From Aerosakkonema sp. BLCC-F183 (GTDB lineage: Bacteria > Cyanobacteriota > Cyanobacteriia > Cyanobacteriales > Aerosakkonemataceae): a stretch of DNA of 20,867 bases. Location of the stretch: NCBI RefSeq assembly GCF_041929145.1, contig NZ_JBHFNU010000005.1, positions 1 to 20,867 of the forward strand. The letters are read 5' to 3'. This document shows, one piece after another, positions 1 through 20,867 of this stretch. The stretch's first letter is position 1, and every line of letters begins with the position of its first letter. The position numbers were made by a program, and so were the translations under genes. The notes under the pieces are model-generated. The model had not been told where the DNA came from. It worked only from the letters and a program-made list of their open reading frames with translations, and searched no databases.

Positions 1-360
1 GACAGTAATTGCTGTAGAACCGAAACTAACTAGCCAAAATTGTTCTAACTGTGGGTCAAAAGTGGTGAAAACTTTAAGCAACAGAACTCATCAATGTCCT
101 CATTGCAAATATGTTGCTGACCGAGATGAGAATGCAGCAAAGAACATTTTAAAACTCGCTTTAAAACAACTATCAACTACGGTCGGGCAGACCGAAAGTA
201 ACGCCTCTGGAGAGACTGACCTCTGCTTAGTTGAGGAAACTCAACTAAGTAAATCAACTCGCAGAAAGAGGAAGCCCAAAGAGCGATCTTTGGAATCCCC
301 GTACCTTTTAGGTCGGGTCGGATGTCAACTATAGGGGTACTCACCTTGTCAGTGAGTTGG
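1..360 (+). mobile_element. Right-end portion of an IS200/IS605-family element: tnpB 3' end plus subterminal hairpin. The left part lies outside the window.
   Basis: The TnpB C-terminal fragment is followed by the imperfect palindrome ACTCAC-cttgtca-GTGAGT at about 338-356, directly after the tnpB stop. That matches the subterminal hairpins of IS200/IS605 right ends. The exact boundary is not determinable from this window. Confidence 0.55.
2..334 (+). CDS. tnpB: IS200/IS605-family TnpB (OrfB) RNA-guided endonuclease, C-terminal fragment truncated by the window start
   Basis: Frame 2 is open from nt 2. The translation ...TVIAVEPKLTSQNCSNCGSKVVKTLSNRTHQCPHCKYVADRDENAAKNILKLAL carries the CxxC...CxxC zinc finger and the DRDxNAAxNI motif typical of the TnpB/OrfB C-terminus. 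The stop codon is at 332-334 and a hairpin follows. Confidence 0.8.
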   Translation, partial: TVIAVEPKLTSQNCSNCGSKVVKTLSNRTHQCPHCKYVADRDENAAKNILKLALKQLSTTVGQTESNASGETDLCLVEETQLSKSTRRKRKPKERSLESPYLLGRVGCQL

Positions 361-386
361 GGGGTGCAATTCCCTCCCTCGGCTTT

Positions 387-1133
387 TCAACTAGAAATTG
401 TGCCATCCGGCATAATAGTTTTCTGGAAGATAGCGTCTTTGAGATTAGCTTTATTGAGGTTAGCACCTCTGAGATTCGCATAACTGAGATTAGCACCTGC
501 GAGATTAACTTTGCTGAGGTTAGTCCATCTCAGATCCGCTCCTTCCAAGTCAGCTTCGCTCAGGTTAGCCTTAAACAGGTAGACTCCATTGAGATGAGCT
601 TCTCTGAGACTAGCTTTAAAAAGGTCAGCTTTGTAAAGGTAAGCTCCAATTAGGTAAGCTTGGTGCAACTTAGCATTGCTGAGTTTAGCATTACTGAGGT
701 TAGCACCTCTGAGGTTAGCTGCGGCGAGGTTAGTTCCCACCAAGTTAGCATCACCCAGATCGGCTCTTTCCAGGTTAGCTTCTCCCAGGTCAGCACCGAT
801 CAAGTTAGCATAAGCGAAATCTGCTTCCGTCAGGTCAGCTTTCCATAAATTAGTGCCGGTCAAGTTCGCTGCGGTCAGGTTAGCTTCGTTGAGGAGTGCT
901 TCCTGAAGGTTGGCAAGACTGATGTTAGCATTGCTGAGGTTGGCGGTAATCAGTAAAGCTTGGCCGAGATCTGCTTTTCTCAGGTTTACTTTTTCCAAGT
1001 TCGCGCCTCTGAGATTAGCGCCTTGAAGGTTTGCTTCGCTGAGGTCTGGTTCTGTATCCTGATTGGAAGTTCTCCACTTAAGCCATTTCACCGCTCCTTC
1101 TTTAAGTAGGGTAAGATGCTCTATATTTGCCAT
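387..1133 (-). CDS. Pentapeptide-repeat protein
   Basis: The 248-aa ORF is dominated by tandem A(N/D)LxxA(N/D)Lxx pentapeptides (ANLQGANLRGANLEKVNLRKADL...). This family is extremely abundant in cyanobacteria. Confidence 0.9.
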   Translation of the reverse strand: MANIEHLTLLKEGAVKWLKWRTSNQDTEPDLSEANLQGANLRGANLEKVNLRKADLGQALLITANLSNANISLANLQEALLNEANLTAANLTGTNLWKADLTEADFAYANLIGADLGEANLERADLGDANLVGTNLAAANLRGANLSNAKLSNAKLHQAYLIGAYLYKADLFKASLREAHLNGVYLFKANLSEADLEGADLRWTNLSKVNLAGANLSYANLRGANLNKANLKDAIFQKTIMPDGTISS

Positions 1134-1398
1134 CTATCTTGAGTTTCCTTTCCGCGCTCCGGGGTTGCCAAAGAAGACTGTAACCCAATCTTGGTTTGTT
1201 TGAGCAAGTTTTTAGAGCATCTGAGTGGGGGTGAAATCTCCGGGTGTTTGGCCAAAAACTCCGTAACCTTGAAAAATCAATATTTTTAGAGTTCGTAAAG
1301 GAGACCCAAACACCTGCACCCCCGACTTCAAGCAAAGCGCGATCGAGTTTCATTTAAATTAATCCCCGCTAGGGGAGTAAAAATTGCAGGAATAATTT

Positions 1399-1638
1399 AT
1401 GTTAGGTTTCGATCGAATTACATTCAATCCGCGCATCATGGCAGGGCAAGCTTGTATTCGAGGAATGCGAGTTCCGGTTTCATTGATTTTGAATTTGGTG
1501 GCGAATGGAAAAACTGTAGCAGAGATTATAGAAGATTATCCATACTTGGAACCGGAAGATATTCAGCAATCATTGATGTATGCGGCATGGTTAGCCCGCG
1601 AGCAGGTTTTTCCCACAGTCTATGAGAAAGTAGGATGA
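1399..1638 (+). CDS. DUF433-family small protein, putative antitoxin partner
   Basis: The 79-aa product ...RIMAGQACIRGMRVPVSLILNLVANGKTVAEIIEDYPYLEPEDIQ matches the conserved DUF433 core. It overlaps the next gene by 4 nt (ATGA). Confidence 0.7.
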   Translation: MLGFDRITFNPRIMAGQACIRGMRVPVSLILNLVANGKTVAEIIEDYPYLEPEDIQQSLMYAAWLAREQVFPTVYEKVG

Positions 1639-1997
1639 AATTTTTAGCGGATATGGGTATATCACCGCGCACAGTCAATTGGCTAAGATCTGTTGGCTAC
1701 GATGCACTACATTTAGTTGACGAAGGTTTGGCAGAATTACCCGATGATGAAATTCTGACAAAGGCTCGTGCTGAAGGACGGATACTCCTAACGGTAGATT
1801 TAGATTTTGGTTATCTGTTAGCGGTCAGTGGGGAACAATTGCCGAGTGTAATTCTGTTTCGGCTGGGTAATGAGAGTTATGAAATAATTAATGAACGTTT
1901 GGCACAGGTGCTGAATAGATTTGAGGAGGATTTGGCAGCAGGAGCAATTATTTCTGTTAAGGATGAAGCTTTCCGGGTGAGGCGATTGCCAATATAA
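1635..1997 (+). CDS. DUF5615-family (PIN-like/Mut7-C-like) protein, putative toxin partner of DUF433
   Basis: The 120-aa product MKFLADMGISPRTVNWLRSVGYDALHL...ILLTVDLDFG fits the DUF5615 pattern. It is translationally coupled to the upstream DUF433 gene. Confidence 0.7.
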   Translation: MKFLADMGISPRTVNWLRSVGYDALHLVDEGLAELPDDEILTKARAEGRILLTVDLDFGYLLAVSGEQLPSVILFRLGNESYEIINERLAQVLNRFEEDLAAGAIISVKDEAFRVRRLPI

Positions 1998-2035
1998 GCA
2001 CAGTCGTCCCAGCTGAACAAGAATAGATTGGCAGA

Positions 2036-2175
2036 GTGGGGGAGCGGGAGAGCGGGGGAGTGGGGGAGCGGAAGAATTAATATTTTCCCTTTTCCCTCTT
2101 CCTTTTCCCTCTCCCTAACCCCTCTTCCCTAACCCCTCTTCCCTAACCCCTCTTCCCTAACCCCTAACCCCTAAC
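2036..2175. repeat. G-run block followed by a C-run heptamer tandem array, (CCCTAAC/CCCTCTT)n ending in (CCCCTAA)3, between convergent genes
   Basis: gggggagcgggagagcgggggagtgggggagcgg lies at about 2037-2064. It is followed by ttttccctcttccttttccctctccc, then three copies of the 14-mer CCCTAACCCCTCTT, then (CCCCTAA)x3 up to 2172. The two halves are partly complementary. This is STRR-like heptamer periodicity. Confidence 0.8.
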
Positions 2176-2177
2176 CC

Positions 2178-3668
2178 CTATTTCAAAACCCAATTCACGA
2201 GAGTGCGAACACCGTAACCGGTAGCACCAACGTTGTTGTAGCCGTTTTCCTTGTCTGTCCAAACTGGGCCGGCAATGTCCAAGTGTACCCAAGGGGTTTC
2301 TTTGACAAATTGCTTGAGGAACAAGGCAGCGGTGATGGAACCGCCGGGACGGGGGCCGGTATTTTTCATATCGGCAATTTGGGATTTTAAACCATCAAAG
2401 TATTTCTCTTCCAGAGGCATCCGCCATAGCTTTTCGCCAGCAAGTTCGGCAGATTCAATAATCTCGTTGGCGACGGTATCGTTCGGACTCCACAAACCGG
2501 CAATATCATCGCCTAAAGCGATGACGCACGCACCGGTGAGTGTGGCTAAGTCGATCATGGCATCAACGCCGAGTTTTTCGGCAAACACCAAAGCATCTGC
2601 CAGAGTCAGGCGTCCTTCCGCATCGGTGTTGTTGACTTCGATCGTCTTGCCGTTAGAAGCTTTCAGAACATCGCCTGGGTGCATGGCGCGACCGCCGATC
2701 ATATTCTCGGTAGCTGCGGTGATAAAATGAACTTCCACATCGGGTTTGAGTTGGGCGATCGCTTTTGCCGCACCCAAAGTTGCAGCTGCACCACCCATGT
2801 CTATTTTCATCATCTCGATACCGCTACCGGCAACTTTGATATTCAAACCGCCAGAGTCGAAGGTCAAACCTTTACCGATAATTGCCAATTTGCGGCGCGG
2901 TGTTCCCTCCGGTTTGTAAGTTAAGTGAATAAACTTAGGCGGTAAGTCGGAAGCTTTGGCAACACCCAAAAACGCACCCATCCCCAGCTTTTCGCAATCT
3001 TCTTGTTCCAAGATTTCTGCCGCCAAGCCGAATTCTTGTGCTAGCGCTTCCGCTGTTTGGGCCATTGTCACTGGAGTTACCTCGTTGGCTGGTGCGGCCA
3101 CCAGTTCCCGCGCTAGGATAACACCGGCGCAGATTTGCTTGGCGCGGTTAATTGCGTCTTCTTGACCCTCGAAACCGAGTAAATCGATTTGTTCGAGTTG
3201 CGGCCCTTTGTCTTCCGATTCTGACTTAAAGCGGTTATCTTGGTGCAGGGCCAGTTCTATACCTTCAACGATCGCCCCAGTTGTAGTTGGGGCATCATTA
3301 TTCCACACTGGTAAGCTCAGGCCCAAGGTTTTGCATTTTTCCTTTTTAGCTAACCGAGCTGCTGCTGCTGCCGATCGGCGCAAAGAATTTAACTTCTGCG
3401 TTTCGGCCTTGCCCAGTCCCACCAGTATAATTTTACGGACTGGACTGCCGCTACCGCCAACGCGAGTCGAAGCGCTGCTGCCTTCTTTGCCCTTAAATTC
3501 GGTTTCTGCAATCAAATCTTGCAAAGTACCGCCGAACTTCTCGTTTAACTGCGCTAAATCGCCAGTTAACTCGACGGCATCTTCAAAAAAGCCAATTGCC
3601 AATCCATCCCCCGACCAATCTAAGCGCGGGGTATTTATTGCGCGAAATTCCATTCCCCGTTTCACCAA
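2178..3668 (-). CDS. pepA: Leucyl aminopeptidase (M17 family, cytosol aminopeptidase)
   Basis: The 496-aa product carries the M17 signature [14 protein letters not shown] and the DMGGAAA and KGLTFDSGG motifs. The true start may be the internal Met of MEFRAIN. Confidence 0.9.
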
Positions 3669-4124
3669 TTCACCAATTTAAGTACTTGTACCAGTATCGA
3701 TCAATATTGGCGAACTGCCCTACCCCAAGCATCCGAGATACGTTAAACTAGCTCCCATCTTATGTTTTTTAACAGCTGCGGTTAAAACTTTTAACCAAGC
3801 CCAATCACTTATTGTCATCTTCCGAAGGAGATATATATTGGGTCAATCTGGGATGCAGTTGACTGGATTCCTACAAACCCAAACTCGGTAAAAAGTTGTA
3901 GCTTCCCCAGACAAAAGGCAAACTTAATGATGTGTCAATACTGTTAGGTTAAGACTCGCTCGCCCCTAGCCTTCCTTGACAAGGGAGGTTGCGGTGCAGT
4001 CCATGAAGTAAATCAAACGCTACCAACACAGTATTGAAGAATAAGTTACTCACAGCAGGCACAACTAGCTATGTGTCTGTTCTTGTCAAATCGAGCTTCT
4101 GTAATCGTTGGGCGGTGAGAAGTG

Positions 4125-6311
4125 ATGCAAAAAGTAATGAAAAATCCAATTCCCTTAGCTGTTGGTGCGGGGCTATCGGTTTTGTTGATTGGAAGTACGT
4201 TGTTATTAATGAGATGGAGCGATGGGGAACAGGCTGCGCCCGAAGCTACTGAAGTGCAGGGTGAGCTAAGTTCTCAGTCAAAAGAAAAGCCGAAGTCCGC
4301 AACATTGCCACTGGTAACACTTTCACCGACTCAACGGGCAAGCGATCTGGAAAAGATCGCCTCCGGAGGAAAATCGCTCGATCGCCATCGCGCCCGGTAT
4401 GTGCTGGCTAGCGACCTAATTCAACAGAATCGCGGGCAAAAGGCGATCGCCTGGTTGGAGGGATTGGAACAAGATTATCCCCTATTAGCGCCACATATAA
4501 TCGCAAAACGCGCCCAAGCTTATGAAGTGAGCGGCGATAAAGCCAAAGCAAACGCAACTTGGCAAGAAGTGCTGCAAAAGTATCCGCAAAGTGCGGTAGC
4601 GGCAGAGGCGCTGTTTGCTTTGGGACGCACCGATCCGCAATACTGGGATAAGGCGATCGCATCTTTTCCCGATCACCCCCGCACCGCTGAAATCGCCTGG
4701 ACTCGCCTCAAGCAAAATCCCGATCGACTACCCTTACTACGGCTGTTAGTGAAGCACGACCCCGACAGCAAGCAAATCAACACCGTTTTAGAAGCCCTGC
4801 AAAACAAGTATGCCGCTCAGTTAAAGCCGGAAGATTGGGAAGCAATAGCCTACATATACTGGGATAGGTTTGATTTCGATAAAGCCGGACAAGCTTATGC
4901 CAAAGCTACCCGCACGCCCCTCAATCTCTACCGCGCCGGTCGGGGACGCCAACTGCGCGGTAAAAGAACAGAAGCTGTATTAGCTTATCAGCAGTTGCTC
5001 AAGGAGTTCCCCGAAGCGAAGGAAACTGGTTTGGCGGCGGTACGCTTAGGGCAGTTACTTTTGTCACCAGCTGCTTTACCGTATCTGGACATGGCAATTA
5101 ACCGATTTCCAGAAAAAGCCGGTGAAGCGCTTTTACTCAAAGCCAAAATTCTCGACGGTACGGGAAGCGCCAAGTCAGCATCGCAAGCTCGTCAGTTGGC
5201 GCTGAGCAAATATGCAGATTCGGAAGCAGTGGCTGAATATCGTTGGAACGTAGCCAAAGGTAGAGCCAATGTGGGAGATTTAATGGGGGCTTGGCAATGG
5301 GCTCAACCGATTACTAAGCACAATCCCGATAGCGAATTTGCACCCAAAGCGGCTTTTTGGGTGGGGAAATGGGCGACTAGATTGGGGCGTCAACAGGATG
5401 CCAAAGCTTCTTTTGAATATGTGTTGAAAAACTATCCAGAATCTTACTATGCTTGGCGATCGGCTGGCATACTCGGTTTGAATGTGGGCACTTTCAACAC
5501 CGTGCGCGATATGATGCCCCAAGTTGTGAAAGCCTCGGAAAAACCCTTGTTGCCAGCTGGTTCTGAAGTTATGAAAGAACTATACCAACTCGGGCAAAAG
5601 CGCGATGCTTGGGCGATGTGGCAAACAGAATTTCATAACCGCATCCAGCCAACGGTAAAAGAACAATTCACCGATGGGGTTCTGCGCTTGGGAATCGGAG
5701 AAAATATCAAGGGAATTACGCAGGTGGAGGGTGTGAGCTGGTGGCGGGATACGCCTGCGGAGAAAGCTGAAATATCTGCTCTCAAGCAAGATATGGCATA
5801 TTGGCACGCCCTCTATCCATTTCCATTTATGGAATATATCGAAACTTGGTCGCAAGAACGCAAGCTCAATCCGTTACTCGTAACAGCCCTCATCCGCCAA
5901 GAATCTCGCTTTGAACCTACCATCCGTTCCATTGCCGGTGCTGTTGGTTTGATGCAGGTAATGCCCAGTACAGGTGCCTGGATCGCTCAAGCAACAAACA
6001 TTAAAAGTTATGCTTTAGATAATCCCAACGATAACATCAAATTTGGCACTTGGTATCTGGATCATACCCATGAGACATACAACAATAATTCTCTGTTTGC
6101 TGTCGCCAGTTATAATGCTGGGCCAGGGAATGTGTCAAAATGGATATCGCAGTTTGGTTTGACCGATCCGGATGAATTTGTGGAAGCCGTTCCCTTTCCA
6201 GAAACTCAAGGTTATATCAAACACGTGTTTGAAAATTATTGGAACTATCTGCGGCTGTACAATCCCCAAATGTCTGAAATATTATCCCATTACAAACGCA
6301 CGAAAAATTAA
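4125..6311 (+). CDS. slt: Soluble lytic murein transglycosylase (Slt70-like) with an N-terminal membrane anchor or signal, a superhelical repeat region and a C-terminal SLT domain
   Basis: The C-terminus ...LIRQESRFEPTIRSIAGAVGLMQVMPSTGAW...AVASYNAGPGNV is the classic SLT catalytic motif set (ES...GLMQ...AYNAG). The N-terminus MKNPIPLAVGAGLSVLLIGSTLLLM is hydrophobic. The long alpha-helical region matches the Slt70 superhelix. Possible starts are GTG 4122, ATG 4125 and ATG 4137. Confidence 0.8.
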   Translation: MQKVMKNPIPLAVGAGLSVLLIGSTLLLMRWSDGEQAAPEATEVQGELSSQSKEKPKSATLPLVTLSPTQRASDLEKIASGGKSLDRHRARYVLASDLIQQNRGQKAIAWLEGLEQDYPLLAPHIIAKRAQAYEVSGDKAKANATWQEVLQKYPQSAVAAEALFALGRTDPQYWDKAIASFPDHPRTAEIAWTRLKQNPDRLPLLRLLVKHDPDSKQINTVLEALQNKYAAQLKPEDWEAIAYIYWDRFDFDKAGQAYAKATRTPLNLYRAGRGRQLRGKRTEAVLAYQQLLKEFPEAKETGLAAVRLGQLLLSPAALPYLDMAINRFPEKAGEALLLKAKILDGTGSAKSASQARQLALSKYADSEAVAEYRWNVAKGRANVGDLMGAWQWAQPITKHNPDSEFAPKAAFWVGKWATRLGRQQDAKASFEYVLKNYPESYYAWRSAGILGLNVGTFNTVRDMMPQVVKASEKPLLPAGSEVMKELYQLGQKRDAWAMWQTEFHNRIQPTVKEQFTDGVLRLGIGENIKGITQVEGVSWWRDTPAEKAEISALKQDMAYWHALYPFPFMEYIETWSQERKLNPLLVTALIRQESRFEPTIRSIAGAVGLMQVMPSTGAWIAQATNIKSYALDNPNDNIKFGTWYLDHTHETYNNNSLFAVASYNAGPGNVSKWISQFGLTDPDEFVEAVPFPETQGYIKHVFENYWNYLRLYNPQMSEILSHYKRTKN

Positions 6312-6320
6312 CAGTGGAGG

Positions 6321-6355
6321 AGTCAAAAGTCAAAAGTCAAAAGTCAAAAGTCAAA
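6321..6355. repeat. (AGTCAAA)5 perfect heptamer tandem repeat, STRR-like
   Basis: agtcaaa repeats five times with no mismatch, directly downstream of the slt stop. Confidence 0.9.
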
Positions 6356-6390
6356 CATTCAAATTTCCTCCCTCTCCCTCTTCCCTTTTC

Positions 6391-6428
6391 CCGGACGCCC
6401 GACGCCCGACGCCCGACGCCCGACGCCC
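6391..6428. repeat. (CCCGACG)5 heptamer tandem repeat preceded by a CT-rich cctctccctcttcccttttccc tract
   Basis: ccggacg is followed by four copies of cccgacg and then ccc. The CT-rich tract at 6366-6392 shares the TCCCTCTCCC motif with the repeat block at 2077-2110. Confidence 0.9.
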
Positions 6429-6471
6429 TAAAGTCAGATACAATAATTAACAAACTGACTGAAGTTGACCC

Positions 6472-7272
6472 ATGACGCCTCCTTCGGAACTAGATACCAG
6501 CACCGAGCCATCTTTTGCAGACGCTGAAAACGAGAACGACAATACAAAAGACGAATTTCTCGACGAACTCCCCGGAGAGGTCGAGATGTCCTTGTTCGAC
6601 CACTTGGAGGAGTTGCGCCAGCGCATTTTTTACTCGTTAATTGTTGTCGTGCTATCAATATCAGGTTGCTTCTTTTTTGTCAAGCCGATCGTACAACTTT
6701 TGGAAAAACCTGCACGGGGAGTAAAGTTTGTTCAGCTCGCTCCGGGGGAGTTCTTTTTTGTGTCCCTAAAAGTGGCGGGATATAGCGGCTTACTGTTAGC
6801 CAGTCCGTTTATCCTCTACCAAATTATTATGTTTGTTTTGCCGGGATTGACCCGTCGGGAACGCCGCTTGCTGGGGCCAGTGGTGATTGGGTCGAGTTTT
6901 CTATTTTTTGGTGGATTGGCTTTTGCCTATATAGCCTTGATTCCGGCTGCGCTCAATTTCCTCATCAGTTATGGTGCGGATGTGGTCGAGCAATTGTTTT
7001 CGATCGATCGCTATTTTGAATTTGTTTTGCTGCTTTTATTCTGTACTGGCTTAGTTTTTCAAATTCCCATTATTCAAATTATCATCGGCTTTTTGGGAAT
7101 TATCTCTTCCAAACAAATGCTTGCGGCTTGGCGATACGTTTTAATGGGATCGGCAATTTTGGGAGCGGTGCTGACGCCTTCCACTGACCCGGTGACGCAA
7201 ACTATTTTAGCAGGCGCGGTGCTGGGTTTGTACTTATTTGGAACTGGTTTGGTCGTTCTGTTGGGTAAATAG
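6472..7272 (+). CDS. tatC: Twin-arginine translocase subunit TatC
   Basis: [19 protein letters not shown]... matches the conserved TatC N-terminus, followed by six predicted TM segments. An alternative start is ATG 6586 (MSLFDH...), preceded by GGAGAGG 5 nt upstream. The annotated 6472 start adds an acidic 38-aa extension. Confidence 0.88.
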
Positions 7273-7356
7273 TCGCAAAGGAAACCGCCAGGGAGTTAAT
7301 TCCTTGGCTAATAGCTGATTTTTAAGAAAGAAAACACAATTAATGGTAGAACTACT

Positions 7357-7566
7357 ATGACATCACAACCATTAGAGTTAGAGGGAACCTGGGAAGAAAT
7401 TGTTGCCCAATCAGAAAAACTGACCGGACGTCGCGTTCGCGTTATTGTTCTTGCTGAAGAAGAGTTGAAGTCCGCAGAAGAAAGTTTTCGGCAGGGATGG
7501 TATGAAGCCATGACAGGGCAAACAATACCTCTTTCGGAATTATGGGAAGGGATTGATGCCGAATAA
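7357..7566 (+). CDS. Small protein, putative antitoxin partner of the downstream RelE/ParE-like toxin
   Basis: The 69-aa acidic product overlaps the toxin gene start by 14 nt. I recognise no family signature, so the assignment rests on context only. Confidence 0.4.
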   Translation: MTSQPLELEGTWEEIVAQSEKLTGRRVRVIVLAEEELKSAEESFRQGWYEAMTGQTIPLSELWEGIDAE

Positions 7567-7981
7567 TCTTCCTTCAATAGAAGTTAAACCAACGCTTGAG
7601 TTTAAGAGTGACTTACGCGCCCTATCCAAAAAGTACCGCCATATTAAATCTGATATTCAGCCAGTTATTGAACGACTACAAACTGGGGAATTACTTGGGG
7701 ATCGGATACCTGGGATAGGTTATGAGGTATTTAAGGCGCGAGTCAGAAACAGCGATATCAAAAAGGGTAAAAGCGGTGGCTATAGACTGATATACTATAT
7801 TCAAAACCGCACAAGCATCATTTTGATCAGTATTTATTCAAAATCTGAGCAATCCGATATTGCCGCAGAGAAAATTCGACGGATCGTGACTGAGTTTAAT
7901 GAGCTTAGTCTCGGCGGAGACTTCAGTCAAGATCGAGAAGAAATGCAAGATGAGAATAATGGCGATCGTCCCAGCGATTAA
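7553..7981 (+). CDS. RelE/ParE-family type II toxin (addiction-module killer-like)
   Basis: The 142-aa product ...IEVKPTLEFKSDLRALSKKYRHIKSDIQPVIERLQTGELLGDRIPGIGYEVFKARVRNSDIKKGKSGGYRLIYYIQNRTSIILISIYSKSEQSDI follows the RelE/ParE layout of a helical N-terminus, then G-YRLIY, then a beta-strand ending in Y-K-S/E. It overlaps the upstream small ORF. Confidence 0.65.
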   Translation: MMPNNLPSIEVKPTLEFKSDLRALSKKYRHIKSDIQPVIERLQTGELLGDRIPGIGYEVFKARVRNSDIKKGKSGGYRLIYYIQNRTSIILISIYSKSEQSDIAAEKIRRIVTEFNELSLGGDFSQDREEMQDENNGDRPSD

Positions 7982-8046
7982 AATTTAGGGTTAAAGAGGC
8001 TAAAGTCGCCGACAAGCATAAAAAGCGATCGCCACCTCCCAAAACT

Positions 8047-9819
8047 TCACAAGATATCCTCTGCAAACTTTCCGAGATTTTCCTGTCTCCACTTAGCATC
8101 TGCCTTCCGATTTGTTCTCAATTCTAATACCCGAATTCCTTGTTCTGGCAGAGGATTCAATCTTTGTTTCAGTTGCTGCCAAGAAGCGATCGCTTCATAT
8201 TCGACATTGTAGGTAGCACAAAGCTGAGCGAAATCTATATCCTGGGGTGTGGCAAAAAATTCTTCAAATGGCGGCTCAAATTTGGCAATTGGCAACATTT
8301 CAAATATACCACCACCATTGTTATTAATCAAGATAATAGTGAGATGTCCGAGAAATTTATTTCTCAATAAAAAGCCGTTGGTATCGTGCAACAAAGCTAA
8401 ATCTCCAGTCAGCATGACGCTGCTTTGATGGCGATGGGCAATGCCTAAAGCGGTGGATAAAGTGCCGTCGATGCCATTAGCGCCCCGGTTGAAAAAGGGT
8501 TGAATTCCAGAATTGTTCGGTGTCCAGAAAAATTCCACATCTCGCACGGGCATACTGTTGGCAATAAATATAGGCGTTGCTGGTGGTAAAGACTGGGAAA
8601 GTAACCAAGCAACTTTACATTCAAATAAGGTTTCTGTTGTTGCCATTGTGCGGTCAATGCGTTGCCTGACAGTGGCTTCGGCATCGCACCAAATTTGCAG
8701 ATATTTACTGAGATTATTTGGTTCGATCGCACATATTTGCGCTAGCTGTTCTACGGATAATCGCAGATGAGTTGTGTTGCCGTGTAGCGGATCTAAATTG
8801 TGATGGCTGGTGTCAATTACCCATGTGAGCGGTTGGGTTGATTCTAACCAAGTTCGCAGTTCTTTACTGGTGGGTAAGTCTCCTATCTGGATGGCGATTT
8901 CCGGTTTAAGTTGTTGTGCTATTTGTTGGTTTCTTAATATCGAATCGTAGGTGGAAATTAAGTAAGGATTTAGTTCGGCATAATTTCGCAATGGCGATAA
9001 TCCCTCTGCTAATACAGGCCATTTTAAGGTTTGGGAAAGTTGGGCAATTGCCTGACAATATTGTTTGGGAAAGTGAGGTTGTGACGTGCCGGCGATGATG
9101 ATTCCATGCTCGCATTGCGACCAGTTTTGTAACGTATTGAGTAAAGAATTATTGTTGGCTATTGACAACTGACAACTGACAACTGACGACTGACAACTAG
9201 CAAAGAAATGTTCTGGCTGAAATTGCGATCGCAACTCCTCGGTAGCCGCTTGGGGTATGGGGGCGAGAGGGTCGCGAAAGGGGATGTTAAGATGGATTGG
9301 GCCGGGAACGGGAAAGAGCGATCGCTCCCACCCATGAATAATTGTTTGCCGCAGATAATTCAGCATTCCTATTTCTAATGATGGCACTGCTAACTCGGCT
9401 TGCCAGTTCGGATAAGTGCCATATAATTTGATTTGGTCGATAGTTTGTCCGGAATGACAATCTCGCAATTCTGGGGGGCGATCGGCTGTGAAAACTAACA
9501 GCGGTACGCGACTTTCTCTGGCTTCAATAATAGCAGGATAAAAGTTTGCGCCCGCAGTTCCGGAAGTGCAAACTAATGCTACTGGCAAACCTGATTTTTT
9601 GGCAATTCCCAAAGCAAAAAAAGCAGCCGATCGCTCGTCCAAAACGGGAATTGCTTCTATTTTATCTTGTTGGGCAAAAGCAACTGCCAAAGCAGTAGAA
9701 CGCGACCCCGGACAGATAACTGCTGTAGTTAGTCCGAGTCGTTTTAAGGTTTCCGTAAGTATGGAAGCCCAGACAGAATTAGTGTTGCGAAAATCTATGG
9801 GCATTGGGGATTGGGTCAT
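8047..9819 (-). CDS. menD: 2-succinyl-5-enolpyruvyl-6-hydroxy-3-cyclohexene-1-carboxylate (SEPHCHC) synthase, MenD, ThDP-dependent
   Basis: The 590-aa product has the N-terminus ...SVWASILTETLKRLGLTTAVICPGSRSTALAVAFA typical of MenD. ThDP-fold motifs GDLALLHD and NNNGGGIF are present. It abuts menF with start and stop adjacent at 9819/9820. Confidence 0.9.
   Translation of the reverse strand: MTQSPMPIDFRNTNSVWASILTETLKRLGLTTAVICPGSRSTALAVAFAQQDKIEAIPVLDERSAAFFALGIAKKSGLPVALVCTSGTAGANFYPAIIEARESRVPLLVFTADRPPELRDCHSGQTIDQIKLYGTYPNWQAELAVPSLEIGMLNYLRQTIIHGWERSLFPVPGPIHLNIPFRDPLAPIPQAATEELRSQFQPEHFFASCQSSVVSCQLSIANNNSLLNTLQNWSQCEHGIIIAGTSQPHFPKQYCQAIAQLSQTLKWPVLAEGLSPLRNYAELNPYLISTYDSILRNQQIAQQLKPEIAIQIGDLPTSKELRTWLESTQPLTWVIDTSHHNLDPLHGNTTHLRLSVEQLAQICAIEPNNLSKYLQIWCDAEATVRQRIDRTMATTETLFECKVAWLLSQSLPPATPIFIANSMPVRDVEFFWTPNNSGIQPFFNRGANGIDGTLSTALGIAHRHQSSVMLTGDLALLHDTNGFLLRNKFLGHLTIILINNNGGGIFEMLPIAKFEPPFEEFFATPQDIDFAQLCATYNVEYEAIASWQQLKQRLNPLPEQGIRVLELRTNRKADAKWRQENLGKFAEDIL
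9163..9197. repeat. (TGACAAC)5 heptamer tandem repeat lying inside the menD coding sequence
   Basis: tgacaac tgacaac tgacaac tgacgac tgacaac is read on the minus strand as the low-complexity peptide ASCQSSVVSCQLS within MenD. Confidence 0.85.
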
Positions 9820-11247
9820 TCACACTAAAGCTTTGAGAAGTGCTTGAAGTTTCAGTTGAATTTCTGCAAGTTCTTTGTCTGGATCTGAGCCAGCAACGAT
9901 ACCGGCACCTGCGTACAGTCTAGCGCGATCGCTATCTATCAGTGCTGAACGAATGCCTACGACAAACTCGCTGTTACCGCGATGATCTATCCAACCTAAT
10001 GGTGCCGCATAAACAGAGCGATCGAATGCTTCATAGCGGCGAATTTGGCTCAGCGCGATATCTCTAGGATCGCCTGCAACAGCAGGGGTGGGATGGAGTT
10101 CTGCCAAAATTTGTAATGGCTGCACACCGCCAGCGATTTTACCTCGAATTGGTGTCCATAAATGTTGTATATTTGATAGCTGTAAAAGACCGGGAATAGG
10201 AAGTCGCTGGTGTGACAAACCGAGGTTGGATAAGCGCTCGACAATGAAATCAATTACAACTCGATGTTCCCGCCTTTCCTTTTCGCTCCTGAGCAAACGT
10301 TCAGCAAAATAGGCATCTTCGGCTGCTGTTTTGCCTCGCGGTGCTGACCCCGCCAAAGCATCGGTTTCTAATTCTCGCTCTTGTATCCTAATTAAGCGCT
10401 CTGGACTGGCACCGATAAAATCTTTACCTTTGCCGTTACTGGTAGAAAAAACATAGCAATCGGGATACATTCTTCGCAAATTATTTAAGGAATCAACCCG
10501 ACGAAAAGGGCGCGGCGAATTAACCTCAATTGCGTGAGCTAAGACAATTTTGCTAAAATGTTTAGACCGAATCGATTGCAATGCCGATACGACTGAGGCT
10601 TGAAAATTTCTGCGATCGGTTACATCTTGCGGTTGAAATTTCTGTTTATAATCGCTCAAATGAAAATTTCTGTAGTTCGCGAATCTAATTTGGTGGAGTT
10701 TCTGCCATATATTCTCTGCTATAACTTCGATGTTTGCATTGCTGTCGATTACAGTATTAGCCACTATAACACAGTAATCTTTTTGACAGGAAACCTGCCA
10801 GCGAGGTAAAAAAACTGTGGCGGCGGGGAAAGGAGAATCACCATTGATATTCTCATCAAAAAATGTGAAAGTACAGAAAAAGTGAGGCCCAGAAAAAGGC
10901 AGGTCTAACGCGCCTGTGGCAATTGTGTTAGCAAGGCATGAATCGATAAATTTTTGTGCTTGCGAAAAGCGATCGACTCCTTCTAACTTAAATTTAGCGG
11001 CTGTATCGATCGCCGCGATCGCTTCCCCTTGATTGGCTTTTTCCCAATAAAAATGCAGTTTTTCCGGCTCGGCAATGCGATCGAGTACAGCTAGCGGATC
11101 GAGCGGTTTACTTGGCAGGGAAATACTGACAACTTTTTGCAGCCCTTTTTCAATTAACGTTTGTTTGCAAGCTAAAAGAAACTGATGCAGTTCCTTGCGA
11201 TCTTCAAACAGATTAGGATGATGTGTCACTGGCACGGAAGCGAACAT
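9820..11247 (-). CDS. menF: Isochorismate synthase MenF (chorismate-binding enzyme family)
   Basis: The 475-aa product has a chorismate-utilising C-terminus with PTPAVAG and YAGAGIVAGSDPDKELAEI motifs. It lies immediately upstream of and co-oriented with menD. Confidence 0.85.
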   Translation of the reverse strand: MFASVPVTHHPNLFEDRKELHQFLLACKQTLIEKGLQKVVSISLPSKPLDPLAVLDRIAEPEKLHFYWEKANQGEAIAAIDTAAKFKLEGVDRFSQAQKFIDSCLANTIATGALDLPFSGPHFFCTFTFFDENINGDSPFPAATVFLPRWQVSCQKDYCVIVANTVIDSNANIEVIAENIWQKLHQIRFANYRNFHLSDYKQKFQPQDVTDRRNFQASVVSALQSIRSKHFSKIVLAHAIEVNSPRPFRRVDSLNNLRRMYPDCYVFSTSNGKGKDFIGASPERLIRIQERELETDALAGSAPRGKTAAEDAYFAERLLRSEKERREHRVVIDFIVERLSNLGLSHQRLPIPGLLQLSNIQHLWTPIRGKIAGGVQPLQILAELHPTPAVAGDPRDIALSQIRRYEAFDRSVYAAPLGWIDHRGNSEFVVGIRSALIDSDRARLYAGAGIVAGSDPDKELAEIQLKLQALLKALV

Positions 11248-11400
11248 AGCAAATTTTTTTAACGTTTGCTTGCCAAATTTTCAATTATGAGCATGGTAGG
11301 GCTAGAGTTAGCACACTCCCACTCCATCTAACCACTTCTGGCGTTCCGTTGTACCAGGCTAGTAGTCCACCAAATTGATTTTAATGGGTTGTCGTCGGCC

Positions 11401-11433
11401 AGAAACCCGGTGTTTTAGAAAAACCGGGTTTCT
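11401..11433. promoter_or_regulatory. 33-bp near-perfect palindrome AGAAACCCGGTgTTTTagAAAAaCCGGGTTTCT in the divergent menF/menA intergenic region
   Basis: The 11-bp arms AGAAACCCGGT and ACCGGGTTTCT are exact reverse complements. The central gttttagaaaa is itself nearly palindromic. No U-tract follows on either strand, so it does not look like a terminator. Confidence 0.45.
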
Positions 11434-11460
11434 CAAACTGCCGATTCTGCGGGCGAAACA

Positions 11461-11506
11461 GCCCCGTTGTGGGGAATGGCGCGACTCGAAGCGGGGCCAC
11501 AACGGG
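11461..11506. promoter_or_regulatory. GC-rich region with mutually exclusive alternative hairpins (10-bp stem CCCGTTGTGG/CCACAACGGG versus 6-bp GCCCCG/CGGGGC)
   Basis: 11463-11472 pairs with 11497-11506 as a perfect 10-bp stem. 11461-11466 pairs with 11492-11497 as an alternative 6-bp stem. 11462-11474 ccccgttgtgggg can also fold on itself. Confidence 0.35.
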
Positions 11507-11655
11507 TCAAAAGGTTTGAAATCCCTGCTTGGTGGTAGCGACACTGGCAACGTCCCCAGCAAAGATTGTGGCCTGCGTTATCCAGATTGAGTTTACCATT
11601 GCGACCTCAGCATCATAAAATTATGAGATTCGGAAAATTCAATCGATACCGTCCG

Positions 11656-12561
11656 ATGACTACACAATCTATTGCTCATTCAAACAGTAAGTTGTGGTTG
11701 GCAGCACTTAAACCACCGATGTACAGCGTTGCCGTGATTCCAATTTGGGTGGGAACTGCTGTTGCTTGCGCGGAAAATAACACTTTTAATGGCGCAATCT
11801 TTTCGACATTTTTAATTTCAGCGATTTTGATTGTTGCGTGGCTGAATCTCAGCAACGATGTGTTCGATTCGGAAACTGGAATTGATAAAAACAAAGCGCA
11901 TTCGCTCGTTAATTTAACAGGAAATAAACCCTTAATTTTCTGGTTGGCGAATTTGTTTTTAGCTGTGGGTATTCTGGGAGTAGTGGCGATCGCATGGTGG
12001 CAACAAGACCTCACTGTAATCGGTCTGATACTGCTCTGCTGTGCTATGGGCTACACTTACCAAGGGCCGCCCTTTCGGTTGGGATATCAGGGTTTGGGGG
12101 AAATTATTTGCTTTTTTACCTTTGGGCCATTGGGCGGATCGGCGGCGTACTACAGCCAAACCCAAAGCTGGTCGATCGCCAATATAGCAGCTTCTGCGAT
12201 CGTCGGCATCGTCACCAGCTTGATTTTGTTTTGCTCCCATTTTCATCAACTTGAAGACGACCTAGCGGCAGGGAAGAAATCGCCCATTGTCCGACTCGGC
12301 ACTGCCAAAGCATCCCAGCTATTACCTTGGTTTGGCGGCAGCATTTACCCTTTGACTGTGCTGTTCGTCGCATTGCACATTTTTCCAGTTTGGACATTGC
12401 TAATCTTTGTCAGTTTACCCCTCGCCCTCAAGTTATTCCGACACGTTGGCGAAAATCACGATCGACCGGAAAAAGTCAGCAATTGTAAATTTATCGCCGT
12501 AGCCCTGCATTTTTGGAGTGGCTTACTGTTAGGATTGGGATTCGTACTTGCCAACATTTGA
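11656..12561 (+). CDS. menA: 1,4-dihydroxy-2-naphthoate phytyltransferase MenA (UbiA prenyltransferase family)
   Basis: The product is a polytopic membrane protein with the MenA-type first motif NDVFDSETGID (NDxxDxxxGxD) and a second Asp-rich motif near EDDLAAGKKS. It is followed by menC and menE. The ORF is open from 11566 and ATG 11623 is also possible. ATG 11656 (MTTQS...) gives a length typical of MenA. The stop TGA at 12559-12561 overlaps the menC ATG. Confidence 0.8.
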   Translation: MTTQSIAHSNSKLWLAALKPPMYSVAVIPIWVGTAVACAENNTFNGAIFSTFLISAILIVAWLNLSNDVFDSETGIDKNKAHSLVNLTGNKPLIFWLANLFLAVGILGVVAIAWWQQDLTVIGLILLCCAMGYTYQGPPFRLGYQGLGEIICFFTFGPLGGSAAYYSQTQSWSIANIAASAIVGIVTSLILFCSHFHQLEDDLAAGKKSPIVRLGTAKASQLLPWFGGSIYPLTVLFVALHIFPVWTLLIFVSLPLALKLFRHVGENHDRPEKVSNCKFIAVALHFWSGLLLGLGFVLANI

Positions 12562-13553
12562 TGTTTTATCAGTTTGAATTTCGTCCTTATCAGCGACAGT
12601 TTAAACGCGCCCTCTCCACCAGTCACGGCAACTGGGATATTCGAGAGGGCATTATCCTGCGCCTCACCGACGATAAAGGTGTAATTGCTTGGGGAGAAAT
12701 TGCCCCTATTCCCTGGTTTGGTTCCGAAACATTGCCATCAGCTATAAATTTTTGTAGTCAATTGGGAGATGAAATAACAACAGAAACAATTTTCTCTATT
12801 CCATCTGAATTACCATCATGTCAATTTGGTTTTGAATCTGCTTGGGAAACATCTCTTGTGAGGCAGGCATCGACGCTGCCACTAAGACCGGACAGGCAAG
12901 ATGCCTATCCCACAAGAAAGTATTCTTACAGTTGCTTATTACCAGCAGGCGAAGCCGCTTTACATCAATGGCAAACACTTTGGCAGCAAGGATATCGTAC
13001 TTTCAAATGGAAAATTAATGTTACTCCCATTGAAGATGAAATCAAAATTTTTGCCAAGCTAATTCAGGCACTACCGAGGTCGGCAAAACTGCGATTAGAT
13101 GCTAATGCTGGACTGAATTGGTCAGAAGCAAATGAATGGCTGAAAATGTGCGAGAATTACTCTGCGATCGAATTCCTCGAACAACCCCTACCCGTCGAGC
13201 AATTTCATGCCATGCTAGATTTAGCTAACCGCTATTCTACCCCAATAGCATTAGATGAATCCGTTGCCACCCTTAACCAACTGCAAACCTGTTACGAAGA
13301 AGGTTGGCGAAGTATTTTTGTCATCAAACCCGGCATCGTTGGTTCCCCCAGACTTCTGCGTCAATTTTGTCAGCAACATGACATCGATGTCGTCTTTTCA
13401 TCGGTTTTTGAAACAGCCATTGGCAGACAAGCTGCACTTAACCTCGCAGCTGAACTTTCTCATCATAATCGAGCAGTTGGTTTTGGCGTCAATCACTGGT
13501 TTAATGAAGATGAGGAAACGTGGCTTGAAAATTTATGGAACAACCCCCATTAG
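12561..13553 (+). CDS. menC: o-Succinylbenzoate synthase MenC (enolase superfamily)
   Basis: The product has the KxK motif FKWKI, metal-ligand motifs RLDANAG, EFLEQP and ALDES, and an N-terminus MFYQFEFRPYQRQFKRALSTSHG...GEIAPIPWFGSET typical of cyanobacterial OSBS. The start ATG 12561 overlaps the menA stop as TGATG. Confidence 0.85.
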   Translation: MFYQFEFRPYQRQFKRALSTSHGNWDIREGIILRLTDDKGVIAWGEIAPIPWFGSETLPSAINFCSQLGDEITTETIFSIPSELPSCQFGFESAWETSLVRQASTLPLRPDRQDAYPTRKYSYSCLLPAGEAALHQWQTLWQQGYRTFKWKINVTPIEDEIKIFAKLIQALPRSAKLRLDANAGLNWSEANEWLKMCENYSAIEFLEQPLPVEQFHAMLDLANRYSTPIALDESVATLNQLQTCYEEGWRSIFVIKPGIVGSPRLLRQFCQQHDIDVVFSSVFETAIGRQAALNLAAELSHHNRAVGFGVNHWFNEDEETWLENLWNNPH

Positions 13554-14950
13554 ATCTTGTGGGGCTGGTGTCTCACCTGCCCAATAATTGGTTAATTGGT
13601 TACAACACCCATCAATTTACTCAGCTTGTCGAACAACTATATTTAGAATTAATCCAAATATCCAAACAGCAAAACTCACCAAAAATTATCTTAGCCGAAC
13701 GAAATCCAGTGCGCTTTTTAGCCGGTTTCATCGCTGCAACAGCCGCCGGTTGCCCCGTATTTCTCTGCAATCCCGATTGGGTAAAAGCTGAATGGCAACA
13801 AGTTTTTGAATTAGTTCAACCAGACATAATTTGGGGAAATTTGTCAGTCGTCAGTTGCCAGTTGTTCGCTGCAAAGAAAGAGGAAAAAAAAGCTGATTAC
13901 AGACAGATTATGATTCCCACGGGTGGTTCGTCGGGTGAAATTCGCTTTGCCATCCACACTTGGGAAACATTGACAGCATCGGTGCAAGGTTTTATCGAAT
14001 ATTTCGATATAAAGACAGTCAATTCCTTTTGCGTCTTGCCGCTTTATCATGTCAGCGGTTTGATGCAATTTGTGCGCTCATTCCTCACTGGTGGAAAACT
14101 GGCAATTCTACCTTTTAAAGCACTAGAAGCTGGTGAAAAATGCGAAGTCGAACCAGCAGATTTTTTCATATCTTTAGTGCCAACTCAACTGCAACGTCTG
14201 TTAGATCGTACTCCACAATGGTTGTCTCAGTTTCAAACAATTCTGTTAGGAGGTGCTACAGCTTGGCACGAACTTCTAGAACAAGCGAGACAGCATGAAA
14301 TTCGGTTAGCACTCACTTACGGGATGACAGAAACTGCCTCGCAAATTGTCACCCTCAAACCAGAAGATTTTCTCAAGGGGAATAATAGCTGCGGACAAGT
14401 TTTACCTCATGCAAAGGTAAAAATTTGCAATCCAAATGGGAAGATGTTAGGTGCGAATCAAACGGGAATTATCACCATCAATGCAGATTCATTAGCGCTA
14501 GGTTATTATCCTGATACTTCATTTGTTAGAGAAAAGCAGGTAATTTTACAAGCGGATGATTTGGGATTTTTTGACGAACAAGGTTACTTAAACATTGTCG
14601 GACGTAACAGCAATAAAATCATCACTGGCGGCGAAAATGTTTTTCCATCGGAAGTGGAAGCGGCGATTCGATCGACTAATCTAGTTAGCGATATCTGCGT
14701 CATTGGCATACCCGATTCCCATTGGGGTCAAGCGGTGACGGCTGTGTACGTTCCCAGCCATCCAGAAGTTGACACCGAGACGCTGCAAACCGCACTTTTA
14801 GATAAATTAAGTAACTTCAAGCGCCCCAAATATTGGATACCTGTAGAAAGTTTGCCGCGTAACGCGCAGGGTAAAATTAATCGCGAACAAATACAACAAA
14901 TAGCTATTTCGTGGCATCCAGATCGCTCCAATCTTGCAGCCAGTCAATAA
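13535..14950 (+). CDS. menE: o-Succinylbenzoate-CoA ligase MenE (adenylate-forming enzyme)
   Basis: The 471-aa product has AMP-binding motifs [15 protein letters not shown] and [11 protein letters not shown] and a conserved Lys near the C-terminus. It overlaps the menC 3' end by 19 nt. Confidence 0.85.
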
Positions 14951-15329
14951 TGTCTGTGGGTAATTCTTTTCTACTTCTACTCGTAGGATCGATGCAGGCG
15001 TGTCTGGTCATTGCCTTTGCTAGCTGCTGCTGCTTAGTATCAAAAATTTGATACTCAATTTCAAACTTATTGCTAGTTAAACTTTTCGGAAACAAGTAAA
15101 TAATTATCTTGTCGCCACAGAACATCGGGCGGAGGAAATCAACGCTAGCATGGATGATGGGAATGGCAACTCCTGAGTTAGTACTGAAAAACGATCGAAT
15201 ATTAATCCCAGATGCTACCAGGGATTCTTCGTAGGCTTCGTGACACATTGGCAAAACATTGGCGAAATAAACGACGCCTGCTGCATCGGTATCTTGAAAG
15301 CGAATTGTCCGAGTATAAGAAAAAGGCAT
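14904..15329 (-). CDS. Hotdog-fold (4HBT/YbgC-like) acyl-CoA thioesterase, probable 1,4-dihydroxy-2-naphthoyl-CoA hydrolase of the phylloquinone pathway
   Basis: The 141-aa product has the N-terminus [26 protein letters not shown] typical of 4HBT-class thioesterases. Cyanobacteria use a hotdog thioesterase (Synechocystis Slr0204 type) for DHNA-CoA hydrolysis, and this gene sits in the men cluster convergent with menE. Confidence 0.65.
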
Positions 15330-15395
15330 TTGTTCGCTAATCTCTCACAAAATTACAGCTATAATTGTTATACAACCATAATTGGTGTCATCGCT

Positions 15396-16079
15396 ATGAC
15401 TACCGCCACTCCTACAGATATCCAAACAGTCCTCGCCACAGCTTTACCCCAGTGGAAACCAGCTACTTGGTCAGACTACTTAGCTTGTCGCGATGCAGAA
15501 ACCCCAGAGAGAGTCAGGTTGTTTTTTAATCGGGATAGACTTTTAATTGATATGGGTTCAGAAGGAATCAATCACGCCAGTGTTAGCGACCTGTTCATCA
15601 TGCTGTTTGGCTTCTGGTTCGCTCGCTTTACACAACAAATAGCGGCTTCTTTTGGACGTTGTTTGCTGGAGAAGCCGAACACACAAGCAGCAGCGCCAGA
15701 TTTAGTATTGTACATCGGTGAGGGAGTTCCGCAATGGCAACAAGGCGAACTGCGTCGAATAGATTTAAATAGGTGGCGAGTACCAGATTTGGTGGGTGAA
15801 ATAGCTGACACAACTATAGCGACTGACTTGGATGAAAAGAAAAAACTTTATGCGGATTTGGGAATTCCAGAATACTGGGTGGTTAATATTCGAGGTAGAC
15901 AGGTTATCGCATTTCGGCTAGAGGAAAATGGTAAATATCAACAGTGTAGCGAGTCTGTCGTACTTGCTGGTTTGCCTATTTCTTTGCTAGAGCAAACTTT
16001 GGAACGTCTGAGCGAAGGAACTAATATTACCGCCGCTGTGTGGTTTTCTCAACAGATTGCTAATTTGAAAGCTGAATGA
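15396..16079 (+). CDS. Uma2-family (DUF820) putative restriction-endonuclease-like protein
   Basis: The product ...PDLVGEIADTTIATDLDEKKKLYADLGIPEYWVVNIRGRQVIAF carries the PD-(D/E)xK-like core of Uma2 proteins. I chose ATG 15396 (MTTATP...) because the longer 15240 start would overlap the divergent thioesterase gene. Confidence 0.8.
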   Translation: MTTATPTDIQTVLATALPQWKPATWSDYLACRDAETPERVRLFFNRDRLLIDMGSEGINHASVSDLFIMLFGFWFARFTQQIAASFGRCLLEKPNTQAAAPDLVLYIGEGVPQWQQGELRRIDLNRWRVPDLVGEIADTTIATDLDEKKKLYADLGIPEYWVVNIRGRQVIAFRLEENGKYQQCSESVVLAGLPISLLEQTLERLSEGTNITAAVWFSQQIANLKAE

Positions 16080-16297
16080 AGAAAATTATTTGCGGGTTTG
16101 TGTGGTTTCTTAGCTTCATGTTTGGATTTTATGAGGCGTCTGTGTTTTTAATAGAGGCCAACACGAACGAAGAATTTTTGAAAGATAACGTAGAAACAGT
16201 TTCTATTTTACTTTGTGCTTCTGCTCTGGGTTCGTCTGTAATAGCTATTGCAGGTACAATGGCGGGAATATTACCAGGTACAAGCTCAAAAAAATAA
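16076..16297 (+). CDS. Small hypothetical membrane protein with two predicted TM helices
   Basis: The 73-aa ORF overlaps the Uma2 stop as ATGA. Two hydrophobic stretches are present, ICGFVWFLSFMFGFY and ILLCASALGSSVIAIAGTMAGIL. No family is recognised. Confidence 0.35.
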   Translation: MKKIICGFVWFLSFMFGFYEASVFLIEANTNEEFLKDNVETVSILLCASALGSSVIAIAGTMAGILPGTSSKK

Positions 16298-16563
16298 GTA
16301 ATGATGATAGCTAACCTAGATAATAAGCATTTTTGAGAGTGGGTTTTTATATCGTGTCCGGTTGCATCGGTAGTATATGAGCGAAGCGAAACGTTCTCTG
16401 TGGGAATTGGGGGTGAAAATTTTACCGCAGATGTAGGCAGATTAACGCAGATAAACGCAGATAAGAACGCTATTTTTTTATGCAACCGATGCTACCAAAC
16501 ATCATATTAGATCCTCGCTGGGTGGGAGCGATCGCAACTCATTTTCATGGCATTAACTCATAA

Positions 16564-16589
16564 CTGTAGGGTGCTAATACACACCCTAC
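16564..16589. terminator. Perfect 9-bp stem hairpin TGTAGGGTG-ctaataca-CACCCTACA, candidate terminator about 60 nt beyond the TerB-like gene
   Basis: The inverted repeat is exact. The flanks are moderately T-rich on the plus side and there is only a weak U-run on the minus side. Confidence 0.35.
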
Positions 16590-16646
16590 ATTAGTTTAAT
16601 CAAAAATTGCCAGCCTGGATGACCGTGCAGTTTGCTGAATAAACTT

Positions 16647-17093
16647 CTAACCTTTGTTTTTTATCAGCATGACATCTATAATTTTGACAGCAGTCTCTTC
16701 AGTTATTTCTAAAGCGCGATAGAGATCGTTCAAAAGTTTTTCTTCTTCTTCGGTGACTTCGCCATCTGCCAAAACGATATCAGTTGCTACAGCAAAAGCT
16801 GTGTCTTTCAGTTCATCCGGAAGCGTAGACATTGCTGCATTAAACAGGGTTTCTGGGCCTTCCCTTTGCAAAATACCCAGGAGTCGATCGATCATTTTTC
16901 TCATTACGTCACCCGGATAGCTCCTAAACAGTTGCATCCGAGATAAAATAGTGCTAATGGCTTGCGCTTCCGAATCGGTAACGTAGCCGTCTGCCGCTAC
17001 TGCAATCAATGCGATCGCCGCAAATGCTTCCGCTGGCCCTAGCGTTGTTTGGGTTTGCTTGCGACCGCCCGCTATTTTATCGAACAAGCCCAT
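16647..17093 (-). CDS. TerB-like (tellurite-resistance TerB family) small protein
   Basis: The 148-aa helical product has two ADG-x-V/T-x-E acidic motifs, ...AVAADGYVTDSEAQ... and ...IVLADGEVTEEEEKLL, characteristic of TerB-domain proteins. A GAGGAAA ribosome-binding site lies 7 nt upstream. Confidence 0.55.
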   Translation of the reverse strand: MGLFDKIAGGRKQTQTTLGPAEAFAAIALIAVAADGYVTDSEAQAISTILSRMQLFRSYPGDVMRKMIDRLLGILQREGPETLFNAAMSTLPDELKDTAFAVATDIVLADGEVTEEEEKLLNDLYRALEITEETAVKIIDVMLIKNKG

Positions 17094-17183
17094 TGTATTT
17101 TCCTCTTTCTGGTACTACGATCTCACTATTAGTAGCACATTTATCTCTATCACGTTATCAAAAAAAATTAATTTAATCTAAAA

Positions 17184-18506
17184 TTATCTATCCAAAGTTG
17201 CCAATTCTCCCTTCAGATAGTCAACAAATTGTCGAGCCGTTCTACCGGATCGTCCGTTGTGACGAGTTGCCCACTGGAGAGCGCGGTACTCCAAATTTTC
17301 TATAGGAAGAGTAATTCCAGCTTGCTCTGCCAAATGGCGCACAATTGTTAAATAAGTTTTTTGATCCGCAGGTTCAAAAGTGAGAGTAAGACCAAAGCGA
17401 TCGCTAAACGAAAGCTTCTCCTGCACTGTATCCCAAGCATGAACTTCCTCATCGCTGGGAGTAGGTCGATCTTTAAAAAATTCGCGAATCAAATGACGCC
17501 GATTGGAAGTAGCATAAACTACCACATTTTGAGGTCGAGCAGTTATATTCCCTTCCAGGACAACTTTAAGAGCCTTGAAAGCATCGTCATCTTCTTCAAA
17601 CGATAGATCATCTACAAAAATGATAAACTTCTGCGGTACGTTCCGCAACAGTTCGACAATTTTTGATAAATCTTTCAAGTCAGATTTTGACACTTCGATG
17701 AGGCGGAGATTGCGATTGGCATACTCATTCAATAACCCCTTCACCAAAGAAGATTTTCCCGAACCGCGACTGCCGTAAAGCAACACATGAAGCGCTGGAT
17801 AACCTAACAATAAAAACTCGGTATTTTTCATCAAAGCATCTCGCTGAGACTCATACCCCGCCAGTTCCTTGATTTTGATGGGATCGGGGTGTGCAATGCC
17901 GAGCAACTGACCGGACTGCCAGCGCAATGCTTGATATTCAGACAAAATACCCGTACCGCACTCCCGGTAATAAGCGGCCAAATCTTCGACAGCATCTGCC
18001 CAATTATCCAGTTCTTGCAGAGAAGCGATCGCTTTTTTTTCTGCATCGGATAGATAGCTGATTTCATCTTGTTCTCGATACCAAACCACAGGTGCCAGCG
18101 GCAGTTTCGATGCTTCTTGTACCCAGCAACTAAGTTCCCCACCGTTGCATTCGTAAAGACTTTGCAATGCTTGTAAATCTTGCTGAACTGCTGCTACTAA
18201 AGCCGATGGTAAACTTGCGAAATCTTGCCGTTGCGCTTGCTGCGTAAACGGGTTATCGTTTCTGAGAATTTGCCAAATTAAATAATCCTGCCAACTTTTA
18301 TTTGTGGCGGCTATCGCTTGGAACCACTTGCCATAAGCTTGCAAGTAAATCAGCCCTTCCGCATCCCAGCGTTTCAAAGCATCGAGTAGTTCCAGGAAAG
18401 CTATACCCGGTGGGTCGCTTAAAACCGATCGGTACAGCAACAACGACGCCGCTTGGCGTTGAAGGAATTGGATAGAGGAGAGATCTACTGTATCAAGAGA
18501 AGACAT
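17184..18506 (-). CDS. DUF815-family P-loop ATPase (COG2607-like) with an N-terminal extension of about 230 aa of unknown function
   Basis: The product has the Walker A motif GSRGSGKSS and the Walker B motif FIIFVDDLSFEEDD. The block ...LRLIEVSKSDLKDL...VYATSNRRHLI matches the conserved DUF815 core. Confidence 0.7.
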   Translation of the reverse strand: MSSLDTVDLSSIQFLQRQAASLLLYRSVLSDPPGIAFLELLDALKRWDAEGLIYLQAYGKWFQAIAATNKSWQDYLIWQILRNDNPFTQQAQRQDFASLPSALVAAVQQDLQALQSLYECNGGELSCWVQEASKLPLAPVVWYREQDEISYLSDAEKKAIASLQELDNWADAVEDLAAYYRECGTGILSEYQALRWQSGQLLGIAHPDPIKIKELAGYESQRDALMKNTEFLLLGYPALHVLLYGSRGSGKSSLVKGLLNEYANRNLRLIEVSKSDLKDLSKIVELLRNVPQKFIIFVDDLSFEEDDDAFKALKVVLEGNITARPQNVVVYATSNRRHLIREFFKDRPTPSDEEVHAWDTVQEKLSFSDRFGLTLTFEPADQKTYLTIVRHLAEQAGITLPIENLEYRALQWATRHNGRSGRTARQFVDYLKGELATLDR

Positions 18507-18940
18507 GAGCTACAAAAGTCAATCATTCAAAAGTCACCGACTTGTGGGTTGAGTTAAAAATATTACCGCCGCACGAGCATTCGTTAAAAAGTCAAAAGTC
18601 TCAAATGCTTTGAGCATCAGGGAAGCGAAAACGAACTACTGAAACTAACAAGTTGGGTTCGCCTGGGGTAAGGCCGCACCTACATTGCCAGCTATCGCCC
18701 CTAATTTATAATATTTTAAGATGGCCTCAACTGGGGGATTTGCCTAATATTTTAAAGCAATTAGGGATACTCGCGGTATATCTCTGAGAATGTGTTTCAA
18801 AATTTAAGCTACTTTAAACACTAGAAGAATAGACATCTCCTCCAAAAGAATCTCAAAGGGCAGGCAGGATGGCTACCCCACAAGAATTTTTGGAGATGTT
18901 TAATGGAAAATAGTCAGTTTTTACTCAAGCTACGTAAATT

Positions 18941-20867
18941 ATGCGATCGCTCCTCCCACTCCACCGACTGAAAATCCCCCTGCGACTCATCCTTGTCGTC
19001 CCCTTCGTGCTGCTGGTGGCGATCTCCGTAGGACTGACCAACTATTTTTCACTTCAGAATAGCCGCTTACAAGTGCAGCAACTGGCACACCAGTTGATGA
19101 TGGAAGTTGCCGATCGCGTCCATCTATACCTAGATCACTACCTAGAACAACCTGACCAGATCGATCGCAGCAACACTAACGCGGTACGTTTCGGCCAACT
19201 CGACCCCCAGAACATCAATGCTATAGAACGCTATCTGATTTGGCAAATCTCCAATTTCGATCACATTCAAAGTATTGTATACGCCAACGAACAGGGAGAT
19301 TTGAGAATCGTTAAATCCATCAAAGGTAAACGGACACTTCAGATAACAAACAGCCCCGATGTTAGAAAATTTGAACAGTACGCCATTAACTCAAACGGTC
19401 AGCCATCTAAATTTATTAAAATGGGACAATATCCACAAACTTGGGATATTCGACAGCAGCACTGGTATAAATTAGCCAAACAAAAAAAGAGAAAAATCTG
19501 GAATTCAGTCTACACATTAGGTGATGGCACAGACCTGAATATTAACGCCAGTTTACCAGTTTATGATGTCAATAAAAAATTCATAGGAGTCTTTGAATTA
19601 AATTTAAATTTGAGCGGGTTAAATGATTTTATTAACCAATTGCAACTGCGGAATACAGGTGTTGTTTTCCTGATGGAAAACAATGGCTCTCTCATTACCA
19701 GTTCGACAGATGAATTACCTTTTATTAAAACCAGCGATGGTAAATTTAAGCGAATTTTGGCAACTCAAAGTCAGAATCCCCTAATTCAAGCAGCCAGTCG
19801 TCATCTCACATCACAGTTTAATTTGAACGAGATCGATCGCCTTCAGCAGAGGGAATTTACCGAGAACGGGAAAACCTATTTCTCCCAAGTACAACCATAC
19901 AAAGATAAGTATGGCTTGAATTGGACGATCGTGACAGTTGTACCGAAGTCTGACTTCATGGCCAAGATCGATATTAATACTCAATATACTATTCGGCTGA
20001 CGGTATTGGCAGCGATAATAACGATCCTCCTGGGTATCCTAATTGCCAACCGGATTGCCCGTCCCATTCTCACCCTCAGCAAAACTTCAGCAGCAATTGC
20101 ACAAGGCAATCTAAATGTACAAATTCCCGAACATTTGCCAGTGCGGGAACTCGATCGTATGGCGCGTTCTTTTAACCAGATGACGCAGCAATTGCAGTCA
20201 GGTTTCGATCGCATCCAAACAAATTTGCGCGAATCAGAAGCAAAATTGAGCGATATTATTAACAGCCCGATCGCATCAATTATCCAGCTGCGAATCTTCG
20301 CCAATGGAGATTGGAATATTGAGTATCTTTCCCGTGGCTGCGAAACTGTATTTGGTTATAACCCGCAAGAATTTTTAGACGATAAATCCATCTGGATGTC
20401 GAGAATAGTGCCAGAAGATCTGGAAACTATAATTCTTCCTTTATTTAATGACGTTTTTGCCGAAAAAACTGTCAGTTTCGAGTATAGATTCAACCGCAAA
20501 GACGGGAGCTTGCGCTGGTTAGGAGCCAGATTGACCTCTAGATACGATCGAGAAGGCAATTGCTGGTTTGTCAATCAGTTCACCATTGATATTAGCGATC
20601 GCAAAACCTTAGAACGAGAACTTGCCTTCCGAGAAGCCCAACTGAATGTATTATTTAATTCTGCACCGCTCGGCATAAATATTATTGATGACCGATTGCG
20701 GTTTGTCAAAGTGAACGAATCTATGGCAGAAATTAATGGTGTACCCATATCAGAGCATATCGGTAAAACAATAGGCGATATTTTACCTCGACTAGCTCCT
20801 ATTGTCGAACCGATTTACCAACAAGTTCTTACCACAGGTCAGCCGATTTTGAATTTAGAAGTGAGTG
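18941..20867 (+). CDS. Multisensor signalling protein (TM, dCache_1, TM, HAMP, at least two PAS/PAC domains), 3'-truncated by the window end. It is absent from the ORF track because no stop is reached.
   Basis: The frame stays open from ATG 18941 to the window end, about 642 codons. TM1 is LILVVPFVLLVAISVGL. The periplasmic region has a Cache-like core ...VYDVNKKFIGVFELNLNLSGLNDFI...GVVFLMENNGSLITSS. TM2 is LTVLAAIITILLGILIA. HAMP is ...AAIAQGNLNVQIPEHLPVRELDRMARSFNQMTQQLQ. A PAS/PAC follows, ...RKDGSLRWL..., then a second PAS, ...LFNSAPLGINIIDDRLRFVKVNESMAEINGV. Confidence 0.8.
   Translation, partial: MRSLLPLHRLKIPLRLILVVPFVLLVAISVGLTNYFSLQNSRLQVQQLAHQLMMEVADRVHLYLDHYLEQPDQIDRSNTNAVRFGQLDPQNINAIERYLIWQISNFDHIQSIVYANEQGDLRIVKSIKGKRTLQITNSPDVRKFEQYAINSNGQPSKFIKMGQYPQTWDIRQQHWYKLAKQKKRKIWNSVYTLGDGTDLNINASLPVYDVNKKFIGVFELNLNLSGLNDFINQLQLRNTGVVFLMENNGSLITSSTDELPFIKTSDGKFKRILATQSQNPLIQAASRHLTSQFNLNEIDRLQQREFTENGKTYFSQVQPYKDKYGLNWTIVTVVPKSDFMAKIDINTQYTIRLTVLAAIITILLGILIANRIARPILTLSKTSAAIAQGNLNVQIPEHLPVRELDRMARSFNQMTQQLQSGFDRIQTNLRESEAKLSDIINSPIASIIQLRIFANGDWNIEYLSRGCETVFGYNPQEFLDDKSIWMSRIVPEDLETIILPLFNDVFAEKTVSFEYRFNRKDGSLRWLGARLTSRYDREGNCWFVNQFTIDISDRKTLERELAFREAQLNVLFNSAPLGINIIDDRLRFVKVNESMAEINGVPISEHIGKTIGDILPRLAPIVEPIYQQVLTTGQPILNLEVS

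Follow-up and report, generated by a model that had tools for sequence, protein, structure and literature searches.

The repeat tract between the DUF5615 gene and pepA

The window, i.e. the whole stretch of DNA that was analysed (20,867 nt of contig NZ_JBHFNU010000005.1 from Aerosakkonema sp. BLCC-F183), carries a pair of convergent genes, DUF5615 and pepA, separated by a spacer of 180 bp in which a repeat tract occupies positions 2033-2180. The features of the locus are listed below by their window positions.

1399-1638: DUF433 gene, 5' of the DUF5615 gene (PF04255, E=1e-23; called in the source assembly)
1635-1997, plus strand: DUF5615 gene, PIN-like, toxin-type (Pfam PF18480, E=2e-26; called in the source assembly)
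1998-2032, no strand: non-repetitive part of the spacer (sequence)
2033-2075, plus strand: G-rich 8-mer array, about five units of GGGGGAGY/GGGAGAGC (TRF period 8)
2076-2082, no strand: AT-rich centre, AATTAAT (sequence and MFE structures)
2083-2112, minus strand: degenerate CCCTTTT/CCCTCTT units, all C/T (sequence; TRF periods 7 and 13)
2113-2154, minus strand: (CCCTAAC·CCCTCTT)x3, a 14-nt higher-order unit (TRF period 14; direct repeat family D4, 100% identity)
2155-2179, minus strand: (CCCTAAC)x3 followed by CCCT (sequence, TRF and a chance test)
2178-3653, minus strand: pepA, M17 leucyl aminopeptidase, 491 aa in the source assembly (Pfam PF00883, E=1e-122; PF02789)
6321-6428, minus strand (G-rich): second compound array, in the SLT-TatC spacer (TRF; G4 motif at 6370-6428)

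A transcript of the DUF5615 gene would run into the repeat tract, and the stop codon of pepA (TAG; CTA on the plus strand, 2178-2180) is itself part of the last repeat unit. The exact 491-aa PepA protein is on record, named as an Aerosakkonema leucyl aminopeptidase; an exact look-up of the protein read from a TTG start gave no match. The distance from the tract to a TnpB/IS605 OrfB gene is about 1.7 kb.

On the plus strand the tract is composed, in this order, of the G-rich 8-mer array, the short AT centre, a 34-nt tract made of C and T only, (CCCTAAC·CCCTCTT)x3 and (CCCTAAC)x3. The 8-mer array, whose letters at 2038-2067 are GGGGGAG CGGGAGAG CGGGGGAG TGGGGGAG, contains four G3-5 runs and makes up the left (5') arm of a predicted hairpin on the plus strand, while AATTAAT falls within the predicted loop, which according to the MFE structures reaches further on both sides. 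The pure pyrimidine run extends from 2083 to 2116; its degenerate units (2083-2112) read GGGAAAA/GGGAAGA on the minus strand and pair with the 8-mer array (inverted-repeat pairs I3 and I5). The following 42 positions, 2113-2154, are (CCCTAACCCCTCTT)x3, in the pepA sense (AAGAGGG GTTAGGG)x3, and 2155-2179 reads (GGGGTTA)n in the pepA sense and begins within the stop codon.

TRF detects period 8 at 2033-2075, period 14 at 2107-2179 (score 118, 93% matches) and period 7 at 2113-2180. CCCTAAC occurs six times in the window, each time inside the tract, against an expected 1.65, and none of 100 shuffles reaches six. The strands are strongly skewed, the left part being about 89% purine and the right part 88% pyrimidine. 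A G-run block, three copies of a 14-mer and C-rich heptamers had been described between these convergent genes in an earlier note, and both the sequence and TRF bear this out. The limits given there (2036-2175) located the tract correctly; its true extent is 2033-2180, with the pepA stop inside the last unit. The AT centre (2076-2082) and the pyrimidine tract (2083-2116) are absent from that description.

The NCBI contig agrees with the window at 271 of 271 aligned bases (1960-2230, i.e. the spacer and its flanks). Logan short-read contigs enter the tract from each side and end at 2083 and 2151/2153; both edges are thereby independently reproduced (Logan assemblies, two runs), and the copy number of the interior (2084-2150) comes from one assembly. 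Short-read assembly breaks inside the tract because the perfect 14-nt periodicity exceeds k-mer resolution. This breakage, together with a unit that resembles eukaryotic telomere repeats of the TTAGGG and TTGGGG types (short G-run units, T/A loops and the same G4 chemistry), could be taken to point to an assembly artefact, to the remnant of a telomere or to one end of a linear replicon. The tract, however, is chromosomal and internal to a 111-kb contig rather than at a replicon end, comprises only about 13 units, and is flanked by genes that follow one another in the same order in at least five genomes, Aerosakkonema and Argonema included. A telomere or linear end is rejected on position and synteny, and an artefact on the ground that both edges recur in independent assemblies and that the orthologous tract is present in two A. 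funiforme-type assemblies (see below). This reading is effectively refuted, and the "telomere-like" character ascribed to the tract in the earlier note comes down to a resemblance.

Predicted G-quadruplexes

G4Hunter peaks at +2.2 (2030-2080) and at -2.32 (2098-2187). On the plus strand a canonical G4 motif of four runs lies at 2038-2066, and on the minus strand a G4 motif of 11 runs lies at 2107-2178. The whole 20.9-kb window holds just three motifs of these kinds, the third being that of the SLT-TatC spacer (6370-6428). At least ten minus-strand G-runs 2-4 nt apart had been counted before; the 11-run motif agrees with the number, and the spacers measure 3-4 nt. G4-aware RNA folding (ViennaRNA, gquad option) predicts a four-layer quadruplex directly 3' of the pepA stop, built from the (GGGGTTA)n runs of 2155-2179, and the pepA-sense RNA, predicted to carry the quadruplex plus a hairpin, reaches -76.0 kcal/mol with the G4 versus -67.2 kcal/mol without it. 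By prediction, the G4 potential is strong on both strands, and the proposal of a strong G4-forming candidate is in line with all three approaches (G4Hunter, G4 motif scan and G4-aware folding).

The hairpin and its relation to intrinsic terminators

The two halves of the tract show partial complementarity (71-79%, depending on which of several possible registers is taken) and, as had been surmised, are able to fold on each other; the long, imperfect hairpin has a predicted energy of -58 kcal/mol on the plus strand and -67 kcal/mol on the minus strand. Its energy over 150 nt is among the lowest 1.5-3% of all 150-nt folds of the window. When the same sequence is shuffled with its dinucleotides kept, folds just as stable result (z -0.6 and +0.7). 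These z-scores near zero imply that stability comes from composition and not from a tuned register; energy alone does not tell whether selection has shaped the hairpin or two skewed arrays simply lie side by side.

Similarly to an intrinsic terminator, the tract places a GC-rich stem-loop directly behind a stop codon and between convergent genes, and this stem-loop can be used from either direction. In contrast to an intrinsic terminator, its stem of about 40 nt is imperfect and register-degenerate, its loop is of about 20 nt, and it is without a proper U-tract, so that a consensus scan misses it. In the DUF5615 direction no U-tract follows the stem, the C-rich repeats coming next on the plus strand. 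In the pepA direction a weak, interrupted U-rich stretch starts about 4 nt past the stem: positions 1998-2032, 3' of the hairpin, read as a moderately U-rich AAUCUAUUCUUGUU. A canonical terminator or promoter in the spacer is rejected, since the consensus scan for either finds none, and Rfam gave no match in the whole window. The bidirectional terminator suggested in the earlier note is unsupported or overstated on three points: the scan is negative, a U-tract is absent or else weak and displaced, and the fold equals that of the shuffles.

Rapid remodelling of the tract between close relatives

In the sister species A. funiforme the orthologous spacer is laid out as stop codon, G-heptamers, AT-rich centre and C-rich octamers, (CCCCACTC)x3, with a (TTTTGAC)4 array in place of AATTAAT. 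The two arrays share 56% identity with 37 gap columns, versus flanks that are 96.7% (pepA CDS), 97.5% (3' end of the DUF5615 gene) and 98.3% (470-nt non-coding pepA-SLT spacer) identical. The non-repetitive part of the spacer (1998-2032) aligns in part with A. funiforme, whose letters there are UAUUUUUGUU; this is a U-tract that comes after the repeat hairpin, and the A. funiforme version of the tract resembles an intrinsic terminator in having a U-run after its stem. Its hairpin is likewise no more stable than its own shuffles. The orthologous array was found in two separate A. funiforme-type assemblies (L246 and L247), which are identical; as to copy-number polymorphism between strains, the comparison of these two revealed no difference.

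Further away, Argonema antarcticum, A. galeatum and a more distant relative have different, unrelated but significant hairpins that start 0-11 nt past the pepA stop (z -4.8, -8.8 and -5.6, respectively). Antarctic Argonema-like contigs have a weak fold after pepA (z -0.5), and a relative with 81% pepA identity (L245), in which synteny is not kept, has no obvious structure after pepA. Some 3' structure is expected for any gene, therefore the positional conservation is weak evidence for the element in question.

Hypervariability of the array within DNA that is 97-98% identical, with sister species swapping unit types and even carrying a different central heptamer array, is what would be left by a neutral, self-propagating slippage product tolerated in a promoter-free convergent spacer, the G4 and hairpin being by-products of composition. 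A fold no better than that of shuffles, here as in A. funiforme, is compatible with this, as is the fact that the heptamer class has no known function. However, both Aerosakkonema species have retained the G-then-C layout through this turnover, and the unrelated hairpins of the relatives occupy the same position. We regard neutral slippage as quite possible, if short of even chances; the distribution of related arrays, described in the next section, also bears on it. The earlier note had held that unrelated sequence at the syntenic position in a different lineage would make the tract a neutral STRR; here the outcome is mixed, as such sequence is present in Argonema in the form of hairpins and the sister species has the same layout built from different units.

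A dispersed family with a polarity relative to gene ends

The second compound array of the window (6321-6428), at a place that the earlier note had named, is of the same family as the tract and consists of (AGTCAAA)5, a CT-rich tract (6367-6392) and (GACGCCC)5. The SLT-TatC spacer of A. funiforme is orthologous, with other unit types and numbers. The GGGGGAGY octamer family is present also at the A. funiforme site orthologous to the tract and in the SLT-TatC spacers of A. funiforme and Argonema antarcticum; octamer arrays thus persist across genera at the same SLT-TatC spacer, which neutral slippage does not readily explain. Octamers and heptamers of the same types are present in other spacers of A. 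funiforme, Argonema and Floridaenema. As far as the second array of the window and the spacers of these relatives show, the units belong to a dispersed family, as suspected in the earlier note.

On a wider scale, a search of genome contigs with CCCTAACCCCTMWYCCCTAAC recovered at least 117 stretches, the heptamer array being common in many phyla, and (CCCTAAC)>=3 arrays lie within contigs from a wide range of bacterial phyla. The general pattern (CCCTNNN)x4+CCCT was uninformative on distribution, having too many matches even in viral contigs. An exact 21-mer of the composite is rare elsewhere (4 matches in a metagenome collection), and the rarity of the 14-mer composite is as local duplication, and hence neutral slippage, predicts.

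The orientation of the arrays points the other way. In the 104 (CCCTAAC)>=3 arrays, from many phyla, among the matches listed, a G-rich block within 120 nt lies on the 5' side in 25 cases and on the 3' side in 3, a strong bias in polarity. According to crude ORF calls, again among the matches listed, the sense strand is mostly the G-rich one in arrays close to a stop codon (36:19) and mostly the C-rich one in arrays close to a start codon (30:7); 66 of the 92 arrays (among the matches listed) obey this gene-end orientation rule. Slippage alone predicts no orientation to gene ends. Both the pairing and the strand preference have their like in the repeats of Rehm et al. (PMC4692102).

Some composites recur almost unchanged, as would be expected if the tract were a copy of a MITE-like mobile element that has the arrays as terminal inverted repeats and is propagated by a transposase or through recombination. 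The junctions in Floridaenema are near-identical (CTCGGAGTTTTT(CCCTAAC)3-4 followed by (CCCCAGT)n), the (GGGGGAGC)n-GGAAGAA-AT motif of the window is found again in a different spacer of A. funiforme, gammaproteobacterial MAGs contain clear elements of the form (GGGGWTA)n GTCGGA...TCCGAC (TWACCCC)n, and the TnpB/IS605 OrfB gene mentioned above is not far from the tract. We nevertheless consider a mobile element very unlikely, for the locus is orthologous in two species, which differ by gain and loss of units and not by presence or absence, no target-site duplication, defined ends or empty site was seen, the arms are only 71-79% complementary, and Rehm et al. (PMC4692102) saw no association of the heptamer class with mobile elements.

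Assignment to a known repeat class

The tract, a compound short tandem repeat, belongs to the STRR / G-rich heptamer class known from earlier work, and as a further example of a known repeat class it is real and fairly ordinary. G-rich heptamers are known in Nostoc PCC 7120 (GGGGA(C/T)T) and Xanthomonas (GGGAATC), with 70 convergent pairs among 186 repeat patterns in X. campestris and G-repeats on the coding strand that overlap the stop codon or lie no more than 50 bp from it (Rehm 2015, PMC4692102). The quadruplexes of (GGGGATT)3GGGG and (GGGGACT)4 have T1/2 values above 95 C in K+, and transcript starts and stops are more frequent at the G4 repeats; that study was unable to give the class a function (PMC4692102).

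The tract shares with the heptamers of Rehm 2015 the G3-4 run, the 3-4 nt loop, the number of units (at least four) and the dispersed, intergenic location. The sense-strand position of G relative to the stop is also the same, as (GGGGTTA)n starts in the pepA stop. Convergent (G-then-C) pairs able to form a stem-loop or G4 correspond here to the G-block of the plus strand (2033-2075) and that of the minus strand (2083-2179), and length and sequence vary widely among close relatives at one gene pair in both cases. The units of the tract, GGGGTTA, GGGAAGA and GGGGGAGY, differ from the published consensus, the architecture being the same and the loop another; the tract adds an 8-mer array as the opposite arm and a 14-nt higher-order unit, and its host is the non-heterocystous Aerosakkonema. 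For Nostoc, unlike the tract, few convergent pairs were reported (Rehm 2015).

With STRRs the tract has in common the 7-bp tandem units, the intergenic location, a filamentous cyanobacterial host and the ability to form hairpins (e.g. the hupS-hupL hairpin), and for STRR hairpins a role as transcript stabiliser or terminator has been suggested in the literature. The likeness is partial in period: 7 and 14 fit, and the left arm, with period 8, is only STRR-like. No canonical unit (STRR1 CCCCAGT and others) is present in the tract, from which the three canonical STRRs differ, and STRRs were defined in heterocystous strains; a link is provided by Floridaenema, where CCCTAAC arrays adjoin CCCCAGT arrays. 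The comparison with STRR families proposed in the earlier note is apt.

A putative role at the 3' ends of two convergent transcripts

Starting from the established anatomy, family membership, hypervariability and predicted structures of the tract, we propose, with a probability of roughly one half, that it is a slippage-driven repeat of the STRR class which gives both mRNAs a 3'-end hairpin or G4. The convergent pair would present G-rich units 5' and C-rich partial complements 3' on either strand, so each transcript entering the spacer would make G-runs first and then the matching C-runs. Replication slippage, probably with exchange with other arrays of the family, would remodel the tract much faster than its surroundings. 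The pepA mRNA would carry a quadruplex-capable (GGGGUUA)n stretch just after the stop and then the long imperfect hairpin, and the DUF5615 mRNA would carry the hairpin. We infer that these structures form in the cell and end or protect transcripts: the 3'-end element may pause or terminate RNA polymerase, block 3' exonucleases, or both, and it would be bidirectional, in an organism without Rho. Such an element could tolerate slippage because pairing is possible in many registers. Cyanobacteria lack Rho, and in Synechococcus canonical intrinsic terminators account for only 22% of transcription units, most of the non-canonical 3' ends being without strong structure (2025 Rend-seq study).

A further-reaching possibility, which we consider doubtful, is that compound G-then-C arrays form a class of their own, distinct and widespread, whose members are 3'-end elements that act in both directions, tolerate slippage and do without a U-tract. 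A quadruplex in the nascent RNA or in the non-template strand, followed by a register-degenerate hairpin, would stop or stall the polymerase and protect the 3' end, and the strict G-first polarity across phyla, relative to the geometry of the spacer, would be the signature of the class. Were this true, part of the many unexplained transcript ends of Rho-less cyanobacteria could be accounted for.

What heptamer repeats do in cyanobacteria has been a question ever since they were described, and if transcript 3' ends lie at the arrays, the whole repeat class would gain a role. The sister species provide a natural experiment, with flanks that are 97-98% identical, differently built arrays, a common G-then-C layout and converging genes. 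If no 3' ends lie at the arrays, the tract is a textbook hypervariable, structure-prone microsatellite that also breaks short-read assemblies.

Possible non-B DNA and the variable gene slot

A role in DNA itself, in which a G4, i-motif or H-DNA stalls replication or promotes recombination and so makes the spacer a hot spot for gain and loss of small gene cassettes, is improbable in our estimation. The purine/pyrimidine skew (89%/88%) and the 34-nt pure pyrimidine run are what such a role would call for, and the literature links non-B motifs to instability of bacterial genomes, but Rehm et al. (PMC4692102) saw increased, not decreased, genomic stability near G-rich heptamer repeats. TMECO / BoxC triplex motifs (Holder et al. 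2015, PMC4666352) resemble the tract as G/C-rich, strand-skewed intergenic blocks that are abundant in some cyanobacteria and are candidates for non-B DNA; their blocks are ordered C-G-G, opposite to the tract. A TMECO triplex is rejected for the window, where the pattern CCCTCNCCC N3-6 GGGNGAGGG N3 GGGNGAGGG has 0 matches and the polarity is opposite; this absence and the opposite C-then-G order also count against a DNA-level role.

The slot between pepA and the pentapeptide gene does vary in its gene cassettes among relatives, as a recombination hot spot would predict. No rearrangement break point was directly seen at the array, however, and the cassettes vary in Argonema too, which lacks this array at the site. 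In the source genome the slot contains an intact DUF433-DUF5615 pair, which A. funiforme has in a form fused by a deletion; Argonema has DUF5996 fragments in the slot, and in the Antarctic contigs it is empty.

Structure of the pepA-DUF5615 spacer repeat

The feature that lies between the DUF433/DUF5615 gene pair (+ strand) and pepA, the M17 leucyl aminopeptidase gene (- strand), is a compound tandem repeat of the STRR/G-rich heptamer class and a member of a dispersed family. It has a convergent, G-then-C arrangement at the 3' ends of two genes and is hypervariable. The repeat description in the earlier note proved accurate, the feature being real and its sequence as it had been given.

Elements of the spacer, read from the sequence except where TRF is named
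1995-1997, + strand: stop codon of the DUF5615 gene, followed by 35 nt of unique sequence
2033-2075, + strand: purine-rich 8-mer array (TRF period 8)
Directly 3' of the 8-mer array on the + strand: AT centre of 7 nt
2083-2116: C/T-only run of 34 nt, degenerate CCCTTTT/CCCTCTT units
2113-2154: three perfect copies of CCCTAACCCCTCTT
2155-2179: (CCCTAAC)x3 followed by CCCT

The pepA stop codon (CTA on the + strand, 2178-2180) falls within the final repeat unit. The 14-mer array has a TRF score of 118, CCCTAAC occurs six times in the 20.9-kb window with all six copies in the tract (1.65 expected; 0 of 100 shuffles reached six), and G4Hunter, which had been proposed as a check, gives strong peaks of both signs in the tract (maxima +2.2 and -2.32); the tract is thus no chance feature. 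Non-B effects at the DNA level are an explanation of the tract that we consider improbable. The window holds three canonical G4 motifs, two within the spacer and the third at 6370-6428, in the 6321-6428 region to which the earlier note had pointed.

The closest match among known systems is the class of G-rich quadruplex-forming heptamers (Rehm et al., PMC4692102), all tested architectural features of which are present in the tract, but its units depart from the consensus of that class and its G4 is a predicted one. The tract is also STRR-like, with units that differ from those of canonical STRRs. The "telomere-like" character that had been suggested is a resemblance only: the tract is internal and its synteny is conserved, which rules out a telomere. 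A TMECO triplex motif was ruled out for the tract as well.

Contig JBHFNO010000043.1 (GCA_041929185.1) is identical to the window at 271 of 271 aligned bases (window 1960-2230, spacer and flanks). NCBI gives the pepA product of this contig the name "Aerosakkonema", and the sixteen HIP1 sites of the window are consistent with a cyanobacterium. Logan short-read contigs from two runs enter the tract from both sides and end inside it (window 2083 and 2151/2153), and those of Aerosakkonema funiforme likewise end within the repeat tract. Such arrays are systematic break points of short-read assembly (contig ends of L002, L242/L243 and L248, for the two organisms together). The edges thus have independent confirmation; the number of interior copies comes from a single assembly. 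On the pepA side a break is no surprise, since the perfectly 14-periodic stretch exceeds k+14 at k=31.

Variability in the sister species

The orthologous spacer of A. funiforme FACHB-1375, read in pepA sense, was compared with that of the window in the same direction.

Successive parts of the spacer in pepA sense
A. funiforme: stop codon TAA, then GAGA; (GGGGCTA GGGGTTA GGGCGTC GGGGCTA); (GGGAAGA)2, then GGAGGAC; (TTTTGAC)4; (CCCCACTC)3; TATTTTTGTT
Window: stop codon TAG; (GGGGTTA)3; (GGGAAGA GGGGTTA)3; GGGAGA GGGAAAA GGAAGA GGGAAAA GGGAAAA; TATTAATT; CTTCCG, then (CTCCCCCA/G-type)x4

Identity between the window and A. funiforme
pepA CDS: 96.7%
DUF5615 gene, last 120 nt: 97.5%
pepA-SLT spacer, non-coding, 470 nt: 98.3%
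Array: 56% (145 versus 108 nt, 37 gap columns)

Both species have G-heptamers beside pepA and, beyond a centre rich in A/T, C-rich octamers beside the other gene; the units differ in sequence and in number, and the centres differ too. Amid near-identical flanks, the array is thus a hypervariable island, as expected of a slippage-prone tandem repeat. The orthologue comparison is a useful addition in showing how extremely the sequence varies locally while the layout is preserved. A pure product of neutral slippage is the main rival to a role at transcript ends and is a serious possibility, albeit a somewhat less probable one; the layout kept through unit turnover argues for the role.

The SLT-TatC spacer is a second orthologous pair that behaves in the same way. 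Its octamer (GGGGGAGY)n is found in A. funiforme (L246, 189-221) and in Argonema antarcticum (L123, 2076-2099) and is contracted in the window (6367-6392), which implies, together with the pepA spacer, that array types are long-lived and also turn up at different spacers. The octamer array was retained at this position across genera before one lineage lost it.

Predicted RNA structure and the pepA 3' side

The RNA of 1995-2185 folds at -58.0 kcal/mol (+ strand) and -67.2 kcal/mol (- strand) into a long imperfect hairpin with the AT stretch at its centre, and the fold energy of the 150-nt core is among the lowest 1.5-3% of all 150-nt segments of the window. Neither this hairpin (z -0.6 and +0.7) nor that of A. 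funiforme is more stable than its own dinucleotide shuffles, and pairing between the arms, at 71-79%, is possible in several registers spaced by 14 nt; the hairpin thus arises from a G-skewed beside a C-skewed block, with no tuned register. When quadruplexes are permitted, the pepA-sense RNA is 8.8 kcal/mol more stable and is predicted to form a four-layer G4 from the first post-stop G-runs and a hairpin from the remainder, while the DUF5615-sense RNA forms the hairpin only. As the pepA-adjacent G arm (~96 nt) far exceeds the C arm (~40 nt), the predicted G4 and hairpin need not compete on the pepA side.

A scan of the spacer for consensus terminators and promoters found none, and an Rfam search gave no match. 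The stem is followed by the weakly U-rich GCCAAUCUAUUCUUGUU in the pepA-sense RNA, by C-rich repeats in the DUF5615-sense RNA and, immediately, by UAUUUUUGUU in A. funiforme; the hairpin of the window has no proper U-tract.

In Argonema, the PepA of which is 91% identical at the amino-acid level, no tract-like array directly follows pepA; related CCCTCTT + (CCCTAGC)5 and (CCCCTAA)n arrays occur elsewhere in the neighbourhood on the opposite strand. Differing hairpins begin 0-11 nt past the pepA stop codon in Argonema and in a relative at 84%. A. antarcticum has ACUAAGGGAAAG...CUUUCCCUUAGU (z -4.8), A. galeatum has GGGGCGAAGCA...UGCUUCGCCCC (z -8.8) with the A. antarcticum type next to it, and the 84% relative has GAAACCCGGUUUC...GAAACCGGGUUUC (z -5.6). 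Nothing notable was seen downstream of pepA at one more distant locus.

We propose, at about an even chance (0.5), that both converging transcripts would gain 3'-end structure, a G4 and hairpin for pepA and a hairpin for DUF5615, which would pause or terminate the polymerase and/or block 3' exonucleases. Besides the layout kept in the sister species, this is suggested by the hairpin retained after pepA in several lineages despite sequence turnover; by Xanthomonas, where transcript starts or stops are more frequent at G4 repeats (Rehm et al., PMC4692102); and by the absence of Rho from cyanobacteria, canonical terminators accounting, in Synechococcus, for fewer than half of transcript ends. The lack of excess stability over shuffles and of a proper U-tract, and a class without known function, count against it. 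The tract is likened to a canonical intrinsic terminator in its proposed action but does not qualify as one.

The PepA C-terminus is longer or shorter according to where the stop codon falls with respect to the array (window 2178-2195; L123 6470-6490; L246 4470-4490). In A. antarcticum the protein has 495 aa and a C-terminal EEKG, an extension that matches the post-stop TAA GAG AGG GGC TAG of A. funiforme. Genomes vary in what lies between pepA and the pentapeptide-repeat gene: an intact DUF433-DUF5615 pair in the window (1399-1997), a deletion-fused 106-aa remnant with the last 40 aa identical in A. funiforme (L246 4612-4932), DUF5996 fragments in Argonema (L123 6758-7121) and nothing in the Antarctic contigs (L249 4740-4868).

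Distribution and polarity

Scanning one genome per species for (CCCTAAC)>=3 yielded at least 117 stretches; the matches listed come from cyanobacteria, Planctomycetota, Acidobacteriota, Bacteroidota, Chloroflexota and gammaproteobacterial MAGs, mostly with 3-6 units and contig-internal, so the repeat is no speciality of the source genome. None of these listed matches has the 14-mer alternation, an exact 21-mer of which occurs in only four metagenome records; the higher-order unit is thus a local duplication. An origin of the tract in a mobile element seems improbable.

Of the 104 arrays that had sufficient flank, 25 have a G-rich block (G4Hunter >=1.5, within 120 nt) on the 5' side of the C-rich array and 3 have one on its 3' side; by crude ORF calls, G is on the sense strand in 36 arrays near a stop codon (C in 19) and in 7 near a start codon (C in 30), counts that represent a trend and no clean statistic, since they include copies that are related and, for some pairs, both members. 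The G-first polarity seen across phyla is a further useful addition for the CCCTAAC unit. The trend reproduces the patterns that Rehm et al. (PMC4692102) described for GGGAATC and GGGGA(C/T)T repeats, among them convergent pairs, with 70 cases in the 186 repeat patterns of X. campestris, and extensive variation among close relatives.

At three Floridaenema loci a composite, G-rich...GGAG TTTTT (CCCTAAC)3-4 CCCC...(CCCCAGT)n, recurs in spacers of convergent or co-directional ORFs (L140 5416-5499; L141 2807-2901 and 6308-6473; L142 3800-3885); (CCCCAGT)n is the canonical STRR1 unit. Uncultured gammaproteobacterial MAGs carry MITE-like elements, (GGGGWTA)3-5 GTCGGA, a variable 40-90 nt centre and TCCGAC (TWACCCC)3-5, with clearly related copies at different loci (L145 7480-7620; L166 6674-6813; L178 4950-5082; L216 6081-6211).

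Other elements of the window

At its left edge (62-334; L001 1-862) the window carries the 3' end of an IS605 OrfB/TnpB (Cas12f-like) gene, which adjoins the pentapeptide-repeat gene. The spacer of the divergent menF (9820-11247, - strand) and menA (11566-12561, + strand) contains a near-perfect palindrome, AGAAACCCGGTGTTT / AAAAACCGGGTTTCT (11401-11433), of the hairpin type found after the pepA stop in the relative L244. A dispersed hairpin element of ~29 nt, GGRCAGGCARGATGSCTAYCCCACAAGAA, has three copies in the window (12890-12918, 18858-18886 and, inverted, 13555-13582), and Antarctic Argonema-like metagenome contigs have a related copy ~45 nt past the pepA stop (L250, about 3025-3055). 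Two phylloquinone genes contain, in frame on their sense strand, a heptamer array, (GTTGTCA)n (9163-9198 and 13841-13865), encoding aa 208-219 of menD (SCQSSVVSCQLS) and aa 103-111 of menE (LSVVSCQL) and thus a near-identical peptide insert in both; compared on the + strand, one array is 96% reverse-complementary to the other.

Follow-up and report, generated by a model that had tools for sequence, protein, structure and literature searches.

The menD gene and its heptamer array

The window, which is the whole stretch of 20,867 nucleotides of Aerosakkonema sp. BLCC-F183 that was analyzed, carries a men cluster comprising menF, menD, menA, menC and menE. The menD gene for SEPHCHC synthase is a 590-aa open reading frame on the minus strand (8047–9819) that matches TIGR00173 at 497 bits (cut-off 244). 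The Pfam domains TPP_enzyme_N (residues 19–131) and TPP_enzyme_M_2 (residues 229–419) both score above their cut-offs, and the C-terminal domain TPP_enzyme_C scores 19.8 bits, under the cut-off of 21.9. Residues 472–504 contain an intact ThDP motif, GDL...NNNGGG, with G472-D473-L474...N499-N500-N501 invariant in an alignment of 26 MenD orthologues, and solved MenD structures match the protein at E = 5e-104. By its equivalog HMM match, three-domain ThDP architecture and intact ThDP motif the product is a SEPHCHC synthase. The start assigned by NCBI is M6 (9804); the open reading frame also offers M1. Three C-rich heptamer-like units, ATGACCC AATCCCC AATGCCC (9798–9820, minus strand), are located at the junction of the menF stop and the menD start and extend across both candidate start codons.

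A heptamer array is situated 35% into the gene. The core of the array occupies positions 9164–9198 on the minus strand and consists of five units, the second of which is AGTCGTC and the others AGTTGTC, a near-perfect repeat at 34 of 35 positions. Read on the plus strand from 9163, the units are TGACAAC except for the fourth, TGACGAC, whose variant G is at 9188. TRF delineated a repeat of period 7 at 9163–9198 with 5.1 copies, 93% matches and a score of 65. A 21-nt three-unit probe applied with ≤3 mismatches detected six matches in the window, four of them overlapping in menD and two in menE, compared with 0.00 expected from 100 dinucleotide-preserving shuffles. The head-to-tail arrangement of 7-nt units thus exceeds chance in both TRF and shuffle analyses, in agreement with the original observation of (TGACAAC)5 with one A-to-G variant at 9163–9197. 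The array was also correctly placed in frame within the 590-aa coding sequence matched by TIGR00173, and the Cys/Ser/Gln/Val peptide is indeed its translation: the codons AGT TGT CAG TCG TCA GTT GTC AGT TGT CAG TTG TCA (S208 C Q S S V V S C Q L S219) specify SCQSSVVSCQLS at residues 208–219. In contrast, the apparent paradox of an array that is not a multiple of three but that maintains the reading frame dissolves when a degenerate sixth unit, AATAGCC (9157–9163, minus strand; codons I220 and A221), is taken into account. This unit is included in a three-mismatch probe match at 9157–9177 and allows the array to be read as a footprint of 42 nt, or 14 codons, the boundary of which shifts with the mismatch threshold. 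No RNA structure was discerned at the array (fold z = -0.07), and there was no Rfam match in the window.

The array is located in a hypervariable connector

The array falls within a hypervariable connector between domains I and II (PYR and middle) of MenD that spans residues ~207–232 (9124–9201, minus strand), as delimited by the orthologue alignment, the Pfam limits, the B. subtilis MenD structure 2X7J and an AF2 model. The alignment of 26 orthologues lacks any conserved column between the invariant residues F205-F206 and W233, and the segment is poorly aligned or unalignable with B. subtilis MenD. Residues 199–222 were modeled by AF2 as coil with pLDDT below 50 in a model that is itself mediocre (mean pLDDT of 63 from a 26-sequence alignment) and that lends weak support to the assignment as low-confidence coil. 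The connector measured from FF to GIIIAG is 40 aa in the window, 40 aa in a relative with 81% amino acid identity (locus L002), 39 aa in Argonema and 33–56 aa elsewhere. The alignment with cyanobacterial orthologues and MenD structures that had been recommended as a check on a tolerated loop insertion therefore upheld one part of that suggestion, namely a permissive, non-conserved segment. The other part, a lineage-specific net insertion, was not sustained because connector lengths are equal and locus L002 has its own copy of the array.

The array in close relatives

The menD array is identical in the sister species Aerosakkonema funiforme (locus L001, GCA_041929185.1) when the assemblies are compared. 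An assembly artefact as the source of the array was ruled out since it is unchanged in this independent assembly. The window and A. funiforme differ by 39 SNPs in 7.7 kb and by a 7-nt indel in an intergenic array, (GACGCCC)5 (6394–6428, plus strand), that was detected by TRF between an SLT/TPR gene and tatC, 2.8 kb from the menD array. A. funiforme possesses one unit fewer at this site, which provides an internal control that one-unit slippage occurs in the lineage. A further intergenic array identified by TRF, (AGTCAAA)5 (6321–6355, plus strand), is invariant between the two Aerosakkonema assemblies. Thus, the inspection of strain variants that was proposed originally revealed a menD array of identical length, although the intergenic (GACGCCC)n array differs by one unit. 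The occurrence of active slippage nearby while the menD array remains identical is counted in favor of the interpretation of the latter as a tolerated microsatellite that is developed below.

The L002 locus harbors a decayed array which reads AATTGTC AGTCGCC AGCAGTC AGTCGTC AGTCGCC AATAGTC on the coding strand. The start, register and length are as in the window, the C variant in unit 2 is common to both loci, and the sixth unit is again recognizable as AATAGTC. The two Cys residues encoded by the Aerosakkonema array are not both retained. As this decayed orthologous copy is in the same register, the menD array was inherited from an ancestor in common with the L002 organism. The 5′ junction AATTGTCAG of L002 and of Coleofasciculus (L008) is in common with AGTTGTCAG of the window. 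The connector of Argonema, the closest named relative (83% identity), is devoid of a heptamer array and contains unrelated sequence with a 12-bp palindrome. The asymmetry between the near-perfect array of Aerosakkonema and the decayed array of L002 counts against the tolerated-microsatellite interpretation and calls for either a recent re-homogenization in one of the lineages or a more rapid decay in the other.

Recurrence of heptamers in cyanobacterial menD connectors

Period-7 autocorrelation reached its gene-wide maximum within the connector, which accounts for ~8% of scanned positions, in 54 of 74 cyanobacterial menD loci, a count that overstates the number of independent events because most of the loci are from Nostocales. 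The period-7 signal was absent in about a quarter of the loci. Three or more perfect tandem heptamers were present in the connector at 20 loci compared with one locus elsewhere in the menD coding sequence, and 30 of 74 loci possessed an array when one mismatch per unit was allowed. Within the coding sequence, arrays were confined to two hypervariable segments. The connector units vary by lineage (CCCCATT, CCCCAAT, CCCATTG, CCCCATG, TTCATCA and AGTTGTC) and by unit sequence represent about three unrelated families. CCCCATT-type units are found in Nostocales, in which (CCATTCC)n generates the motif PFPIPHS in the MenD connector, and TTCATCA occurs in one Leptolyngbyaceae MAG.

The flanks of the connector can be 99% identical while the connectors are barely alignable. 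The flanks of loci L062 and L076 are 95% identical and their connectors differ in length by exactly 21 nt, equivalent to three units. Among close Nostoc loci, however, the differences in connector length are mostly 0, 6, 24, 30, 45 and 60 nt, not 21 nt, and several involve other small insertions inside the array. Processes besides pure unit slippage therefore also act in these loci. Array footprints were multiples of three units at nine of 20 loci versus about seven expected, which is not significant and depends on boundaries set by the mismatch threshold. A three-unit footprint rule accordingly was dropped as a general claim and is kept only for the 42-nt footprint in the window. Seven loci had arrays both in the connector and in the 2-kb flanks: the units were within one mismatch of each other in three and unrelated in four.

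Other heptamer arrays in the window and in metagenomes

TRF revealed seven period-7 arrays of many different heptamers within the window. The second in-frame array, which is degenerate and was recovered both by TRF and by the probe, is in menE (13839–13866, plus strand) 4.6 kb from the menD array. It reads ATTTGTC AGTCGTC AGTTGCC AGTTGTT, agrees with units 1–4 of the menD array at 25 of 28 positions, with AGTCGTC as unit 2 in both, and is located in a hypervariable loop before the P-loop (MIPTGGSSG). That a variable loop in menE carries this heptamer as well is counted in favor of the tolerated-microsatellite interpretation. Beyond the window, more than 120 contigs in metagenomes of many different habitats contained (AGTTGTC)n with at least three copies. 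Arrays were situated within open frames of ≥150 codons in 28 of 88 cases compared with a null of 60%, long frames in GC-rich contigs being unreliable. This context fits a mainly intergenic distribution.

Discussion

The menD array is probably an STRR-like microsatellite born of slippage. The permissive linker that joins the PYR domain to the middle domain would tolerate it, and purifying selection would preserve its frame. Replication slippage would generate and maintain the heptanucleotide repeat in the unconstrained connector, the peptide of which would act only as a spacer, so that almost any sequence would be tolerated. As seven is not divisible by three, successive units are read in each of the three phases, which gives the seven-residue pattern S-C-Q-L-S-V-V. 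Purifying selection on MenD would remove frame-breaking changes in length with the result that only frame-preserving states survive. Furthermore, (TGACAAC)n, the antisense sequence, carries TGA in all three frames and thus only the observed orientation can persist within the gene. The generation of linker sequence by 7-nt slippage is also our explanation for the much faster evolution of the connector than of its flanks. From these patterns we infer a slippage origin for the array, neutrality of the encoded peptide and the absence of a regulatory role.

Arrays of this type are well known in cyanobacteria. Heptamer SSRs are over-represented in Nostoc, an excess for which slippage has been put forward as the cause, and long heptanucleotide SSRs were surveyed by Mrazek et al. 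(2007), as cited in PMC4679880. In common with STRR heptamers and these long SSRs, the menD array consists of several 7-nt units arranged head-to-tail in a filamentous cyanobacterial host, is accompanied by many heptamer arrays in the 21-kb window, and has one neighbor that displays a one-unit polymorphism between sister species. The differences are that AGTTGTC/TGACAAC is not among the C-rich Nostocales units, that Aerosakkonema is not heterocystous, and that the menD copy is translated. The unit AGTTGTC/TGACAAC would differ by a single base from a variant of TT(G/T)GTCA, the unit of STRR2.

The GGGGA(T/C)T repeats of Nostoc sp. PCC 7120 are dispersed heptamer SSRs of which 32% are intragenic (Rehm et al., 2015; PMC4692102). 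The view that STRR-like arrays normally are intergenic therefore holds only as a tendency. The C-rich strand of these repeats (CCCCAAT/CCCCATT type) fills the MenD linker at Nostocales loci, whereas the window unit is without G-tracts and so has no G-quadruplex potential. The terms "menD" and "succinyl" are absent from the supplements of PMC4692102, domain linkers are not addressed in that study, and no description of heptamer repeats in menD was found in the literature searched. The TAACTGA direct repeats of Beggiatoaceae and cyanobacteria are positioned mostly just upstream of start codons and were proposed to be regulatory (MacGregor, 2015; PMC4679880). They resemble the menD array in being heptamer direct repeats with a stop codon in one orientation, a property that limits the possible locations of both, and the rotation TGATAAC is one base from TGACAAC. 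However, the menD array is mid-gene and translated.

It appears unlikely that the array arose elsewhere, with the linker receiving a copy of another family member through ectopic recombination or gene conversion, and so is a dispersed element instead of a local microsatellite. The 25/28 match of the menE array with the first four menD units and the shared AGTCGTC as unit 2 would be expected from such copying, as would the abundance of (AGTTGTC)n in metagenome contigs and the three of seven loci at which the linker unit is within one mismatch of a flanking intergenic array. Nevertheless, the sequences that flank the two arrays in menD and menE lack similarity, the AGTCGTC variant that they share could be a coincidence, linker and flank units are unrelated at the other four loci, and the junction AATTGTCAG in L002 and L008 versus AGTTGTCAG in the window is in keeping with growth out of an ancestral proto-repeat. 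Import would concern only the origin of the array and is compatible with its maintenance as a tolerated microsatellite.

It is distinctly improbable that the heptamer periodicity or the peptide is under selection for function, whether as a binding site for a heptamer-recognizing nucleic acid-binding protein, a co-translational folding pause or a redox-sensitive Cys linker. In favor of such selection, several cyanobacterial orders have arrays with differing units at this one domain boundary, the arrays are restricted to two hypervariable segments within the menD coding sequence, and they have a counterpart at a comparable variable loop in menE. A cited review also mentions that CspB is able to bind heptamer repeats. 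However, confinement to variable segments already is predicted by purifying selection alone, and neither the unit sequence nor the peptide is conserved between lineages, as illustrated by L002, in which the two Cys residues are not both retained. The array-free connector of Argonema, the quarter or so of loci without a period-7 signal and the lack of RNA structure at the array further argue against a selected role. A broader proposal, that the MenD connector and MenE-like loops form a conserved "landing pad" in which heptamer periodicity is kept across orders by concerted evolution under selection, is speculative and very improbable. Such a site might provide a co-translational pause or protein-binding signal at the domain boundary, or might tune linker length in three-unit (seven-residue) steps. 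If the proposal were true, STRR arrays would play a general, unrecognized part in the shaping and regulation of multidomain enzymes instead of being carried passively.

The menD mutants of Synechocystis are viable and an OFF state need not be lethal, but the phase-variation-like switch that was envisaged originally, in which one or two units are gained or lost, the reading frame of menD is displaced and phylloquinone synthesis is reversibly stopped in a subpopulation, is extremely improbable. As in the contingency genes of host-adapted bacteria, five near-perfect units not divisible by three are inside a coding sequence whose frame would not survive a change by one or two units, and a neighboring array in the Aerosakkonema lineage shows one-unit slippage. 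However, no OFF allele was found: 79 of 80 orthologous species-level loci are one uninterrupted open reading frame, query coverage was at least 96% in all 120 homologous proteins among the matches listed, and the array shows no ON/OFF length polymorphism between the two Aerosakkonema assemblies. Point mutations have eroded the L002 array without altering its length, a pattern that marks the tract as constrained in length, not as variable. In addition, MenD is a housekeeping enzyme of the phylloquinone pathway, unlike the surface, host-interaction and restriction-modification functions of the contingency class; its array is located mid-gene and has a length conserved between species. When metagenome contigs were scanned for copy-number variants with both flanks as anchors (GAACATTTCTTTGCT..AGTTGTC..AATAGCCAACAATAAT), there were 0 hits, a result of little weight given the requirement for exact flanks and the possible rarity of the organism.

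The tolerated-microsatellite interpretation is preferred over a switch because the array is positioned in a hypervariable linker in which many cyanobacteria carry 7-base repeats. The array is ordinary in kind and its recurrence at one site is mildly interesting. The heptamers of the MenD linker add a modest new finding to a phenomenon that is already known. For annotation purposes, menD is intact here and its odd Cys/Ser/Gln/Val peptide is best regarded as a translated microsatellite, not as an error or a switch. The MenD connector of repeat-rich filamentous cyanobacteria has been written repeatedly by heptamer arrays whose units differ among lineages. The connector would thus offer an easily surveyed example of 7-nt slippage, read in three frames, generating linker sequence in conserved enzymes.

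A Heptamer Array Lies in Frame Within menD

The repeat at 9163-9197 of the forward strand consists of five heptamers, TGACAAC in every position except the fourth, which is TGACGAC; Tandem Repeats Finder (TRF) delimited it as 9163-9198 (period 7, 5.1 copies, 93% matches, score 65). When the window was searched with three units, allowing at most three mismatches, six matches resulted versus 0.00 expected from 100 dinucleotide-preserving shuffles, and the seven period-7 arrays within 20.9 kb are unusually many. On the coding strand, from 9198 down to 9164, the array reads as AGTTGTC units with AGTCGTC in second place. It is translated as S208-C-Q-S-S-V-V-S-C-Q-L-S219 within the open reading frame at 8047-9819 on the reverse strand, which was assigned to menD by TIGR00173 (497 bits; cut-off, 244) and matched solved MenD structures with E = 5e-104. 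The original observation of an in-frame heptamer array in menD was correct in every detail. The mRNA around the array displayed no unusual structure (z = -0.07), and an Rfam search of the whole window produced no match.

The original observation drew attention to an array length that is not a multiple of three. The five good units are followed by AATAGCC in the window and by AATAGTC in L002, a Logan contig encoding a MenD with 81% identity to that of the window. When this degenerate sixth unit is counted, which depends on the mismatch threshold, the footprint can be counted as six units that cover 42 nt (14 codons), and the apparent paradox of an in-frame 35-nt array disappears. It is evident directly from the sequence that (TGACAAC)n contains TGA in all three frames and that (AGTTGTC)n has no stop codon in any frame; therefore, the array can survive within a gene only in the orientation seen. 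It was noted previously that the placement of a heptamer with a stop codon in one orientation is restricted, and that such a unit might be tolerated between protein modules (PMC4679880).

The Array Occupies an Interdomain Connector

The array segment falls between the two N-terminal Pfam domains of MenD that scored above cut-off, TPP_enzyme_N (residues 19-131) and TPP_enzyme_M_2 (229-419); the C-terminal ThDP domain scored just under its cut-off. In an alignment of 26 MenD orthologues, F205 and F206 were invariant and W233 was nearly so, with nothing conserved between them and with lengths and sequences varying freely. The segment aligned with Bacillus subtilis MenD (2X7J) only with gaps and with low posterior probability, and residues 199-222 were modeled by AlphaFold2 as coil with pLDDT <50, in a mediocre model with a mean pLDDT of 63. 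The segment is read as the connector that joins the PYR domain to the middle domain. The suggestion of a tolerated loop insertion thus holds with respect to the non-conserved location (orthologue alignment, Pfam limits and 2X7J), but not with respect to insertion as the connector is as long as in the closest relatives. MenD from the annotated start comprises 585 residues in the window versus 584 in its closest relatives, and the segment from FF to GIIIAG spans 40 residues in both the window and L002, 39 in Argonema and 36 in Coleofasciculus. Judged by these lengths, the array does not represent a net insertion.

The Array Is Inherited

At exactly matching codons, menD of L002 carries AATTGTC, AGTCGCC, AGCAGTC, AGTCGTC, AGTCGCC and AATAGTC. 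This repeat has the same start and length as the window array, and the C variant of unit 2 is present in both; it is a decayed copy of that array. Therefore, the array, or at least its core, is older than the split of the two lineages, and its length has been kept constant while point mutations accumulated. The window MenD protein is common to Aerosakkonema sp. BLCC-F183 and A. funiforme (a 'MULTISPECIES' record). Overall, the in-frame array is genuine and was inherited.

MenD of Argonema antarcticum, the closest named relative, is 83% identical to that of the window, and its connector lacks a heptamer array. Instead, a perfect 12-bp palindrome, CCCCCTCTCCGC-TG-GCGGAGAGGGGG (L003:3647-3672 = L004:2661-2682), unrelated to the window sequence, is translated in frame (...PPSPLAERGLGGEV...). 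Thus, small repeats of quite different types can occupy the connector; the palindrome resembles a small hairpin-type repeat element. The connector of Chlorogloeopsis fritschii PCC 6912 (L071) includes a 39-nt tandem duplication, and in five Nostoc loci (L023, L028, L054, L064 and L073) the heptamer array is broken by inserts of 24-69 nt (e.g., TSLRDATRSLLLRRSTTALSTSS) that may be small dispersed repeats.

Heptamers Recur at the MenD Connector in Cyanobacteria

Eighty species-level menD loci were fetched, and 74 with an anchorable connector were scanned, comprising 72 of these, L002 and the window. The gene-wide peak of period-7 autocorrelation in 42-nt windows lay inside the connector in 54 of the 74, although the connector represents only ~8% of the positions scanned; connector values typically were 0.6-1.0 versus a background 99th percentile of ~0.4. 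At least three perfect tandem heptamers occurred in the connector of 20 loci and elsewhere in the coding sequence of only one, in a second hypervariable segment; with one mismatch allowed per unit, an array was present in 30 of the 74 loci. These counts derive mostly from Nostocales and are not independent events; the unit sequences fall into about three unrelated families. The connector unit varies with lineage, and arrays include (CCCCATT)5 in Nostoc PCC 9305 and FACHB-892, (CCCCATT)9 in Nostoc CMAA1605, (CCCCAAT)6 in Aliinostoc, (CCCATTG)4 in Aulosira, (TTCATCA)4 in a Leptolyngbyaceae MAG and AGTTGTC in the window. Read over three frames, (CCATTCC)n encodes P-F-P-I-P-H-S, which accounts for the 'PFPIPHSPFPIP' motif of the Nostocales connector. 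No period-7 signal was detected in about a quarter of the loci, among them Stigonema, Aliterella, Chlorogloea and the Floridaenema/Phormidium group.

The second hypervariable segment (alignment columns 419-465; window residues about 362-372) also contains tandem repeats in certain species: L049 and L083 have heptamers there (~nt 1044-1059 of the gene slice), and protein P0074 has a five-residue repeat, SNLQF x4.

The AGTTGTC/TGACAAC unit presumably resembles STRR2. At least three copies of AGTTGTC were found in >120 metagenome contigs from many habitats with a median G+C of 0.58, and therefore the unit is not specific to cyanobacteria. Open frames of 150 codons or more enclosed 28 of 88 of these arrays versus 60% of random positions, consistent with a distribution that is predominantly, though not solely, non-coding. 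The menD array belongs to a known kind of element, heptanucleotide simple sequence repeats (PMC4692102, PMC4679880), which are far more frequent than expected in Nostoc and certain other bacteria and lie predominantly in intergenic regions, although 32% of GGGGA(T/C)T arrays in Nostoc PCC 7120 are intragenic (PMC4692102). It has been proposed that this excess arises by slippage (PMC4679880). The supplements of the Nostoc PCC 7120 heptamer survey do not include menD, and no paper on the MenD connector was found in the literature library searched.

A Related Array in menE and Other Repeats in the Window

The men cluster of the window also comprises menF (9820-11247, reverse strand), and menA (11566-12561), menC (12513-13553) and menE (13535-14950) on the forward strand. 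The MenE protein is 100% identical to an Aerosakkonema sp. BLCC-F183 protein and shares 99% identity with an A. funiforme protein. A degenerate array of the menD heptamer, ATTTGTC, AGTCGTC, AGTTGCC and AGTTGTT, lies in frame in menE at 13839-13866 (forward strand), in a hypervariable loop between 'VQPDIIWG' and the P-loop. Despite the array, the loop is as long as in aligned MenE orthologues. The corresponding loop in other cyanobacteria contains heptamer-type peptides, such as SPIPNPQSPIP, and in one case a large tandem insert. Of 28 positions, 25 agree between the menE array and the first four menD units, with AGTCGTC as unit 2 in both, and the flanks of the two arrays are unrelated; either gene conversion between the arrays or coincidence may underlie the likeness. 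The menE array differs by one SNP (S to N) in A. funiforme.

Another heptamer hot spot is the menF-menD junction, where the candidate menD starts M1 and M6 are spanned by three C-rich units, ATGACCC, AATCCCC and AATGCCC (9798-9820, reverse strand); six other loci (L016, L018, L045, L072, L077 and L082) possess 4-13 heptamer units just upstream of menD, those in L072, (ACAACTG)4, being of the unit family of the window array. The gap between tatC and menD (window 7357-7981, forward strand; L002:3776-4382; L003:4928-5568) contains a small toxin-antitoxin-like pair that varies between relatives, RelE/ParE-like in the window and L002 and PIN-domain in Argonema, with an additional Adhesin_E-like open reading frame in L002. 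At 2033-2180 (forward strand), between an open reading frame at 1635-1997 and an M17 aminopeptidase gene (2178-3668, reverse strand), C-rich 7/14-nt arrays (TTCCCTC, CCCTCTTCCCTAAC and CCCTAAC) come no more than 10 nt after a G-rich 8/16-nt array (AGAGCGGG...) and extend to the 3′ end of the aminopeptidase gene, at its stop codon; the G-rich and C-rich halves seem roughly complementary and could base-pair. TRF also detected 15/30-nt tandem arrays at 440-885, which are coding repeats of a pentapeptide-repeat protein (open reading frame 387-1133, reverse strand; PF00805, 276 bits). A decamer array, (CGCAGATAAA)3.9, at 16426-16464 overlaps the 5′ end of the open reading frame at 16129-16485 (reverse strand).

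Slippage and Maintenance of the Reading Frame

A 7.7-kb comparison of the window with A. funiforme (GCA_041929185.1) yielded 40 differences, 39 substitutions and one indel of exactly 7 nt. The indel makes the intergenic (GACGCCC)5 array at 6394-6428 (forward strand), between an SLT/TPR gene and tatC, one unit shorter in A. funiforme; the neighboring (AGTCAAA)5 array at 6321-6355 does not vary. At a distance of 2.8 kb from the slipped array, the menD array is the same in both, and menD as a whole contains a single substitution. Therefore, one-unit slippage occurs in this lineage and is fixed where harmless, but not in menD. Two loci with 95% identical flanks (L062 and L076) have connectors with a length difference of exactly three units (21 nt), which is a frame-preserving step as expected under selection. 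Other length differences among close Nostoc loci mostly are not multiples of 21 nt, several stemming from other small in-array insertions, and footprints were multiples of three units in 9 of 20 arrays, which is not significant.

The original suggestion that slippage of the array acts as a phase-variation-like switch of menD is very improbable: although the (GACGCCC)n array slipped by one unit, the menD array did not change; a single uninterrupted open reading frame spans the N- and C-terminal motifs in 79 of the 80 loci, the last merely being without the search motif; and a metagenome scan anchored on exact flanks found no copy-number variants of the menD array. Instead, the array probably is a heptamer microsatellite that arose by slippage, is tolerated in the spacer-like connector between the MenD domains, and is prevented by purifying selection from leaving the reading frame. 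That such arrays recur at one MenD site across cyanobacterial lineages, and occur in a menE loop as well, is a modest new observation on a phenomenon that is already known.

Follow-up and report, generated by a model that had tools for sequence, protein, structure and literature searches.

A palindrome between the divergent men operons of Aerosakkonema sp. BLCC-F183 is probably a copy of a dispersed cyanobacterial repeat

Does the spacer between two divergently transcribed groups of men genes in Aerosakkonema sp. BLCC-F183 carry a control element for those genes, or a sequence that belongs to no gene in particular? The window analysed here is a stretch of 20,867 nucleotides (contig NZ_JBHFNU010000005.1, positions 1 to 20,867), and the spacer occupies 11248-11655 within it. 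To the left, the isochorismate synthase gene menF (9820-11247, minus strand) is the first gene of a menF-menD pair, with menD at 8047-9819 on the same strand. To the right, menA (11656-12561, plus strand), which encodes a UbiA-family prenyl/phytyl transferase, leads a menA-menC-menE operon. The initial annotation proposed this divergent menFD/menACE arrangement, and the Pfam families fit the genes that it named: menF, which is also called on the source contig, matches Chorismate_bind (PF00425) with E = 1e-71, menD falls in the family expected for it, and menA matches PF01040, with homologs named 2-carboxy-1,4-naphthoquinone phytyltransferase by their sources. The same annotation pointed to a palindrome at 11401-11433 and a GC-rich segment at 11461-11506 as possible men-specific regulatory elements or structured RNA, and mentioned a miniature dispersed palindromic repeat as another possibility. 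We assign a probability of about 0.85 to the palindrome being a copy of a dispersed, non-coding repeat rather than a control element specific to the men genes.

Both structures are present where they were described, and both exceed chance. Exact hairpins of 10 bp or more number two in the spacer, where composition-preserving shuffles lead one to expect 0.012, and three in the whole window, where the expectation is 0.62 (P = 0.02). The palindrome is made up of AGAAACCCGGT, GTTTTAGAAAA and ACCGGGTTTCT, in which the 11-bp arms are exact. The arms lengthen to 15 nt at 93% complementarity, leaving a 3-nt centre, TAG, so that the element reads as an inverted doublet of the 15-nt unit AGAAACCSGGTTTCT; the half-site at 11401-11415 departs from this unit by two mismatches and that at 11419-11433 by one. 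It is of the subtype TTTT..AAAA. G11412 disrupts stem pair 12-22, at a position where L124, a relative with 98% identity in MenA, has T. Folded as RNA, the palindrome reaches -18 kcal/mol (z = -3.75), and its arm pattern has one match in the window and none in 100 shuffles.

Alignment with orthologous loci shows the spacer to be conserved next to the genes and variable in the centre. The menA-proximal conserved block (11578-11625, plus strand; CCAGATTGAGTTTACCATTGC...CATCATAAAATTA) is retained in seven of eight orthologs and includes a promoter-like TTTACC-N17/18-TAAAAT at 11592-11621, with the -35 hexamer at 11592-11597, the -10 hexamer at 11616-11621, and nine of twelve consensus matches; the block is likely a real menA promoter, as predicted from its sequence. 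The menF-proximal conserved block (11248-11345, minus strand) probably comprises the 5' UTR and promoter region of menF. A -10-like CATAAT is found on that side, at 11289-11284 of the minus strand, and the promoter scan of the window returned no consensus promoter on that strand. It is in these two blocks that the regulatory information for the men genes would most likely sit. The central spacer between them (11361-11560), which holds both structures, has undergone indels and replacements among the orthologs and tolerates insertions; its centre is too rearranged to offer a clean empty site for the 33-bp element. Both structures lie upstream of the promoter-like block at 11592-11621, with 159 nt between the palindrome and the menA -35-like hexamer, and at least about 110 nt separate the palindrome from the predicted menF -10-like hexamer. 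Because it is upstream of both conserved promoter-like blocks, the palindrome is probably part of neither men transcript, and a regulatory role specific to the men genes is improbable.

The initial annotation saw in the palindrome the geometry of an operator for a dimeric transcription factor; on that reading the factor would co-regulate the divergent menFD and menACE operons. The exact inverted arms, the AT-rich centre and the placement between divergent operons do resemble such a site, as does the presence of the palindrome in the same spacer of three related lineages: out of nine distinct menF-menA spacers, it occurs in those of the window, of L124 and of L125/L126 (84% MenA identity). However, six of the nine lack it, namely L120-123 (87%), L131 (82%), L127 (82%), L132 (80%), L134 (82%) and L130 (83%), so that even an 87% relative does without it. 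The copy in L125/L126 is of the other subtype, and its spacing from the conserved block is not the same. Its occurrence in the same spacer at 84% MenA identity could reflect retention as well as independent insertion. Relatives have members of the same family at other places in the men cluster: L120-123 in the spacer that follows menA, and L132/L133 within menC itself, where the copy is in frame and is translated within an extra loop of roughly 25 residues. On the sequences compared, the link of the palindrome to the men genes amounts to no more than chance insertions such as those elsewhere in the cluster. A metagenome scan with the conserved menA promoter block matched only a contig that was already among those compared.

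What decides against an operator is the distribution of the sequence outside the men cluster. A genome collection was scanned for the two 11-nt arms with a loop of whatever length between 0 and 30 nt. At least 116 stretches matched, and nearly all of them come from filamentous cyanobacteria, of which about 40 genomes are represented. Carriers among the matches listed include Scytonema, Stigonema, Oscillatoria, Microcoleus, Phormidium, Hormoscilla, Okeania, Microseira, and others. Oscillatoria princeps has at least 13 copies in 6 loci, Scytonema PMC 1070.18 at least 8 in 7, and Oscillatoria PCC 10802 at least 6. The many copies per genome that characterise REP and REPIN elements are thus seen in genomes other than the source genome; the window itself has a single family copy. 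Single copies were also found in high-GC contigs of Chloroflexota and Planctomycetota. The family consensus is AGAAACCCGGTTTCT-N3-AGAAACCGGGTTTCT. Among the matches listed, 92 of 147 are exactly 33 bp long; similarity ends exactly at the borders of the 33-mer, the information content just outside is about 0, and the flanks are unrelated. The sequence thus stands at well over 100 loci that are unrelated to one another, in about 40 genomes, beside unrelated genes and far from being confined to promoters, and six of the nine orthologous spacers lack it. The proposal of a men-specific operator, riboswitch or structured RNA is not sustained; that of a miniature dispersed palindromic repeat is supported by the at least 116 stretches and their unrelated flanks and neighbours. 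The initial annotation had itself taken dozens of unrelated loci as the sign of a repeat family, and by that measure the operator reading fails.

The pattern of substitution within the family is that of a hairpin. Compensatory changes preserve a 15-bp stem across the copies: at stem pair 14-20, for example, C-G is found in 54 and T-A in 32 of the 92 copies listed, and only 4 are unpaired, while positions outside the 33-mer pair at or below the random rate. The description of exact 11-bp arms around an AT-rich centre therefore holds, but its interpretation as dimeric-operator geometry does not, since changes that keep a stem intact indicate a hairpin and not two independently read half-sites.

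The placement of the copies does not suit an operator either. Long open stretches (at least 150 codons) contain just 11 of 92 copies (12%), compared with 76% of random positions. For the 57 copies that could be classified among the matches listed, 24 lie in gaps between convergent genes, where 12.3 were expected, and 7 in gaps between divergent genes, where 13.4 were expected. The family is thus extragenic and biased toward the 3' ends of genes, as REP and REPIN elements are, and is depleted between divergent genes, the very setting of the window copy. Given also the position of that copy in the non-conserved centre of the spacer, we regard a men operator as highly improbable.

Enrichment between convergent genes might instead suggest an intrinsic, possibly bidirectional, transcription terminator, and the stability of the hairpin would suit one. 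Hairpins in phage and Collinsella that have the same 11-nt arms, other loops and T-runs after them also look like terminators. Both genes that flank the window copy point away from it, however, and leave no transcript for it to end; the terminator scan gave 0 sites, and a conserved T-run after the stem is absent from the family copies. A terminator is accordingly an extremely unlikely explanation. The viral contigs gave 11 matches that share the 11-nt arms but have different loops; these resemble generic terminator hairpins and not the family. There was no sign in the viral contigs of a phage vector for the repeat, and the plasmid collection gave no cyanobacterial match to the whole spacer (by blastn) or to the consensus 33-mer.

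In 842 kb of loci, 151 units occur in doublets and 44 are solitary, which is the inverted-doublet organisation of REPINs. The C-form of the unit is the reverse complement of the G-form. Further forms include solitary 15-mers, long-loop forms and an 83-bp satellite. Some copies are flanked by 'atagca..cctaaatcatt' or by 'agcggttttca..tgaaaaccgct', and satellites occur in L066. The L066 array was considered as a CRISPR-like structure, a reading that we rejected because the apparent spacers are identical, which makes it an 83-bp satellite. Three Logan contigs begin inside the 33-mer, an observation that shows the repeat breaking short-read assemblies.

Among described systems, REP/REPIN elements (Bertels & Rainey 2011, PMC3116915; Di Nocera et al. 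2013, PMC3733652) are close to this family in several respects. They are likewise palindromes of 20-40 bp in many dispersed extragenic copies with a preference for gene 3' ends, and they likewise form inverted doublets that fold into one long hairpin with stem compensation. The 33 nt and 15-bp consensus stem of the present family fall within the size of such short, imperfect palindromes with a stable hairpin. The differences are also clear. No conserved GTAG or CGTC tag stands beside the stem, flanking positions carrying about 0-0.3 bits, and clustering of neighbour genes in 8-kb windows around the copies revealed no recurrent RAYT or other transposase; the neighbours that recur belong only to large paralogous superfamilies (ABC ATPases, kinases, TPR, Uma2). 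The 15-nt unit of this family is itself palindromic, and the family crosses the boundaries of orders and even of phyla, while a REP as a rule belongs to one species or genus. The REP that PMC3116915 lists for Nostoc punctiforme (gttgggtt..aacccaac) has another sequence. The 11- and 13-nt core strings of the present family appear in no relevant paper of the literature searched, and the repeat sequence is missing from the supplements of the REPIN and GTAG/CGTC papers.

Three other kinds of element invite comparison. Small dispersed repeats (SDR) of 21-27 nt were reportedly described in Nostocaceae by Elhai et al. in 2008 (Genome Res 18:1484; cited in PMC5861425 and PMC3116915). SDRs are likewise tiny non-coding repeats of filamentous cyanobacteria that occur alone, nested in MITE-like repeats, and in tandem arrays. 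The present family would differ from them in its length of 15 or 33 nt and its abundance in Oscillatoriales-type genomes, since PMC5861425 states that no SDRs were found beyond Nostocaceae. Rickettsia palindromic elements (RPE) insert in frame into protein genes, and the translated copy inside menC of L132/L133 is of that kind, but it is a single case, the element is far shorter than an RPE, and the window copy is intergenic. MITEs, of which Nezha is a bacterial example (Zhou et al. 2008, as cited in PMC3733652), resemble the long-loop forms, in which a variable core of at most about 30 nt can be seen as enclosed by a pair of 15-bp terminal inverted repeats. The common form of this family, at 33 nt, is nevertheless far below the usual 100-400 bp. 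Nor is there an evident related transposase, or a target-site duplication: matching flanks of 2, 3 and 4 nt occur in 3, 0 and 0 of the 92 copies, which does not exceed expectation, and the family does not qualify as a MITE.

A dispersed repeat may still serve its host. The family as a whole could have a general function, either as a 3'-end RNA hairpin or as a site bound by a conserved DNA- or RNA-binding protein, such as a RAYT-like transposase, gyrase, IHF or a nucleoid protein, and the men copy could then act locally, for instance as a barrier to supercoiling or transcription between the divergent promoters. There is precedent in the enterobacterial REP/BIME elements, which bind gyrase and IHF and stabilise mRNA 3' ends (PMC3733652), and the near-invariance of the 33-mer across cyanobacterial orders, the single copies in Chloroflexota and Planctomycetota, the compensated stem and the significant enrichment between convergent genes all suit such a role. 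But no associated protein gene recurs near the copies, the hairpin is not followed by a U-run, and selection against insertion into promoters would account just as well for the excess at 3' ends. The men copy, mismatched and missing in most orthologs, appears dispensable for men expression. We therefore consider a general function that extends to this locus unlikely. A related and similarly doubtful proposal is that the AGAAACCSGGTTTCT doublet is a REPIN-like element kept near-invariant by a conserved trans-acting protein, and that its men copy modulates both promoters. The partner might then be an enzyme that recognises CCSGG, or a Y1 transposase that has become domesticated; the copies would be 3'-end or topological hairpins, and in this lineage the neighbouring, switchable GC hairpin might act together with the men copy. 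The near-identity of copies across cyanobacterial orders, together with those from Chloroflexota and Planctomycetota, hints at a conserved trans-acting partner, and the family as a whole may have a function.

The GC-rich inverted repeat at 11461-11506 can form two mutually exclusive stems. Stem A pairs 11463-11472 (CCCGTTGTGG) with 11497-11506 (CCACAACGGG) over 10 exact base pairs. The core of stem B pairs GCCCCG at 11461-11466 with CGGGGC at 11492-11497, six exact base pairs, and extends to 13 positions (11461-11473 with 11485-11497) that include three G-U pairs and one G.A mismatch, at 11469/11489. The initial annotation saw here a possible cis-regulatory element, and an attenuator or riboswitch-like RNA, or a small RNA controlling menA, might be imagined: the alternative stems are real, the spacer has far more exact hairpins than chance would give, the minus strand of the whole 221-nt region has a better fold than its shuffles (z = -2.48), and in L124 one A-to-C difference, at 11489, is enough to change which stem is preferred. 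The hairpin is nevertheless carried only by the window and L124. In L121, an 87% relative, the arms are homologous but unpaired, and the hairpin is absent from the orthologous spacers L125, L131, L127, L132 and L134. There is no covariation in its stems because they are identical in both carriers, and the hairpin z-scores are only -1.7 to -1.9 (-1.8 and -1.7 for the two stems in the window). Rfam yielded no match for the spacer at the gathering score or even at E <= 1, so that neither a curated family nor covariation marks the segment as a riboswitch or structured cis-regulatory RNA. Its position is upstream of the promoter-like block, and neither promoter-like nor terminator-like sites adjoin it. 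Regulation of menA by this segment is, on these grounds, very unlikely, and the cis-regulatory proposal is not supported.

No copy of the GC hairpin was found in 842 kb of other cyanobacterial loci, and its arms gave one match in the viral contigs, which is unrelated. Judged by these comparisons, the GC hairpin is a separate, lineage-specific inverted repeat that would derive from ancestral spacer sequence, and neither a conserved RNA nor an operator. Its most likely origin is either neutral change or a quasi-palindrome that underwent template-switch 'perfection'. The stretch at 11514-11530 was considered as a decayed second terminal repeat that would bracket the hairpin; this was rejected because it is ancestral spacer sequence, common to L121 and L131, both of which lack the palindrome.

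The centre of the spacer also accounts for two overlapping, TTG-started reading frames in the mechanical ORF list, 11359-11562 (minus strand, 67 aa) and 11375-11590 (plus strand, 71 aa). The GC content is 58-61% at 11400-11549, compared with 45% for the window. Neither frame has a Pfam match, amino acid identity to L124 is only 80-83% in both, although that relative is 98% identical in MenA, and no match occurs in the ortholog spacers other than that of L124. As the initial annotation suspected, these ORFs are, by all appearances, mechanical artefacts of a stop-poor, GC-rich segment.

The palindrome is thus best explained as a member of a repeat family whose unit would be the 15-nt palindrome AGAAACCSGGTTTCT, most commonly arranged as an inverted doublet with a 3-nt centre that folds into a 33-nt hairpin with a 15-bp stem. 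Such a family would behave like REP/REPIN elements or cyanobacterial SDRs, occupying unrelated, mostly extragenic sites with a preference for gene 3' ends, and sometimes becoming nested in larger repeats or amplified as satellites. In the lineage of the window, a copy would have been inserted into the centre of the menF-menA spacer, which is free of constraint, or would have been retained there, and would since have begun to decay through the G11412 mismatch.

For the men genes, the analysis removes a false lead: nothing here gives evidence for a regulator site or riboswitch of men or phylloquinone genes in cyanobacteria, and tests of men regulation are better directed at the conserved blocks next to the genes, 11248-11345 and 11578-11625. 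For annotation, the repeat is a source of spurious small ORFs, and it can sit in frame inside genes. The family of the 33-mer and its 15-nt unit has no name in the literature searched. Should a conserved protein partner exist, the family would be of modest interest as a parallel, in cyanobacteria, to the REPIN-RAYT system.

The 408-bp spacer between the divergent phylloquinone operons (11248-11655) carries, at 11401-11433, a palindrome reading AGAAACCCGGT-GTTTTAGAAAA-ACCGGGTTTCT, its arms exact over 11 nt; with one G.A mismatch (11412/11422) tolerated, the arms reach 15 nt around a 3-nt centre. The arm pattern matches once in the window and not at all in 100 shuffles, and the hairpin has a folding energy of -18 kcal/mol (z = -3.75). 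The spacer as a whole has two hairpins with exact stems of 10 bp or more, where 0.012 are expected. On both sides the genes fall in the Pfam families that the men names predict, with menD-menF read leftward and menA-menC-menE rightward. The palindrome and its setting are therefore as the initial annotation described them.

This palindrome is a copy of a repeat family whose dispersal is seen in other genomes. A scan of 185,579 species-representative genomes for the two arms, separated by any loop of 0-30 nt, matched at least 116 stretches, and nearly all of those listed belong to filamentous members of several cyanobacterial orders. Carriers among the listed matches are Scytonema, Stigonema, Heteroscytonema, Rivularia, Oscillatoria, Microcoleus, Phormidium, Hormoscilla, Okeania, Microseira, Limnofasciculus, Floridaenema and others, several of these genomes having many loci each. 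Length is 33 bp in 92 of 147 listed matches, and the most frequent centres among them are TTCTTTAAGAA, TTCTTAAAGAA and TTTTTGGAAAA, so that the consensus is AGAAACCCGGTTTCT-N3-AGAAACCGGGTTTCT. Across the 90 listed copies with flanks, information content drops to about zero at either end of the 33-mer, beyond which the sequences are unrelated; pairing beyond the edges is not above chance among listed copies. Judged at positions left free by the search pattern, the stem covaries and stays paired: among the matches listed, pair 14-20 counts 54 C-G, 32 T-A and 4 unpaired copies, and pair 12-22 counts 87 T-A and 4 A-T. The basic unit, AGAAACCSGGTTTCT, is a palindrome of 15 nt that occurs in a C-form and a G-form, each the reverse complement of the other; in 842 kb, 151 units stand in doublets and 44 are solitary. 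Long-loop forms with G-rich cores also occur. The window copy, of the TTTT..AAAA subtype, is slightly decayed, given its one stem mismatch, G11412, a position held by T in the relative with 98% MenA identity (L124).

Family copies are mostly outside coding sequence. Among the matches listed, long open frames contain 11 of 92 copies, against 76% of random positions; 24 of 57 lie between convergent genes (12.3 expected), while divergent gene pairs are depleted (7 of 57, against 13.4 expected). A search beside family copies for a recurring neighbour gene or transposase found none. The initial annotation had favoured a men-specific operator, with a dispersed palindromic repeat as its fallback; by the annotation's own yardstick, occurrence at dozens of unrelated loci refutes the former, and the latter is upheld. 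Like REP/REPIN sequences, the family is a short extragenic palindrome, usually a hairpin-forming inverted doublet, that is dispersed and favours 3' ends. It differs from tagged REPs in having no GTAG or CGTC tag, from MITEs in that no target-site duplication was found at the listed copies, and from terminators in that no U-run follows the palindrome, and these three assignments were rejected. The REP of Nostoc punctiforme listed by Bertels and Rainey (PMC3116915) is unlike the family in sequence, and the family core is not printed in the relevant papers of the literature searched. By their descriptions, the small dispersed repeats of Nostocaceae share its size, its nesting in larger repeats and its tandem amplification.

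Among the flanks of listed copies, the 33-mer is central in two or more larger elements of inverted-repeat (MITE-like) type, which indicates nesting of repeats; one has flanks 'atagcaNNcctaaatcattYgtga...' and the other 'agcggttttcaYttggat...atgaaaaccgct' (copies in L031, L045, L050, L051, L058 and L071, and in L046, L079 and L080). One contig of Oscillatoria sp. HE19RPO (L066) holds a satellite of 83-bp period at 5000-5670, with eight copies at 96% identity built on a long-loop palindrome with a G-rich core, and an array of 99-bp period at 4091-4347, also of long-loop forms with G-rich cores. The satellite is not a CRISPR array, because its 'spacers' are identical.

Among the matches listed, the 33-mer is nearly identical between cyanobacterial orders, and single copies with the family's loop design occur in seven high-GC (0.51-0.69) contigs of Chloroflexota and Planctomycetota (L020, L024, L048, L049, L055, L088 and L089), their assignments being Anaerolineae, Promineifilaceae, Ardenticatenaceae and Planctomycetota. 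These copies are 33 bp each, except for one of 34 bp (L048). Bin contamination is an unlikely source, since one carrier contig is 4.4 Mb long. In L020 a variant pair, AGAAACCCGGCTTCT / AGAAGCCGGGTTTCT, shows a compensatory change. Contigs of Collinsella and phages have hairpins with the same 11-nt arms and other loops, which look like ordinary terminators outside the family. A CCSGG core is present in every 15-nt unit. Conservation of the 33-mer could reflect a putative conserved protein partner, an explanation we rate as unlikely.

Orthologous menF-menA regions were gathered through MenA homologs, the window itself being placed on contig JBHFNO010000043.1 of assembly GCA_041929185.1. The palindrome is present in the 98% relative and, as another subtype (TTCTTGAAGAA) whose distance to the next conserved block is 34 nt rather than 100 nt, in L125/L126 (84%). 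It is absent from this spacer in the relatives at 87% (L120-123), 83% (L130), 82% (L127/128, L131 and L134) and 80% (L132/133), and no clean 33-bp empty site could be defined in the available orthologs. Between menF and menA of the 83% relative, a cytochrome P450 gene is inserted, followed at about 2218-2252 by a different palindrome, GAGATCCCCGACATCTTTAAGATGTCGGGGATCT, of the same overall design, with arms of about 15 nt and a TTTAA centre. Repeats or strong hairpins break de Bruijn assemblies; the read-assembly contigs L124, L125 and L126 start within the palindrome, which is consistent with a repeat and not decisive.

The GC-rich segment at 11461-11506 does have the two competing stems described for it: CCCGTTGTGG (11463-11472) pairs with CCACAACGGG (11497-11506), and GCCCCG (11461-11466) with CGGGGC (11492-11497), the latter extendable to 13 positions (11461-11473 with 11485-11497). 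Among the orthologs compared, only the window and the 98% relative carry the hairpin. The 87% relatives have homologous arm sequences, AAACAGCCCCCTTGTG ... CAACGGGTCAA in L121, that are unpaired, the L121 region folding no better than shuffles (z = +0.93), and the arms are missing from the remaining orthologs. Since the stems are identical in both carriers, there is no covariation; a loop change in the 98% relative, A11489 to C, strengthens the alternative stem, which is the minimum-energy fold there. Folding z-scores are -1.8 and -1.7, an Rfam search returned nothing at E <= 1, and 842 kb of other cyanobacterial loci hold no copy. With neither covariation nor an Rfam match, the proposed riboswitch or structured RNA is not borne out. 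The hairpin is probably a lineage-specific quasi-palindrome perfected via drift or template switching, with a small residual chance of a local regulatory role. The two short ORFs (11359-11562 and 11375-11590) had been called probable artefacts, and the evidence agrees: both start with TTG, neither matches Pfam, amino-acid identity to the 98% relative is only 80-83% in both overlapping frames, and the other ortholog spacers give no match.

Spacer alignments show two conserved gene-proximal blocks, 11248-11345 on the menF side and about 11578-11625 on the menA side (the latter conserved in 7 of 8 orthologs), around a variable centre of 58-61% GC (window, 45%) that holds both palindrome and GC hairpin. 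The sole promoter-like site found, TTTACC-N17/18-TAAAAT at 11592-11621, is inside the menA-side block, and the palindrome would lie upstream of both predicted promoters. The menF leader (11248-11290), with GCAAA-N11-TTTGC and an A/T-rich inverted repeat adjoining the start codon, is kept in 87%, 82% and 80% relatives; this conservation makes it a more promising candidate site of men regulation than the palindrome is.

Other repeats are found in the window. Adjacent heptamer arrays, (AGTCAAA)n at 6322-6352 and (CGACGCC)n at 6394-6426, are typical STRR-like (short tandemly repeated) sequences of filamentous cyanobacteria; one end of a read-assembly contig from this strain (L118) falls there, the other at about 16378. 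A hairpin at 16558-16592, tGTAGGGTG-ctaataca-CACCCTACa, has GTAG at its start, as in the GTAG-tagged REPs reported from cyanobacteria, and ACGCAGATAA motifs are repeated nearby (16430-16470). Besides the two in the spacer, the window has one other hairpin with an exact stem of 10 bp or more, at 227-250 (CTTAGTTGAG-GAAA-CTCAACTAAG, 10 bp with a GAAA loop).

Family copies also occur at other positions of the men cluster in relatives. The spacer after menA (3900-4080) of the 87% relatives holds a solitary 15-mer, AGAAACCGGGTTTCT, at 4065. It is preceded by three mini hairpins that are GC-rich and alike in design, CCCTCCCCGTTAACAGGGAGGG, CCCTGCCCGTTAACGGGCAG and CCCTCTCCGTTGCGGGGAGGGGG, which look like another small repeat family and are loosely similar to GCCCCGTTGTGGGG of the window. 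In the 80% relatives, JGI metagenome contigs, a perfect 33-mer (3751-3783 in L132, also in L133) lies in frame within the called menC and translates as ..QTRNPVSSRNRVSKNK.., inside an additional loop, some 25 residues long, that is missing from three other MenC orthologs; decayed partial copies flank the 33-mer. Such in-frame insertion is similar to that of the Rickettsia palindromic elements. These further positions indicate that the family is active or frequent in this clade, and that its presence near men genes is a matter of positional chance.

Follow-up and report, generated by a model that had tools for sequence, protein, structure and literature searches.

An N-terminally extended DUF815 ATPase and a small TerB-family protein as a probable lineage-level gene pair in Aerosakkonema and related cyanobacteria

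[quoted passage not shown] 2022; Johnson et al. 2022). TerB domains are part of other validated defence systems as well, namely Bunzi and Dionysus. In Anabaena sp. PCC 7120, the genes all2461, sepT (all2460), and all2459 form a published synteny block, and All2459 co-precipitates with SepT (Velazquez-Suarez, Springstein et al., mBio 2023, PMC10653889). SepT is a membrane coiled-coil protein (transmembrane segment, coiled coil, and TerB-C domain), while All2459 is a BrxD/SngB-type ATPase of 442 aa, the median length of cluster 2. Literature searches on DUF815, slr0930, and all2461 returned only a YlxR co-immunoprecipitation paper and the SepT paper. The initial annotation had considered a DUF815 ATPase followed by a TerB-like protein to be an undescribed system, and no description of this pairing appears in the literature searched.

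The window, meaning the whole 20,867-nucleotide stretch from Aerosakkonema sp. BLCC-F183 analysed here, contains such a pair on its minus strand. Both open reading frames lie exactly where the initial annotation had put them (16647-18506, with a 90-bp spacer), and the Uma2 gene and membrane sensor that it named as flanks are present as well. The features of the locus are:

17184..18506, minus strand: 440-aa AAA+ ATPase, N-terminal all-alpha domain followed by DUF815 (open reading frame and Pfam)
17937..18506, minus strand: N-terminal domain of the ATPase, aa 1-190, an 11-helix bundle
17751..17774, minus strand: Walker A, G245-S-R-G-S-G-K-S252, invariant in 50 orthologues
17595..17618, minus strand: Walker B and acidic run, F297-V-D-D-L-S-F-E304, then EDDD, invariant in 50 orthologues
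17367..17489, minus strand: insert in the DUF815 module, aa 340-380, REFF..DRP..WDT.QEKLSFSDRFGLTLTFE, nearly invariant among orthologues
17094..17183, minus strand: 90-bp spacer between ATPase and TerB
16647..17093, minus strand: 148-aa TerB-family protein (Pfam TerB)
16565..16590, no strand assigned: perfect hairpin, 9-bp stem and 8-nt loop (sequence and folding)
16076-16297, plus strand: 73-aa hydrophobic open reading frame, convergent with TerB
15240-16079, plus strand: Uma2-family gene (open reading frame and Pfam), called as 227 aa in relatives, convergent with TerB
8047..15329, both strands: phylloquinone (men) cluster with menD and menF (minus), menA, menC, and menE (plus), and a 4HBT thioesterase at 14904-15329 (minus) (Pfam)
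18941..20867, plus strand: 5′ part of a dCache/HAMP/PAS hybrid sensor kinase, divergent, running off the window (translation)

The DUF815 assignment made from the letters is borne out by Pfam (PF05673; aa 190-434, E 4.7e-99, 331 bits with the cut-off at 23.8), and the match is full-length, covering profile positions 2-248 of 249. Across 50 orthologues, GSRGSGKS 245-252, DD 299-300, T333/N335, R336/R337, and R419/R422/R425 are invariant. Judged by these motifs, which supply Walker A, Walker B, sensor-1 N335, R336/R337, and a sensor-2 arginine cluster, the protein is predicted to be a catalytically intact AAA+ ATPase, and it resembles the Pfam DUF815/COG2607 AAA+ ATPases both in its full-length DUF815 and in its intact nucleotide-binding motifs. 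A sequence search of solved structures gave only generic AAA matches (BCS1, Vps4). A Foldseek search of the full model against the PDB also gave generic AAA+ proteins (RuvB, PAN, Msp1, DnaA/Hda); the nearest solved folds are RuvB, the classic-clade AAA proteins, and DnaA/Hda. The insert at aa 340-380 is modelled by AlphaFold2 with pLDDT <50.

As a difference from the DUF815/COG2607 family, the window ATPase carries an additional N-terminal domain of 190 aa, which occurs in only 178 representative clusters, from cyanobacteria and streptophytes. Measured up to the DUF815 boundary this part comprises about 190 aa and measured up to the P-loop about 240 aa, which makes the "230 aa" of the initial annotation a fair approximation; its description as motif-less also agrees with profile searches, since it has no match in Pfam, NCBIfam, or PADLOC and falls into no known family or fold. 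The N-terminal part is nevertheless a real domain, as its residues are conserved among orthologues and AlphaFold2 folds it confidently into an all-alpha bundle (pLDDT 85). This private helical domain would most likely dock a partner or a substrate.

The TerB call also holds, with a Pfam score (PF05099) of 32.5 bits, above the gathering score of 24.4, over aa 22-135 and profile positions 2-113 of 118; NCBI sources name the protein "tellurite resistance TerB family protein". A sequence search of solved structures with it gave no match. Orthologues have a constant length of 147-150 aa and are 66-93% identical, and two acidic DG motifs (D35-G36..E42 and D110-G111..E116-E117) are invariant in 15 of them; the N-terminus M-x-L-F-D is invariant too. 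By analogy with the TerB family in general, we take the acidic motifs of this small helical protein to suggest metal binding and membrane-peripheral behaviour. In size the protein is similar to the TerB of the classical terZABCDEF operon of Enterobacteria, which is about 151 aa long, and the window protein resembles it further in its near-full-length Pfam TerB match and, presumably, in its N-terminus (MGLFDK in the window, MSFFDK in enterobacterial TerB). Unlike in the classical operon, no TerA, TerC, TerD, TerE, or TerZ gene lies close to the window TerB; terA, terC, terD, terE, and terZ are absent both from the window open reading frames and from the called genes of a 99.5%-identical locus.

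TerB has its own ribosome-binding site, as the initial annotation had seen: a GAGGA at 17101-17105, 7 nt ahead of the ATG, which recurs in many related loci. The window spacer contains no terminator-like hairpin and one weak promoter-like match (17204 to 17175), which overlaps the ATPase stop codon. Spacers in related loci are between 32 and 255 bp long, a few of them holding large, structured inserts, and this variability indicates that the two genes are not translationally coupled. The perfect hairpin described after the pair is present at 16565-16590, and the 97 nt that follow the TerB stop have a folding energy of -34.4 kcal/mol (z = -5.1). The hairpin has no U-tract on TerB's own strand; given its position between two convergent genes, it may terminate transcription from both sides. 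An Rfam scan of the window found no matches, and a repeat scan of 16000-19200 found only short chance repeats.

Within cyanobacteria, ATPase orthologues are 65-98% identical, with values of about 65-70% across orders and of 65-79% between Oscillatoriales-type, Nostocales, Chroococcidiopsidales, and Coleofasciculaceae lineages. The window ATPase is 68-70% identical to Nostocales proteins encoded directly upstream of SepT-like genes, and it is by sequence the orthologue of Anabaena All2461, with which it shares the N-domain plus DUF815 architecture. On homologous loci, the primers published for the three Anabaena genes (all2461, all2460, and all2459) fall within the ATPase, SepT-like, and SngB-like open reading frames; primer all2461-1, which encodes RFGLTL, an invariant motif, maps to about aa 359 of the orthologous frame in locus L046. 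Synechocystis slr0930 may be an equivalent of the same ATPase, a suggestion based only on its DUF815 annotation and 49-kDa size. Both the ATPase gene and the TerB gene are old in cyanobacteria and vertically inherited.

Neighbourhood conservation, which the initial annotation had proposed to examine, stands for close relatives of the window TerB and fails beyond them. Of the 27 loci with a TerB of at least 70% identity, 23 have the ATPase directly upstream, against 1 of 34 loci with more distant TerB orthologues. These counts come from a TerB-side metagenome scan, used to complement an ATPase-side set that is biased towards Nostocales. In the ATPase-side set, the best 80 of 563 loci, in which Nostocales are over-represented and TerB-adjacent clades under-represented, TerB occurs within 6 kb of the ATPase in 3/80. 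Many Oscillatoriales-type genomes and metagenome contigs show the same-strand arrangement, among them Kamptonema (where the gap is 32 bp), Microseira, Floridaenema, and Argonema-like loci. Nostocales hold both genes unlinked (Cyanomargarita, on separate contigs, Dolichospermum, and Cylindrospermopsis), as do some Oscillatoriaceae. Furthermore, TerB is absent from the site in Phormidium LEGE 05292 and in Floridaenema flaviceps, whose sister F. aerugineum has it. Non-synteny in other genomes, which had been named in advance as an argument against the pair, is thus what most cyanobacteria display. Deeper ATPase homologues have neither TerB nor SepT-type neighbours, and a 143-aa protein encoded ahead of L171, a distant homologue of the DUF815 protein, was tested as a cryptic TerB and rejected.

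The more common neighbours of the ATPase are those of the Anabaena block. A SepT-like gene (Pfam TerB_C) and a BrxC_BrxD ATPase follow it in 69 of the best 80 of 563 loci, and a SngC helicase sometimes joins SepT and All2459 downstream. In these other cyanobacteria, the genes right after the ATPase orthologue include full-length SngB (589-597 bits), SngC (837 bits), and a match to the C-terminal half of SngA. The window differs from the all2461 block in having no SepT-like or All2459-like gene within its 20.9 kb, and in having the small TerB in the downstream slot. Microseira wollei holds both arrangements on two contigs, with ATPase and TerB on one (L002) and SepT-like, SngB, and SngC genes on the other (L168). 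With Shango itself, the window pair shares the theme of a Ter-family protein beside a P-loop ATPase. It differs in that its ATPase is of the DUF815 and not the BrxD/SngB type (no SngB/BrxD match in PADLOC), and in that its genes are core and vertically inherited and do not lie in variable hotspots. Searches of the window by tblastn found neither SngB (cyanobacterial query, best E 4.2) nor the DEAD/DEAH helicase SngC (best E 2.3), and the window TerB has no PADLOC match to the SngA model at E<=0.1. The idea that TerB148 is a detached piece of SepT or SngA was rejected as well, as hhalign against SepT/SngA-like proteins gave a probability of 0.1%.

The neighbourhood of the pair is a housekeeping one and not a defence island. 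It comprises men genes, TatC, a peptidase, SLT, and the sensor kinase, which is complete (1557 aa) in the 99.5%-identical locus L081, and thioesterase and menE recur close to the ATPase or TerB in many lineages. There is no sign of a mobile defence island here: the genes are core and conserved, and only Uma2 and small toxin-like open reading frames lie nearby. PADLOC, which had been suggested as a check, gave 0 matches for the ATPase and 0 for TerB, and an NCBIfam scan of both proteins gave no meaningful match. The proposal of a novel stress or defence module is therefore not upheld, given the empty PADLOC result, the core vertical genes, the housekeeping context, and the fact that the dominant partners of the ATPase are SepT and All2459 and not TerB. 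As the pairing is limited to some lineages and shows no sign of mobile phage defence, it is a modest lead and not a new system.

The preferred reading, with a probability of roughly 0.55, is that two ancient, vertically inherited genes are neighbours at the level of certain lineages and form neither an autonomous nor a mobile defence module; the pair is thus most likely a lineage-level one, with co-regulation possible. In most cyanobacteria, the ATPase heads a cluster with SepT and All2459, where it would act as an oligomeric AAA+ remodeller or assembly factor of their machinery, probably at the cytoplasmic face of the membrane. In lineages of the Aerosakkonema, Microcoleus, and Kamptonema type, TerB takes the place downstream of the ATPase, and the SepT trio would lie elsewhere, as seen in Microseira. 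The two genes may be co-transcribed from the promoter region that also serves the divergent sensor kinase, ending at the 16565-16590 hairpin, and TerB, with its own ribosome-binding site, possibly also has its own promoter.

A tentative alternative is a genuine two-component module, in which TerB, as a subunit sensing membranes or metals, would recruit or gate the ATPase in stress or phage defence; such a module would be a minimal relative of Shango-type TerB systems. The same-strand adjacency of 23 of the 27 close TerB loci, the tight Kamptonema spacing, and the occurrence elsewhere of the same ATPase ahead of a TerB-C protein, SngB, and in some cases SngC speak for it, as does the presence of TerB domains in Shango, Bunzi, and Dionysus. 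So does the ATPase tree, on which the TerB-adjacent lineages are monophyletic in 0/200 bootstraps; this points to long retention or repeated formation of the pair, and both hint at selection, which is suggestive but unproven. However, the genes are unlinked in Nostocales and some Oscillatoriaceae, TerB is missing from the site in F. flaviceps and Phormidium LEGE 05292, spacers can take up large inserts, no homology between TerB148 and SepT is detectable, and PADLOC is silent, while core-gene conservation, plant orthologues, and the housekeeping context are unlike defence islands. If the ATPase and TerB do cooperate, the TerB domain would acquire a definite enzyme as its partner, in a conserved system that is tractable. 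The 23/27 adjacency, its persistence on contigs without the thioesterase, the lack of monophyly, and the presence of a Ter-family neighbour in both arrangements count in turn against the preferred reading. It is unlikely that pure historical accident, with no co-regulation and two independent transcription units not yet split by rearrangement, explains the pair. TerB's own ribosome-binding site, the weak promoter-like site over the ATPase stop codon, the structured and variable spacers, and the conservation of the flanking genes as a block in the same clade are compatible with it. Yet the window has no terminator-like element between the genes, and adjacency survives at 57-66% ATPase identity, deeper than the split between the window and Nostocales (68-70%), where gene order differs. 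It is very improbable that TerB belongs functionally to the men genes or thylakoid biology, with the ATPase merely next door: the 4HBT thioesterase neighbours TerB in 34 loci against 35 for the ATPase, followed by ApbA, menE, and menC, but the Uma2 gene and a small open reading frame separate TerB from it in the window, loci L093, L156, and L003 keep ATPase and TerB without the downstream thioesterase, Nostocales have their men genes on the other side of the ATPase, and a biochemical rationale is lacking.

The ATPase adjoins a Ter-family protein in both arrangements, TerB in one and TerB-C in the other, and coincidence is an unlikely explanation for this suggestive but unproven pattern. It is conceivable, if doubtful, that cyanobacteria have a Shango-like machine fixed in the chromosome (SepT as the SngA-like protein, All2459 as SngB, and optionally SngC) of which All2461-type DUF815 ATPases are a fourth component, overlooked so far. 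The ATPases would then have membrane-proximal partners from the Ter family that can replace one another: a stand-alone TerB in the Aerosakkonema, Microcoleus, and Kamptonema lineages and TerB-C/SepT in Nostocales. Were this so, a phage-defence family would be tied to septal peptidoglycan and nanopore biology, and TerB would gain a concrete ATPase client whose orthologue is retained in streptophytes. Taken by itself, the window pair is a conserved-hypothetical neighbourhood of an ordinary kind. The all2461-sepT-all2459 block scores as Shango-like, and so connects a family of anti-phage systems with a cytoskeletal/septal protein found in multicellular cyanobacteria; the same link reaches an uncharacterised ATPase that streptophyte algae and early-diverging land plants have conserved. 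AT1G73170 may be the Arabidopsis orthologue, a guess on which nothing here relies and for which the literature gave only a Lon-protease listing. The streptophyte orthologues carry the same N-domain plus DUF815 architecture as the window ATPase.

The initial annotation described co-oriented DUF815 ATPase and TerB-like genes separated by 90 bp, with a ribosome-binding site for the second gene and a perfect hairpin after the pair, and ORF calls and Pfam confirm this arrangement. The flanks also hold, with the claimed membrane sensor being a dCache/HAMP/PAS kinase upstream and the Uma2 gene lying downstream.

16565-16590: perfect 9-bp hairpin between convergent genes, 56 nt beyond the TerB stop
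16647-17093 (-): TerB ORF, 148 aa
Between the two ORFs (-): intergenic spacer, 90 bp
17184-18506 (-): ATPase ORF, 440 aa
From 18941, divergent, upstream of the ATPase: dCache/HAMP/PAS hybrid sensor kinase
Downstream, convergent with TerB: 73-aa ORF and Uma2 gene; phylloquinone (men) cluster further out

DUF815 covers aa 190-434 of the ATPase (331 bits, Pfam), with weaker generic AAA matches, and TerB spans aa 22-135 of the 148-aa protein (TerB148; 32.5 bits vs a gathering score of 24.4). Neither protein matches anything specific in NCBIfam or PADLOC. TerB has a GAGGA ribosome-binding site 7 nt ahead of its ATG, and the window spacer has no terminator-like element. The hydrophobic 73-aa ORF (16076-16297, +) overlaps the Uma2 stop; it is found in a 99.5% identical locus (L081) and missing in L082-L084 (ATPase 97.7% identical), a strain-level indel. 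The men cluster (8047-15329: menD, menF, menA, menC, menE, and a 4HBT thioesterase) looks complete, and men genes lie near the ATPase, on either side, in many lineages.

Among the best 80 of 563 genome loci with the ATPase (L001-L080), TerB lies within 6 kb in only three (L001; L002, Microseira; L003, Floridaenema aerugineum). Directly after the ATPase, on the same strand, 69 of the 80 encode a ~445-aa protein that combines a pair of TM helices with a long coiled coil and a Pfam TerB_C match (median gap 117 bp), and the third gene of the block encodes a BrxC_BrxD-family ATPase of ~442 aa. A Tmemb_14-family membrane protein gene stands upstream of and divergent from the ATPase in 60/80 (e.g., L006:5504-5824), in loci with TerB downstream (TerB-state) and with the ~445-aa protein downstream (SepT-state) alike (also L085:6155-6487); in the window the sensor kinase takes its place. 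Two deeper ATPase homologues have neither type of neighbor.

In Anabaena PCC 7120 the ~445-aa protein is SepT (All2460), which is found at septa and at the periphery, has divisome, elongasome, and septal-junction proteins among its interaction partners, and influences PG growth and nanopores; All2459 co-precipitates with it (PMC10653889). The all2461-all2460-all2459 genes form a conserved synteny block, in which the flanking genes were called P-loop NTPases (MinD/ParA-like) only (PMC10653889). Because the published primer all2461-1 encodes RFGLTL, which is invariant in the ATPase, and maps exactly within the orthologous ORF, the window ATPase is the orthologue of All2461; primers all2460-2 and all2459-1 fall within the SepT-like and SngB-like ORFs. 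The Anabaena block also scores as Shango-like, after the SngA/SngB/SngC anti-phage system: in PADLOC the SepT-like protein matches SngA over its C-terminal, TerB_C half only (64-67 bits), and the All2459-like ATPase (All2459 itself has 442 aa) matches SngB at full length (589-597 bits). Of 60 informative loci, 9 continue with a full-length SngC helicase (837 bits), as do L168 and L170. The Shango-like character of the published SepT block, with the DUF815 ATPase as a member, is the more notable by-product of this analysis. The loci behind this score (L007, L077, L168, L170, and the 69 of L001-L080) all lie outside the window, which contains no SepT-like, SngB, or SngC gene.

From the TerB side, an unbiased metagenome-contig scan based on a TerB alignment yielded 80 loci, of which those with at least 1.5 kb upstream were kept. 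The small TerB is a conserved cyanobacterial protein of fixed length (147-150 aa), in which the N-terminus M-x-L-F-D (MGLFDK here) and a pair of acidic DG motifs do not vary. The ATPase is directly upstream on the same strand in 23/27 loci whose TerB is 70% or more identical to the window protein, in 0/3 at 60-70%, and in 1/31 below 60%. The proposed synteny across cyanobacteria stands among close TerB relatives and fails both below 70% identity and in most of the ATPase-side loci. TerB-adjacent clades share a larger block (Tmemb_14, ATPase, TerB, 4HBT thioesterase, ApbA, menE, menC), and in Kamptonema animale, whose order is Tmemb_14 | ATPase - TerB, the ATPase-TerB gap is 32 bp. TerB occurs without a nearby ATPase in Nostocales (Dolichospermum/Aphanizomenon, Cylindrospermopsis, Cyanomargarita) and Planktothricoides-type Oscillatoriaceae; Cyanomargarita calcarea has the ATPase (L066, then SepT-like and SngB) and TerB (L128) on separate contigs, and in Floridaenema TerB follows the ATPase in one species and not in another. 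Microcoleus sp. FACHB-831 (kinase, ATPase, SepT-like, SngB, SngC ... thioesterase, menE, menC) has the backbone of the window, with the SepT-like, SngB, and SngC trio where the window has TerB. Microseira wollei carries ATPase and TerB on one contig and the trio on another, immediately downstream of an IS605-family TnpB/OrfB gene (L168:5391-6656), which is consistent with relocation of the trio away from the DUF815 gene.

In the reading we consider most likely (probability about 0.55), the pair consists of core genes whose arrangement is lineage-level and which may be co-transcribed, and the ATPase would be an AAA+ remodeller tied to the membrane-proximal SepT/All2459 machinery. That the pair is a true functional module is a live but doubtful rival, which draws on the history of the adjacency. 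In an outgroup-rooted ATPase tree, TerB-adjacent loci were monophyletic in 0/200 bootstraps: they occupy the deepest ingroup branch (L156), a Microcoleus/Kamptonema clade (95% support), and the window clade, which weakly joins the SepT-state locus L170. The window ATPase is also closer to SepT-state Nostocales (68-70% identity) than to the TerB-state Microcoleus clade (~65%). Therefore, the adjacency was either ancestral and long retained or formed repeatedly. Furthermore, a Ter-family protein adjoins the ATPase in either arrangement. However, the tree is a gene tree rather than a species tree, with weak backbone support (26-52%), no homology between TerB148 and SepT was detected, related ATPase-TerB spacers vary from 32 to 255 bp, some with large structured inserts, and the two genes function unlinked in many genomes. 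The inserts of 138-255 nt in L091, L098, L103, L111, and L152 (predicted folding -52 to -93 kcal/mol) probably represent cyanobacterial repeats or elements of MITE type.

Full-length ATPase orthologues (430-470 aa) share 65-79% identity over Oscillatoriales-type, Nostocales, Chroococcidiopsidales, and Coleofasciculaceae genomes. Fifty orthologues show no variation in Walker A (GSRGSGKS, 245-252), Walker B (DD, 299-300), T333/N335, R336/R337, or R419/R422/R425. The N-terminal domain (aa 1-190) matched only 178 clusters when HMMER was run against all 1.84 billion representative proteins (E<=1e-3); 9 of 10 sampled matches carry DUF815, and four of those with a source name are streptophyte (Spirogloea, Chara, Marchantia, Selaginella). 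Such streptophyte proteins (P0445, P0452, P0455, P0467/P0564) usually have an N-terminal extension, which could be a putative transit peptide. Given this broad vertical conservation and the plant orthologues, we read the ATPase as an old core gene, with a pattern that characterizes ancient housekeeping genes in the cyanobacterial/plastid lineage rather than mobile defense genes. The proposal of a novel stress or defense module finds no support as a mobile defense system, PADLOC included; the finding adds fresh members to known families and is a modestly interesting lead.

AlphaFold2 modelled the AAA+ core confidently, and the closest solved structures (RuvB, classic-clade AAA proteins, DnaA/Hda) are not close. 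Residues 340-380 (window 17367-17489, -) are nearly invariant (REFF.DRP...WDT.QEKLSFSDRFGLTLTFE) with pLDDT below 50, and may form an element particular to DUF815 that depends on a partner or on oligomerization. Synechocystis slr0930 (DUF815, 49 kDa), which co-immunoprecipitated with YlxR/RnpM (PMC11622646), would belong to this family by size and annotation. Window proteins are ~98-99.5% identical to those of 'Planktothrix sp. FACHB-1355'/Aerosakkonema-type assemblies. Dispersed among the housekeeping genes are a DUF5615/Mut7-C PIN-like ORF (1635-1997, +) and a RelE/ParE-like ORF (7553-7981, +), both small and toxin-like.
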